A stretch of 63,521 nucleotides of DNA, counting the filler, from Methanobacteriota archaeon (GTDB taxonomy: Archaea; JACRDV01): NCBI GenBank assembly GCA_024860865.1. It is 10 parts of 10 records of this genome, joined end to end, with 100 filler letters (N's around TTAATTAATTAA, not from the genome) between each part and the next. Parts side by side here need not be neighbours in the genome. Positions count along the whole stretch, not along the records: positions 23,797 to 29,360 come from JACRDV010000012.1; 9 more parts are not named here. One strand, given 5' to 3'. The notes under the pieces were generated by a model. The model had not been told where the DNA came from and searched no databases. It saw nothing but the letters and a program-made list of their open reading frames with translations. Positions 1-63,521 of the stretch are shown piece after piece. Each line of letters opens with the position of its first letter. Positions within the stretch are counted from its first letter, which is position 1. The position numbers and the translations under genes are program-made.

Positions 1-156
1 AATTCATTTTCTTCTAAAATATTAAAGAGTAAGATAGACAATTAATAACAAACTTTCTGAAGTTATAAATTCTCTTTAAAAAATATTACTCAAATTATTT
101 TTGAGTTAATATATAAAAATTACAACTGTAGACGAAATTTTTTTAAAATAAAATTT

Positions 157-762
157 TTGCAGAGATTGATGGGGTCAAAAATTAAGAAACTTACTCCATT
201 TATTTTTGCATTGGATATTGTATTAATATCTTTTGCAGCAATTGCTTTAAGTGCTCTATCTAAAGGATTGCCTTCATACAATGATTGGGTATATAGTGAA
301 CTTAATCAAGCTTGCAATGGAGGTTATTGGGTTTTTAACATTACCCCTCAATATTTAACTGCACGGTTTTCGACAGCCCAAGATGTTTTTAACTACGTTC
401 ACTTAAATGTCGCTTATGAAAGTGATGAAAAAGTTTGGAACCAACCAGAATATTGGGGCCGAGCCAATGAAACTTGGAAGAAAGGAAAAGGAGATTGTGA
501 AGATAAGGCAATATTATTAACATCACTAATCATTTCTTCAACACTGGAAAGAAGGACTTCTAGAGTTGTAGTTGGTTCCATTTCTACTGGAGGACATACT
601 TGGTCAGAAGTTTATAACATTACAAGGCAAAACTGGGACGTTTGGGATGTAACAAATGGAATTCAAGTGAACTGGACGAATTATAAAGCAACACTTTGCG
701 CCAATGCAACAATTGCATTTAATCGCACTTCCTATGAACGCTCACACACGGTAATGTATTAA
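157..762 (+). CDS. Membrane-anchored transglutaminase-like cysteine protease
   Basis: N-terminal hydrophobic anchor; GDCEDKA (Cys), GGHTW (His), WDVT (Asp) triad; several N-x-T sequons; ATG at 169 is an alternative start. Confidence 0.75.
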   Translation: MQRLMGSKIKKLTPFIFALDIVLISFAAIALSALSKGLPSYNDWVYSELNQACNGGYWVFNITPQYLTARFSTAQDVFNYVHLNVAYESDEKVWNQPEYWGRANETWKKGKGDCEDKAILLTSLIISSTLERRTSRVVVGSISTGGHTWSEVYNITRQNWDVWDVTNGIQVNWTNYKATLCANATIAFNRTSYERSHTVMY

Positions 763-763
763 C

Positions 764-1492
764 TTAGCAGTCCGTAATTCTGCCAATTTCCAATGCCTCT
801 TTCAAACTAAAATTTTTCTTATATAAAGCCAGTCCAATTATTGCTCCTTGTGCACCAGCTTTTGCAAGCGTTGCTATATCGTCAAGTTTTGTTATCCCAC
901 CTGAAGCAATCACCGGAATTTTAACGCTTTGAACCAAATCTTCAATTGGCCTAGGATCTAAACCTTCAAGTTTACCTTCAACTTCAACATTTGTAAATAA
1001 TATTGACCCTGCACCCGATTTCTCGAAAAGCTTAGCTAGTTCAATTGTTGAAAATTCTGTGCTTTCTTGCCAACCTTTAATTAAAACCTTACCACCTTTT
1101 GAATCAACTGCTCCCATTACATGCTCTGGGCCCATTTGTTTGGATAAATCCTCAACCAATTTTGGATTTTTTATAGCTGCTGTCCCGAGGATTATTCTAT
1201 CTGCACCGATCTCAAACAAGCTAAGAGCATCCTCATAAGTTCTAATTCCGCCTCCAACTTGAACTGGAATAGAAACGCTTGCAATTATTTCTCTAATGAA
1301 TTTCGCATTTTTTCGCTGCCCCTCAATAGCTCCATCTAAGTCTATTACATGTAACCGAGGAGCTCCTTCTTGCTCCCAGGTGATAGCAACTTTAACTGGA
1401 TTTTCAATGGAAATTTGCTCAGTGCCAGGTTTGCCTTGAACAAGTTGGATGCATTTGCCATTTTTGATGTCAATTGCTGGAATAATCTCCAT
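764..1492 (-). CDS. hisA: ProFAR isomerase HisA
   Basis: IIPAIDI, LHVIDLDGA, QVGGGIR, IASGGI motifs; downstream of hisG. Confidence 0.95.
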   Translation of the reverse strand: MEIIPAIDIKNGKCIQLVQGKPGTEQISIENPVKVAITWEQEGAPRLHVIDLDGAIEGQRKNAKFIREIIASVSIPVQVGGGIRTYEDALSLFEIGADRIILGTAAIKNPKLVEDLSKQMGPEHVMGAVDSKGGKVLIKGWQESTEFSTIELAKLFEKSGAGSILFTNVEVEGKLEGLDPRPIEDLVQSVKIPVIASGGITKLDDIATLAKAGAQGAIIGLALYKKNFSLKEALEIGRITDC

Positions 1493-1497
1493 AGGCC

Positions 1498-2364
1498 TCA
1501 GGAAACAATTCGCTCGATCCGCACAACAAGAATGTCTCTTGCTCCGATTTTTTTAGCCCCATTAATTGTTTTGCTCAAATCCTTCTCATCAACTACCGCA
1601 TGCACTGCAACCATCGGTTTCTCCGCTTGAACATCCATTACTGTTGGACCAGCCATCCCAGGCATAATCTTTCTGATTTGATCTAGTTTCTCTTTGGGAA
1701 CATTCATCATCACATAATATTTCCCAGCTGCAATAATTACTGATTTCACCGCTGTGATGACTTCTTCAATCTTAGAGCGCTTAGTTTGATAGCTTTCTTT
1801 ATTAGCGATAAGCCTAGCAGAAGTTTCAAGAATTTGGTCGATTATATTTAGGCGATTAACTTTGAGAGTTGTTCCTGTGCTTGTTAAATCGACAATTAAA
1901 TCTGAAACTCCAACATGCGGCGCAACTTCAGCTGCCCCCGAGACCTTAACTATCTCAACTCGAATTCCTTTTTTTTCAAAGTACTCTTTAGTTATGCTGG
2001 GGAACTCTGTTGCAACTCTAGTTTTTGGCTTAACGTCTTTTATTGACTGAATGTCAGAAGCCTCTGAGGCTGCTACAACCAACCTAGCTTGACCAAACCC
2101 TAAATCTAATAAGCTTTTAACATCCGCATTAGTTTCCATTAGTAAATCGTATCCAGTTATTCCTAAATCAGCAGCGCCAGTTTCGACATACTCTGGAATA
2201 TCAGCCGCTCTAACAAAAAGAATCTCAATTTCCGGGTCTACTGTTTTTGCAAATAACCTTCTTTCAGTTAAGTCAGTTAATTTTAGTCCGGCCCTATTTA
2301 AAATATCAATTGCTGGCTCAGCAAGCCTTCCTTTATTTGGCAATGCAATTTTTAGTCTAGGCAT
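1498..2364 (-). CDS. hisG: ATP phosphoribosyltransferase, long form
   Basis: LKIALPNKGRL, DLGITGYD, DLTSTGTTL and C-terminal regulatory domain; start placed after AAGGGAG. Confidence 0.95.
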   Translation of the reverse strand: MPRLKIALPNKGRLAEPAIDILNRAGLKLTDLTERRLFAKTVDPEIEILFVRAADIPEYVETGAADLGITGYDLLMETNADVKSLLDLGFGQARLVVAASEASDIQSIKDVKPKTRVATEFPSITKEYFEKKGIRVEIVKVSGAAEVAPHVGVSDLIVDLTSTGTTLKVNRLNIIDQILETSARLIANKESYQTKRSKIEEVITAVKSVIIAAGKYYVMMNVPKEKLDQIRKIMPGMAGPTVMDVQAEKPMVAVHAVVDEKDLSKTINGAKKIGARDILVVRIERIVS

Positions 2365-2469
2365 AGCGCTCCCTTTGATAGTAGACCGCAACTACTTATA
2401 TATTATTTATATTATGAGTATGTGATTCATTTATATTATTGAAGTATGTGACACTGGAGGTTCTAGTTT

Positions 2470-3795
2470 TTGATCCGCATATTAATCAAAAATGCCACCA
2501 TACTAACAATGAATATAAACCGAGATATTATTAAAAATGGCGCAATAGCAATTAATGAAAATAGAATTTTGGATGTTGGTTCTACAAGTGAAATTGAGAA
2601 GAAATATTCAGCTGATAAAATCATTGATGCGCAGAAGAAAATTGTTCTCCCTGGTCTAATTAATACTCACACTCACCTCTCGATGACTCTTCTCCGCGGA
2701 TATGCTGACGATATGCCATTAAAACAGTGGCTTGAAGAAAAAATTTGGCCATTGGAGCAGCACCTCACGGCTGAGGATTGTTATATTGGAGCGTTGCTTG
2801 GCTGCTTAGAGATGATAAAATCCGGCACTACTTGTTTTGCTGATATGTACTACCACTTGGAAAATGTGGCTAGAGCAGTTGAGCAGAGCGGTTTAAGAGC
2901 AGACTTATGTTATCCGTTGCTTGAGTTAGGGGATCCAAATCGAGGTGAGAAACTGCTTGGAGTTGGAACACAAGCCATTAAAAGTTTATACGGCATGGCC
3001 AACGATCGAATTCATTGCTCATTCGGACCACATGCTACAAACACATGCTCTGCGGGTCTTCTTCAGAAGGTGAAAAAACTTGCTGATGAGCTTAAGGTTA
3101 ACATTCATATTCATGTTTCTGAAACTAAGGGCGAGTTTGAACAATTCAAAACTCAATATGGAAAAACCCCGGTGGAATATCTTCAAGATTTAAATTTTCT
3201 TGGAGCAAATGTTTTAGCGGCACACTGTGTCTGGTTAAGTGACAATGATATTAAACTACTAAAAGAAACAAATACTAAGGTTGCTCATAATCCAACTTCA
3301 AACATGAAGTTAGCCAGCGGGATCGCCCCAGTTCCAAAGTTATTAGCTTCTGGAGTTACAGTTGGGCTCGGAACTGATAGCTGCGCATCTAATAATAATT
3401 TAGACATGTTTGGAGAAATGAAGATGGCTGCATTGGCCCATAAAGTTAACTCCTTAGATCCGACCTTAATGCCTGCTCAAAAAGTTTTGGAGATGGCAAC
3501 AATTAATGGAGCAAAAGTTTTAGGGCTTAAAAATGAAATTGGCTCAATTGAACCTAACAAAAAAGCAGACTTAATAATAGTAAACGCATCAAAACCGAAT
3601 TGGACGCCTCTTTTTAATCCATATTCGAATTTAGTTTATTCCGCTCATGGAGACGATGTTGAAACAGTGATTGTTAACGGGGAGATTTTGATGGAAAATC
3701 GACGGGTTGAGACTATCAGTGAGCAAAAGATCATCGAAGAAGCGCAAAAAAAGGCTGACGATCTGGTTAAAAGAAGCAAACTTGGAGGTAAATGA
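2470..3795 (+). CDS. mtaD: Amidohydrolase, MTA/SAH/5'-deoxyadenosine deaminase family
   Basis: PGLINTHTH, HIHVSET, AHCVW, HNPTSNMKLASG, GLGTD motifs. Confidence 0.85.
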   Translation: MIRILIKNATILTMNINRDIIKNGAIAINENRILDVGSTSEIEKKYSADKIIDAQKKIVLPGLINTHTHLSMTLLRGYADDMPLKQWLEEKIWPLEQHLTAEDCYIGALLGCLEMIKSGTTCFADMYYHLENVARAVEQSGLRADLCYPLLELGDPNRGEKLLGVGTQAIKSLYGMANDRIHCSFGPHATNTCSAGLLQKVKKLADELKVNIHIHVSETKGEFEQFKTQYGKTPVEYLQDLNFLGANVLAAHCVWLSDNDIKLLKETNTKVAHNPTSNMKLASGIAPVPKLLASGVTVGLGTDSCASNNNLDMFGEMKMAALAHKVNSLDPTLMPAQKVLEMATINGAKVLGLKNEIGSIEPNKKADLIIVNASKPNWTPLFNPYSNLVYSAHGDDVETVIVNGEILMENRRVETISEQKIIEEAQKKADDLVKRSKLGGK

Positions 3796-3972
3796 TGGAG
3801 AAAGAGAAATTAGAGAAATTTTTCCTAGATAGATTTAGATTGAAAATAAAAAGTGTTCAGCAATTGGGCAAGGGAGTATATGGAAAAGCACTGCTAATCG
3901 AGCTCGAAGATGGAAAAGGAATGGTTTTAAAAACAATGGGGCTTGGTGGTTTTGGTCATGACCACTTTTCTG
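3792..3972 (+). CDS. Partial phosphotransferase/kinase-like protein, cut by spacer
   Basis: LGKGVYGKA glycine loop followed by VLK. Confidence 0.5.
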
Positions 3973-4072
3973 NNNNNNNNNNNNNNNNNNNNNNNNNNNN
4001 NNNNNNNNNNNNNNNNTTAATTAATTAANNNNNNNNNNNNNNNNNNNNNNNNNNNNNNNNNNNNNNNNNNNN
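3973..4072. other. Artificial contig spacer (N-TTAATTAATTAA-N); others at 11729-11828, 16339-16438, 23697-23796, 29361-29460, 36938-37037, 44862-44961, 50479-50578, 59021-59120
   Basis: Nine identical 100-bp N runs with a six-frame stop linker; genes are cut at them. Confidence 0.99.
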
Positions 4073-4126
4073 AATTCCAATTTGAATTGTTCTCCTTCTA
4101 ATCTGAAATTTACCTATAATTACAAG

Positions 4127-4405
4127 CTAAAAATACTTGACTCTAAAATCTTTAAATTCCCCAGCATAATCTTCCCATAAAACTTCGACTTTAGTTACTA
4201 TAGCTCCTGGAGGCCCAGTGTGACAAAATTGAATCAATTTATCAACTTTTTCTTTTTCTCCTTCAAAAACTGCCTCAACTCTTCCATCTCGTAAGTTCCT
4301 AACCCAACCAGTCACGCCATACCTATTTGCTTCATACTCAGTTTCAGAGCGAAAGAAAATGCCCTGAACTCTCCCACTTATAAATACGTGAGCTCGAGCT
4401 TTCAT
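4127..4405 (-). CDS. acyP: Acylphosphatase
   Basis: [26 protein letters not shown]. Confidence 0.95.
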
Positions 4406-4484
4406 TGTTAACACCGAAAGGATACTAATTGTTTTAGCAATTGGAGGAATTTCGGAAGCTTTGAATATTTAAGAATACTTTCGG

Positions 4485-4723
4485 TGACCTCTGTCAACTT
4501 ATATATTTGGAAGTAGCACTATATCAATAGGCTCAGCGAGCCTTAAACCATAACATTTGACCTTGGTGCGAGACCATAAGAGTGGTGCTCTATAAAAACC
4601 TGAGTCTCTGTTTACCAAGGGTGGGATGGAGGTAAACCCATCCGTCTGTTCCAATGAAGCTGAAGGTTTGCAACTCAATCAGCCTGAAGGAATGCTCAGG
4701 GCTCTAGCCCGCGAGTAGTTTAC
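4485..4723 (+). mobile_element. Non-autonomous IS200/IS605-derived element carrying a structured, omegaRNA-like RNA
   Basis: TTATATAT box 4499-4506; hairpins GGCTC/GAGCC 4530-4542, CCTTGGT/ACCAAGG 4561-4620, GGATGG/CCATCC 4624-4643, GCTGA/TCAGC 4659-4683; terminal GAATGCTCAGGGCTCTAGCCCGCGAGTAGTTTAC resembles IS605 right ends; no ORF; left boundary approximate. Confidence 0.65.
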
Positions 4724-4830
4724 CTCCTTCACTTTGTAACAAAAAACTTACTAGAGATACTTTACAAAGCAGAAACGATTTCTCACGTGCCTAGGATTTT
4801 AAAATAAGATAGAACAAAAAAATTAAAAGT

Positions 4831-4989
4831 TCACCATTTTTCTTCTTCATACTTCGGACATTTATCTTCGCTATATAAATATTCACAGAAGCCCATCTCA
4901 CCACTACTTCGAAAAGCTGTCTCTTCACAAATAATTGAACCATTGGGTCCTTCGATAGCATGCTTACATTTTAATGCATATTTGGCCAT
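4831..4989 (-). CDS. 52-aa four-cysteine protein (MAKYALKCKHA...CPKYEEEKW), absent from ORF track
   Basis: GAGGAG RBS, ATG at 4989, directly downstream of yjbQ. Confidence 0.7.
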   Translation of the reverse strand: MAKYALKCKHAIEGPNGSIICEETAFRSSGEMGFCEYLYSEDKCPKYEEEKW

Positions 4990-5004
4990 AGGTGCTCCTC
5001 CAAT

Positions 5005-5424
5005 TTATTCTCCAATTATCTGAAGGATCAACTCTCTAGATTTACTGTGTGTATCAAGTTCTATAAAAACTAGTTGTTGCCATGTTCCTAAAGTTAATTT
5101 CTGGCTTTTAAATGGAACAGTAATACTTGGGCCTATAAGAGATGCCCTAACATGTGAATGCCCATTTCCATCGTTCCATCTTTTATGGTGTTCATAATCA
5201 ATTCCCTTAGGTGCTATCCGCTCTAACATAGCCGGGAAATCTTTGAGCAGCCCCGGCTCATATTCTATTGTAGTAAGGGCTCCTGTAGCACCAGGCACAA
5301 AAATAGTAACTATTCCGTCCTTAAGTTTTGTAGCTTCAATTGCCTTTGCTATATCATTGGTTATGTTTATAATATCTGTCTCGCCTTTGCTGTGAAGGTT
5401 AAGATGTTTCGTTACAATTGCCAT
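5005..5424 (-). CDS. yjbQ: YjbQ/UPF0047 protein (secondary thiamine-phosphate synthase-like)
   Basis: NGHSHVRASLIG, LGTWQQLVFIELD. Confidence 0.92.
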   Translation of the reverse strand: MAIVTKHLNLHSKGETDIINITNDIAKAIEATKLKDGIVTIFVPGATGALTTIEYEPGLLKDFPAMLERIAPKGIDYEHHKRWNDGNGHSHVRASLIGPSITVPFKSQKLTLGTWQQLVFIELDTHSKSRELILQIIGE

Positions 5425-5622
5425 TAATTACACCCCTTGTAATTATATATAACTATAACATAAATCTAAGTTTAAATACTTCAAACCAAAATAAAAACTT
5501 TAACATAAATAAATTTAGTTAATGAAAATTTATTTTACACTTTTAATTGAGAAATGTTTTTTAAGTAGAACATTAAAATGAAACGAAGCAATATTTTGTT
5601 AAAACCTAAAGTGGTGTTATAT

Positions 5623-6006
5623 CTGGTAATATGGCAGAAAGGCTCGAAGCGTAAATCAACAGGCGGTAGGATCTGGCAAGCACGCAGAAAGCGCCGGCGT
5701 GAGCTTGGAGCTCAACCTGTTGAAACAAAATTAGGAGAAACTCAACTACAACCAGAAAGGGTATTTGGAGGAAAAGCTAAAGTTAAGGCTCTTGCTGTCA
5801 ATGTAGCAAATGTAGTTACAAAAAGCGGTGAAAGCAAAAAAGTGAATATTCTAAGAGTAATTGAAACACCAGCAAATCTTCACTATGCTCGAAGCAATGT
5901 CATTACAAAAGGAACAATTATTGAAACAGAGCTTGGAAAAGCAAAAGTCACAAGTAGACCTGGTCAACACGGAATAGTCAATGCTATCTTAGTGAGTGAA
6001 ACTTAA
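5623..6006 (+). CDS. rps8e: 30S ribosomal protein S8e, probable CTG start
   Basis: WQKGSKRKSTGG, VITKGTIIETELGKAKVTSRPGQHG; GTGGTG RBS precedes CTG at 5623. Confidence 0.93.
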   Translation: MVIWQKGSKRKSTGGRIWQARRKRRRELGAQPVETKLGETQLQPERVFGGKAKVKALAVNVANVVTKSGESKKVNILRVIETPANLHYARSNVITKGTIIETELGKAKVTSRPGQHGIVNAILVSET

Positions 6007-6132
6007 TAGCTATAAAACCAATTTTCGTATTGAATTCACAAAAGCTTAGCAATAATTGAACTCGCCCTTTTCCCAGAAAATGTTTTGAAAAAATTTATAA
6101 TTTTTTTGTTAGTTGTTATGTAGGTAAAAACC

Positions 6133-6423
6133 TTGCCAAAGCAGGAAAATGAACTGATTATTTGGCCAGTGTATATTGATGCGACAAAGTCTAGAGCAGA
6201 TGGTAGACAAATTTCAAAAACTAAAGCAGTTCCTAGCCCGAAGTTAGCAGAAATTGCGAAGGCCGCAGAGGCATTAGGACTGCATCCAAAAATTGAGCGA
6301 GAAAAAGCTTATCCAAAGGAATGGTGGGAAGTTTCAGGTAGAGTAATAATAGTTGAGAGAACTGCTCCTAAATCGGTATTGCTGAAGGATATTGCTCAAA
6401 AAATTAGAGAAATGCGAGGTTAG
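6133..6423 (+). CDS. srp19: Signal recognition particle protein SRP19
   Basis: [26 protein letters not shown]. Confidence 0.93.
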
Positions 6424-6686
6424 TGTTTTTCCACCAATTTTTTGCCCGCAGCCACCTCATCAATGCTGTGAATTACACAGCCGCTTTTAGTGATAACTTC
6501 TTGGAGCTCTTTAAAATCAATGTTTGTGCCTTCGATCGTAAGCCTGACGCTTTCTGTATCGCGGTCAATTTCTTCAAGAGATACGTTAATTCCTTCAACT
6601 CCTTTCACTTGGCTAAACTTGCTGGCAAGCTCAACTAAATCCGGTTTATGTGGCTTCAAAACATCCAAAACGATTCTTTTCATCAT
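6420..6686 (-). CDS. DUF211 family protein
   Basis: [23 protein letters not shown]. Confidence 0.85.
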
Positions 6687-6746
6687 TCTACCACCGAAAA
6701 TTTATAAATCATTCAAGTTGTCTTGTACTATATTTAAGGGTTTACC

Positions 6747-7415
6747 ATGAAAAACCTTGGGTTAAGGGTTGATTTTCATGTGCACTCGCTATTTAGTGAT
6801 GGAGAGCTTTTACCCAGTGAAATAGCCAGAAGGGCATTAGCGCTTGATTATGGAGCAGTTGGGATTGCCGATCATGTAGATGTCTCAAACTTGGACTTAA
6901 TCGTTCCGAGAATTGTTAAAGTTGCTGAGGAATTAAATAAACATGGAGAAATCGAAGTTATACCTGGTGTAGAAATAACCCATGTGCCGCCGAAATCAAT
7001 TCCTAAACTTGCAAAATATGCTAAAGAATTGGGGTCTAAAATAGTGATTGTTCATGGAGAAACAATAATTGAGCCCGTGTCAAAGGGAACTAATTTAGCT
7101 GCCGTAAAATGCACGGATGTGGATATACTTTCGCACCCTGGGATAATTGCTATTTCTGAAGCTGAATTAGCTAGGAGCAATGGGATTTTCTTTGAGATTA
7201 CATCGCGGAATGGGCATTGTCTAACTAATGGACATGTAGCTCTAACTGCTCGAGCTGCAAAGGTAGATGTTGTAGTCAATGCAGATGCTCATGCTCCTGA
7301 AGATTTAATAACCCAAGAAAGAGCATACCAGGTAGCCATTGGCTCAGGATTTACACGAGAAGAGGCTCTGAAAATTATAAAAAATAATCCAGCAAAAATT
7401 TTAAAGAGAATTTAG
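6747..7415 (+). CDS. PHP-domain phosphoesterase (archaeal histidinol-phosphatase-like)
   Basis: DFHVHSLFSDG, ADH, GVEITHVPP, VHGET, DAHAP. Confidence 0.85.
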   Translation: MKNLGLRVDFHVHSLFSDGELLPSEIARRALALDYGAVGIADHVDVSNLDLIVPRIVKVAEELNKHGEIEVIPGVEITHVPPKSIPKLAKYAKELGSKIVIVHGETIIEPVSKGTNLAAVKCTDVDILSHPGIIAISEAELARSNGIFFEITSRNGHCLTNGHVALTARAAKVDVVVNADAHAPEDLITQERAYQVAIGSGFTREEALKIIKNNPAKILKRI

Positions 7416-7632
7416 AAATTCATTGAAAACAATTTTGCACAGAGCTTTCTTAATTCTCTACTCTAGCATCTAAAAACTAACATCTTCGAAATTTTATTTC
7501 ATAAAAAATAATTTTTATAACATTATTTTTAATGGGCAGATCAGAATACCCAATATGATCTCCAGAATATTTTTAAAATTTTTATGAAATTCAGCAATCA
7601 GTTAAAATAAGCTAAAAATATCTTATCAATTC

Positions 7633-8433
7633 ATGAGAATAACTAGGAGACATAAACCTCTAAAAAGATTGAGAATCGTTTCCTTCGGATTAATAACCAT
7701 AATGCTGATCCTACCTCCTCTCGGATTGGCTTATTATCAAGGTAGCCACTTAGTGACGGAAGAGGTCTCATGTGAAAAGTGTCATGGAGAGAAAATGGGA
7801 GAGATGGTAGCAACCGAACATGGGATACATCTTTCTAAGATTGTTAATTATACTCTTTCTAAAGGAAGATCAACATCATTTGGCTGTATGGTATGCCACG
7901 TTGGAACAGCAAGATTGAAGGAATTCGGAATAAAAGGATTTTCAGCCAGACCTAATGTTAACACTCAATCCTACGAAGCAACAGGTGGGGAGATAATTAG
8001 TTGGCCAGCAACACAATCTACAACGTACACAGATGTTAACAACAATTACACAAGATTGGATACAGTCTGGGGGGAATCCATGAAAAAAGATGTTAAAATG
8101 TTTAACATTGGCGGTAAGAGTTATAGCGATGCAGAGTTCTGGTACTATGTAGTCAGCAGAATGATTGAACTAAGCGGTGGCAACTACTTCAAGCATGAAA
8201 TGCGTTATACAACTGATTCTGGAGGATATTGTTGGTGCCATACAGAACAATTAGGCCAATCCTACATTGGTTATGATGGTGACGGCCCAGTTGGATTTAA
8301 TGTGCCTTCAGAGTCAAATAACCCAATAGAGAGCGAAGGTAAGAAATACTATGGAAAAGAAACGGGCAAACAGCCTGCGCACATGTACGTGCAATGTTGG
8401 AAATGTCACTCCTTGGCGCCAGGTAGACACTAA
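7633..8433 (+). CDS. Exported or membrane-anchored multiheme c-type cytochrome-like protein
   Basis: Basic-then-hydrophobic N-terminus; CEKCH, CMVCH, CWKCH plus CWCH. Confidence 0.7.
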   Translation: MRITRRHKPLKRLRIVSFGLITIMLILPPLGLAYYQGSHLVTEEVSCEKCHGEKMGEMVATEHGIHLSKIVNYTLSKGRSTSFGCMVCHVGTARLKEFGIKGFSARPNVNTQSYEATGGEIISWPATQSTTYTDVNNNYTRLDTVWGESMKKDVKMFNIGGKSYSDAEFWYYVVSRMIELSGGNYFKHEMRYTTDSGGYCWCHTEQLGQSYIGYDGDGPVGFNVPSESNNPIESEGKKYYGKETGKQPAHMYVQCWKCHSLAPGRH

Positions 8434-8494
8434 GTAGTTTCATAGTAACATCGATTGACTTGACATCTGTTTCTTTAACAACAACAAAAAACTA

Positions 8495-8512
8495 TAAACG
8501 TAAACGTAAACG
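8495..8512 (+). promoter_or_regulatory. (TAAACG)x3 tandem repeat directly before the TATA-like box of gar1-tfb
   Basis: TAAACGTAAACGTAAACG followed by ATAAATATATAA. Confidence 0.45.
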
Positions 8513-8572
8513 ATAAATATATAAGCCATAATGATATGCTATATATATAGATTTTGGTAAGGTTTTTTAAAA

Positions 8573-8827
8573 TTGCAAAGAGTAGGTAAGATACTCCACC
8601 TTTCTAACCGCGGAAATTTAATCGCTCGATCTGAAATAACACCTAAGATTGGAGCGATTGTGGTTACAAAAGATAAAGAAAAAATTGGATTAATTTTTGA
8701 AGCCTTTGGACCGAAAGAAAAGCCGTACCTGGCTATCAAGCCAACAGAAAAACTCCTTCGCGTTCAACTCGAAAAATTTGTTGATAAAGACATTTATCTC
8801 CTGCCAAAAAGCAAATTTAAAAAATAG
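8573..8827 (+). CDS. gar1: H/ACA RNP protein Gar1
   Basis: [15 protein letters not shown]; conserved gar1-tfb order. Confidence 0.85.
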
Positions 8828-8838
8828 GAGGGAAAATT

Positions 8839-9813
8839 TTGGAATCTGAAATTCCAATTAAAAAAGAAGAAATTCCTGCTAAGAGAGAAAAAGCTGTACA
8901 AGAAGAGTATGTTAGAAAATGTCCTGAATGTGGCTCTACTAATTTAATTCGCGATTATGAACGAGCTGAAGTAGTTTGCCAAAGTTGCGGATTGGTTATT
9001 GACCAACAGATAATCGACATGGGTCCTGAATGGAGAGCTTTTGACCAAGAACAAAGGGTAAAGCGATCCAGAGTAGGAGCTCCCATGACTTACACTATCC
9101 ATGATAAAGGTTTGTCTACAATGATTGATTGGCGTAACAAAGACTTTTATGGAAAAGAAATTGCTCCGCGCAGACGAGCTCAAATTTATAGACTTAGAAA
9201 ATGGCAACGCAGAATTAGAGTGTCAAATGCAACTGAACGAAACCTTGCTTTTGCATTATCAGAACTAGATAGAGTCGCCTCAAGGTTAGGTTTACCAAGA
9301 AATGTTAGAGAAACAGCTGCTGTTATTTATCGAAGGGCTGTTGAAAAGGGCCTCATTAGAGGAAGATCAATTGAGGGCGTAGCTGCAGCTGCATTATATG
9401 CGGCTTGTAGGCAATGCAAAGTCCCAAGAACCTTAGACGAAATAGCTGATGTTTCTAGGGTTGGAAGGAAAGAAATTGGCAGAACATATCGGTTCATTGC
9501 CAGAGAACTTGAAATGAAACTAATGCCTACAAATCCAACTGATTACGTTGCCAGATTTGCAAGTGAACTAAGACTAACTGGAGAAGTTCAATCAAAAGCA
9601 ATTGAAATACTCAAAAAAGCTGCTGAGAAAGAGCTGACTTCAGGCAGAGGCCCAACTGGAGTTGCAGCGGCTGCAATTTACATAGCCAGCGTATTGTTGG
9701 GAGAGAAACGAACTCAAAGAGAAGTCGCTGAAGTCGCTGGCGTAACAGAGGTCACCATCAGGAATAGGTATAAGGAGTTAGCAGAGAAACTAGATATTGA
9801 TATCACCCTCTAA
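8839..9813 (+). CDS. tfb: Transcription initiation factor IIB
   Basis: CPECGS...CQSCG Zn ribbon, GPEWRAF, two cyclin repeats, [10 protein letters not shown]. Confidence 0.98.
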
Positions 9814-9835
9814 AGTATCTGAGGTGCAGTAAAAG

Positions 9836-9916
9836 TTGGCGAAAAAAAAGAAAATAACGAAAGCTGAAAAGGCAAAGAAAAAAGCGTATTATAAAAAGAA
9901 AGAAGTGATTGAATAA
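9836..9916 (+). CDS. Putative 26-aa lysine-rich peptide MAKKKKITKAEKAKKKAYYKKKEVIE
   Basis: GAGGTG RBS at 9821, TTG start, fills the tfb-priS gap exactly. Confidence 0.55.
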   Translation: MAKKKKITKAEKAKKKAYYKKKEVIE

Positions 9917-10711
9917 TCACAAAAAGCTAGGCATACATCTTTGGTCTGTGGTTGGATCAAAATTTAAAATTTCTTCCGGTGAAATTGGCAAAACGATTCT
10001 GCTAACATAACCATGCAATGACCAAGGTAATCTAATGAGCCTCGAGCTCCCAGTGGTGACCCAGTAATCAATGTGATAACCCTCATTTTTTATTTCCCAA
10101 GCGAGCTTTTCTCGCTCTATTTTTTTCATTTTTAATGTCTCTTTATCTAAGATATACAAATGCAAACCTCTTCCAGAATAAACTACTTTTATGTTTTTAA
10201 AAAGATATTTTTCTCTTAGCTCATGGTAGAGTTTATCACCTTCTTCAAAGGATAGTTTCATGCAATAATTGCAAAACAACAATCGCTGGCCCTTTCTCAT
10301 TCGATCTTCCAACGTGCCGCAATTTGGGCAAGGGATGTTTTCGGGGTCTATATCAAAGACAATTTCTTGCCCAAGCCAATATCTGCACCTAAAACAATTT
10401 TTAAAAGCTCTTCTACATGCCTCGCACTTTGGGAAATCAGCGTAGAGATTTCTGTCATAATAAACATCTTCTGGCAAATATTTCTGCAACCTTTGTTTGA
10501 GATCATTCATCGATTTTGGCTTAAATATGATAATCTCAGAAATTCTATCAGCATACTCTGGTTTAACTATTTTAGTGTCTTCTCCGAGCTGAACTGCGAA
10601 TGCTGTTTTCTTAAATCTATGAATTAACCATTCTTGAGGTCCAGTCAAATTAAAATCGTGTTCATAGAAAAATTGCCGCTCTACTAAAGAAGCAAATCGA
10701 AAGGGCTTCAT
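9917..10711 (-). CDS. Divergent archaeo-eukaryotic primase small-subunit (PriS-like) protein
   Basis: QEIVFDID (motif I), YSGRGLH (motif II), RLIRLPWSLH; two Cys clusters. Confidence 0.8.
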   Translation of the reverse strand: MKPFRFASLVERQFFYEHDFNLTGPQEWLIHRFKKTAFAVQLGEDTKIVKPEYADRISEIIIFKPKSMNDLKQRLQKYLPEDVYYDRNLYADFPKCEACRRAFKNCFRCRYWLGQEIVFDIDPENIPCPNCGTLEDRMRKGQRLLFCNYCMKLSFEEGDKLYHELREKYLFKNIKVVYSGRGLHLYILDKETLKMKKIEREKLAWEIKNEGYHIDYWVTTGSSRLIRLPWSLHGYVSRIVLPISPEEILNFDPTTDQRCMPSFL

Positions 10712-10822
10712 AAAAATCCTAAAAAAATTAAATACTATAGTAGTTCTAAAAATTTTTAAAATTAAAATAGATTTTAATTTCAATTATAGAATTAATTTAT
10801 GAAATTCTAGAAATCCAATAAA

Positions 10823-11254
10823 TTAAAATGTTTTCAATTTCTCAAGTATTATTGCTGGACAAACCTTTTTTACACCACTAATTCTACCAATTTTGCCAGA
10901 TAAAATCTTAGAAAGCTCTTTTCCATCTTTGCACCAAATTTCTGCCATAATCATATGATCCCCGGTAGATGTAGCTACATACTTCGCATCTGGAAGTTCT
11001 GATAATTTTTGAGCTACTTCTAAAAGATTTGCAGGTTCGGTATCTACGCCGACGATAGCTACCGAATTAATACCGATCCTTGAAGGTTCTATAACAACTG
11101 AAAATTTCTTTATAACGCCGTGATTTTGAAGACCGTGAACCCTTTTTCTAATTGTAGATTCATTTAATTTTAAAGCCGTTGCAATTTCAGAGTACGAAGC
11201 TCTACCATCCTTTTCTAAAATTTCTAATATCTTCATATCAAGCTCGTCTACCAT
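10823..11254 (-). CDS. Lrp/AsnC regulator, Ptr2/LrpA-like
   Basis: DGRASYSEIA..ESTIRKRV HTH; STGDHMIM; VCPAIILE. Confidence 0.9.
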   Translation of the reverse strand: MVDELDMKILEILEKDGRASYSEIATALKLNESTIRKRVHGLQNHGVIKKFSVVIEPSRIGINSVAIVGVDTEPANLLEVAQKLSELPDAKYVATSTGDHMIMAEIWCKDGKELSKILSGKIGRISGVKKVCPAIILEKLKTF

Positions 11255-11292
11255 AGTTGCATCACTTTTTAGGAATGAAACTTTTCTATTTA

Positions 11293-11305
11293 TACGATTT
11301 TCGTA
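11293..11305. promoter_or_regulatory. Ptr2-type palindromic operator TACGATTTTCGTA
   Basis: Core ACGATTTTCGT matches the Methanocaldococcus Ptr2 consensus as I recall it (GGACGATTTTCGTCC); lies between the lrp and rubrerythrin genes. Confidence 0.65.
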
Positions 11306-11397
11306 CGTTAATTTTATATTTTAATATTTTTATTACTTATTCAGTACAATATATTTAACATTTCGGACAAAATTTTAAAGATTTCGGTACAGGAGGT

Positions 11398-11728
11398 TTG
11401 AAAATGGTGGAGTTAGTGTATGAGAGCAAAATAGGCGTTTCTAAAGGTACACCTGTGGAAGAGCATGTAAAGCATAATTTTACAGGAGAGACTAGTGAAG
11501 TTGGGCTCTACTTGGCTATATCAAGGCAAGCCCTAAGGGAAGGCTATCCAGAAGTAGCTATTGCCTTACAAGCTATTGCCATGGATGAAGCTTGGCATGC
11601 TGCGAGATTCGCTGAACTCAACGGCTTGATATCCACAAACACCAAGGAGAACTTAGAAAGAATGCTCAGAGGAGAACAGGGTGCAAACAAAGGAAAAAGG
11701 GAAGCAGCGGTTAAGGCAAAGGAAAGCG
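11398..11728 (+). CDS. Rubrerythrin/ferritin-like protein, partial
   Basis: FTGETSEVGLY, REGYPEVA, DEAWHA diiron motifs; cut by spacer. Confidence 0.85.
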
Positions 11729-11828
11729 NNNNNNNNNNNNNNNNNNNNNNNNNNNNNNNNNNNNNNNNNNNNTTAATTAATTAANNNNNNNNNNNNNNNN
11801 NNNNNNNNNNNNNNNNNNNNNNNNNNNN

Positions 11829-12625
11829 AGGGGTTTAGTTAATTTTACGTGGTTTGCATTCTCTAATTGCTTCTTTAATCCAAATTTGTTTAAGCGCTCT
11901 TCAGTTCTAGGGTGGACTGGGAATACGATTAGAAATTTATTTAATGAAACTAATGCTTTAACGATATTTTTTAATCTAATTGGATCGTCAACGCTTTCAG
12001 CACGGTGAACTGTAACAGCAATATAATTTTTCCCAATTAAATTTAGTTTGGTCAGAATATTTGAACTATCGGCTTTTTTAATGTACTGCTTAACTGCATC
12101 TACAATAGTATTGCCAGTAACAAAAATCTTCGGAGGATCAATTGTTTCATTCACTAAATTTAATGCTGCTATTTCAGTTGGAGCAAATAAAAATTCAGAA
12201 ATATGATCAACTAAAATTCGGTTAACTTCTTCAGGCATGTTCTTATCAAATGACCTTAATCCAGCTTCAACATGTGCGCATGGAATATGAAGCTTAGTGG
12301 CGGCTAGAGCTCCGGCGGTCGTACTGTTAGTGTCTCCTTCAACGATCATAACATTGGGCTTAATTTTTTCAATAGTCTTTTCCAATCTAATTAAGGATTC
12401 AGCCAACTGATATGCTTGTGAGCCTGATCCTACTTCAAGATTGAAATCTGGTTTGGGTAAATCTAGATCTTCAATGAACTGTTGAAAGAGCTCTAAATCA
12501 TAATGTTGGCCAGTAGCTATGAATGTTACCTTTGCTCCCTGATTTTTGAGTTCATTCATAACTGGAGCAAGTTTAATTAATTCAGGCCTAGTGCTTGCAC
12601 AAACCGCTGCATGCAATTTGGTCAC
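11829..12625 (-). CDS. wecB: UDP-GlcNAc 2-epimerase, 3' end missing
   Basis: TRPELIKLAP, TGQHYD, GDTNST, HVEAGLRSFD. Confidence 0.93.
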
Positions 12626-12954
12626 GCTAGTGAATTAGTACTGGTACGAGCTAGCGCTTCAGTCGGTGTAGGGATTTTTGGTCTAATTCTAAGCCGGTAT
12701 ACAATAAAAAATAGGGCAGTTAAGCCACCTATTGTCGTAATTGTTGTGGCAGTATTTATTCCAACTGTTTTCGTTAGAACATACCCAAAAGCTAAAATTA
12801 AAATTAAGCTAAATCCAAATCCAACTAATACTCGCTCTTCAACATCAAATTCTTCCTTTTTTGGAAATAGTGCAAGCGTCAAAAAATATCCTGGAATTCC
12901 AAAGAGCAAAAACAAAACTAAAATTCCAAGCAAAGGATTAGAGCTAATCGGCAT
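12622..12954 (-). CDS. DUF1616-like membrane protein
   Basis: LFGIPGYFLTLALFPKKEEFDVEER; three TM segments. Confidence 0.7.
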   Translation of the reverse strand: MPISSNPLLGILVLFLLFGIPGYFLTLALFPKKEEFDVEERVLVGFGFSLILILAFGYVLTKTVGINTATTITTIGGLTALFFIVYRLRIRPKIPTPTEALARTSTNSLA

Positions 12955-13011
12955 TTTTTCACCAAAATTTTTATGCTTAGATTTTTTCTTTCGTTTAAAG
13001 CATTTAACTCA

Positions 13012-13428
13012 TTAACTTTCTACTCGAGTTATTCTAAGATTATCAAAATATTTATCAAAAGAGTATATGTCAGTAATGTCCTTCTTAGCCATTGTAAGGT
13101 ATGCAATAGCATCATTTATGCTTATGTGATTTACTTTAGCTTGAGTAGCAGCGAGCAAGTAGTCATCATATGAAACTGCTTCAACTTTAATATTTCTTTT
13201 TCTTAGCAAGTTCTCGAGAAATTCAATCGAATACATTAAGCCCACAGCATCTTCTAACACATTGGCAATTTCTGAAAGATGCGTTGTTGATGTTACAACT
13301 TCTTCGCCTTTATTTATTCTTTTGTAAATTCTTTTTGCTTTACTTTTTCTCTCTTTCTCTTGCTCAGTAAGCTGTCTTTTTGGTTTAAGAATGGCATAAA
13401 GGAATACATTGGCATCAACAAATCTCAT
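13012..13428 (-). CDS. vapC: VapC PIN-domain toxin
   Basis: FVDANVFLY, INDA, IYSFDKYFD. Confidence 0.9.
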   Translation of the reverse strand: MRFVDANVFLYAILKPKRQLTEQEKERKSKAKRIYKRINKGEEVVTSTTHLSEIANVLEDAVGLMYSIEFLENLLRKRNIKVEAVSYDDYLLAATQAKVNHISINDAIAYLTMAKKDITDIYSFDKYFDNLRITRVES

Positions 13429-13667
13429 TTTGCATGCTTCCTCAATTCGTGTCTTAGCTCATGATAATTAAGAAATTTTCCCTCAGCTATCTCTACCTCG
13501 GCCGAGTCCAGAAAAAGCTCTAGATCCGAGTCGGGTGGGATTATCTCTACCCTATCGGGCAATGAAATGCAAACCTCTTTTTTCCCTTTTAAGGCCTCTT
13601 TTCGCCACTTAGGCGGCAGAATCACCCTTCCTTGAGGATCTATTTTTCCAATCTCCACTTTTGGCAT
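13425..13667 (-). CDS. AbrB/MazE-type antitoxin
   Basis: KIDPQGRVILP; overlaps vapC start. Confidence 0.85.
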   Translation of the reverse strand: MPKVEIGKIDPQGRVILPPKWRKEALKGKKEVCISLPDRVEIIPPDSDLELFLDSAEVEIAEGKFLNYHELRHELRKHAK

Positions 13668-14183
13668 AAAATTACCAAAAATTTAATTGATTTACCAATA
13701 ATTTATAGTTTGCTTTCGAGTGTTATGTCGCAGGTGGCTAATTAACGAATTTGATTTTGATAGATTTTTGGAGTTATACAAGCATGGAAAAGTCATCAAA
13801 AAAGTCATCCAATCTAACAAGCATTGAAAGCTTAGTCAACCATAGCACTGTCACCACTTTAATTTAATTTACTAATATCTACATTTTCGTTCACAATGAT
13901 TTAAGCGTTGGAAGCACTTTAGGGGTTCTGGCATTTTCATTTAGCGATTTGATTTTTTGAATGATAATGATAACTTATTCACCACAAAACACTGCAACAA
14001 TCCGACTCATTCAAAAACAATGTATTTTGGGGATTTTTGACTTACGCGCCAATTTATAAAAAAATCAGCCATAGGCTTTGCCAATTTGATTTTTAATAAA
14101 ATTCTGAAAAAATTTATCAATTAAGATAAATGTTAAAAAAATTTACCACAGCTTTCCTAATAAATAGCATTAAATAAATTAAA

Positions 14184-14534
14184 TTAGGCTTTTTCAGCTA
14201 TCTTAGCCACTTGAATGATTTGAGTTTCTATTGATTTAGTTTCTTGTGTATATTTTGCAACTAGTTGTAATTCAAATTGTTTCCAAGCTAAAAGCACTTT
14301 CGAGGATTTGTTAATTTTATAGAGCTGAGCAGGTCCCACTTTTTTAGTTGGGATCAAAAGCTCTAATTTTTCTATTAGCGGCCATATTTCCATCAATGTT
14401 GTACGGCTAATCTCAGCTCCTTCTGCAATTTCTTTCTTTGTAACTTCAAACTCTAAGTTCATAAAAGTCGCAAAGTAGTTAAGAACTTTAACCGTGGCTG
14501 TGTTCAGAACTTTTGCAGAAATCAGCTCCTCCAT
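14184..14534 (-). CDS. Winged-helix DNA-binding protein
   Basis: TKKEIAEGAEISRTTL HTH; KVGPAQLYKIN wing. Confidence 0.75.
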   Translation of the reverse strand: MEELISAKVLNTATVKVLNYFATFMNLEFEVTKKEIAEGAEISRTTLMEIWPLIEKLELLIPTKKVGPAQLYKINKSSKVLLAWKQFELQLVAKYTQETKSIETQIIQVAKIAEKA

Positions 14535-14647
14535 CTAATCGCCAAAATAAACAATGATTTGACTTATATTTAAAAGTGTTCTATTTTTGGACACAGGAAA
14601 TCATATTTCATAAGCTACATAAAATTTATAGAACACTAGTGTTAACT

Positions 14648-14866
14648 ATGCCTGATGTAAAAATTACTGAAATGCATCTACCTAAGTGCGAACCTGAACA
14701 TAAAATACTTCGAGGAATTTCTGGATATCTTTGGGATAACGCTGGAGAAGCGCTAAAAGAGTTAATAAAACTAGGGCATGCGAAGAGCGAAATCAAAGCC
14801 GGTGTAAAACATTATTGGTTAAACCATGAGAAGATTCATGAAGGCGATAGTTTATTGGGTTTTTGA
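14648..14866 (+). CDS. Small hypothetical protein divergent from the wHTH gene
   Basis: 72-aa ORF; EALKELIKLG..HYWLN. Confidence 0.5.
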   Translation: MPDVKITEMHLPKCEPEHKILRGISGYLWDNAGEALKELIKLGHAKSEIKAGVKHYWLNHEKIHEGDSLLGF

Positions 14867-14886
14867 ATAAATAAAGCAGTGATCCT

Positions 14887-15996
14887 ATGCTTTACGAGAT
14901 TCTCCTTATGTCAGCCTCATTTGGTATTGCTTTTCTTTCTGCCTTATTCCTAACTAGACTTTTAATCTCAGCCTTATCTGAAGCAGGTTTTGTTTCACAG
15001 GATACAAATAAAATTGGTTATACAAGAATCCCTGAAAGTGGCGGCATCGCAATTGTTTTAGGCGTCTCTTCAGGCCTTTTATTTGCTGTTTCATTGTATG
15101 ATGAGTTTAGACTCACGCTAACAGCTGTTCTTGCCACAGTCTTGTTTTTAGGTTTTATTGGTTTACTAGATGATTTTATTGGGCTTTCACAAGCAAAGAA
15201 AATTATTTTAGTCGCATTTACAGGACTCCCACTTGTAGCTGCTCATGCCGGCGGTATGGTTACTGAAATCCAATCCCTGCTTTTGAATATTCCAACTATT
15301 AAACTAATTTCTGAAGCTTTAGTTTTTATACTTGCAGGAGTAAGTTGTTTTTACTTTATTAAAAAGAGGCCAGTGCTTGGAATTATTTTTGCATTGCTAT
15401 CAGCTTCTACTATTGCTTTCACAAGTTACATTAGCTTATATTGGGTGTTAATCCCAATTGGAGTTACTGCAGCTGCAAATGCGACAAACATGCTAGCTGG
15501 TTTTAATGGACTGGAGAGTGGGCTAGGAGCAATTTGTGCTTTTTTTGTGATGGTTGATGCGATTATACTTGCTAGATATGATGCTGCTATTGTGAGTGCT
15601 GCTTTATTCGGGACTTGCCTTGCTTTTCTTAAGTATAATAATTTTCCAGCAAAAGTTTTCCCAGGGGATGTTGGCACTTTAGCTATTGGAGGAACTATTG
15701 CAGCGGCTTCTGTGATCGGTCACTTTGAGATTGTTGCGATGATTGCAATTGCTCCTGCTTTATTCGAGTTTATTTTAAAAGTAAGCGTTGGATTTAGAAA
15801 AGACCCTTCTATTAGAACTGTCCCAAAATTAGAAGGCAGTAGAGTTGTTTTAATCCCACCTAAAGGAATGCCTTCAATCTCTCACATTATACTTAACAGA
15901 AGAAAAATGACTGAACCTGAGCTGGTAAAAAACATCTGGCTATTAGGCATAATTAGTGGGATTTTCTCCATCGTTTATTTACTGCTGAGATATTAA
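14887..15996 (+). CDS. aglH: UDP-GlcNAc:dolichol-phosphate GlcNAc-1-P transferase (MraY/GPT family)
   Basis: IPESGG, GLLDD, NATNMLAGFNGLE, PAKVFPGDVG. Confidence 0.85.
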   Translation: MLYEILLMSASFGIAFLSALFLTRLLISALSEAGFVSQDTNKIGYTRIPESGGIAIVLGVSSGLLFAVSLYDEFRLTLTAVLATVLFLGFIGLLDDFIGLSQAKKIILVAFTGLPLVAAHAGGMVTEIQSLLLNIPTIKLISEALVFILAGVSCFYFIKKRPVLGIIFALLSASTIAFTSYISLYWVLIPIGVTAAANATNMLAGFNGLESGLGAICAFFVMVDAIILARYDAAIVSAALFGTCLAFLKYNNFPAKVFPGDVGTLAIGGTIAAASVIGHFEIVAMIAIAPALFEFILKVSVGFRKDPSIRTVPKLEGSRVVLIPPKGMPSISHIILNRRKMTEPELVKNIWLLGIISGIFSIVYLLLRY

Positions 15997-16041
15997 CTAG
16001 CTTTACAAGGCATTCAAGATCAAATATATTTTAGTGATTTA

Positions 16042-16338
16042 ATGGGCATATCAATTATAATTCCAACTTATAATGAACGGGAAAATATCGCTCGATTGAT
16101 ACCGTTGATCCAAGAAGTATTTAATGATTCTAACATTAAGGGAGAGATAATCATAGTTGATGACAACAGTCCTGATAAAACAGGAAACTTAGCCGAGGAG
16201 TTTGCAAAAACTTATGGGAATATAAGGGTAATTCACCGTAAGGAAAAACTTGGTTTAGGCAGCGCATATAAGGCCGGATTTAAAGAAGCAAAAGGCAAAA
16301 TTGTGTTTGAGATGGATGCCGATCATTCTCATGATCCC
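16042..16338 (+). CDS. GT2 dolichol-phosphate glycosyltransferase, partial
   Basis: SIIIPTYNE, VDDNSPD, MDADHSHDP. Confidence 0.88.
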
Positions 16339-16439
16339 NNNNNNNNNNNNNNNNNNNNNNNNNNNNNNNNNNNNNNNNNNNNTTAATTAATTAANNNNNN
16401 NNNNNNNNNNNNNNNNNNNNNNNNNNNNNNNNNNNNNNA

Positions 16440-16682
16440 GGAGCATTTGGCAACTACTTAGATATTGAAAATGCAAAACTCATTGGATTGATTCCAAAAA
16501 TTGAAACACGAAGAATTAAATTTATTGGAAATGCTGCTGGATTTGGCGCTAGAATAGCATTAATTTCGCGCGAGAGCCGAAGAATTATAGAAAATATTCC
16601 TAAAAAGATTCAGTGTATAGAGTTAGCTGCAGATCCTAATTTTGGGAAGGTTTTTACATCAGCATTAAATTTTCCAACATAA
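16440..16682 (+). CDS. C-terminal part of an ASKHA-type corrinoid reductive activator (RACo-like)
   Basis: GAFGNYLDIENAKLIGLIP...GNAAGFGA...IELA; 5' end lost at spacer. Confidence 0.8.
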   Translation, partial: GAFGNYLDIENAKLIGLIPKIETRRIKFIGNAAGFGARIALISRESRRIIENIPKKIQCIELAADPNFGKVFTSALNFPT

Positions 16683-16933
16683 AATGAGAAATATCTTTAG
16701 AATCAAGCCGAGTGGCTTTTTTGTTAAATAACACAACAGCCAAAAAGAGATTTTTCATTGCTTTGAATCTATATCTAGCTAATTTCTATGACTTAAGTCA
16801 AGGAACATAGAGAAACTTCTTGAAGAATGTATTAGAATTAAAAGGATCGTAATGATTTTGTGAAGATTTAAAAAATTTTGTAGCTATGGCTAAAAGCTAA
16901 AAGCAAAAAGTCTATTAAAAGCAAAAAATTTGC

Positions 16934-17293
16934 TTAACTTTCCTCTTTTACCTCTTCAGCCATTTTCTCCTCTAACTCTTCTTCCTCTTCAAGCTCTTCC
17001 TCATCTACTTCAAGGTCAGTGAAGCCCAGTTCCTTGAGTTCTTTTTTCGCCTCTTTTTTCGAAACTTCCTTTTCAAGCATTATATCGTAAAGGCCTCCAT
17101 AAGCTGTCCAACCCGCCTTTAGTAAACCTCTTAAGATTTTTGCAGATTCCTTAAGCCGCTCATTTAGTTCTCCACCAAGACTAACCAAGCTATCTGCAAA
17201 CTCTAGTTTAAGTTCCTCTCCCTCGAGTTTTTTAAGTTCCCAAGCTGGCTTTCCAAATAGCCACAGGGTTATTCTACTAATCTTTTGTACCAT
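16934..17293 (-). CDS. Hypothetical protein with poly-Glu C-terminus
   Basis: GAGGTGA RBS; WLFGKPAWE; acidic tail. Confidence 0.75.
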   Translation of the reverse strand: MVQKISRITLWLFGKPAWELKKLEGEELKLEFADSLVSLGGELNERLKESAKILRGLLKAGWTAYGGLYDIMLEKEVSKKEAKKELKELGFTDLEVDEEELEEEEELEEKMAEEVKEES

Positions 17294-17369
17294 TAAATCA
17301 CCTCTTTTTTACTTGCCGAGTAACAATTTATTGGAGTAAAGTTTTCGATCCAATTTCAAAGTTTTGTAA

Positions 17370-17630
17370 TTATTTTTGGTGTAAACTAATTGTTACACTC
17401 AGATAGATTTTTCGGGCTAAAATAGAAATCAAACTCCTTAATAAAGGTTTGCTTTCATCTCTCATCCTTTGAAGCCTTGCTTTTCAAATGCCCTCTACTT
17501 TTTCTTAACCATTTCAGCCAGGTTATTTGTGCCTGGAACATTTCAAAATCTAAGTAGTGATTTGCCCCCAATGATTTTTTATGAGCTCTATTATCTTTTG
17601 AAAAGACTTTGGATATCTTTTTTCATAGGA
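17370..17630 (-). pseudogene. Degraded DDE transposase C-terminal remnant
   Basis: Frame-broken YPKSFQKIIELIKNHWGQITT / NVPGTNNLAE / KARLQRMR; PxTNNxxE motif; boundaries approximate. Confidence 0.5.
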
Positions 17631-17738
17631 AAAACAAAGAATACAAAGAAAAAACTTAAAAAATAGAATAGAATTTCCTTCTGAATTATTATAAGGCTCC
17701 CCATACGTGCCGGGGAGAATCAAAAAAGAATCCGCCTC

Positions 17739-18890
17739 CTACATAAAAAGTATGCTATTTTTTTCTACTTCTAAAATTTTGGAAAAGATCTTATCCTTTA
17801 ATCTAAAAGAAACAAAATCTTTTTTTATGTATTCGGAAAAGATTGGCAACCTCTCTTTTAATTGGAAACCAAGTTTATTAATTCTTTTCTCTAGTTCGAA
17901 AATAATTGGCCATCCAGCTTCTGGATTAATGTAATCCTTTGTAATTGGAGAAATTCCACCCAAATCATTTGCACCTGCCAATAAAAATGTCTCAATTGCA
18001 TCATATGCTAAATTGGGCGGCACCTGAATATTTTTTACAGGTAAAATCAATCTAGCAAGTGCTACTGTTTTTGCCATCTCCTCAACAGATGGCTCAGGCC
18101 AATTTTCCATGGGGGTATTTGGCTTAGGTTTAAAGTTTTGGATAATTATCTCTTGAATATGCCCATATTTTTGATCTAGCTCTTTTATCGCAAATAACGA
18201 ATCTACTCTATCTTTAAATGTCTCCCCAATTCCAATCAATAGCCCAGTCGTAAAAGGAATCTTCAACTCACCAGCGGATTTTATTGTATCCAATCTTGCT
18301 GCTGGGTGTTTTCCAGGGCTGAACTCATGGGCTTCAACTTCACCAGTAGTTTCGAGCATTAATCCCATGCTTGCATTTACATCTTTTAATTTTTTGAGTT
18401 CGGCCTTTGATAATACTCCTGGGTTAGAATGAGGCAAAAGCCCTGTTGACTCGATAACTCGCTTGCACAACTCATGCAAATAATCAATCATGTTCTCATA
18501 ACCAAGTTGCATTAAAAAAGATCGCACTTCTGGATACGAATCAGCTTTTTCTCCAAAAGTAAATAAAGCCTCAATGCAGCCTGAGGTTTGGCCTAAATTA
18601 GCTATCTTAAGAACTTCTTCCGGACTCAAAATTTTTGCTTCTGGGCTACTCAGGTCCCTCCTAAACCCACAATATTTGCACCGATTTCTACATATGTTTG
18701 TCAATGGAATGAAAACATTTTTTGAAAAAGTAACAACTTTGCCTTTATTATGAATTCTCAAAGAATTTGCTAACTTAATTAATTTTTTTAATGTTGCAAG
18801 GTCGCTATTCTCTGCTAAAAAATAAGCTTCTCTTTTAGTTATTCCGTTATTATCGATTTTTTCTAAAATCTTATTTGAAACTTTTTCCAT
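17739..18890 (-). CDS. cofG: FO synthase subunit CofG (radical SAM)
   Basis: VTFSKNVFIPLTNICRNRCKYCGF, NASMGLMLE, IPFTTGLLIGIGE, INPEAGWP. Confidence 0.93.
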   Translation of the reverse strand: MEKVSNKILEKIDNNGITKREAYFLAENSDLATLKKLIKLANSLRIHNKGKVVTFSKNVFIPLTNICRNRCKYCGFRRDLSSPEAKILSPEEVLKIANLGQTSGCIEALFTFGEKADSYPEVRSFLMQLGYENMIDYLHELCKRVIESTGLLPHSNPGVLSKAELKKLKDVNASMGLMLETTGEVEAHEFSPGKHPAARLDTIKSAGELKIPFTTGLLIGIGETFKDRVDSLFAIKELDQKYGHIQEIIIQNFKPKPNTPMENWPEPSVEEMAKTVALARLILPVKNIQVPPNLAYDAIETFLLAGANDLGGISPITKDYINPEAGWPIIFELEKRINKLGFQLKERLPIFSEYIKKDFVSFRLKDKIFSKILEVEKNSILFM

Positions 18891-18980
18891 AAAACCACTT
18901 TTTAACCCAAACTTTTTATAGCCTGCCTTAATTATAAAAATTAATAACTTGATAACTATCATTAAATGAAGCTGATAATA

Positions 18981-19871
18981 ATGGAGACCTCTAATGCAAA
19001 GAAAAAAGCGTATGCTTGCTATCAGTGCGGTGTTTGCACTGGCATATGCCCTATGGCAAGGCTTACAGAGGAATTCAAACCACGCCTGATAGTTCAAGAT
19101 TTTCAGTCTAACCAAACGGAGGACATATTAAAAAAAAATTCCCTTTGGCTCTGCGCTGCCTGCTATTGCTGTTATGAGAACTGCCCACAAATGATAAACG
19201 TTACCGACATAATAGCAGATTTGAAGGGTGAGGCCGTAAAGTACGGCAACGTGCCGCTAAAGGTAAACGAGGATAAATGCATTGGATGCGCAAACTGCGA
19301 ATACGTCTGCCCATATGGGGCTATTAAAGTGGATGTTCACGATTCTAAATCTAAAAGCAATCCAGAACTTTGTATAAGCTGCGGCTCTTGTGCTGCCGAA
19401 TGTCCAGCAATCGCAATTGCCATGCAGAACTTTGCAGACCAGCAAATGAAAAGCGCGATAGAAAAAACTATTTCTTCTTTTGGGAAGGGAGAGCTAAGGA
19501 TAGTTTCATTTTTGTGCAACTGGAGTGCTTACGCGGGAGCTGATTCTACAACCTCCTCGAGGTCAATCCGGGTTATGTGCACTGGGAGAATCGACTCACT
19601 TTTCATCTATCACGCATTTCTATCAGGTGCTGATGGCGTGCTGATAGGCGCCTGTAATCGCGGAGACTGTTACTACGCCTCTGGCAATATAAACGCTGAA
19701 AAAAGAATAAACAAAATTAAAAAACAACTTGGGGATATAGGAGTCGAGCCCGAAAGATTGAGGTTTAAGTGGATTTCTAGAAGTGAAAAGCAAAAATTTG
19801 CAGACGTTATCACAGACTTTACTGAAAAATTGAAAAAACTCGGCCCAAGCCCGCTCAGGAAGATGAGATAA
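18981..19871 (+). CDS. HdrC-like / 2x[4Fe-4S] ferredoxin / MvhD fusion protein
   Basis: CYQCGVCTGICP and WLCAACYCCYENCP (HdrC); two CxxCxxCxxxCP; CNW, MCTGR, GACNRGDC (MvhD). Confidence 0.88.
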   Translation: METSNAKKKAYACYQCGVCTGICPMARLTEEFKPRLIVQDFQSNQTEDILKKNSLWLCAACYCCYENCPQMINVTDIIADLKGEAVKYGNVPLKVNEDKCIGCANCEYVCPYGAIKVDVHDSKSKSNPELCISCGSCAAECPAIAIAMQNFADQQMKSAIEKTISSFGKGELRIVSFLCNWSAYAGADSTTSSRSIRVMCTGRIDSLFIYHAFLSGADGVLIGACNRGDCYYASGNINAEKRINKIKKQLGDIGVEPERLRFKWISRSEKQKFADVITDFTEKLKKLGPSPLRKMR

Positions 19872-20525
19872 ATGATCGTTGTTGAAAGAAAAAATATTAA
19901 CGATATATTGGAAAACCTGAAAGGATTTAAAAAAATTTTGCTTGTAGGCTGTAACGGATGTGTTGGGATTTATCAGCTAGGCGGAGAAAAGCAGGCTATA
20001 GAATTAGCTATGCTCATTAATATGGGCAACAAACTAAAAGATAAAAAAATTGATACAAAGGCCATAACAGTTATAAGGCAGTGCGATAAACAAATTGTAA
20101 AAGAAGAACTTGGGCCTATAATAACTGATTGCGATATTATTCTTTCTCTTGCCTGTGGAGCAGGCGTGCAAACAGTTGCGGAAGTATTTGAAAATATACC
20201 TGTTATCCCTGCAAACGATACAAAATTCATAGGTGCTCAAGCAAGGGAGAAGGGTACGTTGTTTGAAATGTGCATTGCTTGCGGAAATTGCATCCTTGAT
20301 AAAACAGGCGGAATATGCCCAGTAACTCGCTGCCCCAAGAGCCACTTAAATGGTCCATGTGGAGGAGTTTACAAAGGGAAATGCGAAACGGATAAGGAAA
20401 GAGATTGCGCATGGTTACTCATATACAATAAACTAAAATTATCAGGTAAATTAGAATCGATGAAAAAAATTGCATCTCCAAAAGATTTTACAAAGGCAGC
20501 ACATCCTAGAAAGCAGGAGGTTTAA
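19872..20525 (+). CDS. metV: Methylene-THF reductase small subunit MetV
   Basis: CIACGNC, GICPVTRCPKSHLNGPCGG, DCAW. Confidence 0.88.
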   Translation: MIVVERKNINDILENLKGFKKILLVGCNGCVGIYQLGGEKQAIELAMLINMGNKLKDKKIDTKAITVIRQCDKQIVKEELGPIITDCDIILSLACGAGVQTVAEVFENIPVIPANDTKFIGAQAREKGTLFEMCIACGNCILDKTGGICPVTRCPKSHLNGPCGGVYKGKCETDKERDCAWLLIYNKLKLSGKLESMKKIASPKDFTKAAHPRKQEV

Positions 20526-20726
20526 AAACTCGTTGACAAAATCCTTCCCCATAGCATCACAGCTATTTTCGCAACTGCCTTCGGATAGTTTTTGGCATAA
20601 CTTTTAATCTTGCAGAAATTAAACATTATATATAATGCTAATGCAATTTTGGTAATGAGTTGTAAATTGATTTCAAGCTGTTAACAGGGAGTATGCTCGG
20701 TTATTAGATTTGCATAGGAGAAAACC

Positions 20727-21611
20727 ATGACTAAAAGTGAACTAATTAAAAGTTTAGAATCTGGAAAATTTACTATAACTGCTGAGATTGAAGCTCCAAA
20801 GGGAATTAATACTGAAAAAATAATCCAAAATGCACAGCTCTTAAAGGGCTACGTTACAGCCATAAATGTAACCGATTGTCCTCTTGGTAATGTTATGATG
20901 AATTCCCTAGTCCCTTGCCATTTAATCCAAGAAAAAGTTGGTGTTGAGGCAGTTTTACAGATGACTTGCCGTGATAGAAATAGAATCGGAATTCAAGCGG
21001 ACTTCCTTGGAGCAGCTGCTCTTGGAATAAAAAATATCCTGGCTTTGACTGGAGATCATCCTAGACTTGGGGACCACCCTCAAGCAAAACCAGTTTTTGA
21101 TTTAGACTCTGTTCAGCTCACAATGCTAATTAAAAAACTAAACGAAGGGTTTGACTTTAATGGACATAAACTAGAAGGAACACCGAAGTTCCACATAGGA
21201 GTTGCAGCAACTCCAGGCGCTGATCCTCTCGAACTTGAAATAATTAAACTAGAGAAAAAAATGGAAGCTGGAGCAGAGTTTGTTCAAACGCAGGCAGTAT
21301 ATGATATCAATATTTTAGATAAATTCATGGATGCAGTGAGCCATCTTTCAATAAAAGTTTTGGTTGGAGTTGTTCCTTTAAAGTCAGCTGGAATGGCCAA
21401 ATATATGAACAAACATGTTCCTGGAATTAAGATACCAGAAGACATTATTAAAAGAATGGAGAAAGCAGAAGAACCTATAAAGGAAGGTAATACCATCGCC
21501 GCTGAGTTTTTAAAAGCAGTAAAAGGATCTAAAGCACACGGTGCCCATATAATGGCAGTTGGAACTCAACAATATGTTCCAACGATAATAAAACAAGCTG
21601 GATTAATCTAG
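20727..21611 (+). CDS. metF: Methylene-THF reductase MetF
   Basis: AINVTD, TCRDRNR, ALTGD, KKMEAGAEFVQTQ. Confidence 0.93.
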   Translation: MTKSELIKSLESGKFTITAEIEAPKGINTEKIIQNAQLLKGYVTAINVTDCPLGNVMMNSLVPCHLIQEKVGVEAVLQMTCRDRNRIGIQADFLGAAALGIKNILALTGDHPRLGDHPQAKPVFDLDSVQLTMLIKKLNEGFDFNGHKLEGTPKFHIGVAATPGADPLELEIIKLEKKMEAGAEFVQTQAVYDINILDKFMDAVSHLSIKVLVGVVPLKSAGMAKYMNKHVPGIKIPEDIIKRMEKAEEPIKEGNTIAAEFLKAVKGSKAHGAHIMAVGTQQYVPTIIKQAGLI

Positions 21612-21626
21612 TAATAACCTAAGTCA

Positions 21627-22304
21627 ATGAAAAAAATGAAAATTTTTGCTATTATCCCCATCGCCAAGCTAACCAAAGGTAAGTCTAGATTAACCTCAAC
21701 TTTAAATCTAGCGCAGCGAAAGCAGTTGATATTGGTAATGCTCAGAGATATACTCCGCGCAATTTCTAAAACCAATGTCATCGATAAGATAATAATTGTA
21801 ACTCCAGAAACTTCGCTTGAAAATTTTTTAAGCTCAGCCATTTTTTTAAAAGATGATAAAAACAACATTGATGAAGCAGTAGCTATTGCAACCAATTTTG
21901 CAGTTAAAAATGGCGCTGATGCTACCCTTTTCTTGCCTGGAGATATCCCGCTACTTCAACCAATTGATATAGAAAAAATTGTAAGTCTTTCAGAAGAGAA
22001 TTCTATTGTGATCTCTCCATCAAAAGATGGTGGCACCAGCGCGCTTTTGCGCATGCCTGCAAATATTATCGGCACAAAATTTGGAAAAAACAGCCTTGTA
22101 GAGCATATAAAGAGAGCATATAAAAAAAGAGTTAAGGTAAAAATGTATCTTTCACAAAACTTAACATTTGATGTGGATGAACCTGCAGACTTAGAAAAGG
22201 TTCTCCAAAATGGAAAAGGAACTTCTACATCTAAACTTTTAAAAGAATTTAAAATCAATTACAATTTTCTGAGAAAGCCATTACTTAATGGAAAGCCTAA
22301 GTAG
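21627..22304 (+). CDS. cofC: 2-phospho-L-lactate/PEP guanylyltransferase
   Basis: GKSRL, GDIPLL, DGGTSAL, FG..S..H, DVDEPADL. Confidence 0.9.
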   Translation: MKKMKIFAIIPIAKLTKGKSRLTSTLNLAQRKQLILVMLRDILRAISKTNVIDKIIIVTPETSLENFLSSAIFLKDDKNNIDEAVAIATNFAVKNGADATLFLPGDIPLLQPIDIEKIVSLSEENSIVISPSKDGGTSALLRMPANIIGTKFGKNSLVEHIKRAYKKRVKVKMYLSQNLTFDVDEPADLEKVLQNGKGTSTSKLLKEFKINYNFLRKPLLNGKPK

Positions 22305-22463
22305 TTTCTTAAGAAATTTAAGCATATACATAACAGAAGATATTTAAGAATCCAAATGCATCTGATAATTTAATAAAAAAGTAGAAGTGATTATGAACTT
22401 GCAACTCTTTCCTAAGTATTGCAAAATCTTTTGAAATATTCTAAAAGTTGCAGAGGAACAAAA

Positions 22464-23012
22464 ATGTTCATAGATCTAAGAGATTTTTATATAAAATTGG
22501 ATAATTTTGGTGGAAAAATAAAATATGACGAATCAGAGTTTACAAAACTCGCAACGGAATTAGGCAGTGCCATGAAAAAGGGTATCAAATTGCCACCTGA
22601 AGTTGTTGATAAAATTGTCACTAATATTTCTGAAACCTATCACAGCTTGGGCGAATACTATGAAGACACAAAAAAAGAATTCAATTATGTACTAAATCAA
22701 TTTAATGAAGTTTATTCCTCTCTAAAATCCTTAAAAGAAGAACTTTCAAATAAAAAGGAAGAGGAAATGGAAAGAGCTTTCCTTTTAAAAGCTAATAAGA
22801 TTTATAGCGATGCTGTTTTTGCTTATTCTCTATATATTGAAATCTGTGCTAAACTAGATAACACCCTCAATGATTTCGCAGGTGTTATCGGACAAGTTAA
22901 GGGAATAATAGAGATAACCAAGGGTTTTCAAGGCGAAAAAATAATTTCAATGGAAGAAATTGAAAAAATCCAACACTCAGTAGGAGAGTTTACTTGGAGG
23001 TATATCTGGTGA
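22464..23012 (+). CDS. Hypothetical alpha-helical/coiled-coil protein
   Basis: GAGGA RBS; no recognised motif. Confidence 0.6.
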   Translation: MFIDLRDFYIKLDNFGGKIKYDESEFTKLATELGSAMKKGIKLPPEVVDKIVTNISETYHSLGEYYEDTKKEFNYVLNQFNEVYSSLKSLKEELSNKKEEEMERAFLLKANKIYSDAVFAYSLYIEICAKLDNTLNDFAGVIGQVKGIIEITKGFQGEKIISMEEIEKIQHSVGEFTWRYIW

Positions 23013-23231
23013 ATCCTCCACAAATAATGTGAACCCAGCGATAGCTTAACTATCACATGTAGTTCCCTGCTTCAAAGACTCAATTTGCCTTCCATTCAAG
23101 ACGGTGATTGAATCTCACAGTTTTTAATATTCAAGGGTTTAGTATCGTTTCACATCACTACACTTGATGTTTATGCTCCTTAAGTTCACGCAAATAATCG
23201 CCCACACTAAAAGAAATAAAAAATTATTTAA

Positions 23232-23600
23232 ATGGAGGTAGCTCCCTTAAGAAACATGGGAGAAACAACCACTTTAATCAAAATCTATGGCGAATCCGAT
23301 TTTATACAGGTCGAAGCCTTAGTAGACACTGGAGCTACCTTCACTAAATTGTCAAGTTCTATCGCTAAAAAACTTGGACTTAAAGTCCAATATGAAACTA
23401 CTGTGGAGTTATCTGACGGTAGGTTAGTTAAAAGAGGTTTAGCCTTAGCAGAAGTTGAGATCGAAGGTGTGAGAAGACCAATGCTAATCGCGATATCTGA
23501 AGAGAGACCTTTAGTCGGATATACAACCTTAGAAATTTTAGGCTTTAAGATTAATCCCATAACCAGAAAATTAGAGAAATCTTTTGCGATTGAGTATTAA
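23232..23600 (+). CDS. Retroviral-like (clan AA) aspartyl protease
   Basis: ALVDTGAT, PLVGYTTLE. Confidence 0.85.
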   Translation: MEVAPLRNMGETTTLIKIYGESDFIQVEALVDTGATFTKLSSSIAKKLGLKVQYETTVELSDGRLVKRGLALAEVEIEGVRRPMLIAISEERPLVGYTTLEILGFKINPITRKLEKSFAIEY

Positions 23601-23849
23601 AAGACTGAGCATTTTAGAGACCAGTTGTTGGTGTGGAAAGAATGAATTGTTTGATTTGACGGAAGAACAAACCCTTTTGGAAATAAGTATTAGCAGNNNN
23701 NNNNNNNNNNNNNNNNNNNNNNNNNNNNNNNNNNNNNNNNTTAATTAATTAANNNNNNNNNNNNNNNNNNNNNNNNNNNNNNNNNNNNNNNNNNNNAATT
23801 TCAACTTGCTTTTGTTAGTCAAAATAAATTGTATTAAATAGGTTAAAAT

Positions 23850-26084
23850 ATGGCTGAATATATTACTCACCCGCTAATCAAACCAAATACAATTGAAGCT
23901 CGACCGTACCAACAAAGTATGCTAGCTACAGCCATCTCAAAAAATACCCTTTGTGTGCTCCCAACAGCTTTAGGTAAGACTGCACTATCTCTCATGTTGG
24001 CAGCACATCGATTACAAAAATTTCCAGAATTTAAAATTATCTTTATGGCTCCAACAAAACCGCTAGTTGAGCAGCATTTTTCATTCTTTAATAAAGCATT
24101 AAAAATTGAACCTGAAGGGATGGCTGTTTTTACGGGCGAAATACAACCTGAACATAGATTGCAGTTATGGGAAAAAATAAAGATTGGATTTGCTACACCC
24201 CAGTGTGTAGAAAATGATTTAGTTTCTTCAAGGCTTAATTTGAAAAATGTTGGTTTGGTTATTTTTGATGAGGCTCATCGCTGCATTGGCGACTATTCTT
24301 ACAAATTTATTGCTGACCAGTACATCAAGAATGCAACTAATCCATTGATCCTAGGGCTGACGGCGTCGCCAGGCGGTGATGAAGATAGAATAAAAGAAGT
24401 TTGCCAGAATCTACATATCGAAGCCGTTGAGATCAGGAAAGAAAATGATCCTGATGTAAGGCCTTATGTTCAAAAAATTGATGCTGATTGGAGATATGTT
24501 GCTCTTCCAGAGGATTTTAAGAAATTACAACTCTGTTTAAGAAGTTCTCTTGAAAGAAGGCTCTCAACTTTACGCGAACTCGGTTATTGGAGGAATGACC
24601 AGGCAACGAAGAAAGGATTGCTAGAACTTAGAGAGAGACTTCAAGGGATTCTAAGTAAAGAACTCCAACCACCAAGAGAAGTTTTTATTGGAATTTTGAT
24701 GGGCAACATCGCTTTTAAAGCTTTACATGCACTTGAATTGTTAGAGACGCAAGGAACAACTGCTCTTTCAAAATATTTTGAGAGACTAATCAACCAAAAA
24801 TCAAAAGGAGCGAAAACTTTCTTAAATGATAATGAAGTTGTTGAAGCCAAAATACTTTTGCGAAAACTACTGGCTGAAAATATAGAACATCCAAAGATCC
24901 AAAAGTCCATTGAAATAATCCAAAACCAATTAAACGATAATCCCAATTCTAAGATAATTTTGTTCACTCACTTTAGAGATACTGCTGAAAAAATGGTTAA
25001 CTTGCTATCAAAAATAGATGGGATAAGACCGGTTAGATTTGTAGGTCAAAGTGATAAACTCAACGATCCGGGCTTATCGCAAAAAGAACAAATTGAAATA
25101 CTCGAGCGCTTTCGGTCTGGAAACTATAATGTTCTTGTAGCTAGTCAGGTGGCAGAGGAGGGTCTCAACATACCATCAGTTGATTTGGTGGTTTTTTACG
25201 AACCAGTTCCAAGTGAAATTAGAACAATTCAAAGGCGAGGAAGGACAGGCAGACTTCGCCCCGGGAAAGCAGTTGTTTTAATAGCTAAGGGGACTCGCGA
25301 TGAAGCTTATTATTGGAGAAGTTTTTATAAAGAACAAAAAATGAGAAAGATACTCAATTATTTGCCAACTGAACTAAAACCTCAACCGGAGCAAATGGCT
25401 ATTACTGAATTTGCTGAGAGAAACCAAAAAATTACGATCTATGTTGATTCAAGAGAGCTTGCGTCTGGGATTGGCAGAGAGTTGTTGGAGTACAACATAA
25501 ACATTCAATCTACTCAGTTAGAAGTGGCAGATTACTTGCTGTCTAATAGAATTGGTGTTGAGAGAAAAACAGTTGAAGACTTCTTACAATCATTAATTGA
25601 TGGGCGCTTATTGTCTCAATTAATAGAATTAAAAAGAAACTTTGCAAAGCCAATTTTAATTGTAGAGGGAGAGGACCTTTACTCCCACAGAAACATACAC
25701 CCAAATGCAATACGCGGAGTAATAGCAAGTATTGCAGTAGACCTTGGAATGCCAATGATTTGGACAAAAGATAGGCAAGAAACAGCTGCATTTCTATTTT
25801 CAATAGCTAAGAGAGAGCAAGAAGAGCAAAAAGTTGAAATTAGATTAAGAGGAGAAAAAAAGGCTATGACATTAGCTGAACAACAGCAATTTATAGTAGA
25901 AGGGTTACCAGGGATTTCAGCTGAGCTAGCCAAGCGCTTGCTTGAGAAGTTTGAAACAATTCGAAAAATAGTTAATGCTTCCCAAGAGGAGCTCAAAGAA
26001 GTCAAAGGAATAGGAGAAAGCAGGGCAAAAGAAATAGAAACAATGGTTACATCTAAGTATCAATCGGAAGAAAATGAGAATTAA
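23850..26084 (+). CDS. hef: Hef helicase-nuclease (SF2 helicase + ERCC4 + HhH)
   Basis: PTALGKT, DEAH, LTASP, QRRGRTGR; VDSRE, ERKT; HhH. Confidence 0.95.
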   Translation: MAEYITHPLIKPNTIEARPYQQSMLATAISKNTLCVLPTALGKTALSLMLAAHRLQKFPEFKIIFMAPTKPLVEQHFSFFNKALKIEPEGMAVFTGEIQPEHRLQLWEKIKIGFATPQCVENDLVSSRLNLKNVGLVIFDEAHRCIGDYSYKFIADQYIKNATNPLILGLTASPGGDEDRIKEVCQNLHIEAVEIRKENDPDVRPYVQKIDADWRYVALPEDFKKLQLCLRSSLERRLSTLRELGYWRNDQATKKGLLELRERLQGILSKELQPPREVFIGILMGNIAFKALHALELLETQGTTALSKYFERLINQKSKGAKTFLNDNEVVEAKILLRKLLAENIEHPKIQKSIEIIQNQLNDNPNSKIILFTHFRDTAEKMVNLLSKIDGIRPVRFVGQSDKLNDPGLSQKEQIEILERFRSGNYNVLVASQVAEEGLNIPSVDLVVFYEPVPSEIRTIQRRGRTGRLRPGKAVVLIAKGTRDEAYYWRSFYKEQKMRKILNYLPTELKPQPEQMAITEFAERNQKITIYVDSRELASGIGRELLEYNINIQSTQLEVADYLLSNRIGVERKTVEDFLQSLIDGRLLSQLIELKRNFAKPILIVEGEDLYSHRNIHPNAIRGVIASIAVDLGMPMIWTKDRQETAAFLFSIAKREQEEQKVEIRLRGEKKAMTLAEQQQFIVEGLPGISAELAKRLLEKFETIRKIVNASQEELKEVKGIGESRAKEIETMVTSKYQSEENEN

Positions 26085-26429
26085 TTGGTAATTTCTATGG
26101 AGAAGGCAGCACAAGACATCAAAAAGGCAGCTGCTGATATTAAACAAGCAGCAACTGAACTGCTTGATGGGTTTAAAAAAACAGTATCCAATACGCCGCA
26201 ATTTACTCTATATGCAACAATCGATTTTGAATATAGCCGTGAGAATGATATCCATCACGTTTTAATTACTTTTGACGGTTGCAATGGAGAAGAATTGTCT
26301 TTTCTTGCATCAAAGCTATTGCAATATTCGCCTGGCAAAGTTGATTATTGGGAGGTTTTTATTGAATATTTTGACCCAAAAACTGAGGAATGGAAAGAAT
26401 ATAGGTTTGAAGAAGCTGAAGAAGAATAA
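26085..26429 (+). CDS. Hypothetical protein
   Basis: Abuts hef; N-terminal KAAQDIK/KAAADIK heptads. Confidence 0.6.
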   Translation: MVISMEKAAQDIKKAAADIKQAATELLDGFKKTVSNTPQFTLYATIDFEYSRENDIHHVLITFDGCNGEELSFLASKLLQYSPGKVDYWEVFIEYFDPKTEEWKEYRFEEAEEE

Positions 26430-26789
26430 TTACTTGAATTCTTGTACTCTTCTTAATACTTGAAGCAATAAATCCATGTTTTTTAATATCTCAGCAATTG
26501 CTTCGCTCTCGCGCTCTATCTTAAGTTGATTTGCTAACTCTCTAAGTTTTTCAGACAACACGCTTTCAAGCAGCTCAAGATCAACTTTTTCTGGGGCAGG
26601 TATTTTTGGACTTGGTGCAACTTCAGGCTTTGGTTTCTCTTCAATTGTAACTTTCTTACGGCAAGAAGGGCAGATTATTTCGCCTTGATATTCAAAAAGT
26701 GGGCTTCGACACTCCTTGCAATGATGCGCTAGCATCCGCCCGCCGGAGTACAATATTTCAACCATTTTCTCTAAATTTTGCTTTTCCAT
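26430..26789 (-). CDS. Zn-ribbon protein, UPF0148 / autoantigen-p27 family
   Basis: GGRMLAHHCKECRSPLF...ICPSC. Confidence 0.85.
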   Translation of the reverse strand: MEKQNLEKMVEILYSGGRMLAHHCKECRSPLFEYQGEIICPSCRKKVTIEEKPKPEVAPSPKIPAPEKVDLELLESVLSEKLRELANQLKIERESEAIAEILKNMDLLLQVLRRVQEFK

Positions 26790-26971
26790 CGTCTAACCAA
26801 AAATTTTGGAATCGTACCTTGTATAATGAGTCCCATTCTAAAGAATATAACTACATCATAATTTATTTAATAATTCCCGCACCAGAACAAGTGGGGGTTA
26901 CCGAAAGTATTAAACAATTCATCCATCAACTAAAAGCAGACAGTATTCTTGGCTTTAAATCAGGTGGTTCA

Positions 26972-27244
26972 ATGCAGAAAATAAGCCCTAATGAAAAACT
27001 TAAACAAGTTGCTGAGGTTCTAGTTCAAATTGTCGAGGATACCTCAGTCCCCAGGAATATACGCAGGGCAGCAACGGAGGCACGAGATATACTTCTAAAA
27101 GAAGACCAATCGCCTGCCCTCAGGGCAAGCACGGTTATTACTATACTTGACGATATGGCTAACGACCCAAATATTCCAGTGCATGCGCGCACATTGGTCT
27201 GGAATGTAGCTAGTGAATTAGAGCCCATAGCGGTTGAAAAATGA
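26972..27244 (+). CDS. UPF0147 family protein
   Basis: DTSVPRNIRRAA, NDPNIPVHART; AGGTGG RBS. Confidence 0.9.
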   Translation: MQKISPNEKLKQVAEVLVQIVEDTSVPRNIRRAATEARDILLKEDQSPALRASTVITILDDMANDPNIPVHARTLVWNVASELEPIAVEK

Positions 27245-27371
27245 CTTTTTTCGCTTTATTTTGCTTAATAAACAAAATTTAATAATTTCGTTATTTTATT
27301 ATATTATGTATAGTTTAAATAGTTATTTTTTAATACTAAACTTAATATTCCTGATCCGTGGAGTTGTTCAG

Positions 27372-27959
27372 TTGCCTAACCACACAAAATTGTTTGGCCA
27401 ACAAATAACTGAAAAAATTCTGGCCATCACAAAATTAGTCGGAATTACTTCAGACAGAGAGCTTCACAAAATTTTCCAGACTATTTTTGGAAAAGTAAGC
27501 ATCGAGACTTTTAAAAACCACATTGCAGAGGCCATTCAAACAAAAGATTTGATTGATGTGCCAAAGGATGTTTTAAAAAATATCCCATTTAAATCCAAAA
27601 GGTTCCTTTTGCTCGGACCTTCTGAAAGTGCTCCTAGCGATAAAGAGCTTTGGAAAAGTATTACAACACTTGGAATTACATATAGAGATCCTCTTGAATT
27701 TGTTGGTTGGGAAAAGTTAGCTGCTAAAAAGTGGCTTGCGCTAGAGCAGAAAATTAATGAGTTGAAGTCTCAATTACAAGGTGAATTAAGCCCTAAGTCA
27801 AAGCAAGCTATTGAAATAAAATATTTTGAATTAACTGTAGAATATCATCAACTTTCAAATTGGTTCTATGGAAAAATTGAAAACAATTCTAGAAAAGATT
27901 TGCTAAATATTTTAGAGACTTTAAAAGAACATTTTGATTCTCCTAAGTATATTATTTAG
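27372..27959 (+). CDS. Orphan protein, possible N-terminal wHTH plus C-terminal coiled coil
   Basis: GTGGAG RBS then TTG; helical pattern; no firm family. Confidence 0.6.
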   Translation: MPNHTKLFGQQITEKILAITKLVGITSDRELHKIFQTIFGKVSIETFKNHIAEAIQTKDLIDVPKDVLKNIPFKSKRFLLLGPSESAPSDKELWKSITTLGITYRDPLEFVGWEKLAAKKWLALEQKINELKSQLQGELSPKSKQAIEIKYFELTVEYHQLSNWFYGKIENNSRKDLLNILETLKEHFDSPKYII

Positions 27960-27967
27960 GTGGAATT

Positions 27968-28795
27968 TTGGTTTTTTCTGTTATGCTTGGATCTATCGGA
28001 ATCTCTGCTCTTGATCGAATTGGTGCTCTCGATGCCTTCCAAAGAATTTCAGATGCTACATTGGTTGGTTTTTTAAATGAAATCTCTGAAAAATATCCTA
28101 ACCTTGCTGAAAGATTACGGCCTAGAGCATGGGAAGAAAACAACTTGCGGGCTGAATTCTCAAAGGATGAGTTGATATTTGACGAGGCTGAACGGGCCCT
28201 GAAGACAAAATTTAAGCTTGAATTGCCTGAACGGCTGCTTGAGACATGGAGTGAAAAATATGAGTTCAAACCCGTCATTAAGGTTGAGACCCATTTGAGG
28301 CTTCAAACGGGCTTAATTGAAGTTTACTTGCCTATAAAATATAACATCATTATTGAGAGAATTGGGTATATGTTAGCGCATTATTTAAAAAATGACCCAT
28401 TAGAATTTCGTAGGGTTCGATTTGATGAAACGCATTTAGATGGTTGGATTAACTGGGTAATGTTTAAAGAGCTAAGAAGCGCTAGATTTAAAGAGGTGCA
28501 AAAGGGAAATTTAAGGAATGTATATTTTAATGGATTTCAGTTAACTGAGGACCCGGACTATAAAGCATATAGAGAAAATAATTTCGGTCGGCTTCATGCT
28601 ATTAGTTTTTTAGCTGAGACTTCTTTGGATAAAACTGTTGCAATTTCAATCAGCGGAGACAAGGGCAAAATCACGGTATTTACTGAAGATTTATCAGATG
28701 TTGAGCACGCAGTAGATCGAGCAGAAGAAATTCTAGCAATAAAAAATAAGAGAGAGAACAAGTTCAACTTCATTAAAAAATTATTTTTTAAATAA
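27968..28795 (+). CDS. Orphan alpha/beta protein with C-terminal amphipathic tail
   Basis: AGGTGG RBS; coupled to previous gene; ends FNFIKKLFFK. Confidence 0.7.
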   Translation: MVFSVMLGSIGISALDRIGALDAFQRISDATLVGFLNEISEKYPNLAERLRPRAWEENNLRAEFSKDELIFDEAERALKTKFKLELPERLLETWSEKYEFKPVIKVETHLRLQTGLIEVYLPIKYNIIIERIGYMLAHYLKNDPLEFRRVRFDETHLDGWINWVMFKELRSARFKEVQKGNLRNVYFNGFQLTEDPDYKAYRENNFGRLHAISFLAETSLDKTVAISISGDKGKITVFTEDLSDVEHAVDRAEEILAIKNKRENKFNFIKKLFFK

Positions 28796-28875
28796 AATGC
28801 TTGCAAATACTCTCAGTCACCTTTTCCCTGCTGTTCGATCATCTAGGTCTAAATAAATTTCAAAAATTTTTTAGT

Positions 28876-29112
28876 TCACTTTTCAAAAATTGGCTCAACA
28901 ACTTCATACGCTCGAAGTTTTCCCCTCGTTATTTTTTTCGAGAGTTCTTGGAGAAAACTCTCTCCTAAGTCATCATTCGAAACAACTAAAACGCTCTTTT
29001 GCAAGCGCTCGATTTCTAACCCAATATTCATTGCTCTTTGAATTGCTCGAAAAATTCGTGCTCGCTCTGCCCCGCTTTTACTGTCATATAAAATTAGTAT
29101 TTTTGTTCTCAA
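28876..29112 (-). CDS. Stand-alone Cas2/VapD-fold protein
   Basis: ILILYD...R.RIFR...ERLQKSVL pattern; 78 aa; GGGTGA RBS. Confidence 0.6.
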   Translation of the reverse strand: MRTKILILYDSKSGAERARIFRAIQRAMNIGLEIERLQKSVLVVSNDDLGESFLQELSKKITRGKLRAYEVVEPIFEK

Positions 29113-29118
29113 TTCATC

Positions 29119-29358
29119 ATCACCCGTAACTAAAGTTATGGGCCAACTATGTTCGTTTAAACTGATAATCTTTTTCAGTATATTAGATTAAACGTAACTA
29201 TAGTTACGCTTGGATCCAACCCCATAATTTCATGTGGAATCCAAATAATTTCGGATATTTTCCAATAGAAACATAACTAAAGTTACACTAAAAACAAGTA
29301 AAAACCATCATTGCACAGGAAATATAGGGGTGCGCACATAACTAAAGTTACGCTAAAA
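29119..29358. repeat. Four palindromic repeats with core TAACT(A/T)AAGTTA-type sequence, spaced 68, 79 and 65 bp
   Basis: Cores at 29127 (TAACTAAAGTTA), 29195 (TAACTATAGTTA), 29274 and 29339; copies 3 and 4 share 22 of 23 bp; array reaches contig end. Confidence 0.8.
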
Positions 29359-29460
29359 TGNNNNNNNNNNNNNNNNNNNNNNNNNNNNNNNNNNNNNNNN
29401 NNNNTTAATTAATTAANNNNNNNNNNNNNNNNNNNNNNNNNNNNNNNNNNNNNNNNNNNN

Positions 29461-29590
29461 TACCTTTGGAAAGATGTTTTAAAAGCAGTTTTTGTTCAAT
29501 TTTTCTCATGTACTCAATGCGCGGATTTTGGTAATAAGTATCATATTCTAAAGCAAGCTTATCATAATACTCGCGCAAGCGCTTTTCCAT
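29461..29590 (-). CDS. Class I SAM methyltransferase, N-terminal fragment
   Basis: YYDKLALEYD...IEQKLL; cut by spacer. Confidence 0.55.
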
Positions 29591-29595
29591 AGCTT

Positions 29596-31980
29596 TTATA
29601 TTACCTCGGGCATGGTTAACAAAGTAGTTCTTGTCGGTTCATCAAAGTCTTTGTTGCGATCAAGTTTGTAAAGATATCCGCTTACAGCGCTTTCAAGAGC
29701 TTCTTCATGGGTTATGAGCAAAATTTGGTTAACTAGTTTAGGCAAGTGATCACGTAATGTTGTAGCGAGATCTTCTATTGCATTTATATCAAGATTATGA
29801 GTAGGTTCATCGAGAACTAACCAACTTAAATTTTGGGCGAGTACAAGTGCAAAAGCAATTCGTAAAGCCAAGCAAGCTGTCGCGCGTTCTCCTCCGCTTG
29901 CACTTCCTTCAACATTAGTCCATCTGCCATTTCGATCTCTAAGTTGAAGAATGTAATCGCCTTTCCTGCCGCGCCCCTCATTCTCGACTGCTAAGCGCAC
30001 GCTTGTGAAATCTTCATATGGATAAAGGTAATGCCAAATCTCGTCCATGACTTCATTTGTAGCTTCAACGAATCTTTCACGAAGGGCAGTCTGAGTGCAT
30101 TCCAATGCTTTCTGGATCACTAATAGCGAGTCAATGGAAGCCGCAAGTTGATTGGTTTCTAGTCTATATCTTTCTAATGTGCTCTTTAATCCAAGTGATC
30201 TTTTCAATAGCTCTTTTTTCGCAGTTAATAATTTTTCCATTGAATTTACTTCTGTTTTAAGTTGTTGCTCCAACTCAATTAGTTTTCTAAATTGCATTTG
30301 AATTTTCGAGAAAGCCACTTCATCAAATTCAATTTGACTAATCTGTTCTAAAGTCTTCTCTAATTCTGATTTCCTATCCTTGAGTTTTAATTTTAATTTT
30401 AGAAAATTTTCAATATGGGTTAAGTTTTGTATCTCTTTTTGTTTAGATTCAATTGAGTTTTCAACTTTTTCTATTTCTTGTTCGATCTTATCGGTCTCAT
30501 TAAGCTTTTGAGCTTTCAGGACTGCTAAACTTGAAAGTTCGTTATTAGCCTTTTGAAGGGATAGTTCAAGTTCAGGTAATTCTGACAATTTTTCTTCAAT
30601 TTTTTCTATTGCTGAGAATTCACTTTGTAAAGCAAAAAGTTGTTCCTTAGCGCCAATAATTTGATTTTTTAGTTCATTAATTTTATACTGTAGCGTTTCA
30701 ATCTGAATTGTTTTTTGCGCAATTAATTTCTCTTTTATCGCGGAAGGGAGCGGAGCATTACAGGTTGGGCATTCAGCTTTGGCTTTCTGAAGGCTAGTTA
30801 CTCCATCTTTAAGCGTTTCAAATAAAGTTCGGTTGCTCTCAAGTTCGCCAATTAATCCTTGTATATTGTCGGTTAGTCTTTCAACTTCTTTAGCTAACTC
30901 TTTACTTGAGCTGTTTTTAAGTTTCTCTCTCAGTTCAACTCTCGCAGCAATTTCTTTTTTAGTTCGAGGTATTTCATTCTCTCCAAAGTACAAAATCTGG
31001 CTTGTAAATTTATTAACATCGGAGGTCAATGATTGTAGCATTTGTCGTTGAATTTTAATTTGTTTTTTCAACTCATCAATCTCAGAAGTTAAACCTACAA
31101 TTTGGTCATTAACATGCTCAAGTGTTAAATCTGGGTCGATTTCGATATTATATGCATTAATCTCTCCGGTTAATTCATCTATTTGATATGATAGAGATCT
31201 GTTCCTTTCTTGAAGAATTTGCAATTGAGTAGCTTGTTGTTTAAGTCGATCAATTTCTTTTTCAAGTTGAATTAGCTTTGGTTCAAGTTCTTCGAGTGCT
31301 TTCATTTTATCTTTTTGCTCGTTCGAGAGCGAGAGCAGTTCTTTTTCAAGTTGAGGGATTTTTAGGATGTTTTCGTCTTTTTCTAGCTCTCGAAGAAGTA
31401 ACTCTCTTGCTACTTTTCTTTCTTGAAGTTGATTGGCAATACCTCCAATGCCTTTTCTAGCTGTTTCAACGCGATCGAGCCTCAGCAACTGGTCGATTTT
31501 ATTTATGCGGTCTCCTTTTGGAATTTCAAGAAAGTAATCGAGCTGATTTTGCTCAGCATAAACTGCCCTGGTAAACAGCTCATATTCCATTCTCAGTAGA
31601 TGTTCAATATACTCAGTAACTTTTTCTGAGTTGGGGCCTTCAAGCAATTGGTTCGTCATTTTCAATCGCAACTCAGAAAGTAATGTTTTATCCCTTGTTA
31701 ACCTTCGTTTTACTGTATATTCTTGGCTATCTGGGGCAATGAAATCAAGTTCGATATCCGCATATTTTTGTTCTTTTGGTTTATTCATTATTATATCGCC
31801 TAATCGAATTTTTCGCTGCTGTAAGTCAGGAAAAGTTCCATAAAGTGCAAAGGTAACAGCATTCATTACTGCTGTTTTTCCCGATCCCATGATCCCTATC
31901 AGAGCATTTGTTCCGGAACTAAACTTAAGTTCAGTTTTCGCATGGCATTTCCAATTTAAAAGCCGTAAACTTGTGATCAA
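29596..31980 (-). CDS. rad50: Rad50 ATPase
   Basis: GIMGSGKT, CPTC zinc hook, ASGGE, LDEPTHNLD, long coiled coils. Confidence 0.93.
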   Translation of the reverse strand: MITSLRLLNWKCHAKTELKFSSGTNALIGIMGSGKTAVMNAVTFALYGTFPDLQQRKIRLGDIIMNKPKEQKYADIELDFIAPDSQEYTVKRRLTRDKTLLSELRLKMTNQLLEGPNSEKVTEYIEHLLRMEYELFTRAVYAEQNQLDYFLEIPKGDRINKIDQLLRLDRVETARKGIGGIANQLQERKVARELLLRELEKDENILKIPQLEKELLSLSNEQKDKMKALEELEPKLIQLEKEIDRLKQQATQLQILQERNRSLSYQIDELTGEINAYNIEIDPDLTLEHVNDQIVGLTSEIDELKKQIKIQRQMLQSLTSDVNKFTSQILYFGENEIPRTKKEIAARVELREKLKNSSSKELAKEVERLTDNIQGLIGELESNRTLFETLKDGVTSLQKAKAECPTCNAPLPSAIKEKLIAQKTIQIETLQYKINELKNQIIGAKEQLFALQSEFSAIEKIEEKLSELPELELSLQKANNELSSLAVLKAQKLNETDKIEQEIEKVENSIESKQKEIQNLTHIENFLKLKLKLKDRKSELEKTLEQISQIEFDEVAFSKIQMQFRKLIELEQQLKTEVNSMEKLLTAKKELLKRSLGLKSTLERYRLETNQLAASIDSLLVIQKALECTQTALRERFVEATNEVMDEIWHYLYPYEDFTSVRLAVENEGRGRKGDYILQLRDRNGRWTNVEGSASGGERATACLALRIAFALVLAQNLSWLVLDEPTHNLDINAIEDLATTLRDHLPKLVNQILLITHEEALESAVSGYLYKLDRNKDFDEPTRTTLLTMPEVI

Positions 31981-33296
31981 GTTTCGACACCATTTATCTG
32001 TTTAATCGAAGTCAGCAGCTGAGAATCTAACCTTTTTTCGAGGTCATTCAGCACTATTTGAAGTGCTTCTTCAGTCTTTCCTTCTGAAAGCAAGGCAAAG
32101 AGTTTTTCAACATCATATATGCCGTTATAACCAAGTTTAGTAAGATTTTCTTTAAGGAGCTCTAAGCCCATTTCTTCAACTGAAAGCCTTCGTTCTCTAA
32201 TCTCTTGCAGGATTTTAATTTTCTCTGAAAGTTCAGGAGCAACAAGTTTCTCTTTATTGACTGAAATTATTGCATGGGATTTATATCCTTCAATCAGTTG
32301 ATGTAAACCAACATCATTTTTTCCAAATCCCTTGGCGAGAGAGCCAGTTAATTTAAGTCTTATAAGAGGAATCTTGCTCTGATTTTCTCTGGGCCTTTGT
32401 AACAATTCTTTAACTTTTAACTCGCAAGTTTTTAAAACTTCATTTGGAGTCGCTTGATTAAAGGATATCGTCTCATGGAAAAAGTCGCGCAATTTGTTGA
32501 GTTTAATAAATTCTATTTTATTTTGTTTATCAATGTCTATGACAAAGAAACCTTTTGATATTTTAGCTTCTTGTTCAGTTAATTGTGTTCTTAAAGTACC
32601 TCCTGGAAAAACTATTGGAGTGCCAGTTTTTGGGTGTTTCTCTTTAATAGGGAGATGGATATGTCCACAAACTATTAAATCAAAACCTGTTGGCAAGTCT
32701 TCAAGTGCCAGAGTAGGTTCTTCCTCGTTGGAATATATATACGGTTGAATTGATTGATGTAGCAGAAGGATATTAATCGCATTTTCAATCGGCTTTGGAC
32801 TCCATGTTTGGAGTACAATTTTTGCATAGTGTTCTGGGACATTGCTCATTCCATGAAGTGCAATTTTAGTTCCGTTTAAGCTCAAAAGAATTGAATTACA
32901 ATGAAGATGAGTGAGGAATCCAGCTGATTCAAGTGTTTGAATTGGATTAATAGTATTTTTTATTCGACGTTCATGATTCCCATGTAAAGCAAAGATTGGA
33001 ATTCCAAAAAATGCAAGCTGAGATACTTCATCGAGATTTTTCCTAGATGTGGAAATAATTTTAATAGCATTAGTTTTTTCAACCAATGTCTTACTTAGGA
33101 TTTTCATCGCGCGAATTAGAATTTCTGGAGGGGGTAATCGGCTATCAAAAAGGTCTCCGGTTAGTATTATTAGATCCGATTTTTCTTGGATCGATTTTTC
33201 GATAGCTTCTAATGCCTGTTCAAATGAATCTTCTTGTCTAGGGGTATTCCAACCAAACCCCAAATGAAAATCAGATAAAACAGCAATTCGGACCAT
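31977..33296 (-). CDS. mre11: Mre11 nuclease
   Basis: SDFHLG, GDLFD, HGNHE, GHIH; coupled to rad50. Confidence 0.93.
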   Translation of the reverse strand: MVRIAVLSDFHLGFGWNTPRQEDSFEQALEAIEKSIQEKSDLIILTGDLFDSRLPPPEILIRAMKILSKTLVEKTNAIKIISTSRKNLDEVSQLAFFGIPIFALHGNHERRIKNTINPIQTLESAGFLTHLHCNSILLSLNGTKIALHGMSNVPEHYAKIVLQTWSPKPIENAINILLLHQSIQPYIYSNEEEPTLALEDLPTGFDLIVCGHIHLPIKEKHPKTGTPIVFPGGTLRTQLTEQEAKISKGFFVIDIDKQNKIEFIKLNKLRDFFHETISFNQATPNEVLKTCELKVKELLQRPRENQSKIPLIRLKLTGSLAKGFGKNDVGLHQLIEGYKSHAIISVNKEKLVAPELSEKIKILQEIRERRLSVEEMGLELLKENLTKLGYNGIYDVEKLFALLSEGKTEEALQIVLNDLEKRLDSQLLTSIKQINGVET

Positions 33297-33451
33297 TTTC
33301 TAACCTGTCGGGAGGCTTAAAAAGTTGGTTTGAATTTGTTGGGATTGTGAAAATAAGAGATAGCGATTTTTTTAATTCTGCTAATTTTTCCCATACTTCT
33401 CCAATTGCCAATCCTTCTCCTCACTTTAAAGAGCTACTTTTTTCTTTATTT

Positions 33452-34396
33452 TCAGAAATCTCTGATTCCCTCTTCACATATCTTGAAAATAGCTTCCCCC
33501 TCAGGTAGTGCTGGGTGATCAACCAATCTTGCAATTCTCTTTCCGCCTTTGCTTTTCCGCAGGTAAAGTCGAGCAGTTGATTGGTGAGCTAAGATATGGC
33601 CGCCGATTGGGGCAGTAGGGTCTCCAAAGAAAATATCAGGTCGCGCAAGAACTTGATTAGTTACAAAAACGGCCATATCGTAGATGTCAGCTAGTTTGTG
33701 AATTGTTGCTAAGTGTCGGCCAAGTCTTTGCTGCCTTTCTGCCAGCATACTTCGGCCGGTATATTCTCCTCTAAACTTTGAAGTCAAAGAATCGATGACT
33801 AAGAGTTTTACGTTATGAGATTTAATCAGCTCTTCAGCTTTTTCAGTCAACAAAACTTGGTGATCTGAACTATAAGCGCGGGCTACAAAGATGTTTTTCA
33901 ATATAGTGTTTGGATCGAGTCCAATTGCAGTTACCATTTGAGCTAATCGTTCGGGTCTGAACGTGCCCTCTGTATCGATGTAGATAGCAGTTGCTTCTAA
34001 TCCCCCCTCTTTTTTTGGAAGTTGAACATTAACCGCAAGTTGGTGCGCAATCTGGGTCTTACCAGAGCCGTATTCACCGTAAACTTCTGTTATTGCTTGA
34101 GTTTCAATTCCTCCTCCAACTAACTCATCTAAAGCCTTGCTCCCTGTGTATAGTCTACCAATAGCCTTTCGCTTTTCGAGGAACTCATCTCCTCGGATAA
34201 ATCCCATATCAAAGGCTTCTCTTGCAGCTTGAATAATTTTTAAAGCTGTAGCTTCACCAATTTCTGAAATTTCCATTAATTCAGCTGGAGTTGCAACTGC
34301 GACTGATTCAACATTAATGTAACCTGCAGCAATGAGTTTTTCAGCGGTAGCAGGCCCGACTCCGGGCAAGTCGTCAATTCTATTTATTTTTGGCAT
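33452..34396 (-). CDS. radA: Recombinase RadA
   Basis: LPGVGP Hh[26 protein letters not shown]. Confidence 0.97.
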
Positions 34397-34679
34397 CGGT
34401 AACTTCTCCTCCATTCCAAACTTCAATTAAGTGCTTGAGAGCTTGAGCACGGACATGTGTATTTTTGAACTTATAAATTTTGATCCTACCAAATTCTTTT
34501 TTTTCAACCAACTCTGCTTTTTCAAGAGCTCCTAAATGACTAATTGTAGTTGAATGATTGAGCTCGGCAAGCTCAGCAATTTTTGATATGTTAAGCTCTC
34601 CTTGTTCAGCGAGAATTCGAATAATTTTTACACGACCTCTTGAGTTTAGCACGTCTTCAACCATCATTTTTTTATCCAT
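34380..34679 (-). CDS. Winged-helix protein coupled to cdc6
   Basis: [28 protein letters not shown]. Confidence 0.8.
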
Positions 34680-35868
34680 TCTTACCCTCCAAAAGCAATT
34701 GCGTAAGTTTTTGTTCAAGAACTGCTGCTGGCACATCAGGCAGGCTTATTTGACTGCTGTTTCCGCGTTTACCTTCCCCTGTGAGTGCTGTTGTGATAAT
34801 CCCATTTTTCTCGAGTTCCTTAAGGTATTCCCAAACTTGTGTATGAGATCTCGGCGTTTCATTATATTCCTCACAAACTACTCTATAAGAACCAATGATC
34901 TCTCCTGTAAAGGCATAAGCTCGCTTTGTATTTTTTAGATAGCGCACAATAGTGAGCAAAAGCAATTTTTCTTGAAAATCGAGTTCGCGCAAAATTTCTT
35001 CTCTAATCTCAGGATGAGTTTCAGCTTTTGCCTGGCGGACATATTCTGGCAAAACCAAAGTTGAACTGAATCCGTCAGCAAGTTTTCCAGCGCGCCAAAG
35101 TAGCTCAAGTGCATATCTAGCATCTCCCCATTCTGAAGCTATATCAGCTATTAGCGGGAGCACATCTCCGTGCAATACTCCTAAATGAAATGCTTCTTCA
35201 GCTCTAAATTTTAGAATGTCTTGAAGTTGGCTCGCATTATACTTTTGTAAGTAAACTATGTTCTCTTTAAGAGTGCTCAGTGTTGCTAAATCTAATCCTT
35301 GCCTAAAAGCTAAGTCTCGGACAATTCCTATTAGAGAAAGCCTTTGTTTAGTTAACCTAGAAGTCTCTGCACTTCTACATAAGGTATAGACTAAGTCTGG
35401 ACCATTTCTTGAAACAAAATAATCGAGCTCATCGAGTGCTAAAATTAAAAATCGATTTTGGGATTCAAAATAATCTAATAATGTATCTAGCAATTCTTCG
35501 ACTGAATAACCCCTGGTTTGAATAGTCGGAATAAATGTTTTGAGTATAGAATGCATGACTGAAAAAGTTGTTTTCCATTGGCGGCAGTTGGTATGAACAT
35601 AATCGATTTTAATGTTTCTGCGCTGTGCAACTTTTGTGAATTCTTCACCAAATTTTTTTGCAACAACTGTTTTGCCGGTTCCAATGCTTCCAGTAATTAA
35701 AGCTATTTGTGAGACTTCTTTTTCGATCAATGCTTTGAAAATTTGAGCGAGTTGTCTTTGTTCTTTTTCGCGATGAGGAAGTTGGGGAGGAATATAATCT
35801 GATGAGAGTTTGCTTTCATCTCTGAAAACAGTTGGGCGGCTCAGCTCTTCTTCGACTATGTCAATCAT
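34672..35868 (-). CDS. cdc6: Orc1/Cdc6 replication initiator
   Basis: YIPPQLPHRE, GSIGTGKT, LDELD, GDARYALELL, C-terminal wHTH. Confidence 0.95.
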   Translation of the reverse strand: MIDIVEEELSRPTVFRDESKLSSDYIPPQLPHREKEQRQLAQIFKALIEKEVSQIALITGSIGTGKTVVAKKFGEEFTKVAQRRNIKIDYVHTNCRQWKTTFSVMHSILKTFIPTIQTRGYSVEELLDTLLDYFESQNRFLILALDELDYFVSRNGPDLVYTLCRSAETSRLTKQRLSLIGIVRDLAFRQGLDLATLSTLKENIVYLQKYNASQLQDILKFRAEEAFHLGVLHGDVLPLIADIASEWGDARYALELLWRAGKLADGFSSTLVLPEYVRQAKAETHPEIREEILRELDFQEKLLLLTIVRYLKNTKRAYAFTGEIIGSYRVVCEEYNETPRSHTQVWEYLKELEKNGIITTALTGEGKRGNSSQISLPDVPAAVLEQKLTQLLLEGKNG

Positions 35869-36192
35869 AGCAACCGAATTAATTAGAAACTCGGACAGTT
35901 ATATTATTTTCGTTTTTTGTACGATTAAAAATACAAAGAGGGAGAGGGGTGACCGGAAGTATTCCGAACTTACATCCACTTGGCAATTAATAAATCGAAA
36001 AATTTGTGACCTTTTATCCGGCGGAAAGGCTTAGTTGAGATCTAAGAAATCAAAGGCCAAACCCAATAATTGTAATAGAATCAAGTGCACGGCTATGAAG
36101 CCATTAACACCTTAGGGAAGATGATGGAGCAATTACCCAAGTAGCTTTTTTGCTATTAAATAAGTGGTCATTTAGAAAGATGTACAACAAAA

Positions 36193-36564
36193 CTAATCTA
36201 TCGCTGCTTTCTTAGTTTTTTCGATTTTTTTACTGTACTGCCCACAAGATGGACAAAAAGCATCAATATTTGCCATTCTAGCACCACAGAAAGAACAGAA
36301 CTTTATTACTGGAGCATGAGTCTGAGTCGGAAGAGTAGGGGTTAAAGGAGCTGGCTTACGAGTTACAGCTATTTCTCCTAAAATTACAGCTATTCCTCCT
36401 ATTAATGCTATAGCGGACAAAAATAGAAATATTAAAAATATCGACCAACCAAAAAGAGAATATATCCCACCTGGTCCAGATGTATAAAAATCAACGAGCG
36501 AAATAATTCCAAGTATTCCTACAGCAAGTAGAACCGAGGCAATAGCTATATCAGAAGCTTTAAT
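36193..36564 (-). CDS. Membrane protein with C-terminal zinc ribbon, probable ATT start
   Basis: Frame extends 48 codons above the called TTG through hydrophobic segments to ATT after GAGGGGG; CSFCG...CPSCG. Confidence 0.7.
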   Translation of the reverse strand: MKASDIAIASVLLAVGILGIISLVDFYTSGPGGIYSLFGWSIFLIFLFLSAIALIGGIAVILGEIAVTRKPAPLTPTLPTQTHAPVIKFCSFCGARMANIDAFCPSCGQYSKKIEKTKKAAID

Positions 36565-37164
36565 AGAGACCCCCTCAAAGATGGCGATGTTATAAGTTAT
36601 TTGTTATAATTGAAAATTATCAAGCTTTTGAATTGAAACTATGTCTGACAGCACTTTCTTGAAATTAATCTAAATGGCTTTTTGGTATTCTTTTTTGGAT
36701 AATTATCACTTAACAAAAACAGGACTAAGTTCATTACTCTGAGCAAGTGGGCATCTTTGTTTAAACTTAATATTTACTGTTAGCAAGGAGATAAGTTACT
36801 ATGGATAGTATAATCTATCAAAAATCACGACTTTTGTAGTTAGGCGATTAGATTAAAGCAACTCTAACATTGATGATGAAATAAAACGCTATTATTATTA
36901 GCGCAGCAGTATAAACTAACAAGAACAGAATTAAATANNNNNNNNNNNNNNNNNNNNNNNNNNNNNNNNNNNNNNNNNNNNTTAATTAATTAANNNNNNN
37001 NNNNNNNNNNNNNNNNNNNNNNNNNNNNNNNNNNNNNGCTGCTTCATGGCACTTAATTGTGTCTCCACTTAAAATCATTTTGTATTTCCTTGCCATGTTT
37101 AAATAAATTACATGCTGAAAAAAATCATACGTGAGTTGACAGTACATCAATTTTATAAAATCTT

Positions 37165-37307
37165 TCGCAAGAATACATCTTTGCTTTAGCTGAGTGATGA
37201 ATTGCGATTAGCTACCCAAAGAGGTAGCGCTTTTTCTTTGCTACTTTCTTTGAAGAAAAAGAAAGTAGATAAAAGTTTCTTTGGTTCTTTCTTTTCAAAG
37301 AAAGAAC
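37165..37307 (+). mobile_element. IS200-type end and hairpin cluster upstream of tnpA
   Basis: TCGCAA..GCTTTAGC..TTGCGA 37165-37207; GCTACC/GGTAGC 37211-37228; CTACTTTCTTT/AAAGAAAGTAG 37241-37268; GTTCTTTCTTT/AAAGAAAGAAC 37284-37307. Confidence 0.7.
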
Positions 37308-37362
37308 GAATCGAAATTAATTTTTGAAACTAAATAATAAAATTGGATTGGAGGTGTTTTGA

Positions 37363-37875
37363 ATGGAACTCCAATCCAACAACCACTCTTTTGGCGAGGC
37401 AAACTTCCACATAGTGTTTTGCCCAAAATATCGCCATAAGATTTTTGAAAATGAAGAGGTAAATAAAGCCTGCGAAATGTTCCTCAAAGAAGCTGCAGAG
37501 AGGCATGGGATCAGAGTCCGAGCTTTAAAAGTAATAAAAGACCATGTGCATGGATTCATAACAACAAAGCCAAGCCAGTCGGTCTCATGGGCAGTTCATA
37601 AGCTGAAGGGATATTCAGCATATAAGCTTTTCAGAGAATTTCCATGGCTTAGGATCGAGCATTTTAGGAGAGGACACTTTTGGTCTGATGGCTATTTCTA
37701 TAGATCAGTTGGAAGTACAACTGACAAAGCAGTTGAATTCTACATAAAACTGAGCCAGGACGAAGAAAATAGAAAGAAATACTATTCTCAAGTTGGAAAA
37801 GAAGAAATCGAGCTAGTTAAAAATCCATCAAAAGGTAGTTATGCAACAAAGCAACTTCCACCATTATTCTTCTAA
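37363..37875 (+). CDS. tnpA: IS200/IS605 Y1 transposase TnpA; 3' end runs into the IS110 gene
   Basis: HIVFCPKYR, DHVH (HUH), FWSDGYF, catalytic Y in FYIKLSQ. Confidence 0.92.
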   Translation: MELQSNNHSFGEANFHIVFCPKYRHKIFENEEVNKACEMFLKEAAERHGIRVRALKVIKDHVHGFITTKPSQSVSWAVHKLKGYSAYKLFREFPWLRIEHFRRGHFWSDGYFYRSVGSTTDKAVEFYIKLSQDEENRKKYYSQVGKEEIELVKNPSKGSYATKQLPPLFF

Positions 37876-38779
37876 GCCACTTTGAACCCTTTTTTGTTAT
37901 ATATCCAGTTAAATTTTTTCCACCTGATTGGTAAACGCTTGGAGCTAAACCAGACCAGCTAGTCAGCTTCTTTTGATTTGGAAACCTTTTAGGATCTCCA
38001 ATTTCAGCAATTATTGTTGGAGCAGAATTTTTTCCTATCCCTGGAACCTTGCAGAGAATCTTAAGCTGTTTTTTGCAAACTAACTTTGCAATTGCAGCTT
38101 CAATTTCCTTTATTTTTTCATCAATAGCTTTTATCATTTCAATGCATTCTTTTAAAATGAAAACATCTACTTTGCTCAGCTCTCCCCTTATTGCCTTTAT
38201 TATCTCCTCTTTCTTCTTTTTTATCCTGCCATTTCTTTCAACTATTTCCTCTATTTTCTCTCCTTGCATTATCCCTTGCAATATTTCTAATCCAGATTTT
38301 CCAAAAATATCATCTAGAACGCTTGCCAATTTGATGTTTGTCCTCTCCAATACTTTGTGAATTCTATTTTTGAATGCTGTTCTATTCTGAACTAGTTTAG
38401 CTCTAAGCCTTGTTAATTCTCTCAGCTCTCTGATCTTTTTCTTTGGAATGTAAGAAGGCTTGATTAAATTGTTTTTTAGGAGTTGAGCAATCCATTCTGA
38501 GTCTAAAGTATCTGTTTTTCTTCCAGGAATGCTTTTTATCTGATAAGAATTTGCAATTATGACTTTAAAACCTTCTTCTAAAGCAACGTATAAAGGAACC
38601 CAATAAACTCCTGAGCTTTCCATTGCAACTTTTTTGCATTTGTTTTCTTTCAGCCATTCTTTTAGAGCCAGTATTCCCTCTGTGTTGTTTTCGAACCTTC
38701 TTGTTTCTTTTTCACTGCTGAGCAAAGTGGCTATAAAAAAATCTTTGTGTACATCTAGGCCGCAAAATTTATTGCCCAT
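37817..38779 (-). CDS. IS110-family recombinase, C-terminally truncated
   Basis: GLDVH, MESSG, KTDTLD (DEDD); PGIG; SGLAPSVYQSGG; family pattern stops after LRRIMVEVA. Confidence 0.92.
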   Translation of the reverse strand: MGNKFCGLDVHKDFFIATLLSSEKETRRFENNTEGILALKEWLKENKCKKVAMESSGVYWVPLYVALEEGFKVIIANSYQIKSIPGRKTDTLDSEWIAQLLKNNLIKPSYIPKKKIRELRELTRLRAKLVQNRTAFKNRIHKVLERTNIKLASVLDDIFGKSGLEILQGIMQGEKIEEIVERNGRIKKKKEEIIKAIRGELSKVDVFILKECIEMIKAIDEKIKEIEAAIAKLVCKKQLKILCKVPGIGKNSAPTIIAEIGDPKRFPNQKKLTSWSGLAPSVYQSGGKNLTGYITKKGSKWLRRIMVEVALLHNYLLMDF

Positions 38780-38797
38780 TAAACCACCTTTTAATTT

Positions 38798-38930
38798 GTG
38801 TGCAGAGAAGCCTTTGTTTAGAATCAAGTTGCTATTCGGGCTCTAGGCCCATTAATCTAAACGAAAGGCAAGCCACGTTTTTTCTTGGGGATCAAAGTCC
38901 CAAACGCAAAACCGGCCTTTCTCTGCACAC
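38798..38930 (-). ncRNA. Candidate IS110 bridge RNA
   Basis: 12-bp closing stem GTGTGCAGAGAA/TTCTCTGCACAC enclosing two stem-internal loop-hairpin arms, immediately 5' of the recombinase. Confidence 0.7.
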
Positions 38931-39212
38931 TAAAAGAAGTTGGGAAACAGCAGCAAAATCTTTCTCATTTATTTTTTCTAACGGCGCAGCCGATGTAGCG
39001 TTTTTTTGAGACTACTTATTAGAGCCCAAAATGGCCGTTAAGTCTACTTTTGCACTCATTTTTTCAGCCGAGAATAGAAATACCATCAGAGCTTGACTTG
39101 TCAAAAAATTTTATCTCAATGGCTCAGTAAAGTTTAAGAATTTCCATCTTTTCTGACTGTATTCTGACGTACGTTGGACAATTTCTTTCAAAAAGTTAGA
39201 AAATTGAATTTG

Positions 39213-39227
39213 AAAAAAACGCAAAAC
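39213..39227. other. Intact site AAAAAAA-CG-CAAAAC matching the first loop of the candidate bridge RNA
   Basis: Loop strands GTTTTGCG and AAAAAACG reconstruct GTTTTG-CG-TTTTTT, the reverse complement of this site. Confidence 0.55.
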
Positions 39228-39327
39228 TTTAGTAATATTTTAAAACTATTGGAAATTTTAGCTTTTGTTTATGTAGCCCAGTAAACCAGATTTTGATGTT
39301 TAACATTACTACTTTTGATGCTAGAGG

Positions 39328-39738
39328 CTAACGGAGAATATGCGCCAGGTATATTGCCAAAAAAATTGCTACTGAAATAATTAAACCAGCCACAAGTATA
39401 TCAAGCAGCACAGATGGGCGATAGTAAACATCTGCTTCAATTTGACGTTTAATCATCAAAAATCGATATGCCGCCAACAGCATTATTATAGCCCCAACAA
39501 TAACCAATGCAATCCCTAGAATACTTGGAATATCCATTGAAGGTGTAGGTGGAAGTTTTTTTATCCCACCTAGGATCGCAAGTTGTTGAAGGAATATATC
39601 AAACCTTTCTATTATAAAACCAAAAGCCATAATAGCTACACTTGTGCGCACCCAAGCCAAAAAAGTACGTTCATTAGCGAAGTGCACCCTTCGATGAAAA
39701 TGCACTTCCTCTACTCTTTTCCCTGCTTCAGAGTCCAT
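39328..39738 (-). CDS. DUF202/YidH membrane protein
   Basis: FANERTFLAWVRT. Confidence 0.9.
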   Translation of the reverse strand: MDSEAGKRVEEVHFHRRVHFANERTFLAWVRTSVAIMAFGFIIERFDIFLQQLAILGGIKKLPPTPSMDIPSILGIALVIVGAIIMLLAAYRFLMIKRQIEADVYYRPSVLLDILVAGLIISVAIFLAIYLAHILR

Positions 39739-40076
39739 AATAGATAAAGAATTTTCTCCAATAATAAAGTTTTTTAAAATAAAATAGTAAATCACGTAAG
39801 CAGCCAGCCTCAAATTTATCTTCCAATGGGACTCATATTTCTTAAAAATCAGATATTTATCGCCTCCATGAGAGTTTGGAATATTTGAATTCAAACATAA
39901 AAAATCTCGAGGTAAAAAAATTTCATTCATCAAATAACTGACGTGTTTTTTTATGAAGGATTGGAAAAACTTTGTAATAAAATTGGAATGAGTTAGGAAT
40001 GAGTTAGGAAAAACTGTTGGAAAATGCTTAATTCCATCTTAGAATCTATTTTTCTAGTAAGAACAGGGGATGTGCT

Positions 40077-40616
40077 ATGACTTTAATTGTTATTCCGATT
40101 AATGGTTCTAGACTCTCTATGAATGCTGCCAAACAAGCAATCAGTTGGGCAAAAGTTGTAAAAAAGTCAAATGATGTTGATATCGCTCTAACAGCTCTAT
40201 ATGTTGTTAATGCCGCTTTAGTTGAGCATGCAGCTAGTGCTCCAAGGGGATTTTTCGATGCTACTTTTTTGAAGGGAGAAATAACAAAGAGAGCAGAAGA
40301 TAATGCAAGAGAACATCTCGAAAAAATCAAAGAAATAGGCGAAAAAGAAGGGATTAAAGTAGAGACTAAGATTAGGTATGGAGACCCTGTGGCGGAGATA
40401 GTGAAAGAAGCTGCAGAGTCTAAAGCTTACATGATAATGATGGGTTCCCACGAAAGGACTAGTTTAAGTGAATTATTTTTTGGAAATCTAACTGAAGACG
40501 TTGCTAAAAAAGCACCTTGCCCGGTTGTAGCAATTGGTATCAGCAAATCTAAAGTTCATGTGCCTAATCTGAGGGTTTTGCCTTTTGGTTTTTCATTTAA
40601 AAACATCGAAATATGA
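40077..40616 (+). CDS. Universal stress protein
   Basis: GDPVAEI, MGSHERT, FGNLTEDV..APCPV. Confidence 0.88.
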   Translation: MTLIVIPINGSRLSMNAAKQAISWAKVVKKSNDVDIALTALYVVNAALVEHAASAPRGFFDATFLKGEITKRAEDNAREHLEKIKEIGEKEGIKVETKIRYGDPVAEIVKEAAESKAYMIMMGSHERTSLSELFFGNLTEDVAKKAPCPVVAIGISKSKVHVPNLRVLPFGFSFKNIEI

Positions 40617-40843
40617 AGGGAATAAAAATGGAAGCGAAAAATGTTGCTATATCTATTTTACTTGGTGTCGCTACTTTCACTGTGTACGTGGCAGTATTCT
40701 CTTACATCAACTTAATCAATAAAATTCTCTTAGGTAAACCAACGGCAATTGGCCTTGTTGGCATAGTTGTGATTGTAGCCTTCTTGTATGGGGTTACAGT
40801 ATCGCACGTTTTGAGATTAATTAACATAGAGCCTAAACATTAG
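40613..40843 (+). CDS. Small two-TM membrane protein
   Basis: Two hydrophobic segments; sits between USP and TauE genes. Confidence 0.7.
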   Translation: MKGIKMEAKNVAISILLGVATFTVYVAVFSYINLINKILLGKPTAIGLVGIVVIVAFLYGVTVSHVLRLINIEPKH

Positions 40844-40853
40844 GTGAATAAAA

Positions 40854-41930
40854 ATGCTTGAAGGAGTACCTGCTATAGCTAATGAAGTAATAAAATTCAT
40901 AGACATTAACACTTCATCAGTTCTAGTTCTGATCATTTTAGGTTTTATAGGTGGAACATTAAGCGGTTTTTTAGGAAGTGGGGGGGCATTCATTTTAACT
41001 CCTGGTATGATGTCTCTCGGTGTGCCTGGAATATTGGCTGTGGGTAGTAACCTAACCCACAAATTTGGAAAAGCATTAGTAGGGGCAAGAAAACACGGTG
41101 AATTAGGAAACATAGATGCAAAATTAGGACTTTCAATGATAATAGGCCTTCTCAGCGGAGTGCAAGCCGCGGTATACATAAATGAAATGATTTTCAAATC
41201 TTTAGGGAAGGCCGGCTCAGACCTATATATAAGTATAATTTTTGTGAGCGTTCTTTCTGTTTTGGCTTTATTTATACTAAAAGATGTTAGAAAAACAAAA
41301 TTAGGTAATGTAAAAGAGACTGCTAGAACAAAAATTGCAGAAAGATTTCAAAAAATTCGTATTCCCCCTATAATCAATTTCAAAGTAGCAAATACTACAG
41401 TATCCCTCTGGGTTGTGCTATTCATTGGATTAGCTACAGGATATCTTGCAGGAACAATAGGTGTTGGTGGTTTTATTGGAGTTCCAGCTATGATTTACAT
41501 GCTAGGTGTACCTACTACCATAGCTGCTGGGACGGAACTATTTTTGGCGGTATTTTCCGGAGCTTTTGGAGCTTTTTCATATGCATTAAATGGATTTGTT
41601 GATATTAGGCTAGTTCTACTTCTATATCTAGGTTCTATAGTTGGTGTACAAGTTGGAGCAATAGCAACGAAAATTGTTAATGGAACTCAGATTCGACTTG
41701 TCCTTGCAATAGTTATCGGTCTATCTGCATTAAACAGAGCGATTGCTATACCTACTTACTTGAGTGATTTAAATTATTTAACGATTAACTCCAACCTCGC
41801 TTACTTACTAAGTGTGGCCAGTTCTTTTCTATTATTCACAGGGGCAATTTCTGGGGTAATAATAATCTTCATTTCGATGAAGCAATCGCAAATGATGAAG
41901 TATACAACCATAGGGAGGACTCTCCCATGA
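40854..41930 (+). CDS. TauE/SafE (TSUP) sulfite/organosulfur exporter family protein
   Basis: SGFLGSGGAFILTP and GTIGVGGFIGVP repeats. Confidence 0.9.
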   Translation: MLEGVPAIANEVIKFIDINTSSVLVLIILGFIGGTLSGFLGSGGAFILTPGMMSLGVPGILAVGSNLTHKFGKALVGARKHGELGNIDAKLGLSMIIGLLSGVQAAVYINEMIFKSLGKAGSDLYISIIFVSVLSVLALFILKDVRKTKLGNVKETARTKIAERFQKIRIPPIINFKVANTTVSLWVVLFIGLATGYLAGTIGVGGFIGVPAMIYMLGVPTTIAAGTELFLAVFSGAFGAFSYALNGFVDIRLVLLLYLGSIVGVQVGAIATKIVNGTQIRLVLAIVIGLSALNRAIAIPTYLSDLNYLTINSNLAYLLSVASSFLLFTGAISGVIIIFISMKQSQMMKYTTIGRTLP

Positions 41931-42379
41931 AAAGTATTGAGAATAATCCTATATTAGTGGCTACGGACGGCTCAGAATACAGTGATGCGGCAGTCGCCCA
42001 TGCCGTTAAACTTGCAAGCTCTTGGGGTAAAAAACTGATTGCACTTTATGTTGCTAGTATTTCTGCAGAGGTTAGCATGCAAACAAAAATATGGGAGAAC
42101 CTTAGAGAAATTTTTATGGATGAAGGGAAAAAGGCGCTCGCTAAAGCAAAGGAGTATGCCCAAAAAGAGGGTGTAGAGATTGAAACCAGAATAGTAGAAG
42201 GTGTTCCCTGGGAGAAAATTATTGAAGTAGCTAAGGAAGAGAAAGTTGATATGATAGTAATGGGAAGTCACGGTCATACGCGCATAAAAGACTTCCTCTT
42301 AGGAAGTGTCGCTGAGAGAGTGATCGGTGGAACGCCGTGTCCAGTTGTTATAGTAAGAAAAAACGAATTAAAGAAATAA
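41927..42379 (+). CDS. Universal stress protein
   Basis: ILVATDGS, MGSHG, LLGSVAERV. Confidence 0.93.
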   Translation: MKSIENNPILVATDGSEYSDAAVAHAVKLASSWGKKLIALYVASISAEVSMQTKIWENLREIFMDEGKKALAKAKEYAQKEGVEIETRIVEGVPWEKIIEVAKEEKVDMIVMGSHGHTRIKDFLLGSVAERVIGGTPCPVVIVRKNELKK

Positions 42380-42419
42380 CAAAAGTTTAAAGAATATAAA
42401 TTTTAAAATTTTGATTTAA

Positions 42420-42976
42420 TCAGTTTTGTTTGATGGATTTATAACTTTTTGCAAGTTCTTTGTTTACCTTAACTACTTCTTCATTAAAATCCTTTAAAAT
42501 TTTTGAAACTTTCATAAGTTTTTTTATTCCTTCTGAGAATCTATTAAACTTCTAGGTGGAACAAATTTTTCATCTGGTATTTCTACACCGATAACGGTAG
42601 AATTGTGGGAAACAAAACAGTTCTTTCCTATTTTTAATTTCAGAATGACTGAATTGAAACCAATAAAAGAATTATCTCCAATCTCACAAGGTCCATGAAC
42701 TACTGCTCCATGAGCAAGACTACAATTTTTACCAATTTTCACAGATGTGCCCTTTAAAGCATGAATGATAACACAATCTTGTACATTCGATCCCTCTCCA
42801 ATTATTATTGGAAAACCCTCGTCTGCTCTTATGACTGCATTTGGGCAGATCATTACTTCTCTACCGATCCTGATATCTCCAATTATGACTGCTGTTTTAT
42901 CCACGAAAGCTGTCCTACCAACTTTTGGATTAATTCGATTTTTATTCCACGATGTAACAGGATTCTCTCTTAACAA
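42420..42976 (-). pseudogene. Gamma-class carbonic anhydrase (Cam-like) with a 1-bp frameshift near 42525
   Basis: IRADEG, NVQD..IH, LAHGAVVHGP; C-terminal helix DFNEEVVKVNKELAKSYK lies in another frame. Confidence 0.75.
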
Positions 42977-43016
42977 AAAGCTACCACTATCTAGTAGATT
43001 TAAAAAATTTAGCAGA

Positions 43017-43484
43017 TTATTCTCGAATAACAAGCACAGGGCAAGGCGCGCGTCTAGAAACTTTATCAGCAACACTGCCAATAAAAGCGCGGCTTAACCC
43101 TTTTAATCCTTTAGATCCCATCACGATAACTTCACAAAAAGTATCTTCAGCTTCTCTAATTATTTCTTCTGCAGGATTGCCTTTTCTTATCTTTGTATCT
43201 ACTCTAATTCCTTCTTTCTCTGCTTTTTCTTTTACATCACCTAGAATTTCTTCTCCTTTTTTCATTAGTGCTTGTTCTATATATTCATGAAAAGGAACTG
43301 TAGTATTATTAGTTTTAACCGGAACGGTTACTCGATGCGAGCGTATACGTGCACTGAACTCCGGGTCAATAACATATAATGCTTCTAACCTAGATCCGAA
43401 TTTTTTTGCTATTTCAATTGCATGATCCTCTGCTTTCCTCGCAGAAGGTGAGCCATCAGTCGCAAGTAGAATTTTTTTATACAA
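43017..43484 (-). CDS. Universal stress protein
   Basis: KKILLATDGS, MGSKG, GSVADKV. Confidence 0.93.
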   Translation of the reverse strand: MYKKILLATDGSPSARKAEDHAIEIAKKFGSRLEALYVIDPEFSARIRSHRVTVPVKTNNTTVPFHEYIEQALMKKGEEILGDVKEKAEKEGIRVDTKIRKGNPAEEIIREAEDTFCEVIVMGSKGLKGLSRAFIGSVADKVSRRAPCPVLVIRE

Positions 43485-43539
43485 ATCAATACCCCATCAA
43501 ATCCAATTTCTTAGCTCCTTTGATAAATTTAACTAATAC

Positions 43540-44853
43540 CTATATTATCCATATTAAAACAAATAATATATGCGAAACAGCAACAGTAAAAATCATAAAA
43601 GGCATGCCCATTCTTGTAAATTCTTTGAATGTAATTGGCTTTCCTAGTTTATCACAAATCCCGGCTACCACAACATTTGCTGATGCCCCAATTAGAGTTC
43701 CGTTGCCTCCCAAACATACTCCAAGTGCTAATGCCCACCAGAGGGGTGCTATCGGTAAACCTGTGGTTTCAGATAGTGAATAAACTAATGGGATCATAGC
43801 TGCAGTAATTGGAATGTTATCAACTATTGCGGAAGCAAAAGCCATGGTCCAAATAATCACTCCCGTAGCTAAAAGTAAATTATTCCCTACCACATTAGCA
43901 ACAGCATTTGCCATAATAGTTATCAAACCAACTTTTTCAGCTCCACCTACAACTACAAACAATCCTGCGAAAAATAATAAAACAGGCCACTCAACATGGT
44001 GAAGAAGTTCAACTATATTTGGCCTTATGCCCTTTGTGATTACAAGTAAGAATGCCGCACCAGTTAATGCAATTATACCTATGCCCAAACCGAGTTGCTT
44101 TTGAAAAATAAACATCCCAATTACTAAACCTAAAGCGAATAAACACCTCCAAAGTAAACTTTTATTAGTGATTTTTCCTTCTTCAGATAGCCCTGTTATT
44201 ACATCCGAATTGATTTTTTGTTTTATAGCGCCTCTAGATATATATCGAAATGCAGGAATTGAAGCTAGCATTACAACTATAATAATTGGAGCAAGAGTTG
44301 GCTTGCCCTGATACCATATGAAATCCATAAATGTCAAATGAGCTGCTGAAGCAATCATCACATTTGGGGGATCTCCTACTAATGTTGCTGTTCCGCCAAC
44401 ATTCGAAGCTAAAGCTTGAGTGATTAAAAATGGTGCAGGGTTAAAACCCAATATAGCCGATATTTCAATTAAGGGTGGAGTAATTAATAAAACCGTTGTG
44501 ACATTATCAATAAAAGCCGAAATTACAGCAGTAACAATCGCAAATAGAATCAGTACTTTCCACAAATCGCCTTTTGTTGTTTTTATTATCTTCACTCCTA
44601 ACCAACTAAATGCACCAGTTCTTGCTAACACAGCAACAATAATCATCATTCCTAATAAAAGTCCAATTACTTCAAAATCGATAGCCTCTATTGCTTCATC
44701 CCAAGTTAAAAATCCCAGTTTCCATCCAACCAAAAACATCAGTACAGCGCCAGTTAGAGCAGCTGTAGTTCTATGATAGATTTCAAACATGATTGCAAGG
44801 TATGTTCCTGCAAAGACCAACCCAGCAAGTAACAATGCTAAGTTTATCTCCAT
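43540..44853 (-). CDS. ArsB/NhaD (ion transporter superfamily) anion permease
   Basis: SAFIDNVTTV, NVGGTATLVGDPPN, GGNGTLIGASAN. Confidence 0.9.
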   Translation of the reverse strand: MEINLALLLAGLVFAGTYLAIMFEIYHRTTAALTGAVLMFLVGWKLGFLTWDEAIEAIDFEVIGLLLGMMIIVAVLARTGAFSWLGVKIIKTTKGDLWKVLILFAIVTAVISAFIDNVTTVLLITPPLIEISAILGFNPAPFLITQALASNVGGTATLVGDPPNVMIASAAHLTFMDFIWYQGKPTLAPIIIVVMLASIPAFRYISRGAIKQKINSDVITGLSEEGKITNKSLLWRCLFALGLVIGMFIFQKQLGLGIGIIALTGAAFLLVITKGIRPNIVELLHHVEWPVLLFFAGLFVVVGGAEKVGLITIMANAVANVVGNNLLLATGVIIWTMAFASAIVDNIPITAAMIPLVYSLSETTGLPIAPLWWALALGVCLGGNGTLIGASANVVVAGICDKLGKPITFKEFTRMGMPFMIFTVAVSHILFVLIWII

Positions 44854-44961
44854 AAATTTCANNNNNNNNNNNNNNNNNNNNNNNNNNNNNNNNNNNNNNN
44901 NNNNNTTAATTAATTAANNNNNNNNNNNNNNNNNNNNNNNNNNNNNNNNNNNNNNNNNNNN

Positions 44962-45933
44962 AATACCCAAAGTGCCAGTTTCTTTAGCTAAAATTTCAGC
45001 TAGGCTATCTCCCTTATCAAAGTCAGCTATTACCTTAACAACTAGACCTGGTCTCCCTTTTTTCATCGTACATGGAATTGCGATTGCATCTCTAGCTCCC
45101 GCGTCAATTAATTTTTGCAAAGTATGACTAATCACTTCGCCTGAAACATTATCAATATTCGTTTCAAGCACACAAACAGTATCCTGGAAAAATTTTTGCT
45201 CCATTAATTGCCCAGATACAATTCTTAAAATGTTTGGAATATTTTCAAAATCTCTCGCACCTGCGCCGTAGCCTATCTTCTCTGGTTTAAAAATAGGAAA
45301 ATCAGTAAGAAAAGCGTGAACAAAATTTTTTAAGATTGCGACTCCGGTTGGCGTAGCCAGTTCCACTTCAACAGCTCCTTTAAGGATTGGGATGCCCTTC
45401 AATAGCTCAAGTGTAATAGGTGTTGGAATGGATAGCTTTCCGTGCTTAATTTCAATTATCCCGCTTCCAACCGCTACTGGTGTGGATAAAACTTGGCTTT
45501 CAAAGAGATTTAGTTCATTAGCTGCTACAACAGCTCCCACTATATCTGCAACTGTGTCAGCAGACCCAATCTCATGCAAATGAACTCTTTCTTTTTGTGT
45601 TTTATGAACACAAGCCTCAGCTTCAGCCAATGTATCCAAAATTTTTAGCGCCAGGTTAGTTTCTTTTTCACTTAAATCAGCCTTCATTATTGCTGTTTTT
45701 AGCTCGGCATATGTGCGGCCACTATCGTTTGACTTGACATCAATGCGCGTTGAAGCTATGGTTTTCCTTAAAACTTGTTTAATTTCAACTTTAGTTGGTG
45801 AAAGATTGTTAGCAGCCTTTTCCATGGCTGATTTAACTGCCTCAGCATTCGCTCCTAAATCAACTAGCGCTCCAACTACCATATCGCCAGCAACACCGGC
45901 TGTCTGACAATCAAATAAAAAAGCTTTTGTCAT
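44962..45933 (-). CDS. larC: Nickel insertase LarC, 3' end missing
   Basis: GVAGDM, HLHEIGSADT, ELATPTG, ETNID, MKKGRPG. Confidence 0.9.
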
Positions 45934-46006
45934 AAAAGACCCGAAATCAAGAGAAAGATTTATTGTAAAGTATTTAAGATTTTATAGCAACTCAGGAGGG
46001 AGAACT

Positions 46007-46264
46007 TTGGAAAAGATATTTGCAAGCAGTTTGTCCGGGAAAATAGTATCCAGCGATAAAGGCGAAGTAATTGGCAAAGTAAATGATATTCTATTTAAGG
46101 CAGAAACTGGTGAAATCACTATGCTTTTAGTTCAACCAGATAAAGCACTCCAAGAAAAGGCCTATCCAAGAGACGAAAATGGCCTAATTACAGTTCCATT
46201 TACTGCAATCAACGCAATTGGCGAATTTGTGGTAGTCTCAGAAGAGAAGCTTCTTCGCGGCTAA
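46007..46264 (+). CDS. PRC-barrel protein (CdpB-like)
   Basis: LSGKIVSSDKG..GKVNDI...VPFTAINAIG. Confidence 0.8.
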   Translation: MEKIFASSLSGKIVSSDKGEVIGKVNDILFKAETGEITMLLVQPDKALQEKAYPRDENGLITVPFTAINAIGEFVVVSEEKLLRG

Positions 46265-47461
46265 CTACCCCCTTATTCTTCTCGCTAACTTAAACCCTTT
46301 TTTTCTGCCGCAGGCAGGGCAGCCTTTCTTCTTTAGCTCCTCGATTGTTTTAATAGATTTATCTGCCCCAATCTCAATTTCACAGCCACAACTGCACGGG
46401 TAGATTCGCAATACTGGATAAATTTGCCCGGTATAAATTGGTTTTTCATATTTTTCGGTAATTAAAGGCCTGCTATTTTTTGTCGTTTTTAATCTCGCTA
46501 AAAAAGTTGTGCCACCGATCATCTCTGCTCCTTCATAAATGTTGAAACCAGGCAATAATTCAGTTATGACTAATCCCATTTCCGTTAAAGTCTTCTGAAC
46601 CTCAAGCCGATCTTCAGGACCTTTGTGCGAGAATGCTAAATAAATGTATTTAATCCCCGGCTTCAGTCCTTCGATTCCACGGGATAGGAATAAACTAAGG
46701 CCCGGTATAGTGTATGGTGGATCCGTAAAAAATACATCAAACTGATTTTTTAGAGAATTTGGAAGTGAATTCCTTAGATCATGTTCCACCGCCTCAATTT
46801 CTAAATTTTCAGCTTTTGCAATTTTTTCAATTAACTCAAGTAATCTCTTGTCTATATCTAGAGCAACTATTCTTTCGGGAAGTCCAGTGAGTGCAGTTGG
46901 TATAGAAGTTAAATCATCATCTCCAAGAAATAGGATATTTTTTCCTTCTAAATCCCCTCTCTCAGCCATAATTGCAGTTCTAAAAACAGCTGTTTCTGGA
47001 GTTGCATAAGCTTGATCTAATAAAGTATCCGGAATTGGCCTAAGTTTAGCGATTTGTTTTTGTTTGTCCAGTATTTTTTGAAAAAATGGAGATAATTTTA
47101 TTGTACGCCCTTTACAAGCGCATGTTGTAACCTCAAATTCCGGTTTAAGTTTTAAAATTTTTCGGCCGAACTTAGAGCCATCTTCAGTTAAAACGGCGCC
47201 TTTTTCAGTCCTTTTTAAAAGCCCTGCCTTCTCTAGCTCGTCTCTAACCTCCGAAATTATCGGAAGTGGAAATTTAGTTAGCTGAGCTATCTTCCACGTG
47301 CCTATAGGCTGAAACTTTGCAATTGTTCTAAAAATCTCTCGAATGCCTTCAGCTCCTTCAGCTAACTCAACCTGATCGGCCACATAATCGAGTAACTCTT
47401 GTGTTTTAACTAATTCTTTTATTGGTCTTTTCGGTACTCCAAGTTTTCCAACTGCTTTCAC
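46265..47461 (-). CDS. bpsA: Branched-chain polyamine synthase BpsA-like, with N-terminal HTH and C-terminal Cys cluster
   Basis: LDQAYATPET, FLGDDDLTS, DIDKR, FTDPPYT. Confidence 0.82.
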   Translation of the reverse strand: MKAVGKLGVPKRPIKELVKTQELLDYVADQVELAEGAEGIREIFRTIAKFQPIGTWKIAQLTKFPLPIISEVRDELEKAGLLKRTEKGAVLTEDGSKFGRKILKLKPEFEVTTCACKGRTIKLSPFFQKILDKQKQIAKLRPIPDTLLDQAYATPETAVFRTAIMAERGDLEGKNILFLGDDDLTSIPTALTGLPERIVALDIDKRLLELIEKIAKAENLEIEAVEHDLRNSLPNSLKNQFDVFFTDPPYTIPGLSLFLSRGIEGLKPGIKYIYLAFSHKGPEDRLEVQKTLTEMGLVITELLPGFNIYEGAEMIGGTTFLARLKTTKNSRPLITEKYEKPIYTGQIYPVLRIYPCSCGCEIEIGADKSIKTIEELKKKGCPACGRKKGFKLARRIRG

Positions 47462-47811
47462 TTTCTCGGGCCTCGAAAAATTTCTTTAACTCTGACTGAT
47501 TTTGGCTTAAGATTATTTTTAAAAATTTTAAGCACTTTATGTGCGTCAAATTTCCCACACACAAAAATATCAACTGCAGCATATCCAAATTCTGGCCATG
47601 TGTGAATTGTAATATGCGAGAGTTGAAGTAATAATGCACCAGCTACACCGCGCGGTTTAAACTTATGTAAAATAGGTTTGGCAACTACTTTTAATTTGGC
47701 AGCTTTAGCAGATCTGCCCAGTATTTTTTTAATTAATTCTATATTATCAAGAAGCTCGCTTTCACAGCCTTCAAGTTCAACAATTAAATGTCTTCCAAGA
47801 ATTTTCGCCAT
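47458..47811 (-). CDS. speH: Pyruvoyl-dependent S-adenosylmethionine decarboxylase family protein
   Basis: GRHLIVEL, SHITIHTWPE, DIFVCG; LSH in place of ESH. Confidence 0.8.
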   Translation of the reverse strand: MAKILGRHLIVELEGCESELLDNIELIKKILGRSAKAAKLKVVAKPILHKFKPRGVAGALLLQLSHITIHTWPEFGYAAVDIFVCGKFDAHKVLKIFKNNLKPKSVRVKEIFRGPRK

Positions 47812-47815
47812 AATA

Positions 47816-48505
47816 TTACCAACCATAATAAAGTCGCTGAGCTAACAAAGGAGGCAATCCAGCTCTTTCAATTGCTCGGGCCGCTTCTGCTACTTGATAT
47901 TCAACTCTGACTTGCTCAATTTCAATCTTCTCATTCTCTATGTCCAATATCATAAAACTAGCTCGCGGATCATTATCGCGTGGCTGCCCTATAGCCCCAG
48001 GATTAATGACAAAGTTCCGCCCAAGTTTTCGAATAAATGGTACGTGTGTATGGCCCATCACAAGTACATTAGCCTGAGTTTGTTTTAAAAATTCTTCTAA
48101 TAATCCATCTAAAACATCAGGAAAGATATATTCCTCAATCGGGGATCTAGGGCTGCCATGCACAACATATAAAGAATATTTGTCAATCTGTCTTCGTAAG
48201 AAAGTTGGCAACTTTGAAATATAATCTAAATTTTCTTTCGTAATATGGTCTATCGTCCACTGTATTGCTTCCGCTGCAACGGGATTAAACCAAGAAGTAT
48301 CGCCAGTTACAACAGCCCACTCATGATTCCCGGTAACAGTTGGAATTCTTCTTTGCTTGATTAAGTTAACGCACTCGTTGCAGTAATTCCCATACCCAAC
48401 TATATCACCAATACAAATTATTTCATCAATGTTTCTAAGTCTTTCTAAAGCAGCCTCCAATGCAAGCAAGTTTGAATGAATGTCGGCAATAAGACCAATT
48501 TTCAT
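47816..48505 (-). CDS. Metallophosphoesterase
   Basis: DIHSN, GDIVGY, GNHE, HGSP, GHTH, GQPRD. Confidence 0.92.
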   Translation of the reverse strand: MKIGLIADIHSNLLALEAALERLRNIDEIICIGDIVGYGNYCNECVNLIKQRRIPTVTGNHEWAVVTGDTSWFNPVAAEAIQWTIDHITKENLDYISKLPTFLRRQIDKYSLYVVHGSPRSPIEEYIFPDVLDGLLEEFLKQTQANVLVMGHTHVPFIRKLGRNFVINPGAIGQPRDNDPRASFMILDIENEKIEIEQVRVEYQVAEAARAIERAGLPPLLAQRLYYGW

Positions 48506-48563
48506 GGTTATCTTTTTGGTGGTCCATGTATAAAAAATAGCAAAACTAATGTAAACCTAGTTA

Positions 48564-49298
48564 TTATTTTTCCTTCACATCGTTCCAAATATGCTTAAAA
48601 TAACTTTGATAAAGTTTTATACAACTTGGGTTTTTGTTATACAGTGCAAAAAATGAGCTCCCCGGATCTTGAGATGCTAAAATCAGCTCTTTATTATCTA
48701 GCAAAATAAAACGAGAATGATCATGTTTATAATCATGCACATCTGCGCCAATTTCATCAAATATCGCTTTACAGTAGTCATCGAACATGCCTAATGCTTT
48801 AACCTTAACACCCCTTTTAGCTGCTTTCTTTAACTCTCCCCCAATTGCTGGCGTACTTATTGGGTGCACTCCTATAATTAAAATCTCTTTTCTGGCACTG
48901 TTTATCATTTCAATAATTTTTTTCTGGATATTTTCTACTCCTCTGATGACCCACATTGCCTCTTCTGGGGGCGAATATCTCATTGTTCGATCATAGAGTG
49001 GCGCTATTGCTTTCAAGAGTTTATCAATTGCTTTTTCTCTCTCTTCAAGTTCTTTTTTTAAAACAATTTTAGGATCTATTGCCTTGTACCTTCTTGGCCT
49101 TCCGGGTTGTTGTTGAACAAAACCCCTCTTCTCAAGACTAGTTAGAATGTCATATTCCCGAGAATAGGGTATTCCTGCCAATTCTCTGATTCCTTTAACA
49201 GTAGATGGCCCGTTAATTGCCAGCGCCAAGTATGTTTTGGATTCATATTCCGTAAGATTAAGCAATTTTAGCTGTTCAACGAGCTTTGGGTCAATCAT
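48564..49298 (-). CDS. TrmB-family transcription regulator
   Basis: LTEYESKTY, IPYSREYDIL..L. Confidence 0.9.
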   Translation of the reverse strand: MIDPKLVEQLKLLNLTEYESKTYLALAINGPSTVKGIRELAGIPYSREYDILTSLEKRGFVQQQPGRPRRYKAIDPKIVLKKELEEREKAIDKLLKAIAPLYDRTMRYSPPEEAMWVIRGVENIQKKIIEMINSARKEILIIGVHPISTPAIGGELKKAAKRGVKVKALGMFDDYCKAIFDEIGADVHDYKHDHSRFILLDNKELILASQDPGSSFFALYNKNPSCIKLYQSYFKHIWNDVKEK

Positions 49299-49398
49299 AT
49301 ATGTTATATTTTTATCATTAAATATTTAAGTTAATTTACTTTAAATCAAGTAAATAATTTATATTTGATAATATGTTAAAACTTTTGTGAGTGCAAAT

Positions 49399-49674
49399 AT
49401 GTCTGAAATAACAGCAGCTCTATCACTTGAGTGCCGCGGAATGCACTGCCCATTGCCCGTAGTACAAATGAAAATAGGATTGTCAAGAATTAATGTAGGA
49501 GAAATATTGGAGATTATTGCCACAGATCCTGCCACAGAAAAGGATATCCCACCAGCAGCCAGAGCTCTTAGTGCAGAGATAGTGAAACAAGAAAAAGTAA
49601 GCAAAATTTGGGTATCTAAGACCGGAGAGAAATACAATATAGAATATCGCTATTATATTAGGAGGTTGAAGTAA
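49399..49674 (+). CDS. tusA: TusA sulfur carrier
   Basis: CRGMHCPLP, ATDP..DIP. Confidence 0.88.
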   Translation: MSEITAALSLECRGMHCPLPVVQMKIGLSRINVGEILEIIATDPATEKDIPPAARALSAEIVKQEKVSKIWVSKTGEKYNIEYRYYIRRLK

Positions 49675-50153
49675 TGGCTGAAGAAAAAAAGAATAAAATG
49701 TGTATTATCTGCAGTAAAGGTACTCTAGATATGGCTTACCCTCCCTTCATGTTAGCAACTGCTGCAGCTGGCATGGGATGGGAAGTGCACTTGTTCTTTA
49801 CACTTTGGGGAATAAATCTCATAAAAAAAGGAGGTGCAGAAGCTCTTAAAATAACGCCTGTTGGAAAACCGGAAATGCCAATGCCAATGCCGAACATCCT
49901 TGCTATAATTCCTGGAATGACACCAATGGCAACCAGTATGATGAAGGGACAAATTAAGAAGAGCGGCATCGCAACAATTCCAGAATTATTAAAACTTACA
50001 AAGGAAATGGGGGGCCATTTTCATGCTTGCGAGCCAAGCATGGCTATGTTTAAACTTAAACGAGAAGACCTAATAGCTGAAGTAGAAGATATAATTGGTG
50101 TTGCAGGTTTTTTAGAACTCGCAGCTGATGCCAATATAACGCTATTCGTCTAG
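49674..50153 (+). CDS. DsrE/DrsH-like (DsrE2-type) sulfur-relay protein
   Basis: SKGTLDMAYPP, FFTLWG, ACEPSM. Confidence 0.88.
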   Translation: MAEEKKNKMCIICSKGTLDMAYPPFMLATAAAGMGWEVHLFFTLWGINLIKKGGAEALKITPVGKPEMPMPMPNILAIIPGMTPMATSMMKGQIKKSGIATIPELLKLTKEMGGHFHACEPSMAMFKLKREDLIAEVEDIIGVAGFLELAADANITLFV

Positions 50154-50478
50154 TCAACATATTCCAAGGAGTTTATTAACTGCTTCTAAAACTCCTTGCC
50201 CATAACTTCCTTTAGTTACCAAATCAGCAACTTTTTTTGTTTTTTCATCAGCATTTCCAACAGCAATCCCAAATCCAGAAACTCTTAACATATCAATATC
50301 ATTTTCAGAATCCCCAATCGCCGCGATTTCCTTAACATTAATTTTCATTAACTCAGCTACTTTTTGCAAAGCTTTTCCTTTCCCAATGTTTGGATCTTTA
50401 ATGTGGATTGCAAATCCTGTATCAATTGCTTCGAGCCCGAACAATTGGCTCTCTCTATGGATTATACTTACATCCACT
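50154..50478 (-). CDS. HAD phosphatase (phosphoglycolate phosphatase-like), 5' end missing
   Basis: TGFAIHI, KGKAL, IGDSENDIDM. Confidence 0.85.
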
Positions 50479-50578
50479 NNNNNNNNNNNNNNNNNNNNNN
50501 NNNNNNNNNNNNNNNNNNNNNNTTAATTAATTAANNNNNNNNNNNNNNNNNNNNNNNNNNNNNNNNNNNNNNNNNNNN

Positions 50579-50993
50579 GAAACCAAAGGACCTAACGAAA
50601 GTAACAGTGCGGCTCAATACACTTATTGATGAGTTAACTAATAGTGACTATAAAAATATCAGGTTAGTCTTTGATTCTTATACAACTTTGATGTTAGTTT
50701 CTGGAATTTCTGAAATATCTGCTAGTGCTATAATGTTTGCTCGTAGTCTATTTGCAAAAATGTATGAGCTCAAGCGCGAGACAGCAATTCTTATAAGTAC
50801 ATGTGAAGTGCTTTCACATGAGATAGAAACGCTTTTTAATCATCATATTGATGGTGTAGTTGACTTAAGAGTTAAAGAAGTTGCTAGTAAGCTTCAAAGG
50901 ACTTTAAGAGTTCGAAAACTCATTGGCGTAATACATTCTACTGGGGAAGTTCCATATGAAGTCGTGGAAGCTGGAATTGTCATTAGAAGATGA
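50579..50993 (+). CDS. C-terminal part of a KaiC/RAD55-like RecA-fold ATPase
   Basis: RLVFDS, DGVVDL, RTLRVRKLIG..H. Confidence 0.75.
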
Positions 50994-51016
50994 GTCAATT
51001 TAAAATTGTGAAAGTT

Positions 51017-51211
51017 ATGTTTTATAAAAAAGAAATGATTGAGTTACATGAAATAATTTTGATGGTAGCAAAATATTTTCAGGCAAATCTCACTGCTTAC
51101 AAAGAGTTTTTGAAAATTAACTGCAATTCAGTCGAATTCACTCAGTTATCCTCAGCCAAACATAAATATGCTATCTTTTTGCTTATCAATGCCATTAAAC
51201 AATCAATCTGA
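51017..51211 (+). CDS. UPF0058-like small protein
   Basis: KKEMIELH...KHKYAIFLL. Confidence 0.55.
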   Translation: MFYKKEMIELHEIILMVAKYFQANLTAYKEFLKINCNSVEFTQLSSAKHKYAIFLLINAIKQSI

Positions 51212-51352
51212 ACTTACCAGAAATAAAGACAATACCTTTTAAAAACTATGATAGTGCTAAATATCCATTGGATATTTTAAATAAGGCACTATTAAGTTTT
51301 AGTTTTTTTAATTCTATGCTAGTCGGTTTTTCAATTTGTCTGCCTGAGTTGA

Positions 51353-51386
51353 TTGTCTGACATATGTCAGACAAAAATCTGACCAA
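51353..51386. promoter_or_regulatory. 22-bp perfect palindrome TTGTCTGACATATGTCAGACAA plus TCTGACCAA half-site
   Basis: Just before AATAAATA; a related half-site precedes the paralogue at 62077-62089. Confidence 0.7.
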
Positions 51387-51454
51387 CGAATAAATACAAT
51401 GTATTATAACTTTAATTAGAGAATCTTAAATCTATAATCTGCTAAGGTTAAACC

Positions 51455-51898
51455 ATGCCTGAATTGAGTTCAGCTATAATGAAAGGAGTTGTCCGAGATC
51501 TCAAACCCGACGTAGCTATTAATAAACAACAAGCTCATGCAGGCGAACAAGTTAATTTAAATAATGTGGAAGCTTTAGTTCTGACTAAAGACAACAATTT
51601 AGTTTTTGGGAATGTCTTGAAATTTGACCAAAATGCAAATGTTTGGTTAACTCAACCAAAGGCAGTTGATTCCTCTGGTTCTCAGCATCAGTTTACAGTT
51701 AAGTTAAATGGCAAAGATGTTGAAGTGAAAAGTGTTCTTTTCCATAATTCTTTTATAAAATCAATCTATGTTGTAAGCGGCCAAATTGAAACTGTTCCTT
51801 CAAATGGCAGTCCAACTTATGAAGTCATTAATGACTCAAGCAGGTCGGAAACTAAACAAACAAAGCCGACTCTAAAGAAATCATATGAAATTGAGTGA
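51455..51898 (+). CDS. Divergent Sm/LSm-fold protein
   Basis: VLTKDNNLVFGNVLKFDQNANVWL (Sm1-like); VLFHNSFIKSIY (Sm2-like). Confidence 0.6.
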   Translation: MPELSSAIMKGVVRDLKPDVAINKQQAHAGEQVNLNNVEALVLTKDNNLVFGNVLKFDQNANVWLTQPKAVDSSGSQHQFTVKLNGKDVEVKSVLFHNSFIKSIYVVSGQIETVPSNGSPTYEVINDSSRSETKQTKPTLKKSYEIE

Positions 51899-51904
51899 TA
51901 AAAA

Positions 51905-52504
51905 ATGGTTGAACCAATTTTCGCAACAATCGATGAATGTATAAATGAAGCAATTGATTGCTTCAGCAAAAAAGAATTAAGAGGATTTGTTTCTGCCTTT
52001 AAGAAAGCAGCTGAGGAACTTCATGGTTCTGAATCTTATCAATTTAGACCTTGGGATTATAATGCTCCTTTAGCTGAAAAAATCCGTGAGCTAGAAACTT
52101 TAATTGAAATTTTTGCATATAGTGCTAAAATAAAATATCATCATTATAAGTATCCTTGCTCTGGCAGAGAATGCAATCCAAAGTGGAGCCCAATATTGGC
52201 CTGCGATGGCTTCACTTCGTGTTACACAGCATATAATCTTCACCAAGATCACAAGTGCCTTTATTGCGCAGGTCATTTAGCTTACGATTCTCAAATAACC
52301 ATTAATGGAAAAGAATACAATTTGGATACTTGGTCCAACTATGGCTCTTGGGAGCCTTTTGAAATAGCATTTAAAGCTTTCTTAAAATTTTATGAGGACG
52401 TTCGAAAAGCCATGTTCGATGAAAACCTGATTGGGAAGAGTTCGCTCACTAAATTCGTCAATTTGTTGCAAAAGATCGACAGCAGTTTAAAAACTACCCA
52501 ATAA
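51905..52504 (+). CDS. Hypothetical Cys/His-rich protein
   Basis: CSGREC, CDGFTSC, HKCLYC; coupled to the Sm-like gene. Confidence 0.65.
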   Translation: MVEPIFATIDECINEAIDCFSKKELRGFVSAFKKAAEELHGSESYQFRPWDYNAPLAEKIRELETLIEIFAYSAKIKYHHYKYPCSGRECNPKWSPILACDGFTSCYTAYNLHQDHKCLYCAGHLAYDSQITINGKEYNLDTWSNYGSWEPFEIAFKAFLKFYEDVRKAMFDENLIGKSSLTKFVNLLQKIDSSLKTTQ

Positions 52505-52790
52505 AGCACTAAATTAATTTATTCTAATCTTAACTTTTAGTTGTTTTAATCTAGAAAGCAATTTTTTGATTATTTTACTTGCTTTTAGAATACAATAGCT
52601 AAAATTATTTCACACTAAGTAACCTTTATTACTTGAATCTTAAATCTTAAGGCTGACTTTAACTTTTTTCAACTACCATCCCTCCAAGGATTTCTTTTAT
52701 CTTTTTCTTAAAACCATACGTCCACTTCAGTTCTGCTGTGAATTCGCTGGATGAATGTACCGCTCAGGCAATCCAGCATAAACTTATTTA

Positions 52791-52823
52791 AGTAGTTGTC
52801 ACTACTAAGTAGTGGGTACTACT
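52791..52823. promoter_or_regulatory. Two tandem AGTAGT-N4-ACTACT palindromes between TATA box and start codon
   Basis: 52791-52806 and 52808-52823; ATG at 52824. Confidence 0.7.
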
Positions 52824-53924
52824 ATGTACTTCGACGAAGAACCGAAGCACAGTCTGGAAGATTTCTACGATAGGGAGGGGGAACTGAAAGAATTCCTCGA
52901 TTCCATTCGCGCTGGCAGAAAGCTCATTTTGGCCATAGGCTTAAGACGGAGCGGAAAAACCTCGCTTTTGAACGTGGGATTGGCGCTTGCGAACCTACCT
53001 TACCTTATTGTGGATGTGAGGGAACTGGCTAAGTTCCCCAGGGCCACTCATTCAGATTTGCTTAGAATTCTCGAGCGAGCTATTCGCAGGATGGTCGAAA
53101 GGCATAGGGTAATGGATTTTCTCAAACGCGTGAAAGGTGTGAAGATTTATGGCTTTGAAATAGAGTTTGAGCGCGGGGAAAAGAAACCAGACTTAGGGGA
53201 GCTCTTCGAGGAACTGGATAGGTGGGCAGGGAAGAAGGGCAAGAAGGTGGTGGTGGCTTTTGATGAAGCACAACTTCTAGCAAGGGCAACTACTTGGAGA
53301 TTTCAGATGTTTTTGGCCCACGCATATGATTATTTAAGAAACACCATTTTCATACTCACAGGTTCAGAAGTGGGGTTACTCTACGATTTCTTAGGCGTCG
53401 ATGACCCTGAAGCTCCGCTCTATGGAAGGCATCGCGAGGAGGTAAAGCTTGATAGGTTCAGCGAGGAGAAATCAAGGGACTTTTTACTCAAGGGGTTCAA
53501 GCAAGCCAGAGTTAAAGCCTCTGCCGATGTCATAGACTACGCAGTGAAAAAGCTTGACGGAATAGTCGGTTGGCTCACCGCATTTGGAGGCAAGGCCTTG
53601 AAGATGGGGACCCGAAAAGAAGTTGTTGATGAGGTGCTGGAGGAGGAAAGCAAGCTATCGATCCAAGAACTGGAACATTTCCTTAACGTTAGAATGATCG
53701 CTAAGAAAAGATACATGGTCATGGTGAAGGGATTAGCGAAAGAACCTTTGGGTTGGGGGAATCTTAAATCGCTTGTTGAAAAGGAGTGTGGACCTATTTA
53801 CAACAAAAATTTCACTGAGCTTCTCCATAACTTAGTTAAAGCTGGCTTCGTCGAGCAGCGCGGTGAGCTTTATACCATCTCTGATCCGGTGCTCCTTTAT
53901 GCTCTGAAGGAAAAGAGGCGCTGA
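52824..53924 (+). CDS. Archaeal P-loop ATPase with C-terminal wHTH (COG1672-like)
   Basis: FYDREGE, GLRRSGKTS, FDEAQ, TGSEVGL, PLYGR, LDGIVGWL. Confidence 0.88.
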   Translation: MYFDEEPKHSLEDFYDREGELKEFLDSIRAGRKLILAIGLRRSGKTSLLNVGLALANLPYLIVDVRELAKFPRATHSDLLRILERAIRRMVERHRVMDFLKRVKGVKIYGFEIEFERGEKKPDLGELFEELDRWAGKKGKKVVVAFDEAQLLARATTWRFQMFLAHAYDYLRNTIFILTGSEVGLLYDFLGVDDPEAPLYGRHREEVKLDRFSEEKSRDFLLKGFKQARVKASADVIDYAVKKLDGIVGWLTAFGGKALKMGTRKEVVDEVLEEESKLSIQELEHFLNVRMIAKKRYMVMVKGLAKEPLGWGNLKSLVEKECGPIYNKNFTELLHNLVKAGFVEQRGELYTISDPVLLYALKEKRR

Positions 53925-54291
53925 ACTGGGCTGTCCTAGTAGTATCTTCGAAATGCACAAGAATGCCTTCTATTGACTGAGAAATGCTCAACTCTCAGTA
54001 GCTGGCTTATTAGGATTTATTTTCTAGGCAGTTGTTACAAGATTTTATAATCTAACTCAAAGAGGGTTTAGCCTTGTACTAATTAATTTTGTTAGCACTT
54101 CGACGAAAGAAATCAATACCTTGGTTTCGAGAAATTTCAAGAATCGGAAGCAGAAAATGTGTTGAATTCGATAGCATTGTAGCTTTTGGTTTTCAGCATA
54201 AGCACATCAATGGTAAACTAAACAATTTACTCAAAGTATTAGTTTAGTTAGTATTAGCAAAATTGTGAATAGCTAGATTATTCACTTAAAA

Positions 54292-56121
54292 CTATAATCG
54301 AATAGCATCCAAATTTCTGGGAACCCAAACTTCTGTTTTAATTCTGTTCTCTAGTGTTTGGCCAAACTCTAAGCTGGTTTCTTCCTCACCATGACACACT
54401 ATGATTTTCTTTGGAACAACTGATAAGCTCTGAACGAAGTTAAGTAGTTGCGGCCTGTCGGCATGTGCTGAGAATAGCAGCGGAGCTACTTTAATTTTGA
54501 GTTCAATTTCTTCACCAGTTGGAAGCTTAACGAATTTTTGGCCATCTAAAATTTCTCGACCAGTGGTACCTTCCACCTGATACCCAACTATAATTAAAGT
54601 ATTTTTCGGGTCATTGAGCTCTTTTAAATAGTCGATCACAGGACCGCCTGTCATCATTCCAGAAGTTGCAAGTATTATAGCGGGTTCTTCTCTTAAAAGG
54701 ACTTTTGCTCTGTGTTTTTTCTTGACTATGTGGAATAGTGGAGAATAAATTGGATTCTCATGCGTGTAATAAATCCTGCGCTGAAGGCTTTCTTTAAGAT
54801 ATTCTGGATAAGTTAAATAGATAGAATTTACTTCATTTATCATTCCATCAATAAAAACAGGAGTTTTTTCAAGTATACCTGAGCGCATATACTCTTGAAT
54901 TATAAGTAGCAATTCTTGAGATCTGCCCACTGCGAAAACTGGAATTAAAACTTTTCCTTTTTGTGAAATAGTTTTCTTAATAGTTTCAATTAATTCAGTT
55001 TCAAGTGTTTTCCTAGCTCGATGGATATCGATCTTTCGACCATAAGTACTTTCGATAACTAGTGTATCAGTGGTTAGGTTAGATTCAGCCCGCTCTAAAA
55101 ACCTTGTATTTAAAAAACAAAAATCTCCAGTGTAGAAAAATTTGCTCTGAGGAGTTTCTAAGTAAATAGAACTTGAGCCAATTACATGGCCAGAATTATA
55201 TAAAGTAACCTTGATATCTGGCGCAGCATTGATTTGCTCTTTGTATTGGATTGGAATTGTGTGGGCGATTAACTGATTGATGTGCTCTTCTTGATAAGGT
55301 GGAGAAAATCCTCTCTTTTGGAGAACTCTACGATTGTCGAGTTGAAGTAGAACCATTATGTCAAGAGTTGGGCGAGTGCAATAAACCGGGCCATCATAAC
55401 CAATTTTAAAGATGTATGGAACTGAACCTGAATGATCAATATGGGCATGAGAGATTATTATGGCATCAAGTTTTTTCACATCAAACTCTGGTGCATTAAG
55501 CTTTGGCAAAAGAGATTCGGGCTTGTCTGTTTCGATCCCACAATCTAGCAAAACTCTACTACTTGGAGTTTGAACAAATAAGCATGAACCTCCAACTTCT
55601 CTACAGCCACCAAGTGCTGTCAATCTCAGCCAAAATTCTTCTTCGGACTTTTTTCTAAATATCCGTTCAGCAATCTTTTCTAAAAAAGCCTTCCTTTCAT
55701 TTGAATATAAAATTCGGTTGACCATTTTTGTGATTTTAGAGGGAATTTCCAACCGTTCAGAGATATCAATGATCCAACCAGTTGCCCAAATTAACTGATT
55801 AATTATTTCTGATCTATTAGCCAAGAAAAATCCCTTTTTTAATTCAACTAAAGCTTCGCCTAGTTCATCATTTCTATAGATTTTATTGAGAGCATGCTCA
55901 GATATCTTTTCATAAATAATTTTTTCAAGTTCAAAAGGGGGAACTCTAATGGATGGATCTGATCGAACAACTGCTTTTCCATCTAATTTTATTGAAAGCT
56001 CCTTAAGTAACTCTGGAGTAAATACAACTGGCTTTTTTGTATAAAGAGCTATAAATGGGCCTTCATACTTTATTTTAGTAATTTTAAGTCGTCTTTGAAG
56101 TTCAGAATCAATTTGATGCAA
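54292..56121 (-). CDS. Beta-CASP ribonuclease, aCPSF1-like with eroded KH region
   Basis: GGCREVG, HAHIDH, GHVIGS, ESTYG, FSAHAD. Confidence 0.88.
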   Translation of the reverse strand: MHQIDSELQRRLKITKIKYEGPFIALYTKKPVVFTPELLKELSIKLDGKAVVRSDPSIRVPPFELEKIIYEKISEHALNKIYRNDELGEALVELKKGFFLANRSEIINQLIWATGWIIDISERLEIPSKITKMVNRILYSNERKAFLEKIAERIFRKKSEEEFWLRLTALGGCREVGGSCLFVQTPSSRVLLDCGIETDKPESLLPKLNAPEFDVKKLDAIIISHAHIDHSGSVPYIFKIGYDGPVYCTRPTLDIMVLLQLDNRRVLQKRGFSPPYQEEHINQLIAHTIPIQYKEQINAAPDIKVTLYNSGHVIGSSSIYLETPQSKFFYTGDFCFLNTRFLERAESNLTTDTLVIESTYGRKIDIHRARKTLETELIETIKKTISQKGKVLIPVFAVGRSQELLLIIQEYMRSGILEKTPVFIDGMINEVNSIYLTYPEYLKESLQRRIYYTHENPIYSPLFHIVKKKHRAKVLLREEPAIILATSGMMTGGPVIDYLKELNDPKNTLIIVGYQVEGTTGREILDGQKFVKLPTGEEIELKIKVAPLLFSAHADRPQLLNFVQSLSVVPKKIIVCHGEEETSLEFGQTLENRIKTEVWVPRNLDAIRL

Positions 56122-56252
56122 GTTTAAAACCTCGCTATTAGCTAAAGCTTAATTTTTTCATTCGTCAAAAAGTTCAGCTATTTCTATGTTGTAAAGTATA
56201 GATGTGGTGAATACAGAACCCATGTTACCCCGATTTAAGTTTTTTGTCTAAT

Positions 56253-56645
56253 TTACTCAAATATCCGTTTGATGAAATTAATGCTGTCGAAGTCGGTATC
56301 ATTTGAATAAATTTCAGTTATATTATGCACAAGCATAGCTGAAACTGTAACAGAATCATTAAAATCAATATGGTATTTATTGCTTATATTACTAGCTTGC
56401 CACATAAGTTCAAAATCCAGAGTAATGATTTCTAAATTTTTAATGCTACGAATTTTTTCCAAAATCGATTTAATATCTTTAATGCCCTCTTTTTCAAAGA
56501 ACCAAATTACTTCTGAAAGGGTGAGTGTTGTTATTAGAGCCGACTCTCTCGTATTGATCCTTGATAGAATTTTTTTAGATAATGACCCGAATTTGGGGTG
56601 GTCATTAATCATGTAAATAAAAATATTTGCATCTACGTATCTCAT
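56253..56645 (-). CDS. vapC: VapC PIN-domain toxin
   Basis: YVDANIFIY, FNDS, IYSNDTDFD. Confidence 0.9.
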   Translation of the reverse strand: MRYVDANIFIYMINDHPKFGSLSKKILSRINTRESALITTLTLSEVIWFFEKEGIKDIKSILEKIRSIKNLEIITLDFELMWQASNISNKYHIDFNDSVTVSAMLVHNITEIYSNDTDFDSINFIKRIFE

Positions 56646-56902
56646 TTAACAATTTCCTTCTTGCTTTGCTTTCTTATCCATTCTCGAGCTGCTTTTTTAG
56701 GATGTTCGATTTCCCTCCCTACTTTAATGCTACCATAAAGCGCGCTCACTGGGTCATCATATTTTCGCCTAGGAAGCAACGTCACTCGATTAGGGCTTTC
56801 TTTAATGAAAACTACCTCATCTCCTTCCTTAATCCCTAGAAATTCTCGGACTTCCTTCGGGATGGTAATTCTTCCCTTCTCTTTGACTTCAGCTGCCTCC
56901 AT
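56642..56902 (-). CDS. AbrB/MazE antitoxin
   Basis: KGRITIPKEVREFLGIKEGD. Confidence 0.92.
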   Translation of the reverse strand: MEAAEVKEKGRITIPKEVREFLGIKEGDEVVFIKESPNRVTLLPRRKYDDPVSALYGSIKVGREIEHPKKAAREWIRKQSKKEIVK

Positions 56903-56975
56903 AGGACCACATATTTTTAATAGTTAAACAAATATATAAAAGTTACACTTTTTTAAAAAGTGACACTATTTTTCT

Positions 56976-58280
56976 TTAGTAACACTTATGGCCAATTTTT
57001 TCCCATTTCTTTAAGCGCAGAACTTTACCAAGTGTGCTACCGCGTTTAATTTCCTCTCTAATTCTATTTTCTCTTTCTCTGACATCGATTGCACGATTTA
57101 CAATTTCAACAGCTCTTTCTTTTGGAATTACAACAACTCCATTATCATCTCCAAAAATTATATCACCTGGCCTTACTGTAACTCCACCGCACTTAATCTC
57201 AACATTAATTTCACCAAATCCTTTAGGCTCGCCAGCATGAGGTGAAACATATCTCGCAAAAACCGGAAACTTCATCTCTCGAATATCCTCGACATCTCGA
57301 ACTGCTCCATCAATTACAACTCCGCGAATCCCTCTTTTTATTGCACTTATAGTCGCTAATTCTCCCCAAACCGCAGCCCTGCTTTTTTCAGAGTCGATAA
57401 CTATAACATCTTTTTCCTTTGCTTGATCTATTGCTTCAACTGTTTTTGCCCAATCCCCACGCATAGTGAGAACTGTTAAGGCTTTTCCAACCATTTTAGT
57501 TGCCGGTATAATTTGTTTAATCCCTTTCAGAGTTCCTTTCCTGTGCATAGCATCAGAAACATTTGGAGTTGAAACAGTTAATAAAGCCTCAAAAATTTCT
57601 TCTTCAGAATATTTTTTAAACAATTTTGTTTTAACTGGTTTAAGCGTTTTTATGCTCTCTAAAATTTTTTTAGTTGCATCTTCTGCATTTTCAGCTTTTA
57701 TTATTGCTCCACCGACAATTACAATATTCGCTCCATTCTTAACTATCTCAGGTGCTGTTTCAGAGTTGATTCCACCAGCCGCAGCGATTGGAATGTTAAC
57801 ACTTTTTGAAATTCTTTGTAGCTCTTTAATCGGATCGATTCCAATCATTTGCTGATCAATTCCTACATGAGCACAAAGATAATCAGCGCCAAATTTTTCA
57901 ACTTCCTTTGCGCGCTTAGCAGGTTCTCTTAAGTTCATAAGGTCAACCATAATTTCAGAACCATATTTTTTTGCAGCTCTAATGGCCTCCTTTATTGTTT
58001 CATTAGTGGCAGCTCCAAGGATAATAATAACATCTGCACCAGCTTTAGCTGCCATTTCGACTTCGAATGCACCTGTATCCATGGTTTTCATATCAGCAAC
58101 CAGAGTGTGCTTTGGAAATGATCTTTTTAAGGCTCTAACTGCATTCAGTCCTTCACTTTTGATTAAGGGAGTCCCCGCCTCTAGCCACTGAGCTCCTCCT
58201 CTAATAGCTTCTTTTGCGACTCGAAGGACCCTAGGTAGGTCAATAAGATCCAACGCAACTTGAAGAATTGGCTCAGCCAT
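56976..58280 (-). CDS. hxlA: 3-hexulose-6-phosphate synthase fused to an RraA-like domain
   Basis: LQVALD, EAGTPLIK, ADMKTMDTG; SDAM, WGEL, DGAVRD. Confidence 0.88.
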   Translation of the reverse strand: MAEPILQVALDLIDLPRVLRVAKEAIRGGAQWLEAGTPLIKSEGLNAVRALKRSFPKHTLVADMKTMDTGAFEVEMAAKAGADVIIILGAATNETIKEAIRAAKKYGSEIMVDLMNLREPAKRAKEVEKFGADYLCAHVGIDQQMIGIDPIKELQRISKSVNIPIAAAGGINSETAPEIVKNGANIVIVGGAIIKAENAEDATKKILESIKTLKPVKTKLFKKYSEEEIFEALLTVSTPNVSDAMHRKGTLKGIKQIIPATKMVGKALTVLTMRGDWAKTVEAIDQAKEKDVIVIDSEKSRAAVWGELATISAIKRGIRGVVIDGAVRDVEDIREMKFPVFARYVSPHAGEPKGFGEINVEIKCGGVTVRPGDIIFGDDNGVVVIPKERAVEIVNRAIDVRERENRIREEIKRGSTLGKVLRLKKWEKIGHKCY

Positions 58281-58310
58281 TTTTGATCACGATTGATTTA
58301 ACATTTATTG

Positions 58311-58937
58311 CTATAAAAATGTGTATTTGAAAAGAAAGTAAATTCCAAGTCCAAACATTAAAAACCCGCATGTAAGGAGCAAGCTGCGATAAGCCCTGTT
58401 TCCAATAAAATGTTTTCCTCTTCCAATTGAGTAAGAAATAAAAGAATACCAACCTAAATCAGAAAACCAATGCCCTATTATAAATGAAATAGTTCCAAGC
58501 AAGCCAGCTATCTCAAAACTATATAATAAGTTTGCATTTCCAATGGTAACCCACCACAACGGGAAACTGGGATTGAACATGCTGAAAATAATTCCTCCAG
58601 CAATAAGACCATGGTGCTTAGATGACTTATCTATTAAGGATATCTTTTTTGCACCTGTGCGAAATAGGTCAAATGCAAGGAACAGCAAAGCAAATCCTCC
58701 GATAACTCCAACTATTTTTTGAAAGAGAGCTGTTTGTAAAAACAAAGCAAGTCCGCCAAATAGCAGCAAAATAACGCATATCTCACTTAGTATATGACCA
58801 AAAACTACCAGTGGTCCGACTTTAGCCCCTTTTTTTAGTGATGTAGAAATAGTAAATGTAAGAAGAGGGCCAGGGATCAATGCTCCAGAAAGCCCAATTG
58901 TAAAACCAAGAGCAAGCAAAACTAACAATGTAAGCAT
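58311..58937 (-). CDS. LysE-family translocator
   Basis: SGALIPGP, NPSFPLWW. Confidence 0.88.
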   Translation of the reverse strand: MLTLLVLLALGFTIGLSGALIPGPLLTFTISTSLKKGAKVGPLVVFGHILSEICVILLLFGGLALFLQTALFQKIVGVIGGFALLFLAFDLFRTGAKKISLIDKSSKHHGLIAGGIIFSMFNPSFPLWWVTIGNANLLYSFEIAGLLGTISFIIGHWFSDLGWYSFISYSIGRGKHFIGNRAYRSLLLTCGFLMFGLGIYFLFKYTFL

Positions 58938-59120
58938 TGAAAATTTTTCCTCAAATTAGGGCGATTGCTAAGGCTGAGCCTAGCATAATGATAGCAATAA
59001 TAATTGCAAAGATTGTACGCNNNNNNNNNNNNNNNNNNNNNNNNNNNNNNNNNNNNNNNNNNNNTTAATTAATTAANNNNNNNNNNNNNNNNNNNNNNNN
59101 NNNNNNNNNNNNNNNNNNNN

Positions 59121-60091
59121 AGAGCAACTCCTGCTGTCATTAAATCAGTGGCATACCGCTGTAGTCTATATGCTTGTCTTCTCATGATTCTTCCAAAATA
59201 TACATCAGCTTTTGAAAGCCTATCAAAGGCAGCAGCTAAATCTTCAGTTTTTCTGTACTCAAGTGGAATATTTTGATCAATCCAATTCAAAACATCCTTT
59301 GGATCTTCATCAAGATCCCAAAGCGCACTTCTCGCAAAATTGCATTCAAAGCTCTTGAAAATTCTGCTAAGCGAATCAAAAATTGTTATTTCTCGATTGC
59401 GAGTTCCTACTGCTTGTATATCGCTTAAAACTATTTGTGCTTTATCTTGGGCTAAAGCTTGAAAATCATTAATTGCTGCTCTTAAATCTCCTCCAGCTCG
59501 TTTTGCAATTTCTTCAATAGCATCATCGCTTACAATTAATTTTTCAGTTATAGAAATTTTTCGAAGAAGATTGGCAATTGATCTAACATTTACTTTTCTA
59601 AATTGAATCAATTTACATTTGGCTCTAAGCTCTTTAGGTAGTTGCCAAGGATCATTTGCAATTAATATTATTGGTTGAAGCGTTCCTTCAATGACTTTTT
59701 GAACTGCTTTTACTCCGCCTTTATCTGCTGCAGCATAGATATTATCAGCTTCATCCAGTATGATGACCTTGCGCCCTTTAGCCCCTTGAAAAAGAGTTCC
59801 AGAAACAGCAGCTGAGCCAGCAATCCTCTCAATTACATCATAAGTTCTTTGGTCGCTTGCATTGAGTTCGATTATTTCAAGCTCAAACTCATTGGCTAAA
59901 GCATAAGCTGAAGCAGTTTTGCCGCTGCCTGCTGGACCGTATAGGATAATTGCTTTTGGACTTGGCTTTCCTTTCAACCAGCCTATGATCCATGTCTTTA
60001 ATTCATTGATTGCTTGGCCTTGGCCAATTATTTCTTCTAACTTCTTTGGGCGAAACTTTTCGCTCCAATATTCAAATCTCATTTCACTCAC
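59121..60091 (-). CDS. rfcL: Replication factor C large subunit, 3' end missing
   Basis: WSEKFRP, GPAGSGKT, ELNASD, LDEAD, GDLRAAIND. Confidence 0.93.
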
Positions 60092-60806
60092 TTAACCTTT
60101 TAATTGCTTCTAAAGCAATCTTGATTTCAAGATCAATAGCTTTTCGAACTTTAGCATTATCGATCATGCGCTCTTTTGTGAGTAAATTTCCATTTGAAAC
60201 CAAAATTGCACCAGCTCTGAGTTTCCTGAGATAAGTGATTGTAAAAATTATAGAGCACTCCATTTCAAAACAAAGCGCATTTTGTTCGCTCCAAAAGGCC
60301 GCATCATCTAGTTCTTCCCTATAGAATGCATCACTCGTGCAAATTAAACCAAGATAGTGTTTTGCTTTTAATTTTTTAGCGGATTCAACTAGTGCATTTA
60401 GAATATCGAAATTTGGTGCTGGCGCAAAATTTTCTGTAACATATCTTTTTGTAGTCCCATCAAGTGGGATTGCCCCGGTAGGTATAATTAAATCTCCAAC
60501 TTTAATGTGCCTTTGAATTGCTCCACATGTCCCAACTCTAATGAATGTTTGTGCACCGAGATTTGCGAGCTCCTCAACTACAATTGCAGCTGAAGGGCAA
60601 CCCATGCCGGTAGTTGCTGCTGAAACTTTAATTCCGTTATATGAGCCTGTATAAACTAGTAAGCCTCTGTGGTCGTTTACGAGGTTAGCCCCCTCCAAAA
60701 ACTTCTCAGCTATTCTTCCCACTCTATTAGGGTCGCCAGCTAATAAGACATTTTGAGAAACTTGACCTAGTTTACACCTAATATGGAACTGAGACAAAAT
60801 AACCAC
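60084..60806 (-). CDS. Uridine/purine nucleoside phosphorylase
   Basis: GDPNR, GMGCPS, RVGTCG, SDAFY, EME. Confidence 0.9.
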   Translation of the reverse strand: MVILSQFHIRCKLGQVSQNVLLAGDPNRVGRIAEKFLEGANLVNDHRGLLVYTGSYNGIKVSAATTGMGCPSAAIVVEELANLGAQTFIRVGTCGAIQRHIKVGDLIIPTGAIPLDGTTKRYVTENFAPAPNFDILNALVESAKKLKAKHYLGLICTSDAFYREELDDAAFWSEQNALCFEMECSIIFTITYLRKLRAGAILVSNGNLLTKERMIDNAKVRKAIDLEIKIALEAIKRLSE

Positions 60807-60884
60807 GTTTAATCATATTTAAGTGAAGGTATAAATAATCAAATAGGATGTTATTAAGAGATGAATTTAAGCTGAGGAATTGGT

Positions 60885-61031
60885 ATGGACCGCCGTTGCC
60901 CATTTTTTAACCCCAAGGGATGTTTGAAAGCAAAGTTCCATATAAGGTGCATTGCTAACGACTGGCACACATGTGAAATTTTCACTGGTAAGAAGCAATG
61001 GCGCCAAATAAAAGAGGAACGAGGGGTTTGA
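60885..61031 (+). CDS. 48-aa four-cysteine protein (MDRRCPFFNPKGC...), absent from ORF track
   Basis: GAGGA RBS, ATG at 60885, TATAAATA upstream; C-x7-C-x8-C-x7-C. Confidence 0.6.
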   Translation: MDRRCPFFNPKGCLKAKFHIRCIANDWHTCEIFTGKKQWRQIKEERGV

Positions 61032-61113
61032 AGAAGTCATATTGTAATATGAACGCAATAAGCGCGAATCATTGATTTAACTAGATGAGATCATCTTTTT
61101 TTTTGGGATTTTT

Positions 61114-61593
61114 TTGGATTGGATCAGCCATTTTCTCTTTGTTTGGATTTGTTGCTCTTTGCTTAAAGTTGATAAGAAGATCTTAACTGTAGCTCTTATG
61201 GGCAGTATTTTTCCAGATGTGGATATTCCACTTAGTTTAGTTTTTGGAAGGGGTTTTCACAGAGGACCGACGCATTCAATTGTTGGAATCTTAATTTTAG
61301 CTGTTGTTTTGGGATTGATTTTTTATAAGAAAAGTTTTAAATCTAGCTTTAATATTGGGCTGCTCGCACTAAGCACTCATCCCTTATTGGACTCTATACT
61401 GCCATGGCCAATAGAATGGTTCTGGCCTTTTTCCAATGAAAAAATTGTAATATTAACTATGTTTTCAAGTAAACACTATTTTTTCTTCTATATCTATTTA
61501 ATAGCAGTTGGAATCATACTAGCTCTAACTTATTTGCTTTGGAAAAAGAAGAAATTAATTCCAATTGAGCCTTGGTTTGTTTACAAAATTTGA
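61114..61593 (+). CDS. Membrane metal-dependent hydrolase (YdjM-like)
   Basis: SH, PDVD, HRGPTHS, HPLLD. Confidence 0.85.
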   Translation: MDWISHFLFVWICCSLLKVDKKILTVALMGSIFPDVDIPLSLVFGRGFHRGPTHSIVGILILAVVLGLIFYKKSFKSSFNIGLLALSTHPLLDSILPWPIEWFWPFSNEKIVILTMFSSKHYFFFYIYLIAVGIILALTYLLWKKKKLIPIEPWFVYKI

Positions 61594-61695
61594 TTAAAGG
61601 TATAACAAAAAACTAAAATATTCAGATTCGAATGTAGTAATGCGCAGTAGTTTTAGATTATATGCTTAACTATCGAATTTAATCTTTAGCAAACG

Positions 61696-62034
61696 TTAAT
61701 CGACAAAATAAATCCGCTGTATGTTTATGTTATGGAATAATATCCTGTCAACTTTTTGTTCCTTGCCATCGCTTTTTATAACCACTTTTTGGAGTTCATC
61801 ATCATCTCCTGTAATCTTTGGATCCATCATTAGAACGTTAAGTTGTTCATCAATAATTAGTTTGCCAGAAAATGCAAAGCCATCCGTTGTGATGATTACT
61901 CCATTTGCAACCTCATGCTTTTCCTGTTGAGTTGCTACTTGAGCAGTTGGCTGATTTGCCAAATAATAAATATCAGGTTTCCCAGCCGAATGTTGGGATG
62001 CTTTTCGAATTAGACTGGTGCCGCCTTCGTTCAT
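61696..62034 (-). CDS. Second divergent Sm/LSm-fold protein
   Basis: IITTDGFAFSGKLIIDEQLNVLM; ILFHNINIQRIY; GGTGAG RBS. Confidence 0.6.
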   Translation of the reverse strand: MNEGGTSLIRKASQHSAGKPDIYYLANQPTAQVATQQEKHEVANGVIITTDGFAFSGKLIIDEQLNVLMMDPKITGDDDELQKVVIKSDGKEQKVDRILFHNINIQRIYFVD

Positions 62035-62133
62035 TATCTCACCAAAAACAAAATGAGCTTTAGAATTATTTATTGTTTGGTCAGACAAATAGCGGACAAT
62101 TGAGAACCGATGAAAAACTCGATGAAAAATCAT

Positions 62134-62847
62134 CTATTTCCCTATCTGTTGAATGTAGTTTGTAAGCTCACGCACAAGTTCTCTATCCACTTTGCCATTT
62201 CGACCATTCTTGCAGACTGCAGTTCTTACGCCGGCAATATCTACTTTAAGTTTCCAAACTCTAATTAAGTCATTTTTTTGTAGATTACCTGCTAAAGCTG
62301 CTATCAATCCAAGCCTATGAGCATTTTCGATAAAAATTTTCAACTGAGTTTCTTTTAGAAAATCAAACGTGCTTTTGCCATCTTTTATTGCGGTGTCGAT
62401 CATAGCCACATGAGCTTTTGCTTTCGAGGTTATAGTTGGCACTAACATTGGTTCAATTGCTCCTATTCTATGAGCATCTGCATAGCCTGCCACAGCCACT
62501 TTAATTTCTGGGCTAAACAAATTGACTGCACTTACAACTTTGTCAACTAAATCAATTGCTTGATCTTCTGTCATTTTTCCAAATAAGCCAAGCTTTACGT
62601 AATTGGCTCCAGCAAAAGCCGCACCTAAGGCTGCTTGAGCCGCAGTTCCAGGCTTATAATCTAAATCTCCTATAGTAGCTGAAACATCAATGGTGGGCGG
62701 AGTTAACTCTCTAATTTCTTTAATAATCCAAGGGAAATTAGCACCGAGAGAACCTTCTGAAGGGTTTTTAACATCGATGATATGGGCTCCGCCTGCAATG
62801 GCCTCTATGGCCTCTTGCTTATTTTTTGGACTAACTAAAAGCATCAT
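62134..62847 (-). CDS. mfnB: 4-HFC-P synthase (methanofuran biosynthesis)
   Basis: LLVSP, IIDVKNPSEGSLGA, SATIGD, DTAIKDG. Confidence 0.92.
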   Translation of the reverse strand: MMLLVSPKNKQEAIEAIAGGAHIIDVKNPSEGSLGANFPWIIKEIRELTPPTIDVSATIGDLDYKPGTAAQAALGAAFAGANYVKLGLFGKMTEDQAIDLVDKVVSAVNLFSPEIKVAVAGYADAHRIGAIEPMLVPTITSKAKAHVAMIDTAIKDGKSTFDFLKETQLKIFIENAHRLGLIAALAGNLQKNDLIRVWKLKVDIAGVRTAVCKNGRNGKVDRELVRELTNYIQQIGK

Positions 62848-62954
62848 ATGATTTCGCATAACTTTTGTGGTCTTCCTTTTAATTACTTTTTTGACCATTT
62901 TGCGGGCAAAGGTAAGTTTTATAATTCTTCGAAAATTATTTTCAATGATGTTCT

Positions 62955-63521
62955 ATGCGAATAATTCCTGTCCTTGATTTAATTGGCGGATTGGTTGTTT
63001 GTGGACAAAAGGGAGAACGCTCAAAATACCGGCCGATTAGGAGCATCTTTTGCAATTCAGCAGATCCGTTAGAAATTGTTAAAGCTATGAAACCAAAGGA
63101 ACTTTATATAGCTGACCTTGATGCAATTGAGATGAAAGGTTCGAATCTTGATATTATTAACAAAATTAAATTTTATAATGATATTTTTTTAATTGTAGAT
63201 GCTGGATTTAAATCTCTTTTAGAGGTAAACAACTATTTAGCAGCTGGTATTGATAAAATAATATTTGGCACCGAAACGCTTACTGATATTAATTTACTGA
63301 AACAAGCGAACGAAAAATTTGGAAGAGAAAAAATTTTAGTTAGCATGGATATGAAAAATGGAAAAATTCTTTCAAAAATACAGGAATTTCAACATATTTC
63401 TCCGATTAAGCTTGCAACATATATGCAGCATTTTGTTCATGAGCTAATTTTACTTGATATTTCAAGGGTTGGAACTTTGGTGGGATCAGATACGAATTTA
63501 GTTCGCTCAATAGTTAAAGCG
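62955..63521 (+). CDS. HisA/HisF-related TIM-barrel protein, runs off window end
   Basis: MRIIPVLDLIGG..GERSKYRPI, LYIADLDAI, LLDISRVG; divergent from mfnB. Confidence 0.8.
   Translation, partial: MRIIPVLDLIGGLVVCGQKGERSKYRPIRSIFCNSADPLEIVKAMKPKELYIADLDAIEMKGSNLDIINKIKFYNDIFLIVDAGFKSLLEVNNYLAAGIDKIIFGTETLTDINLLKQANEKFGREKILVSMDMKNGKILSKIQEFQHISPIKLATYMQHFVHELILLDISRVGTLVGSDTNLVRSIVKA

Follow-up and report, generated by a model that had tools for sequence, protein, structure and literature searches.

The DNA analysed here (the window) is a stretch of 63,521 bases that consists of ten contigs of 4.0-8.4 kb joined by spacers of the form N44-TTAATTAATTAA-N44, at 3973-4072 and eight further places; because the joints are N spacers, features on the two sides of a joint are not to be read as continuous. 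The locus occupies the right-hand end of the contig at 23797-29360, with N from 29361. This contig carries seven ORFs, its gene set is archaeal, and its GC content shows no compositional break along its length. The first gene encodes a housekeeping Hef-type helicase/ERCC4 nuclease and is followed directly, with a stop/start junction in common, by a 114-aa acidic ORF (26085-26429, plus strand) that has no family in Pfam, NCBIfam or PADLOC. Genes for a zinc-ribbon protein and a UPF0147 protein come after it, and then a 241-aa and a 275-aa ORF, both without any family; a protein search with the 241-aa sequence returned that sequence alone. The last ORF, of 78 aa (28876..29112, minus strand), begins with TTG, is a near-orphan, and is oriented away from a set of palindromic repeats in the DNA that separates it from the contig end. 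On the next contig, a Rad50-like SMC ATPase gene (794 aa) and a Mre11-like phosphoesterase gene (439 aa) overlap by 4 nt at 29596-33296 (minus strand), the usual archaeal repair operon.

Strain variation shows that the 78-aa ORF is a real gene. The variants X2-X4 carry seven substitutions within it, and all seven are synonymous third-position changes, which identifies the frame as protein-coding. Relatives of its product, P0001, are scarce. A word-indexed search of 5.8 billion proteins found a single one, P0002 (76 aa, 76% identity), and a HMMER pass over 1.84 billion representatives returned the same protein as the single relative. A profile search with the P0001/P0002 alignment gave no confirmed relative in metagenome, genome or viral contigs, where the peptide pattern matched 586, 39 and 33 stretches, respectively, and none was confirmed. 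Other searches returned unnamed clusters in the ESM Atlas (best scores 0.87 and 0.84), a chance match alone among PDB sequences (E 1.7), and nothing below E 0.01 in PHROGs.

Four copies of a palindrome, for which no strand is assigned, lie upstream of this gene. Copy 1 (29126..29139, GTAACTAAAGTTAT) is nearest to the start codon; copy 2 (29194..29207, GTAACTATAGTTAC) forms a perfect 16-nt palindrome together with its flanking C and G; copy 3 (29273..29286) and copy 4 (29338..29351, 9 nt before the contig end) both read ATAACTAAAGTTAC. In all 63,521 bases, RTAACTAWAGTTAY with at most one mismatch matches at 29126, 29194, 29273 and 29338 only, a scan that bears out the four 12-bp palindromic cores that an earlier, sequence-only reading of this DNA had placed at 29127, 29195, 29274 and 29339. 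These amount to 8 strand-matches against 0.20 expected, a number reached by none of 100 shuffles, and the four occurrences of TAACTNNAGTTA in the window all belong to this site cluster. The copies are spaced by 68, 79 and 65 bp, whether measured from start to start or from centre to centre, and the segments between them are unrelated to one another; on both points the sequence-only reading was right. The whole region (29113-29360, 248 nt) is non-coding, with no stop-to-stop frame above 41 aa apart from the gene's own and its antisense, and it is AT-rich, at 33% GC.

What the copies have in common is limited to a palindromic core of 14-16 nt. Across all six copy pairs, the 14-nt cores are identical at 12-14 of 14 positions, whereas the 20-nt flanks are near random, with 5-9 of 20 bases identical on the left and 5-6 of 20 on the right. 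The right flank of copies 3 and 4 is the exception, with six of the nine available bases identical; these two copies share 22 of 23 nt (ACATAACTAAAGTTAC(A/G)CTAAAA), and copy 2 is 74% identical to the same 23-mer, in keeping with the earlier description of copies 3 and 4 as the closest pair and of similarity that falls off towards the gene. The consensus of the sites is RTAACT-AW-AGTTAY, in which the half-sites (C)RTAACT and AGTTAY(G) surround a free central dinucleotide, and the centre varies both among the copies and between strains. Conserved half-sites around a free and variable centre are the pattern expected of half-site contacts by a dimer, and conservation of the core alone argues for selection on the dyad itself, rather than on a full repeat or the neutral decay of one.

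The position of copy 1 may relate the palindromes to the expression of the 78-aa gene. A Shine-Dalgarno-like GGTGAT (29119..29124, minus strand), whose function as a ribosome-binding site would fit its place 6 nt before the TTG start, directly abuts copy 1, and GGAGG/GGTG elements akin to it precede other long ORFs in the window. As had been noted before, 14 nt separate the start codon from the 12-bp core of copy 1, with GGTGAT in between. Upstream of copy 1 by 16 nt, in the orientation of the gene, is a TATA-like TTTAAAC (29156..29162, minus strand), a candidate promoter element that reads TTTAAAT in X2 (29155 G>A). Since copy 1 abuts the ribosome-binding site, the region with the repeats must contain the promoter of the gene.

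We therefore considered whether the four palindromes are operators for a dimeric, sequence-specific DNA-binding protein, located in the promoter of the 78-aa gene. Operators of archaeal repressors can overlap the TATA box or the transcription start, and control regions with several boxes are known, as for Ss-LrpB. The cluster described here would resemble such systems in its short dyads with conserved half-sites, in the presence of several copies and in a copy placed where transcription would be expected to begin, while it differs from the usual archaeal operator clusters in its wider spacing, with four sites 65-79 bp apart. Site 1 lies between the TATA-like element and the ribosome-binding site, and if the usual archaeal TATA-to-start distance applies to the TTTAAAC 16 nt upstream of it, transcription would begin inside site 1. 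A protein bound there could block recruitment of RNA polymerase and so turn the 78-aa gene off. Sites 2 to 4 might serve cooperative binding, or might belong to a divergent promoter past the end of the contig. The gene for the binding protein may likewise lie past 29360; a less likely candidate for the binding protein is the 78-aa protein itself. The regulated gene would then encode a βαββαβ protein that is perhaps a very distant member of the Cas2/VapD superfamily, outside any CRISPR locus.

Several of the observations favour operators. There are four sites where 0.2 are expected, none elsewhere in 63.5 kb, and the region that holds them is non-coding; the predicted Shine-Dalgarno-like element and the TATA-like element at the gene, the latter retained in X2 with its last base changed, agree with this reading as well. 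Against it, the contig encodes no helix-turn-helix, ribbon-helix-helix or other DNA-binding family among its ORFs, and the 65-79 bp spacing is wide for operators and falls among the periods of CRISPR arrays. The slight resemblance of the adjoining gene to Cas2, discussed below, would also be a coincidence. Operators were among the explanations offered by the sequence-only reading, and they are the best fit of those, although they are not proven; our own confidence in them is tentative, a little short of even.

Two other ideas about the repeats were tried and dropped. TATA-like elements lie 8-11 nt to the left of copies 2-4, which suggested a cassette of TATA element plus palindrome; this was abandoned because X2 is without 5 nt at the TATA-like element by copy 2 and because such elements are common at 33% GC. 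A C/D-box small RNA was rejected by eye, as box D or D' is not at the proper distance. RNA folding of the repeat region gave z-scores of -3.4 and -4.1 on the two strands, which we set aside, since copies of a palindrome are bound to pair with one another. A literature search for the palindrome motif returned unrelated work on poxviruses and yeast only.

Variation among strains bears on both the sites and their spacing. We aligned contigs from two studies, comprising four public runs, to 28700-29360. In X2, which comes from another study and is ~95% identical, the DNA between the sites is homologous, with point changes, a point in favour of operators. The ten substitutions there comprise one in 56 core bases and nine in 185 other bases; this difference between core and non-core positions is not significant (Fisher p = 0.46), which counts against operators. 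The single core change, A>T at 29133, falls on the central base of copy 1 and turns it into GTAACTATAGTTAT. X2 is also without 4 nt of the GGGTGATGATGAA stretch (29113-29125) that separates the start codon from site 1, and without 5 nt (TATAT region, 29179-29183) between sites 1 and 2, so that its first interval is 63. These differences indicate that the spacing of the sites is not fixed, and the altered spacing is a further point against operators.

The right-hand limit of the repeats is set by the assembly. As the sequence-only reading pointed out, the contig ends right after copy 4. This end, at 29360, may be an effect of low coverage, as the X1 contigs reach no further than 29073, where their depth is ~5, and leave 29074-29360 uncovered. 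The X2 contig (3055 nt) covers 28700-29353 and then continues for ~1.5 kb beyond the end of the window's contig. Thirty nucleotides of this X2 overhang lengthen the similarity of copies 3 and 4 by ~6 bases, with one indel, as judged by eye. The same 30 nt, which are shorter than the distance to any next repeat, have no second occurrence in the window.

Alternatively, the repeats may be CRISPR-like, either as the degenerate far end of an array that lies beyond the contig or as a mini-array of four repeats, next to a stand-alone, highly diverged Cas2. Part of the case for this explanation comes from the 78-aa protein. P0001 itself matched no Pfam model at E up to 10, and P0002, searched against 24,736 Pfam models, matched one only, CRISPR_Cas2 (PF09827, E 0.042), with residues 1-71 on model positions 1-68 of 74 and 14.5 bits against a cut-off of 23.8. 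Among NCBIfam models, P0002 matched TIGR01573 (cas2, E 0.043, 14.1 against a cut-off of 24.5) and one unrelated weak row, and in PADLOC the Cas2 models make up 10 of 12 rows for P0002 and two of three for P0001 (E 0.002-0.04). Cas2 is thus the only family with repeated, full-length, in-register matches in Pfam, NCBIfam and PADLOC, all of them sub-threshold; neither P0001 nor P0002 reaches the curated cut-off of PF09827 or TIGR01573.

Profile comparison with natural Cas2 proteins gave a divided answer. For this we gathered Cas2 ORFs from 18 of 20 loci of Methanobacteria and from 30 of 30 of one bacterial phylum. When the two-sequence alignment of P0001 and P0002 was compared by hhalign with the 30 bacterial Cas2 sequences, it aligned over 62 columns (4-74 on 6-73) with a probability of 51.5 and P 1.5e-4, and its score of 26.3 was reached by none of 300 column shuffles (mean 10.9, maximum 23.9). 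Against the 18 Cas2 sequences of Methanobacteria, only 8-9 columns aligned, with a probability of 2, which counts against a CRISPR-like origin. The bacterial register places ILILYD on YD(I/V), ERLQKSV on RVQ.SVFE and KLRAYEV on the last Cas2 strand. D10, the last residue of ILILYD and of strand 1, thereby coincides with the Cas2 Asp, a candidate metal site, and is kept in P0002. Cas2 (PF09827, TIGR01573) is also similar to P0001 in its length of ~80-95 aa, in its βαββαβ order and in a hydrophobic first strand that ends in Y-D; in the hhalign alignment, G..(E)RLQKSV of P0001 corresponds to G.RVQ.SVFE of Cas2, and its late K-L-R-A-Y strand to S-v-R-y-Y.

Structure prediction is compatible with this likeness and does not single out Cas2. 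The AF2 model of P0001 has strands at 4-9, 33-36, 40-45 and 68-71 and helices at 14-29 and 48-62, a βαββαβ, ferredoxin-like arrangement, at a pLDDT of 75.6 for the best model and 45-51 for the other four. The best fold matches (Foldseek E 0.01, VIA-align Z 7.3) are generic ferredoxin-like folds, in a range that is common by the tool's own scale, and Cas2 ranks only 47th in Foldseek (E 0.045) and 48th in VIA-align (Z 5.4). A BFVD fold search gave uncharacterised ferredoxin-like proteins only, at E 0.016 or worse, and the ferredoxin-like fold is common to many unrelated families. The earlier description of the ORF as Cas2-like thus stands in part: sub-threshold family matches and the hhalign alignment speak for it, and the curated cut-offs and fold ranks do not. 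On these comparisons, the Cas2 likeness appears weak but specific. A distant relationship with the Cas2/VapD superfamily is plausible, perhaps enough so that we lean towards it, while membership of a family is not established. No VapD family matched in Pfam or NCBIfam. VapD and the CRISPR-independent toxins of the Cas2 superfamily nevertheless offer a parallel, as small, stand-alone Cas2-fold genes that are possibly under palindromic operator control; in a VapD-type toxin-antitoxin pair one would look for a partner gene, whereas here the 248 nt upstream contain no frame above 41 aa and the downstream neighbour is convergent.

The repeats themselves lend some support to a CRISPR-like origin. 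Their period of 65-79 bp would suit an array, and so would the 22 of 23 nt shared by copies 3 and 4 with similarity fading towards the gene, the ~6 bases that the X2 overhang adds to it, and a contig that ends right after copy 4. There is also a precedent among archaeal viruses: 'Chiyouvirus' of Bathyarchaeia has a Cas2 homologue and two mini-arrays of four repeats and three spacers (PMC10541130). The two cases are alike in a Cas2-like gene without cas1, in four spaced repeats and in an archaeal setting, and they differ in that the 'Chiyouvirus' repeats are true CRISPR repeats, one set being identical to that of the host, whereas here there is only a 14-16-nt palindrome (PMC10541130). The locus described here further differs from the virus in being chromosomal, with Hef on the same contig, and our searches found no viral relatives of it.

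In most respects, the anatomy of the repeats is not that of a CRISPR array. In place of at least three near-identical repeats of ~23-50 nt, the four copies have in common only the 14-16-nt palindrome, and their period varies by 14 bp. Rfam matched no family on 23797-29360 at E up to 1, CRISPR-DR included, in a collection that holds some repeat families only, and Tandem Repeats Finder detected no CRISPR-type tandem array in the whole window. The same inter-repeat DNA is present in X2, a strain from another study; old CRISPR spacers can be common to different strains. Comparison of the region with GenBank phages gave nothing beyond chance (best E 0.2 over 32 nt), and one 24-nt seed had no match in IMG/VR. 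The statement of the sequence-only reading that the contig has no cas1 or effector held: no Cas family was found in the other ORFs, in searches that covered all seven ORFs with Pfam and four with PADLOC, and in this the locus is unlike those of Cas2, with neither cas1, an effector nor a bona fide array beside the 78-aa gene. Finally, an 'array' whose first copy abuts the ribosome-binding site would have to hold the gene's promoter. With conservation limited to the core, a variable period and the same DNA between the copies in X2, the array proposed by the sequence-only reading is unsupported by the repeat anatomy, and we regard a CRISPR-like origin as unlikely.

A related notion is that the locus represents a CRISPR-independent, lineage-restricted Cas2-like protein with a palindromic repeat array of its own, which would be either a stripped-down or ancestral-looking module or a case of a recruited Cas2 fold. 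We considered it because Cas2 is the only family signal, because the period is CRISPR-like and because further copies may follow beyond 29360. Among the papers listed by literature searches for solo or stand-alone Cas2, there was no archaeal chromosomal case. We consider such a module quite unlikely.

It is also conceivable that the palindromes are recognised by the very protein encoded next to them, the Cas2-like 78-aa product, as an autoregulating dimer or as a DNA-handling factor derived from Cas2. The gene and the sites are adjacent, and the protein has a net positive charge and a first helix rich in arginine (R17, R19, R22 and R26). Canonical Cas2 is a DNA-binding homodimer, although it binds DNA without sequence specificity, and the ferredoxin-like fold is not a usual reader of specific sequences. 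On balance, we find self-recognition very unlikely, and prefer operators for a separate dimeric protein.

The convergent neighbour of the 78-aa gene provides another perspective on the locus. The 275-aa orphan gene (27968..28795, plus strand) encodes a protein with two relatives only, P0003 (97%) and P0004 (65%), and without a family in Pfam, PADLOC or NCBIfam; its C-terminal half is very strongly conserved, and its AF2 model is unusable (pLDDT 42). P0003 is encoded on a 3055-nt contig, which equals the X2 record in length, and P0004 and P0002 are each encoded on a 2998-nt contig of the same source. As P0004 and P0002 agree in contig size and source, the two genes seem to be conserved together, and the tail-to-tail arrangement of the 275-aa and 78-aa genes appears to recur in a relative at greater distance, with 65% and 76% identity for the two proteins. 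The two near-orphan genes may form a functional pair.

Two neighbouring orphans with one or two relatives each would also suit a lineage-specific island, and dyad repeats set apart in non-coding, AT-rich DNA (33% GC) could be origin-recognition-box-like or centromere-like elements, bound by an initiator or partition protein whose gene lies beyond the contig end. The place would then be a replication origin, a partition site or a mobile-element edge. The contig that carries the repeats contains no orc1/cdc6, rep, par or integrase gene, though, and combines an even composition with the housekeeping Hef gene. Viral or phage relatives were likewise not found in our searches, and the repeats of known iteron and centromere arrays usually stand closer together. 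An origin, partition site or mobile-element edge is thus highly improbable in our view, and operators in the promoter of the 78-aa gene continue to be the preferred reading.

The significance of the locus depends on which of its features prove to be functional. If the palindromes are ordinary operators, this is a routine control region of an orphan gene, and its main value is that the clean motif, with four sites, could lead to the regulator and its regulon in a poorly known archaeal lineage. If the Cas2 likeness is true, the 78-aa protein adds a very divergent, stand-alone archaeal branch to the Cas2/VapD superfamily. Should the protein and the repeats work together, the locus would bear on how Cas2 became tied to spaced repeats.

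Pattern scans of DNA for two copies of the site matched at least 119, 46 and 12 stretches. Neither blastn with the contig nor tblastn with the ORF (best E 3.3) revealed homology in any of the 177 loci from these scans, and as far as such comparisons go, the matches are chance or unrelated elements. In four Methanobacteria-type genomes, a conserved pair of ATATAACTATAGTTATAT palindromes lies ~57-62 bp apart around a conserved GGCATCCTCAGC segment (L124:6808-6881, L125:4761-4829, L134:2308-2378 and L136:608-676). These pairs are unrelated to the four-site cluster apart from the 12-mer in common. A 328-aa cysteine-synthase-like gene and, after it, a serine-acetyltransferase-like gene, both named by reading the sequence, directly follow the pair in L125 and L134, and the ATATAACTATAGTTATAT pair is probably the operator pair of a regulator of cysteine metabolism.

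Follow-up and report, generated by a model that had tools for sequence, protein, structure and literature searches.

The window (the whole stretch of DNA analysed here, 63,521 nt) contains on its minus strand an IS110-family recombinase gene preceded by a long structured sequence, and the locus raises the question of whether this structure is a bridge RNA and, if so, which DNA strand its guide loops read. We consider it very probable that the locus holds a defective copy of a bridge-RNA-guided IS110 element in an archaeal metagenome-assembled genome, and that both loops would read the opposite strand from the one expected by IS621 rules. The coordinates of all features are collected in Table 1.

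Table 1. Features of the IS110 locus in window coordinates; ranges written high to low follow the minus strand.
Feature	Position	Strand	Basis
IS200/IS605-family tnpA adjoining the truncated IS110 gene	37363..37875	+	Pfam, NCBIfam
Truncated IS110-family recombinase gene	37850..38779	-	Pfam, NCBIfam, tblastn, IS621 structure 8wt6
Putative bridge RNA core, three-way junction, 133 nt	38798..38930	-	Fold z, covariance model R1, covariation in relatives
Closing stem P1, GTGTGCAGAGAA/TTCTCTGCACAC	38930-38919 / 38809-38798	-	Read in sequence
Arm 1, predicted target-binding loop, with inner hairpin	38870..38918	-	Junction and intact-site matches; register from model alignment
Arm 1 outer stem	38918-38914 / 38874-38870	-	
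Arm 1 5' side, GGTTTTGCGTTT	38913-38902	-	
Arm 1 inner hairpin	38901-38888	-	
Arm 1 3' side, CAAGAAAAAACGT	38887-38875	-	
Arm 2, predicted donor-binding loop	38810..38869	-	Homologous words in L081, L082, L083, L010
Arm 2 stems	38869-38864 / 38815-38810 and 38862-38856 / 38822-38816	-	
Arm 2 conserved inner hairpin, GGGC/GCCC	38850-38838	-	
Arm 2 3' side, GAATAGC-AA-CT	38837-38827	-	
Outer left end	38931..39000	-	Hexamer/hairpin/TTAGA order common to relatives; similarity stops at hexamer
CG dinucleotide, copied by arm 1 handshake position	39000-38999	-	
Hexamer CTACAT	38998-38993	-	
GC hairpin CGGC-TGC-GCCG	38992-38982	-	
Occupied half-site, flank CAAAAA + proposed core AA (39002-39001), adjoining the left end	39001..39008	-	8-nt arm 1 match
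Unoccupied target copy, inverted relative to the occupied site	39213..39227	-	Exact 14-mer; arm 1 matches
Parts of the unoccupied copy: GTTTTGCG; proposed core TT; T run	39227-39220; 39219-39218; 39217-39213	-	

The open frame of the recombinase gene starts at 38779 and encodes both domains that characterize the IS110 family, an N-terminal DEDD (RuvC-like) domain and a C-terminal Tnp domain: Pfam returned DEDD_Tnp_IS110 (PF01548) at 1.1e-31 and Transposase_20 (PF02371) at 5.7e-23. The NCBIfam model NF033542, 'IS110 family RNA-guided transposase', scored 256 bits (cut-off 140) over profile positions 1-291 of 343. Alignment to a solved structure, that of the IS621 transposase 8wt6 (E = 1.4e-12), showed conservation of the D, E, D, D and S residues, with the paired blocks (window/8wt6_A) GLDVHKD/GIDTAKE, MESSG/IEATG, KTDTLDS/KTDTVDA and YQSGG/YESGS. 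We take the IS621 catalytic residues to be D11, E60, D102, D105 and S241, a numbering that in part follows PMC11208158. For the window clade, catalysis is presumed.

Homologues of the protein are ~408 aa long, and with two of them as tblastn queries the window gene aligned to residues 1-314, ending at 37850. The missing C-terminal ~94 aa were not found elsewhere in the window by tblastn, and the protein lacks the intact C-terminal part of a full-length member; the window copy is a fragment of a member of the IS110-family bridge recombinases. The right end of the element is likewise absent from the window. Having lost its right end and everything in its gene past ~residue 314 of ~408, and being followed by an IS200/IS605 tnpA and then an assembly gap, this copy would now be unable to move by itself.

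The adjoining tnpA encodes a complete Y1 domain (Pfam Y1_Tnp 5.6e-32; NCBIfam transpos_IS200 119 bits, profile positions 2-125 of 126), and its frame remains open for ~25 nt into the IS110 sequence. Two strong hairpins, with 11-nt and 14-nt arms, lie upstream of it at 37241-37310. An N-gap with a linker follows ~800 bp beyond 37850: at ~36937-37037, two N runs flank the linker TTAATTAATTAA, and the IS110/IS200 pair lies at a contig end in a window joined from contigs. We placed Logan contigs from two DNA runs, X1 and X2, over 37100-39400; runs X3 and X4 yielded none for this stretch. X1, perhaps the source sample (0.76 of the sampled words are present in it), has a contig that begins exactly at 37846, at the IS110/tnpA junction. 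This start fits a repeat branch point, so a real junction and a chimera look alike here, and the gene may appear truncated because the assembly joined unrelated sequences at the edge of a repeat. A Cdc6/Orc1 gene at 34675-35868, near the IS110 locus, points to an archaeal context; together with the IS110 domains, it bears out the initial annotation, which had described an archaeal IS110-family element.

A metagenome scan found 357 stretches encoding relatives of the protein, of which the best 80 were kept. The closest among these best 80 of 357 were L081-L084, 58-60% identical to the window protein, and L085, 49% identical; genome contigs held no protein relative above 53% identity. Upstream of L081-L085, the architecture of the window recurs.

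The initial annotation had read, on the minus strand, a closing stem enclosing two arms, the second with an inner GGGC/GCCC hairpin, and had proposed a fold calculation and a covariance model built from homologous left ends as checks. All of these elements are present on that strand, and both checks agreed with it. RNAfold gave -57.7 kcal/mol for 38790-38935 (minus strand) against -33.3 +/- 3.8 for shuffled sequences (z = -6.44; 0 of 200 shuffles as low). A covariance model, R1, trained on L081-L084 only, with the window left out, recognized the bridge-RNA-like structure upstream of the gene at 38792-38936 (minus strand) with 69.2 bits and E = 2.4e-15. The structure assigned to the L081-L084 alignment has 35 pairs in six helices; standard pairs occupy 94.3% of its 140 cells, six pairs changed on both sides, none of 500 shuffles did equally well, and sliding the partners lowered pairing to 41-54%. 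The helices contain 18 G-U cells against one C-A cell, which identifies the gene-sense strand as the RNA strand.

R1 also found L085 at 31 bits. It returned no further member in 156-161 other loci and no match to IS621, and a second, acidobacterial clade (~40% protein identity) was therefore compared by eye and with regular expressions. A weak R1 match at 12826-12915 (E = 0.29) was taken as noise. Rfam returned nothing relevant over 37000-40000, the sole sub-threshold match, MIR1514, being unrelated (E = 0.036, 27.9 bits, gathering 90). The window has, as bridge RNAs do, a structured RNA with two internal guide loops in a long non-coding end, and we identify the sequence at 38930-38798 as the putative bridge RNA of the IS110 element; we infer its transcription. 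One relative, L082 (1196-1352), is possibly a decaying copy: three G-G mismatches interrupt its otherwise conserved arm 2 inner hairpin, and its two junction cores differ.

The boundary of the element could be placed from its relatives. The order of hexamer, GC hairpin and TTAGA-type stretch is common to L081-L084 and the acidobacterial clade, and inward of the GC hairpin of the window a TTAGA-type stretch is followed by the leader. Relatives share the left end from the hexamer inward only, with unrelated sequences upstream, and in the acidobacterial clade, which has the same hexamer and hairpin, ...GATGAGTT stands directly before the hexamer in 44 of 45 motif hits. These two observations set the left end of the window element at 39000/38999, where the initial annotation had presumed it. 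An unbroken 8-nt same-sense match to the 3' side of arm 1, AAAAAACG, ends at this boundary.

A further match lies 215 bp upstream. The 14-mer GTTTTGCGTTTTTT at 39214-39227 (minus strand) is a single exact copy in the window, with 0.01 expected, and would be a second, unoccupied target; with up to two mismatches the 14-mer is not enriched in the window (2 found versus 2.64 expected). GCGTTTTTT occurs twice in the 63.5 kb, at 38998-39006 (plus strand), which is the element end, and at 39214-39222 (minus strand). The 5' side of arm 1 agrees with the intact site over 11 nt, and the 3' side does so as its reverse complement; together the two sides read GTTTTGCG-TT-TTTT, which is intact at 39227-39213 (minus strand). 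The full inverted copy claimed at the outset is thus there as an exact 14-mer and the only one in the window, its start being 39214 and not 39213. A variant with one T fewer at 39213, present in three contigs in each of X1 and X2, would match the six T's of the guide followed by C.

In X2, cover is zero over 37870-38947, that is, over the IS110 gene and the bridge RNA, and the tnpA side is covered; the summed contig depth is 72-246 over 39025-39255 and 525 at 39213, values that add up contigs and organisms and hence give no copy number. The stretch 39025-39255 is multi-copy in the two metagenome runs, and its depth in X2 without IS110 cover places the intact target in multi-copy DNA. This stretch is possibly a repeat element of small size, or else the distal end of the IS200/IS605-like element that received the IS110 insertion. 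Inverted-repeat scans identified no IS200/IS605 right end at 39001-39330, the 260-nt stretch 39003-39262 had no match in 38 genomes of the phylum of G001 (which may not be the phylum of the window), and a repeat search found no second copy of the IS110 element in the window.

Guide-flank covariation, another check proposed with the initial annotation, was assessed in six lineages (the window, L081-L084 and L010) by comparing the 3' side of arm 1 with 23 nt at the left junction; loop-side boundaries (helix limits) were set by eye, and the permutation test was unanchored in register. The longest same-sense words of the cognate pairs measured 8, 6, 7, 9, 8 and 9 nt; those of non-cognate pairs averaged 4.27 nt and did not exceed 7 nt. 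Several of the guide words are low-complexity, A/T-rich sequence. Only 1 of 720 permutations attained the diagonal sum of 47, so that each arm 1 tracks, through its 3' side, the left flank of its own element, as the check had anticipated. None of the three control comparisons in the six lineages was enriched, namely the reverse complement of the 3' side (649/720), the 5' side read in the same sense, as the IS621 rule would require (643/720), and the 5' side reverse-complemented (216/720). Each match runs to the boundary and then two bases further, into the element; these bases are CG in the window, AA in L081-L083, AC in L084 and TT in L010. The handshake bases of IS621 behave likewise after strand exchange, as described in PMC11208158.

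The left half of the target is accordingly copied in 6/6 lineages. The right half is found in L082 and L010, where the reverse complement of the arm 1 5' side matches the right flank over 7 and 8 nt, and in the intact site of the window; it is weak in L081 and L083, where the right flank matches only ~3 nt past the core and longer shared words are off-register A-runs, which counts against the simplest reading. We regard arm 1 as the predicted target-binding loop, the role that had already been given to loop 1 and that the 14-mer spelled by its two sides at 39214-39227 also points to.

For arm 2, the initial annotation had found no donor sequence. This holds for the window, whose right end is missing, and does not hold for the relatives: in all four for which a right end is available (L081, L082, L083 and L010), the 8-nt word that comes next to the arm 2 inner hairpin on its 3' side recurs, at the homologous place, in the right end and core of the same element. 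The words vary at just the positions where the right ends do (ATGACAAA, ATGGCAGA, ATGGCAAA and CGAGGGAG), that is, the changes are compensatory. From these four relatives, the window word ATAGC-AA-C predicts the lost right end with a core of AA, and the right junction of the element would have read ...ATAGC, then AA, then a CGCAAAAC-like flank. By homology with the relatives, arm 2 is the predicted donor-binding loop.

A guide for the left tip (left donor) gave no convincing match in any member in the several registers tried. The 5' side of arm 2 does show a same-sense resemblance to the part of the left end that follows the GC hairpin (38863-38851 versus 38981-38962 in the window; likewise in L081-L084 and L010). 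The motifs concerned are unrelated: TTAGA-type for the window clade, CACAACG for the acidobacterial one. The resemblance was reached by 43 of 720 permutations, a weak result because the motif is common within the clade, and it does not fit the expected left-donor guide.

In the model alignment, the TT of the window falls under the CT of L082 at the core position of the 5' side, one step 3' of CG. Given this alignment and the AA at the core position of the donor loop, the core is probably AA in gene sense (TT on the other strand), and CG the handshake dinucleotide. The junction cores of L082 differ from each other, AA at the left and AG at the right.

These matches have a common polarity. In arm 1 the left-end flank is copied by the 3' side (6/6 lineages), and in arm 2 the right end and core are, again by the 3' side (4/4), whereas under the IS621 strand convention it is the 5' side that has the same sense as the left flank and the right end. 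As a positive control, we took an E. coli W copy from among the genes annotated there as 'IS110-like element IS621 family transposase' and compared it with K-12, a strain that has no IS110 gene and in which the site, between yaaX and yaaA, is empty. The control junction reads ...ATCAGGCCT up to the boundary, followed by TGTAT. At the left end, ATCGGGCCT precedes and GTAG follows the inner hairpin of loop 1; the right end reads ACAGTAT-CT, and ACAGTATC precedes the inner hairpin of loop 2. IS621 thus carries its same-sense copies of left flank and right end on the 5' sides, in agreement with PMC11208160 and PMC11208158. In the published account, the left target becomes joined to the right donor, the latter being the left end (PMC11208160, PMC11208158, PMC13626964).

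When the loops of the window clade are read on the opposite strand, they fit the IS621 format: the longer guide (8-9 nt + core) comes 5' and the shorter one, with the core and two handshake bases, 3', and the core is TT or CT, with T second. The arrangement can therefore be described as a mirror of IS621, and the guide logic of IS621, which the initial annotation had invoked, applies with the strand reversed.

By homology with IS621, a recombinase tetramer would hold the bridge RNA. Arm 1 would pair with both strands of the target, GTTTTGCG-TT-TTTT on the minus strand, and arm 2 with the junction of the circularized element; strand exchange around the 2-nt core would follow. The 3' side of arm 1 carries the sequence of the left-end flank, the core and the first two element bases (handshake), and its 5' side would be the reverse complement of the core and the flank beyond the right end. 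The cargo would in effect be inverted relative to the recombination junction.

Two other readings of the same matches retain the IS621 strand sign. The initial annotation had favored a palindromic CG core that would permit insertion either way, so that the half-site at 38999 would be an inverted insertion. CG is indeed present in both guide sides and in both sites, and the 14-mer predicted from such a guide exists. However, passages of PMC11208160 and PMC11208158 make orientation depend on the pairing of guide sides with target halves and not on the core alone; the model alignment places the core one step 3' of CG, and the donor loop has AA at the core position. The same inversion, moreover, is seen in 5/5 other lineages, whose AA or AG cores are not palindromic. 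With the arrangement common to all six lineages, a palindromic core is unneeded, and we consider this explanation unlikely. An even less probable one moves the left end to 39219: GTTTTGCG at 39227-39220 would be the left target plus core, and the 220 bp to 38999 a long left end. In its favor, GTTTTGCGTTT, found at 39227 on the element strand, is identical to the 5' side of arm 1. Nevertheless, similarity between the left ends of the relatives begins at the hexamer and GC hairpin, the sequences upstream being unrelated, X2 covers 39025-39255 at a depth of 72-246 and has none over 37870-38947, and the first element bases would have to equal the right target half by coincidence; we give this version almost no weight.

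It is similarly very improbable that the structure is a mere leader regulating translation or transcription of the recombinase, the flank matches arising by chance in A/T-rich DNA. The low complexity of the guide words is compatible with chance matching, and RNAfold closes part of loop 1 through U-A pairs. The difference between cognate and non-cognate pairs (1/720) and the compensatory changes between arm 2 and the right ends (4/4) argue against it, as does a loop layout like that of IS621, with inner hairpins that share GGTTCTAACC in L081 and IS621. The opposite-strand bridge RNA accordingly remains our preferred description of the locus.

How far this polarity extends is a more tentative matter. 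A widespread archaeal and bacterial IS110 clade in which all four guide segments read the strand opposite to the RNA and recombinase genes is possible, although we hold it to be somewhat less probable than not; the proposal draws on the window, L081-L084 and the acidobacterial group, with the recombinase represented by more than 120 protein clusters at 52-60% identity. In the protein clade, 7,872 of 8,000 scored candidates had E <= 1e-30, and the best 119 of those candidates, besides the window protein, were 52-60% identical, mostly 401-407 aa long and mostly on contigs of 1.3-2.6 kb. Passages of 10.1101/2024.06.21.599552 report 662 archaeal IS110 recombinases in 2,835 archaeal genomes.

L081-L083 have a 16-nt subterminal inverted repeat, with CATGAAAAACCTTTTG ~35 nt inside the left end and its complement 2 nt from the right tip; it is asymmetrically placed and resembles the long repeats of the IS1111 group. 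In acidobacterial relatives (L007, L008, L012, L048, L049 and others), an IS110-like gene nearly always lies less than ~100 bp downstream of the right end; its product starts MKK... and continues LTIGLDLGD. These relatives seem to insert at the left end of another kind of IS110 element, so that one insertion sequence is nested beside the next. Among the acidobacterial copies, which are not independent of each other, guide variants and right-flank variants are only partly associated, and we draw no evidence from this.

Much of the system is shared with IS621 as described in PMC11208160 and PMC11208158. Both have a DEDD/RuvC-like domain and a Tnp domain with the catalytic Ser, an RNA in a long left end upstream of the gene, and a short right end (for the window, seen in its clade); in both, a target loop precedes a donor loop, and each loop consists of a 5' guide, an inner hairpin and a 3' guide, with the core within both guide sides and two handshake bases after the core on the 3' sides. 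The differences lie in the side that carries the copies, 5' in IS621 and 3' in the window clade; in the 12-bp closing stem, which encloses both arms in a three-way junction, where IS621 has a separate 5' stem-loop; in the core, AA/AG in gene sense (TT/CT on the other strand) and unlike that of IS621; and in the protein, ~408 aa against 326-328 in IS621, with conserved blocks alone aligning. A 10-nt word in the closing stem of the window, GTGCAGAGAA, recurs together with its complement in the IS621 5' stem-loop (L169), probably by chance, since the closer relatives of the window are without it.

Likeness to the IS1111 group, as treated in PMC11208160, extends to the long subterminal inverted repeats (16 nt in L081-L083) and to a donor-binding part within a multi-branch structure. 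IS1111 elements, however, have their RNA in the right end, downstream of the gene, and the window has it in the left end, upstream. The clade is set apart by the closing stem with its three-way junction, by a long subterminal repeat combined with a left-end RNA, and by the mirror polarity. Targeting of repeats and mobile elements has precedents in IS621, found in REP sequences, and in IS4321/IS5075, found in Tn21 inverted repeats (PMC11208160); the multi-copy stretch around the window's target and the IS110-like gene adjoining the acidobacterial relatives resemble these cases.

The Evo-PIN/COMPASS preprint of 2026 (10.64898/2026.10.21.760802) reports in its text 32,190 predicted bridge RNAs in 86 covariance-model clusters, many with structures unlike that of IS621 that nonetheless covary with target and donor. 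The window clade, being abundant in metagenomes, is probably inside that set. The preprint text mentions no cluster with an inverted strand sign relative to the gene, and full-text literature searches gave no mention of inverted guide polarity; figures and supplements may show one. The system is therefore a known one, of which the polarity variant is apparently new.

For the host genome, the element is an ordinary, dead insertion sequence. Its interest lies in the family, since programmable DNA-insertion tools are now being sought among bridge recombinases and built from them, and assigning their guides requires knowing which loop side corresponds to which strand and half-site. The locus and its relatives offer a natural example in which the IS621 rules (guide lengths, core overlap and handshake bases) operate on the other strand, and they advise caution in automated guide calling. 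If a widespread clade with this polarity exists, pipelines and design rules that carry the IS621 sign would mis-assign left and right guides in such clades, and evolution would be free to turn the guide RNA gene around relative to the junction. The locus and its relatives also hint that junction and cargo can be re-oriented relative to each other as IS110 elements evolve.
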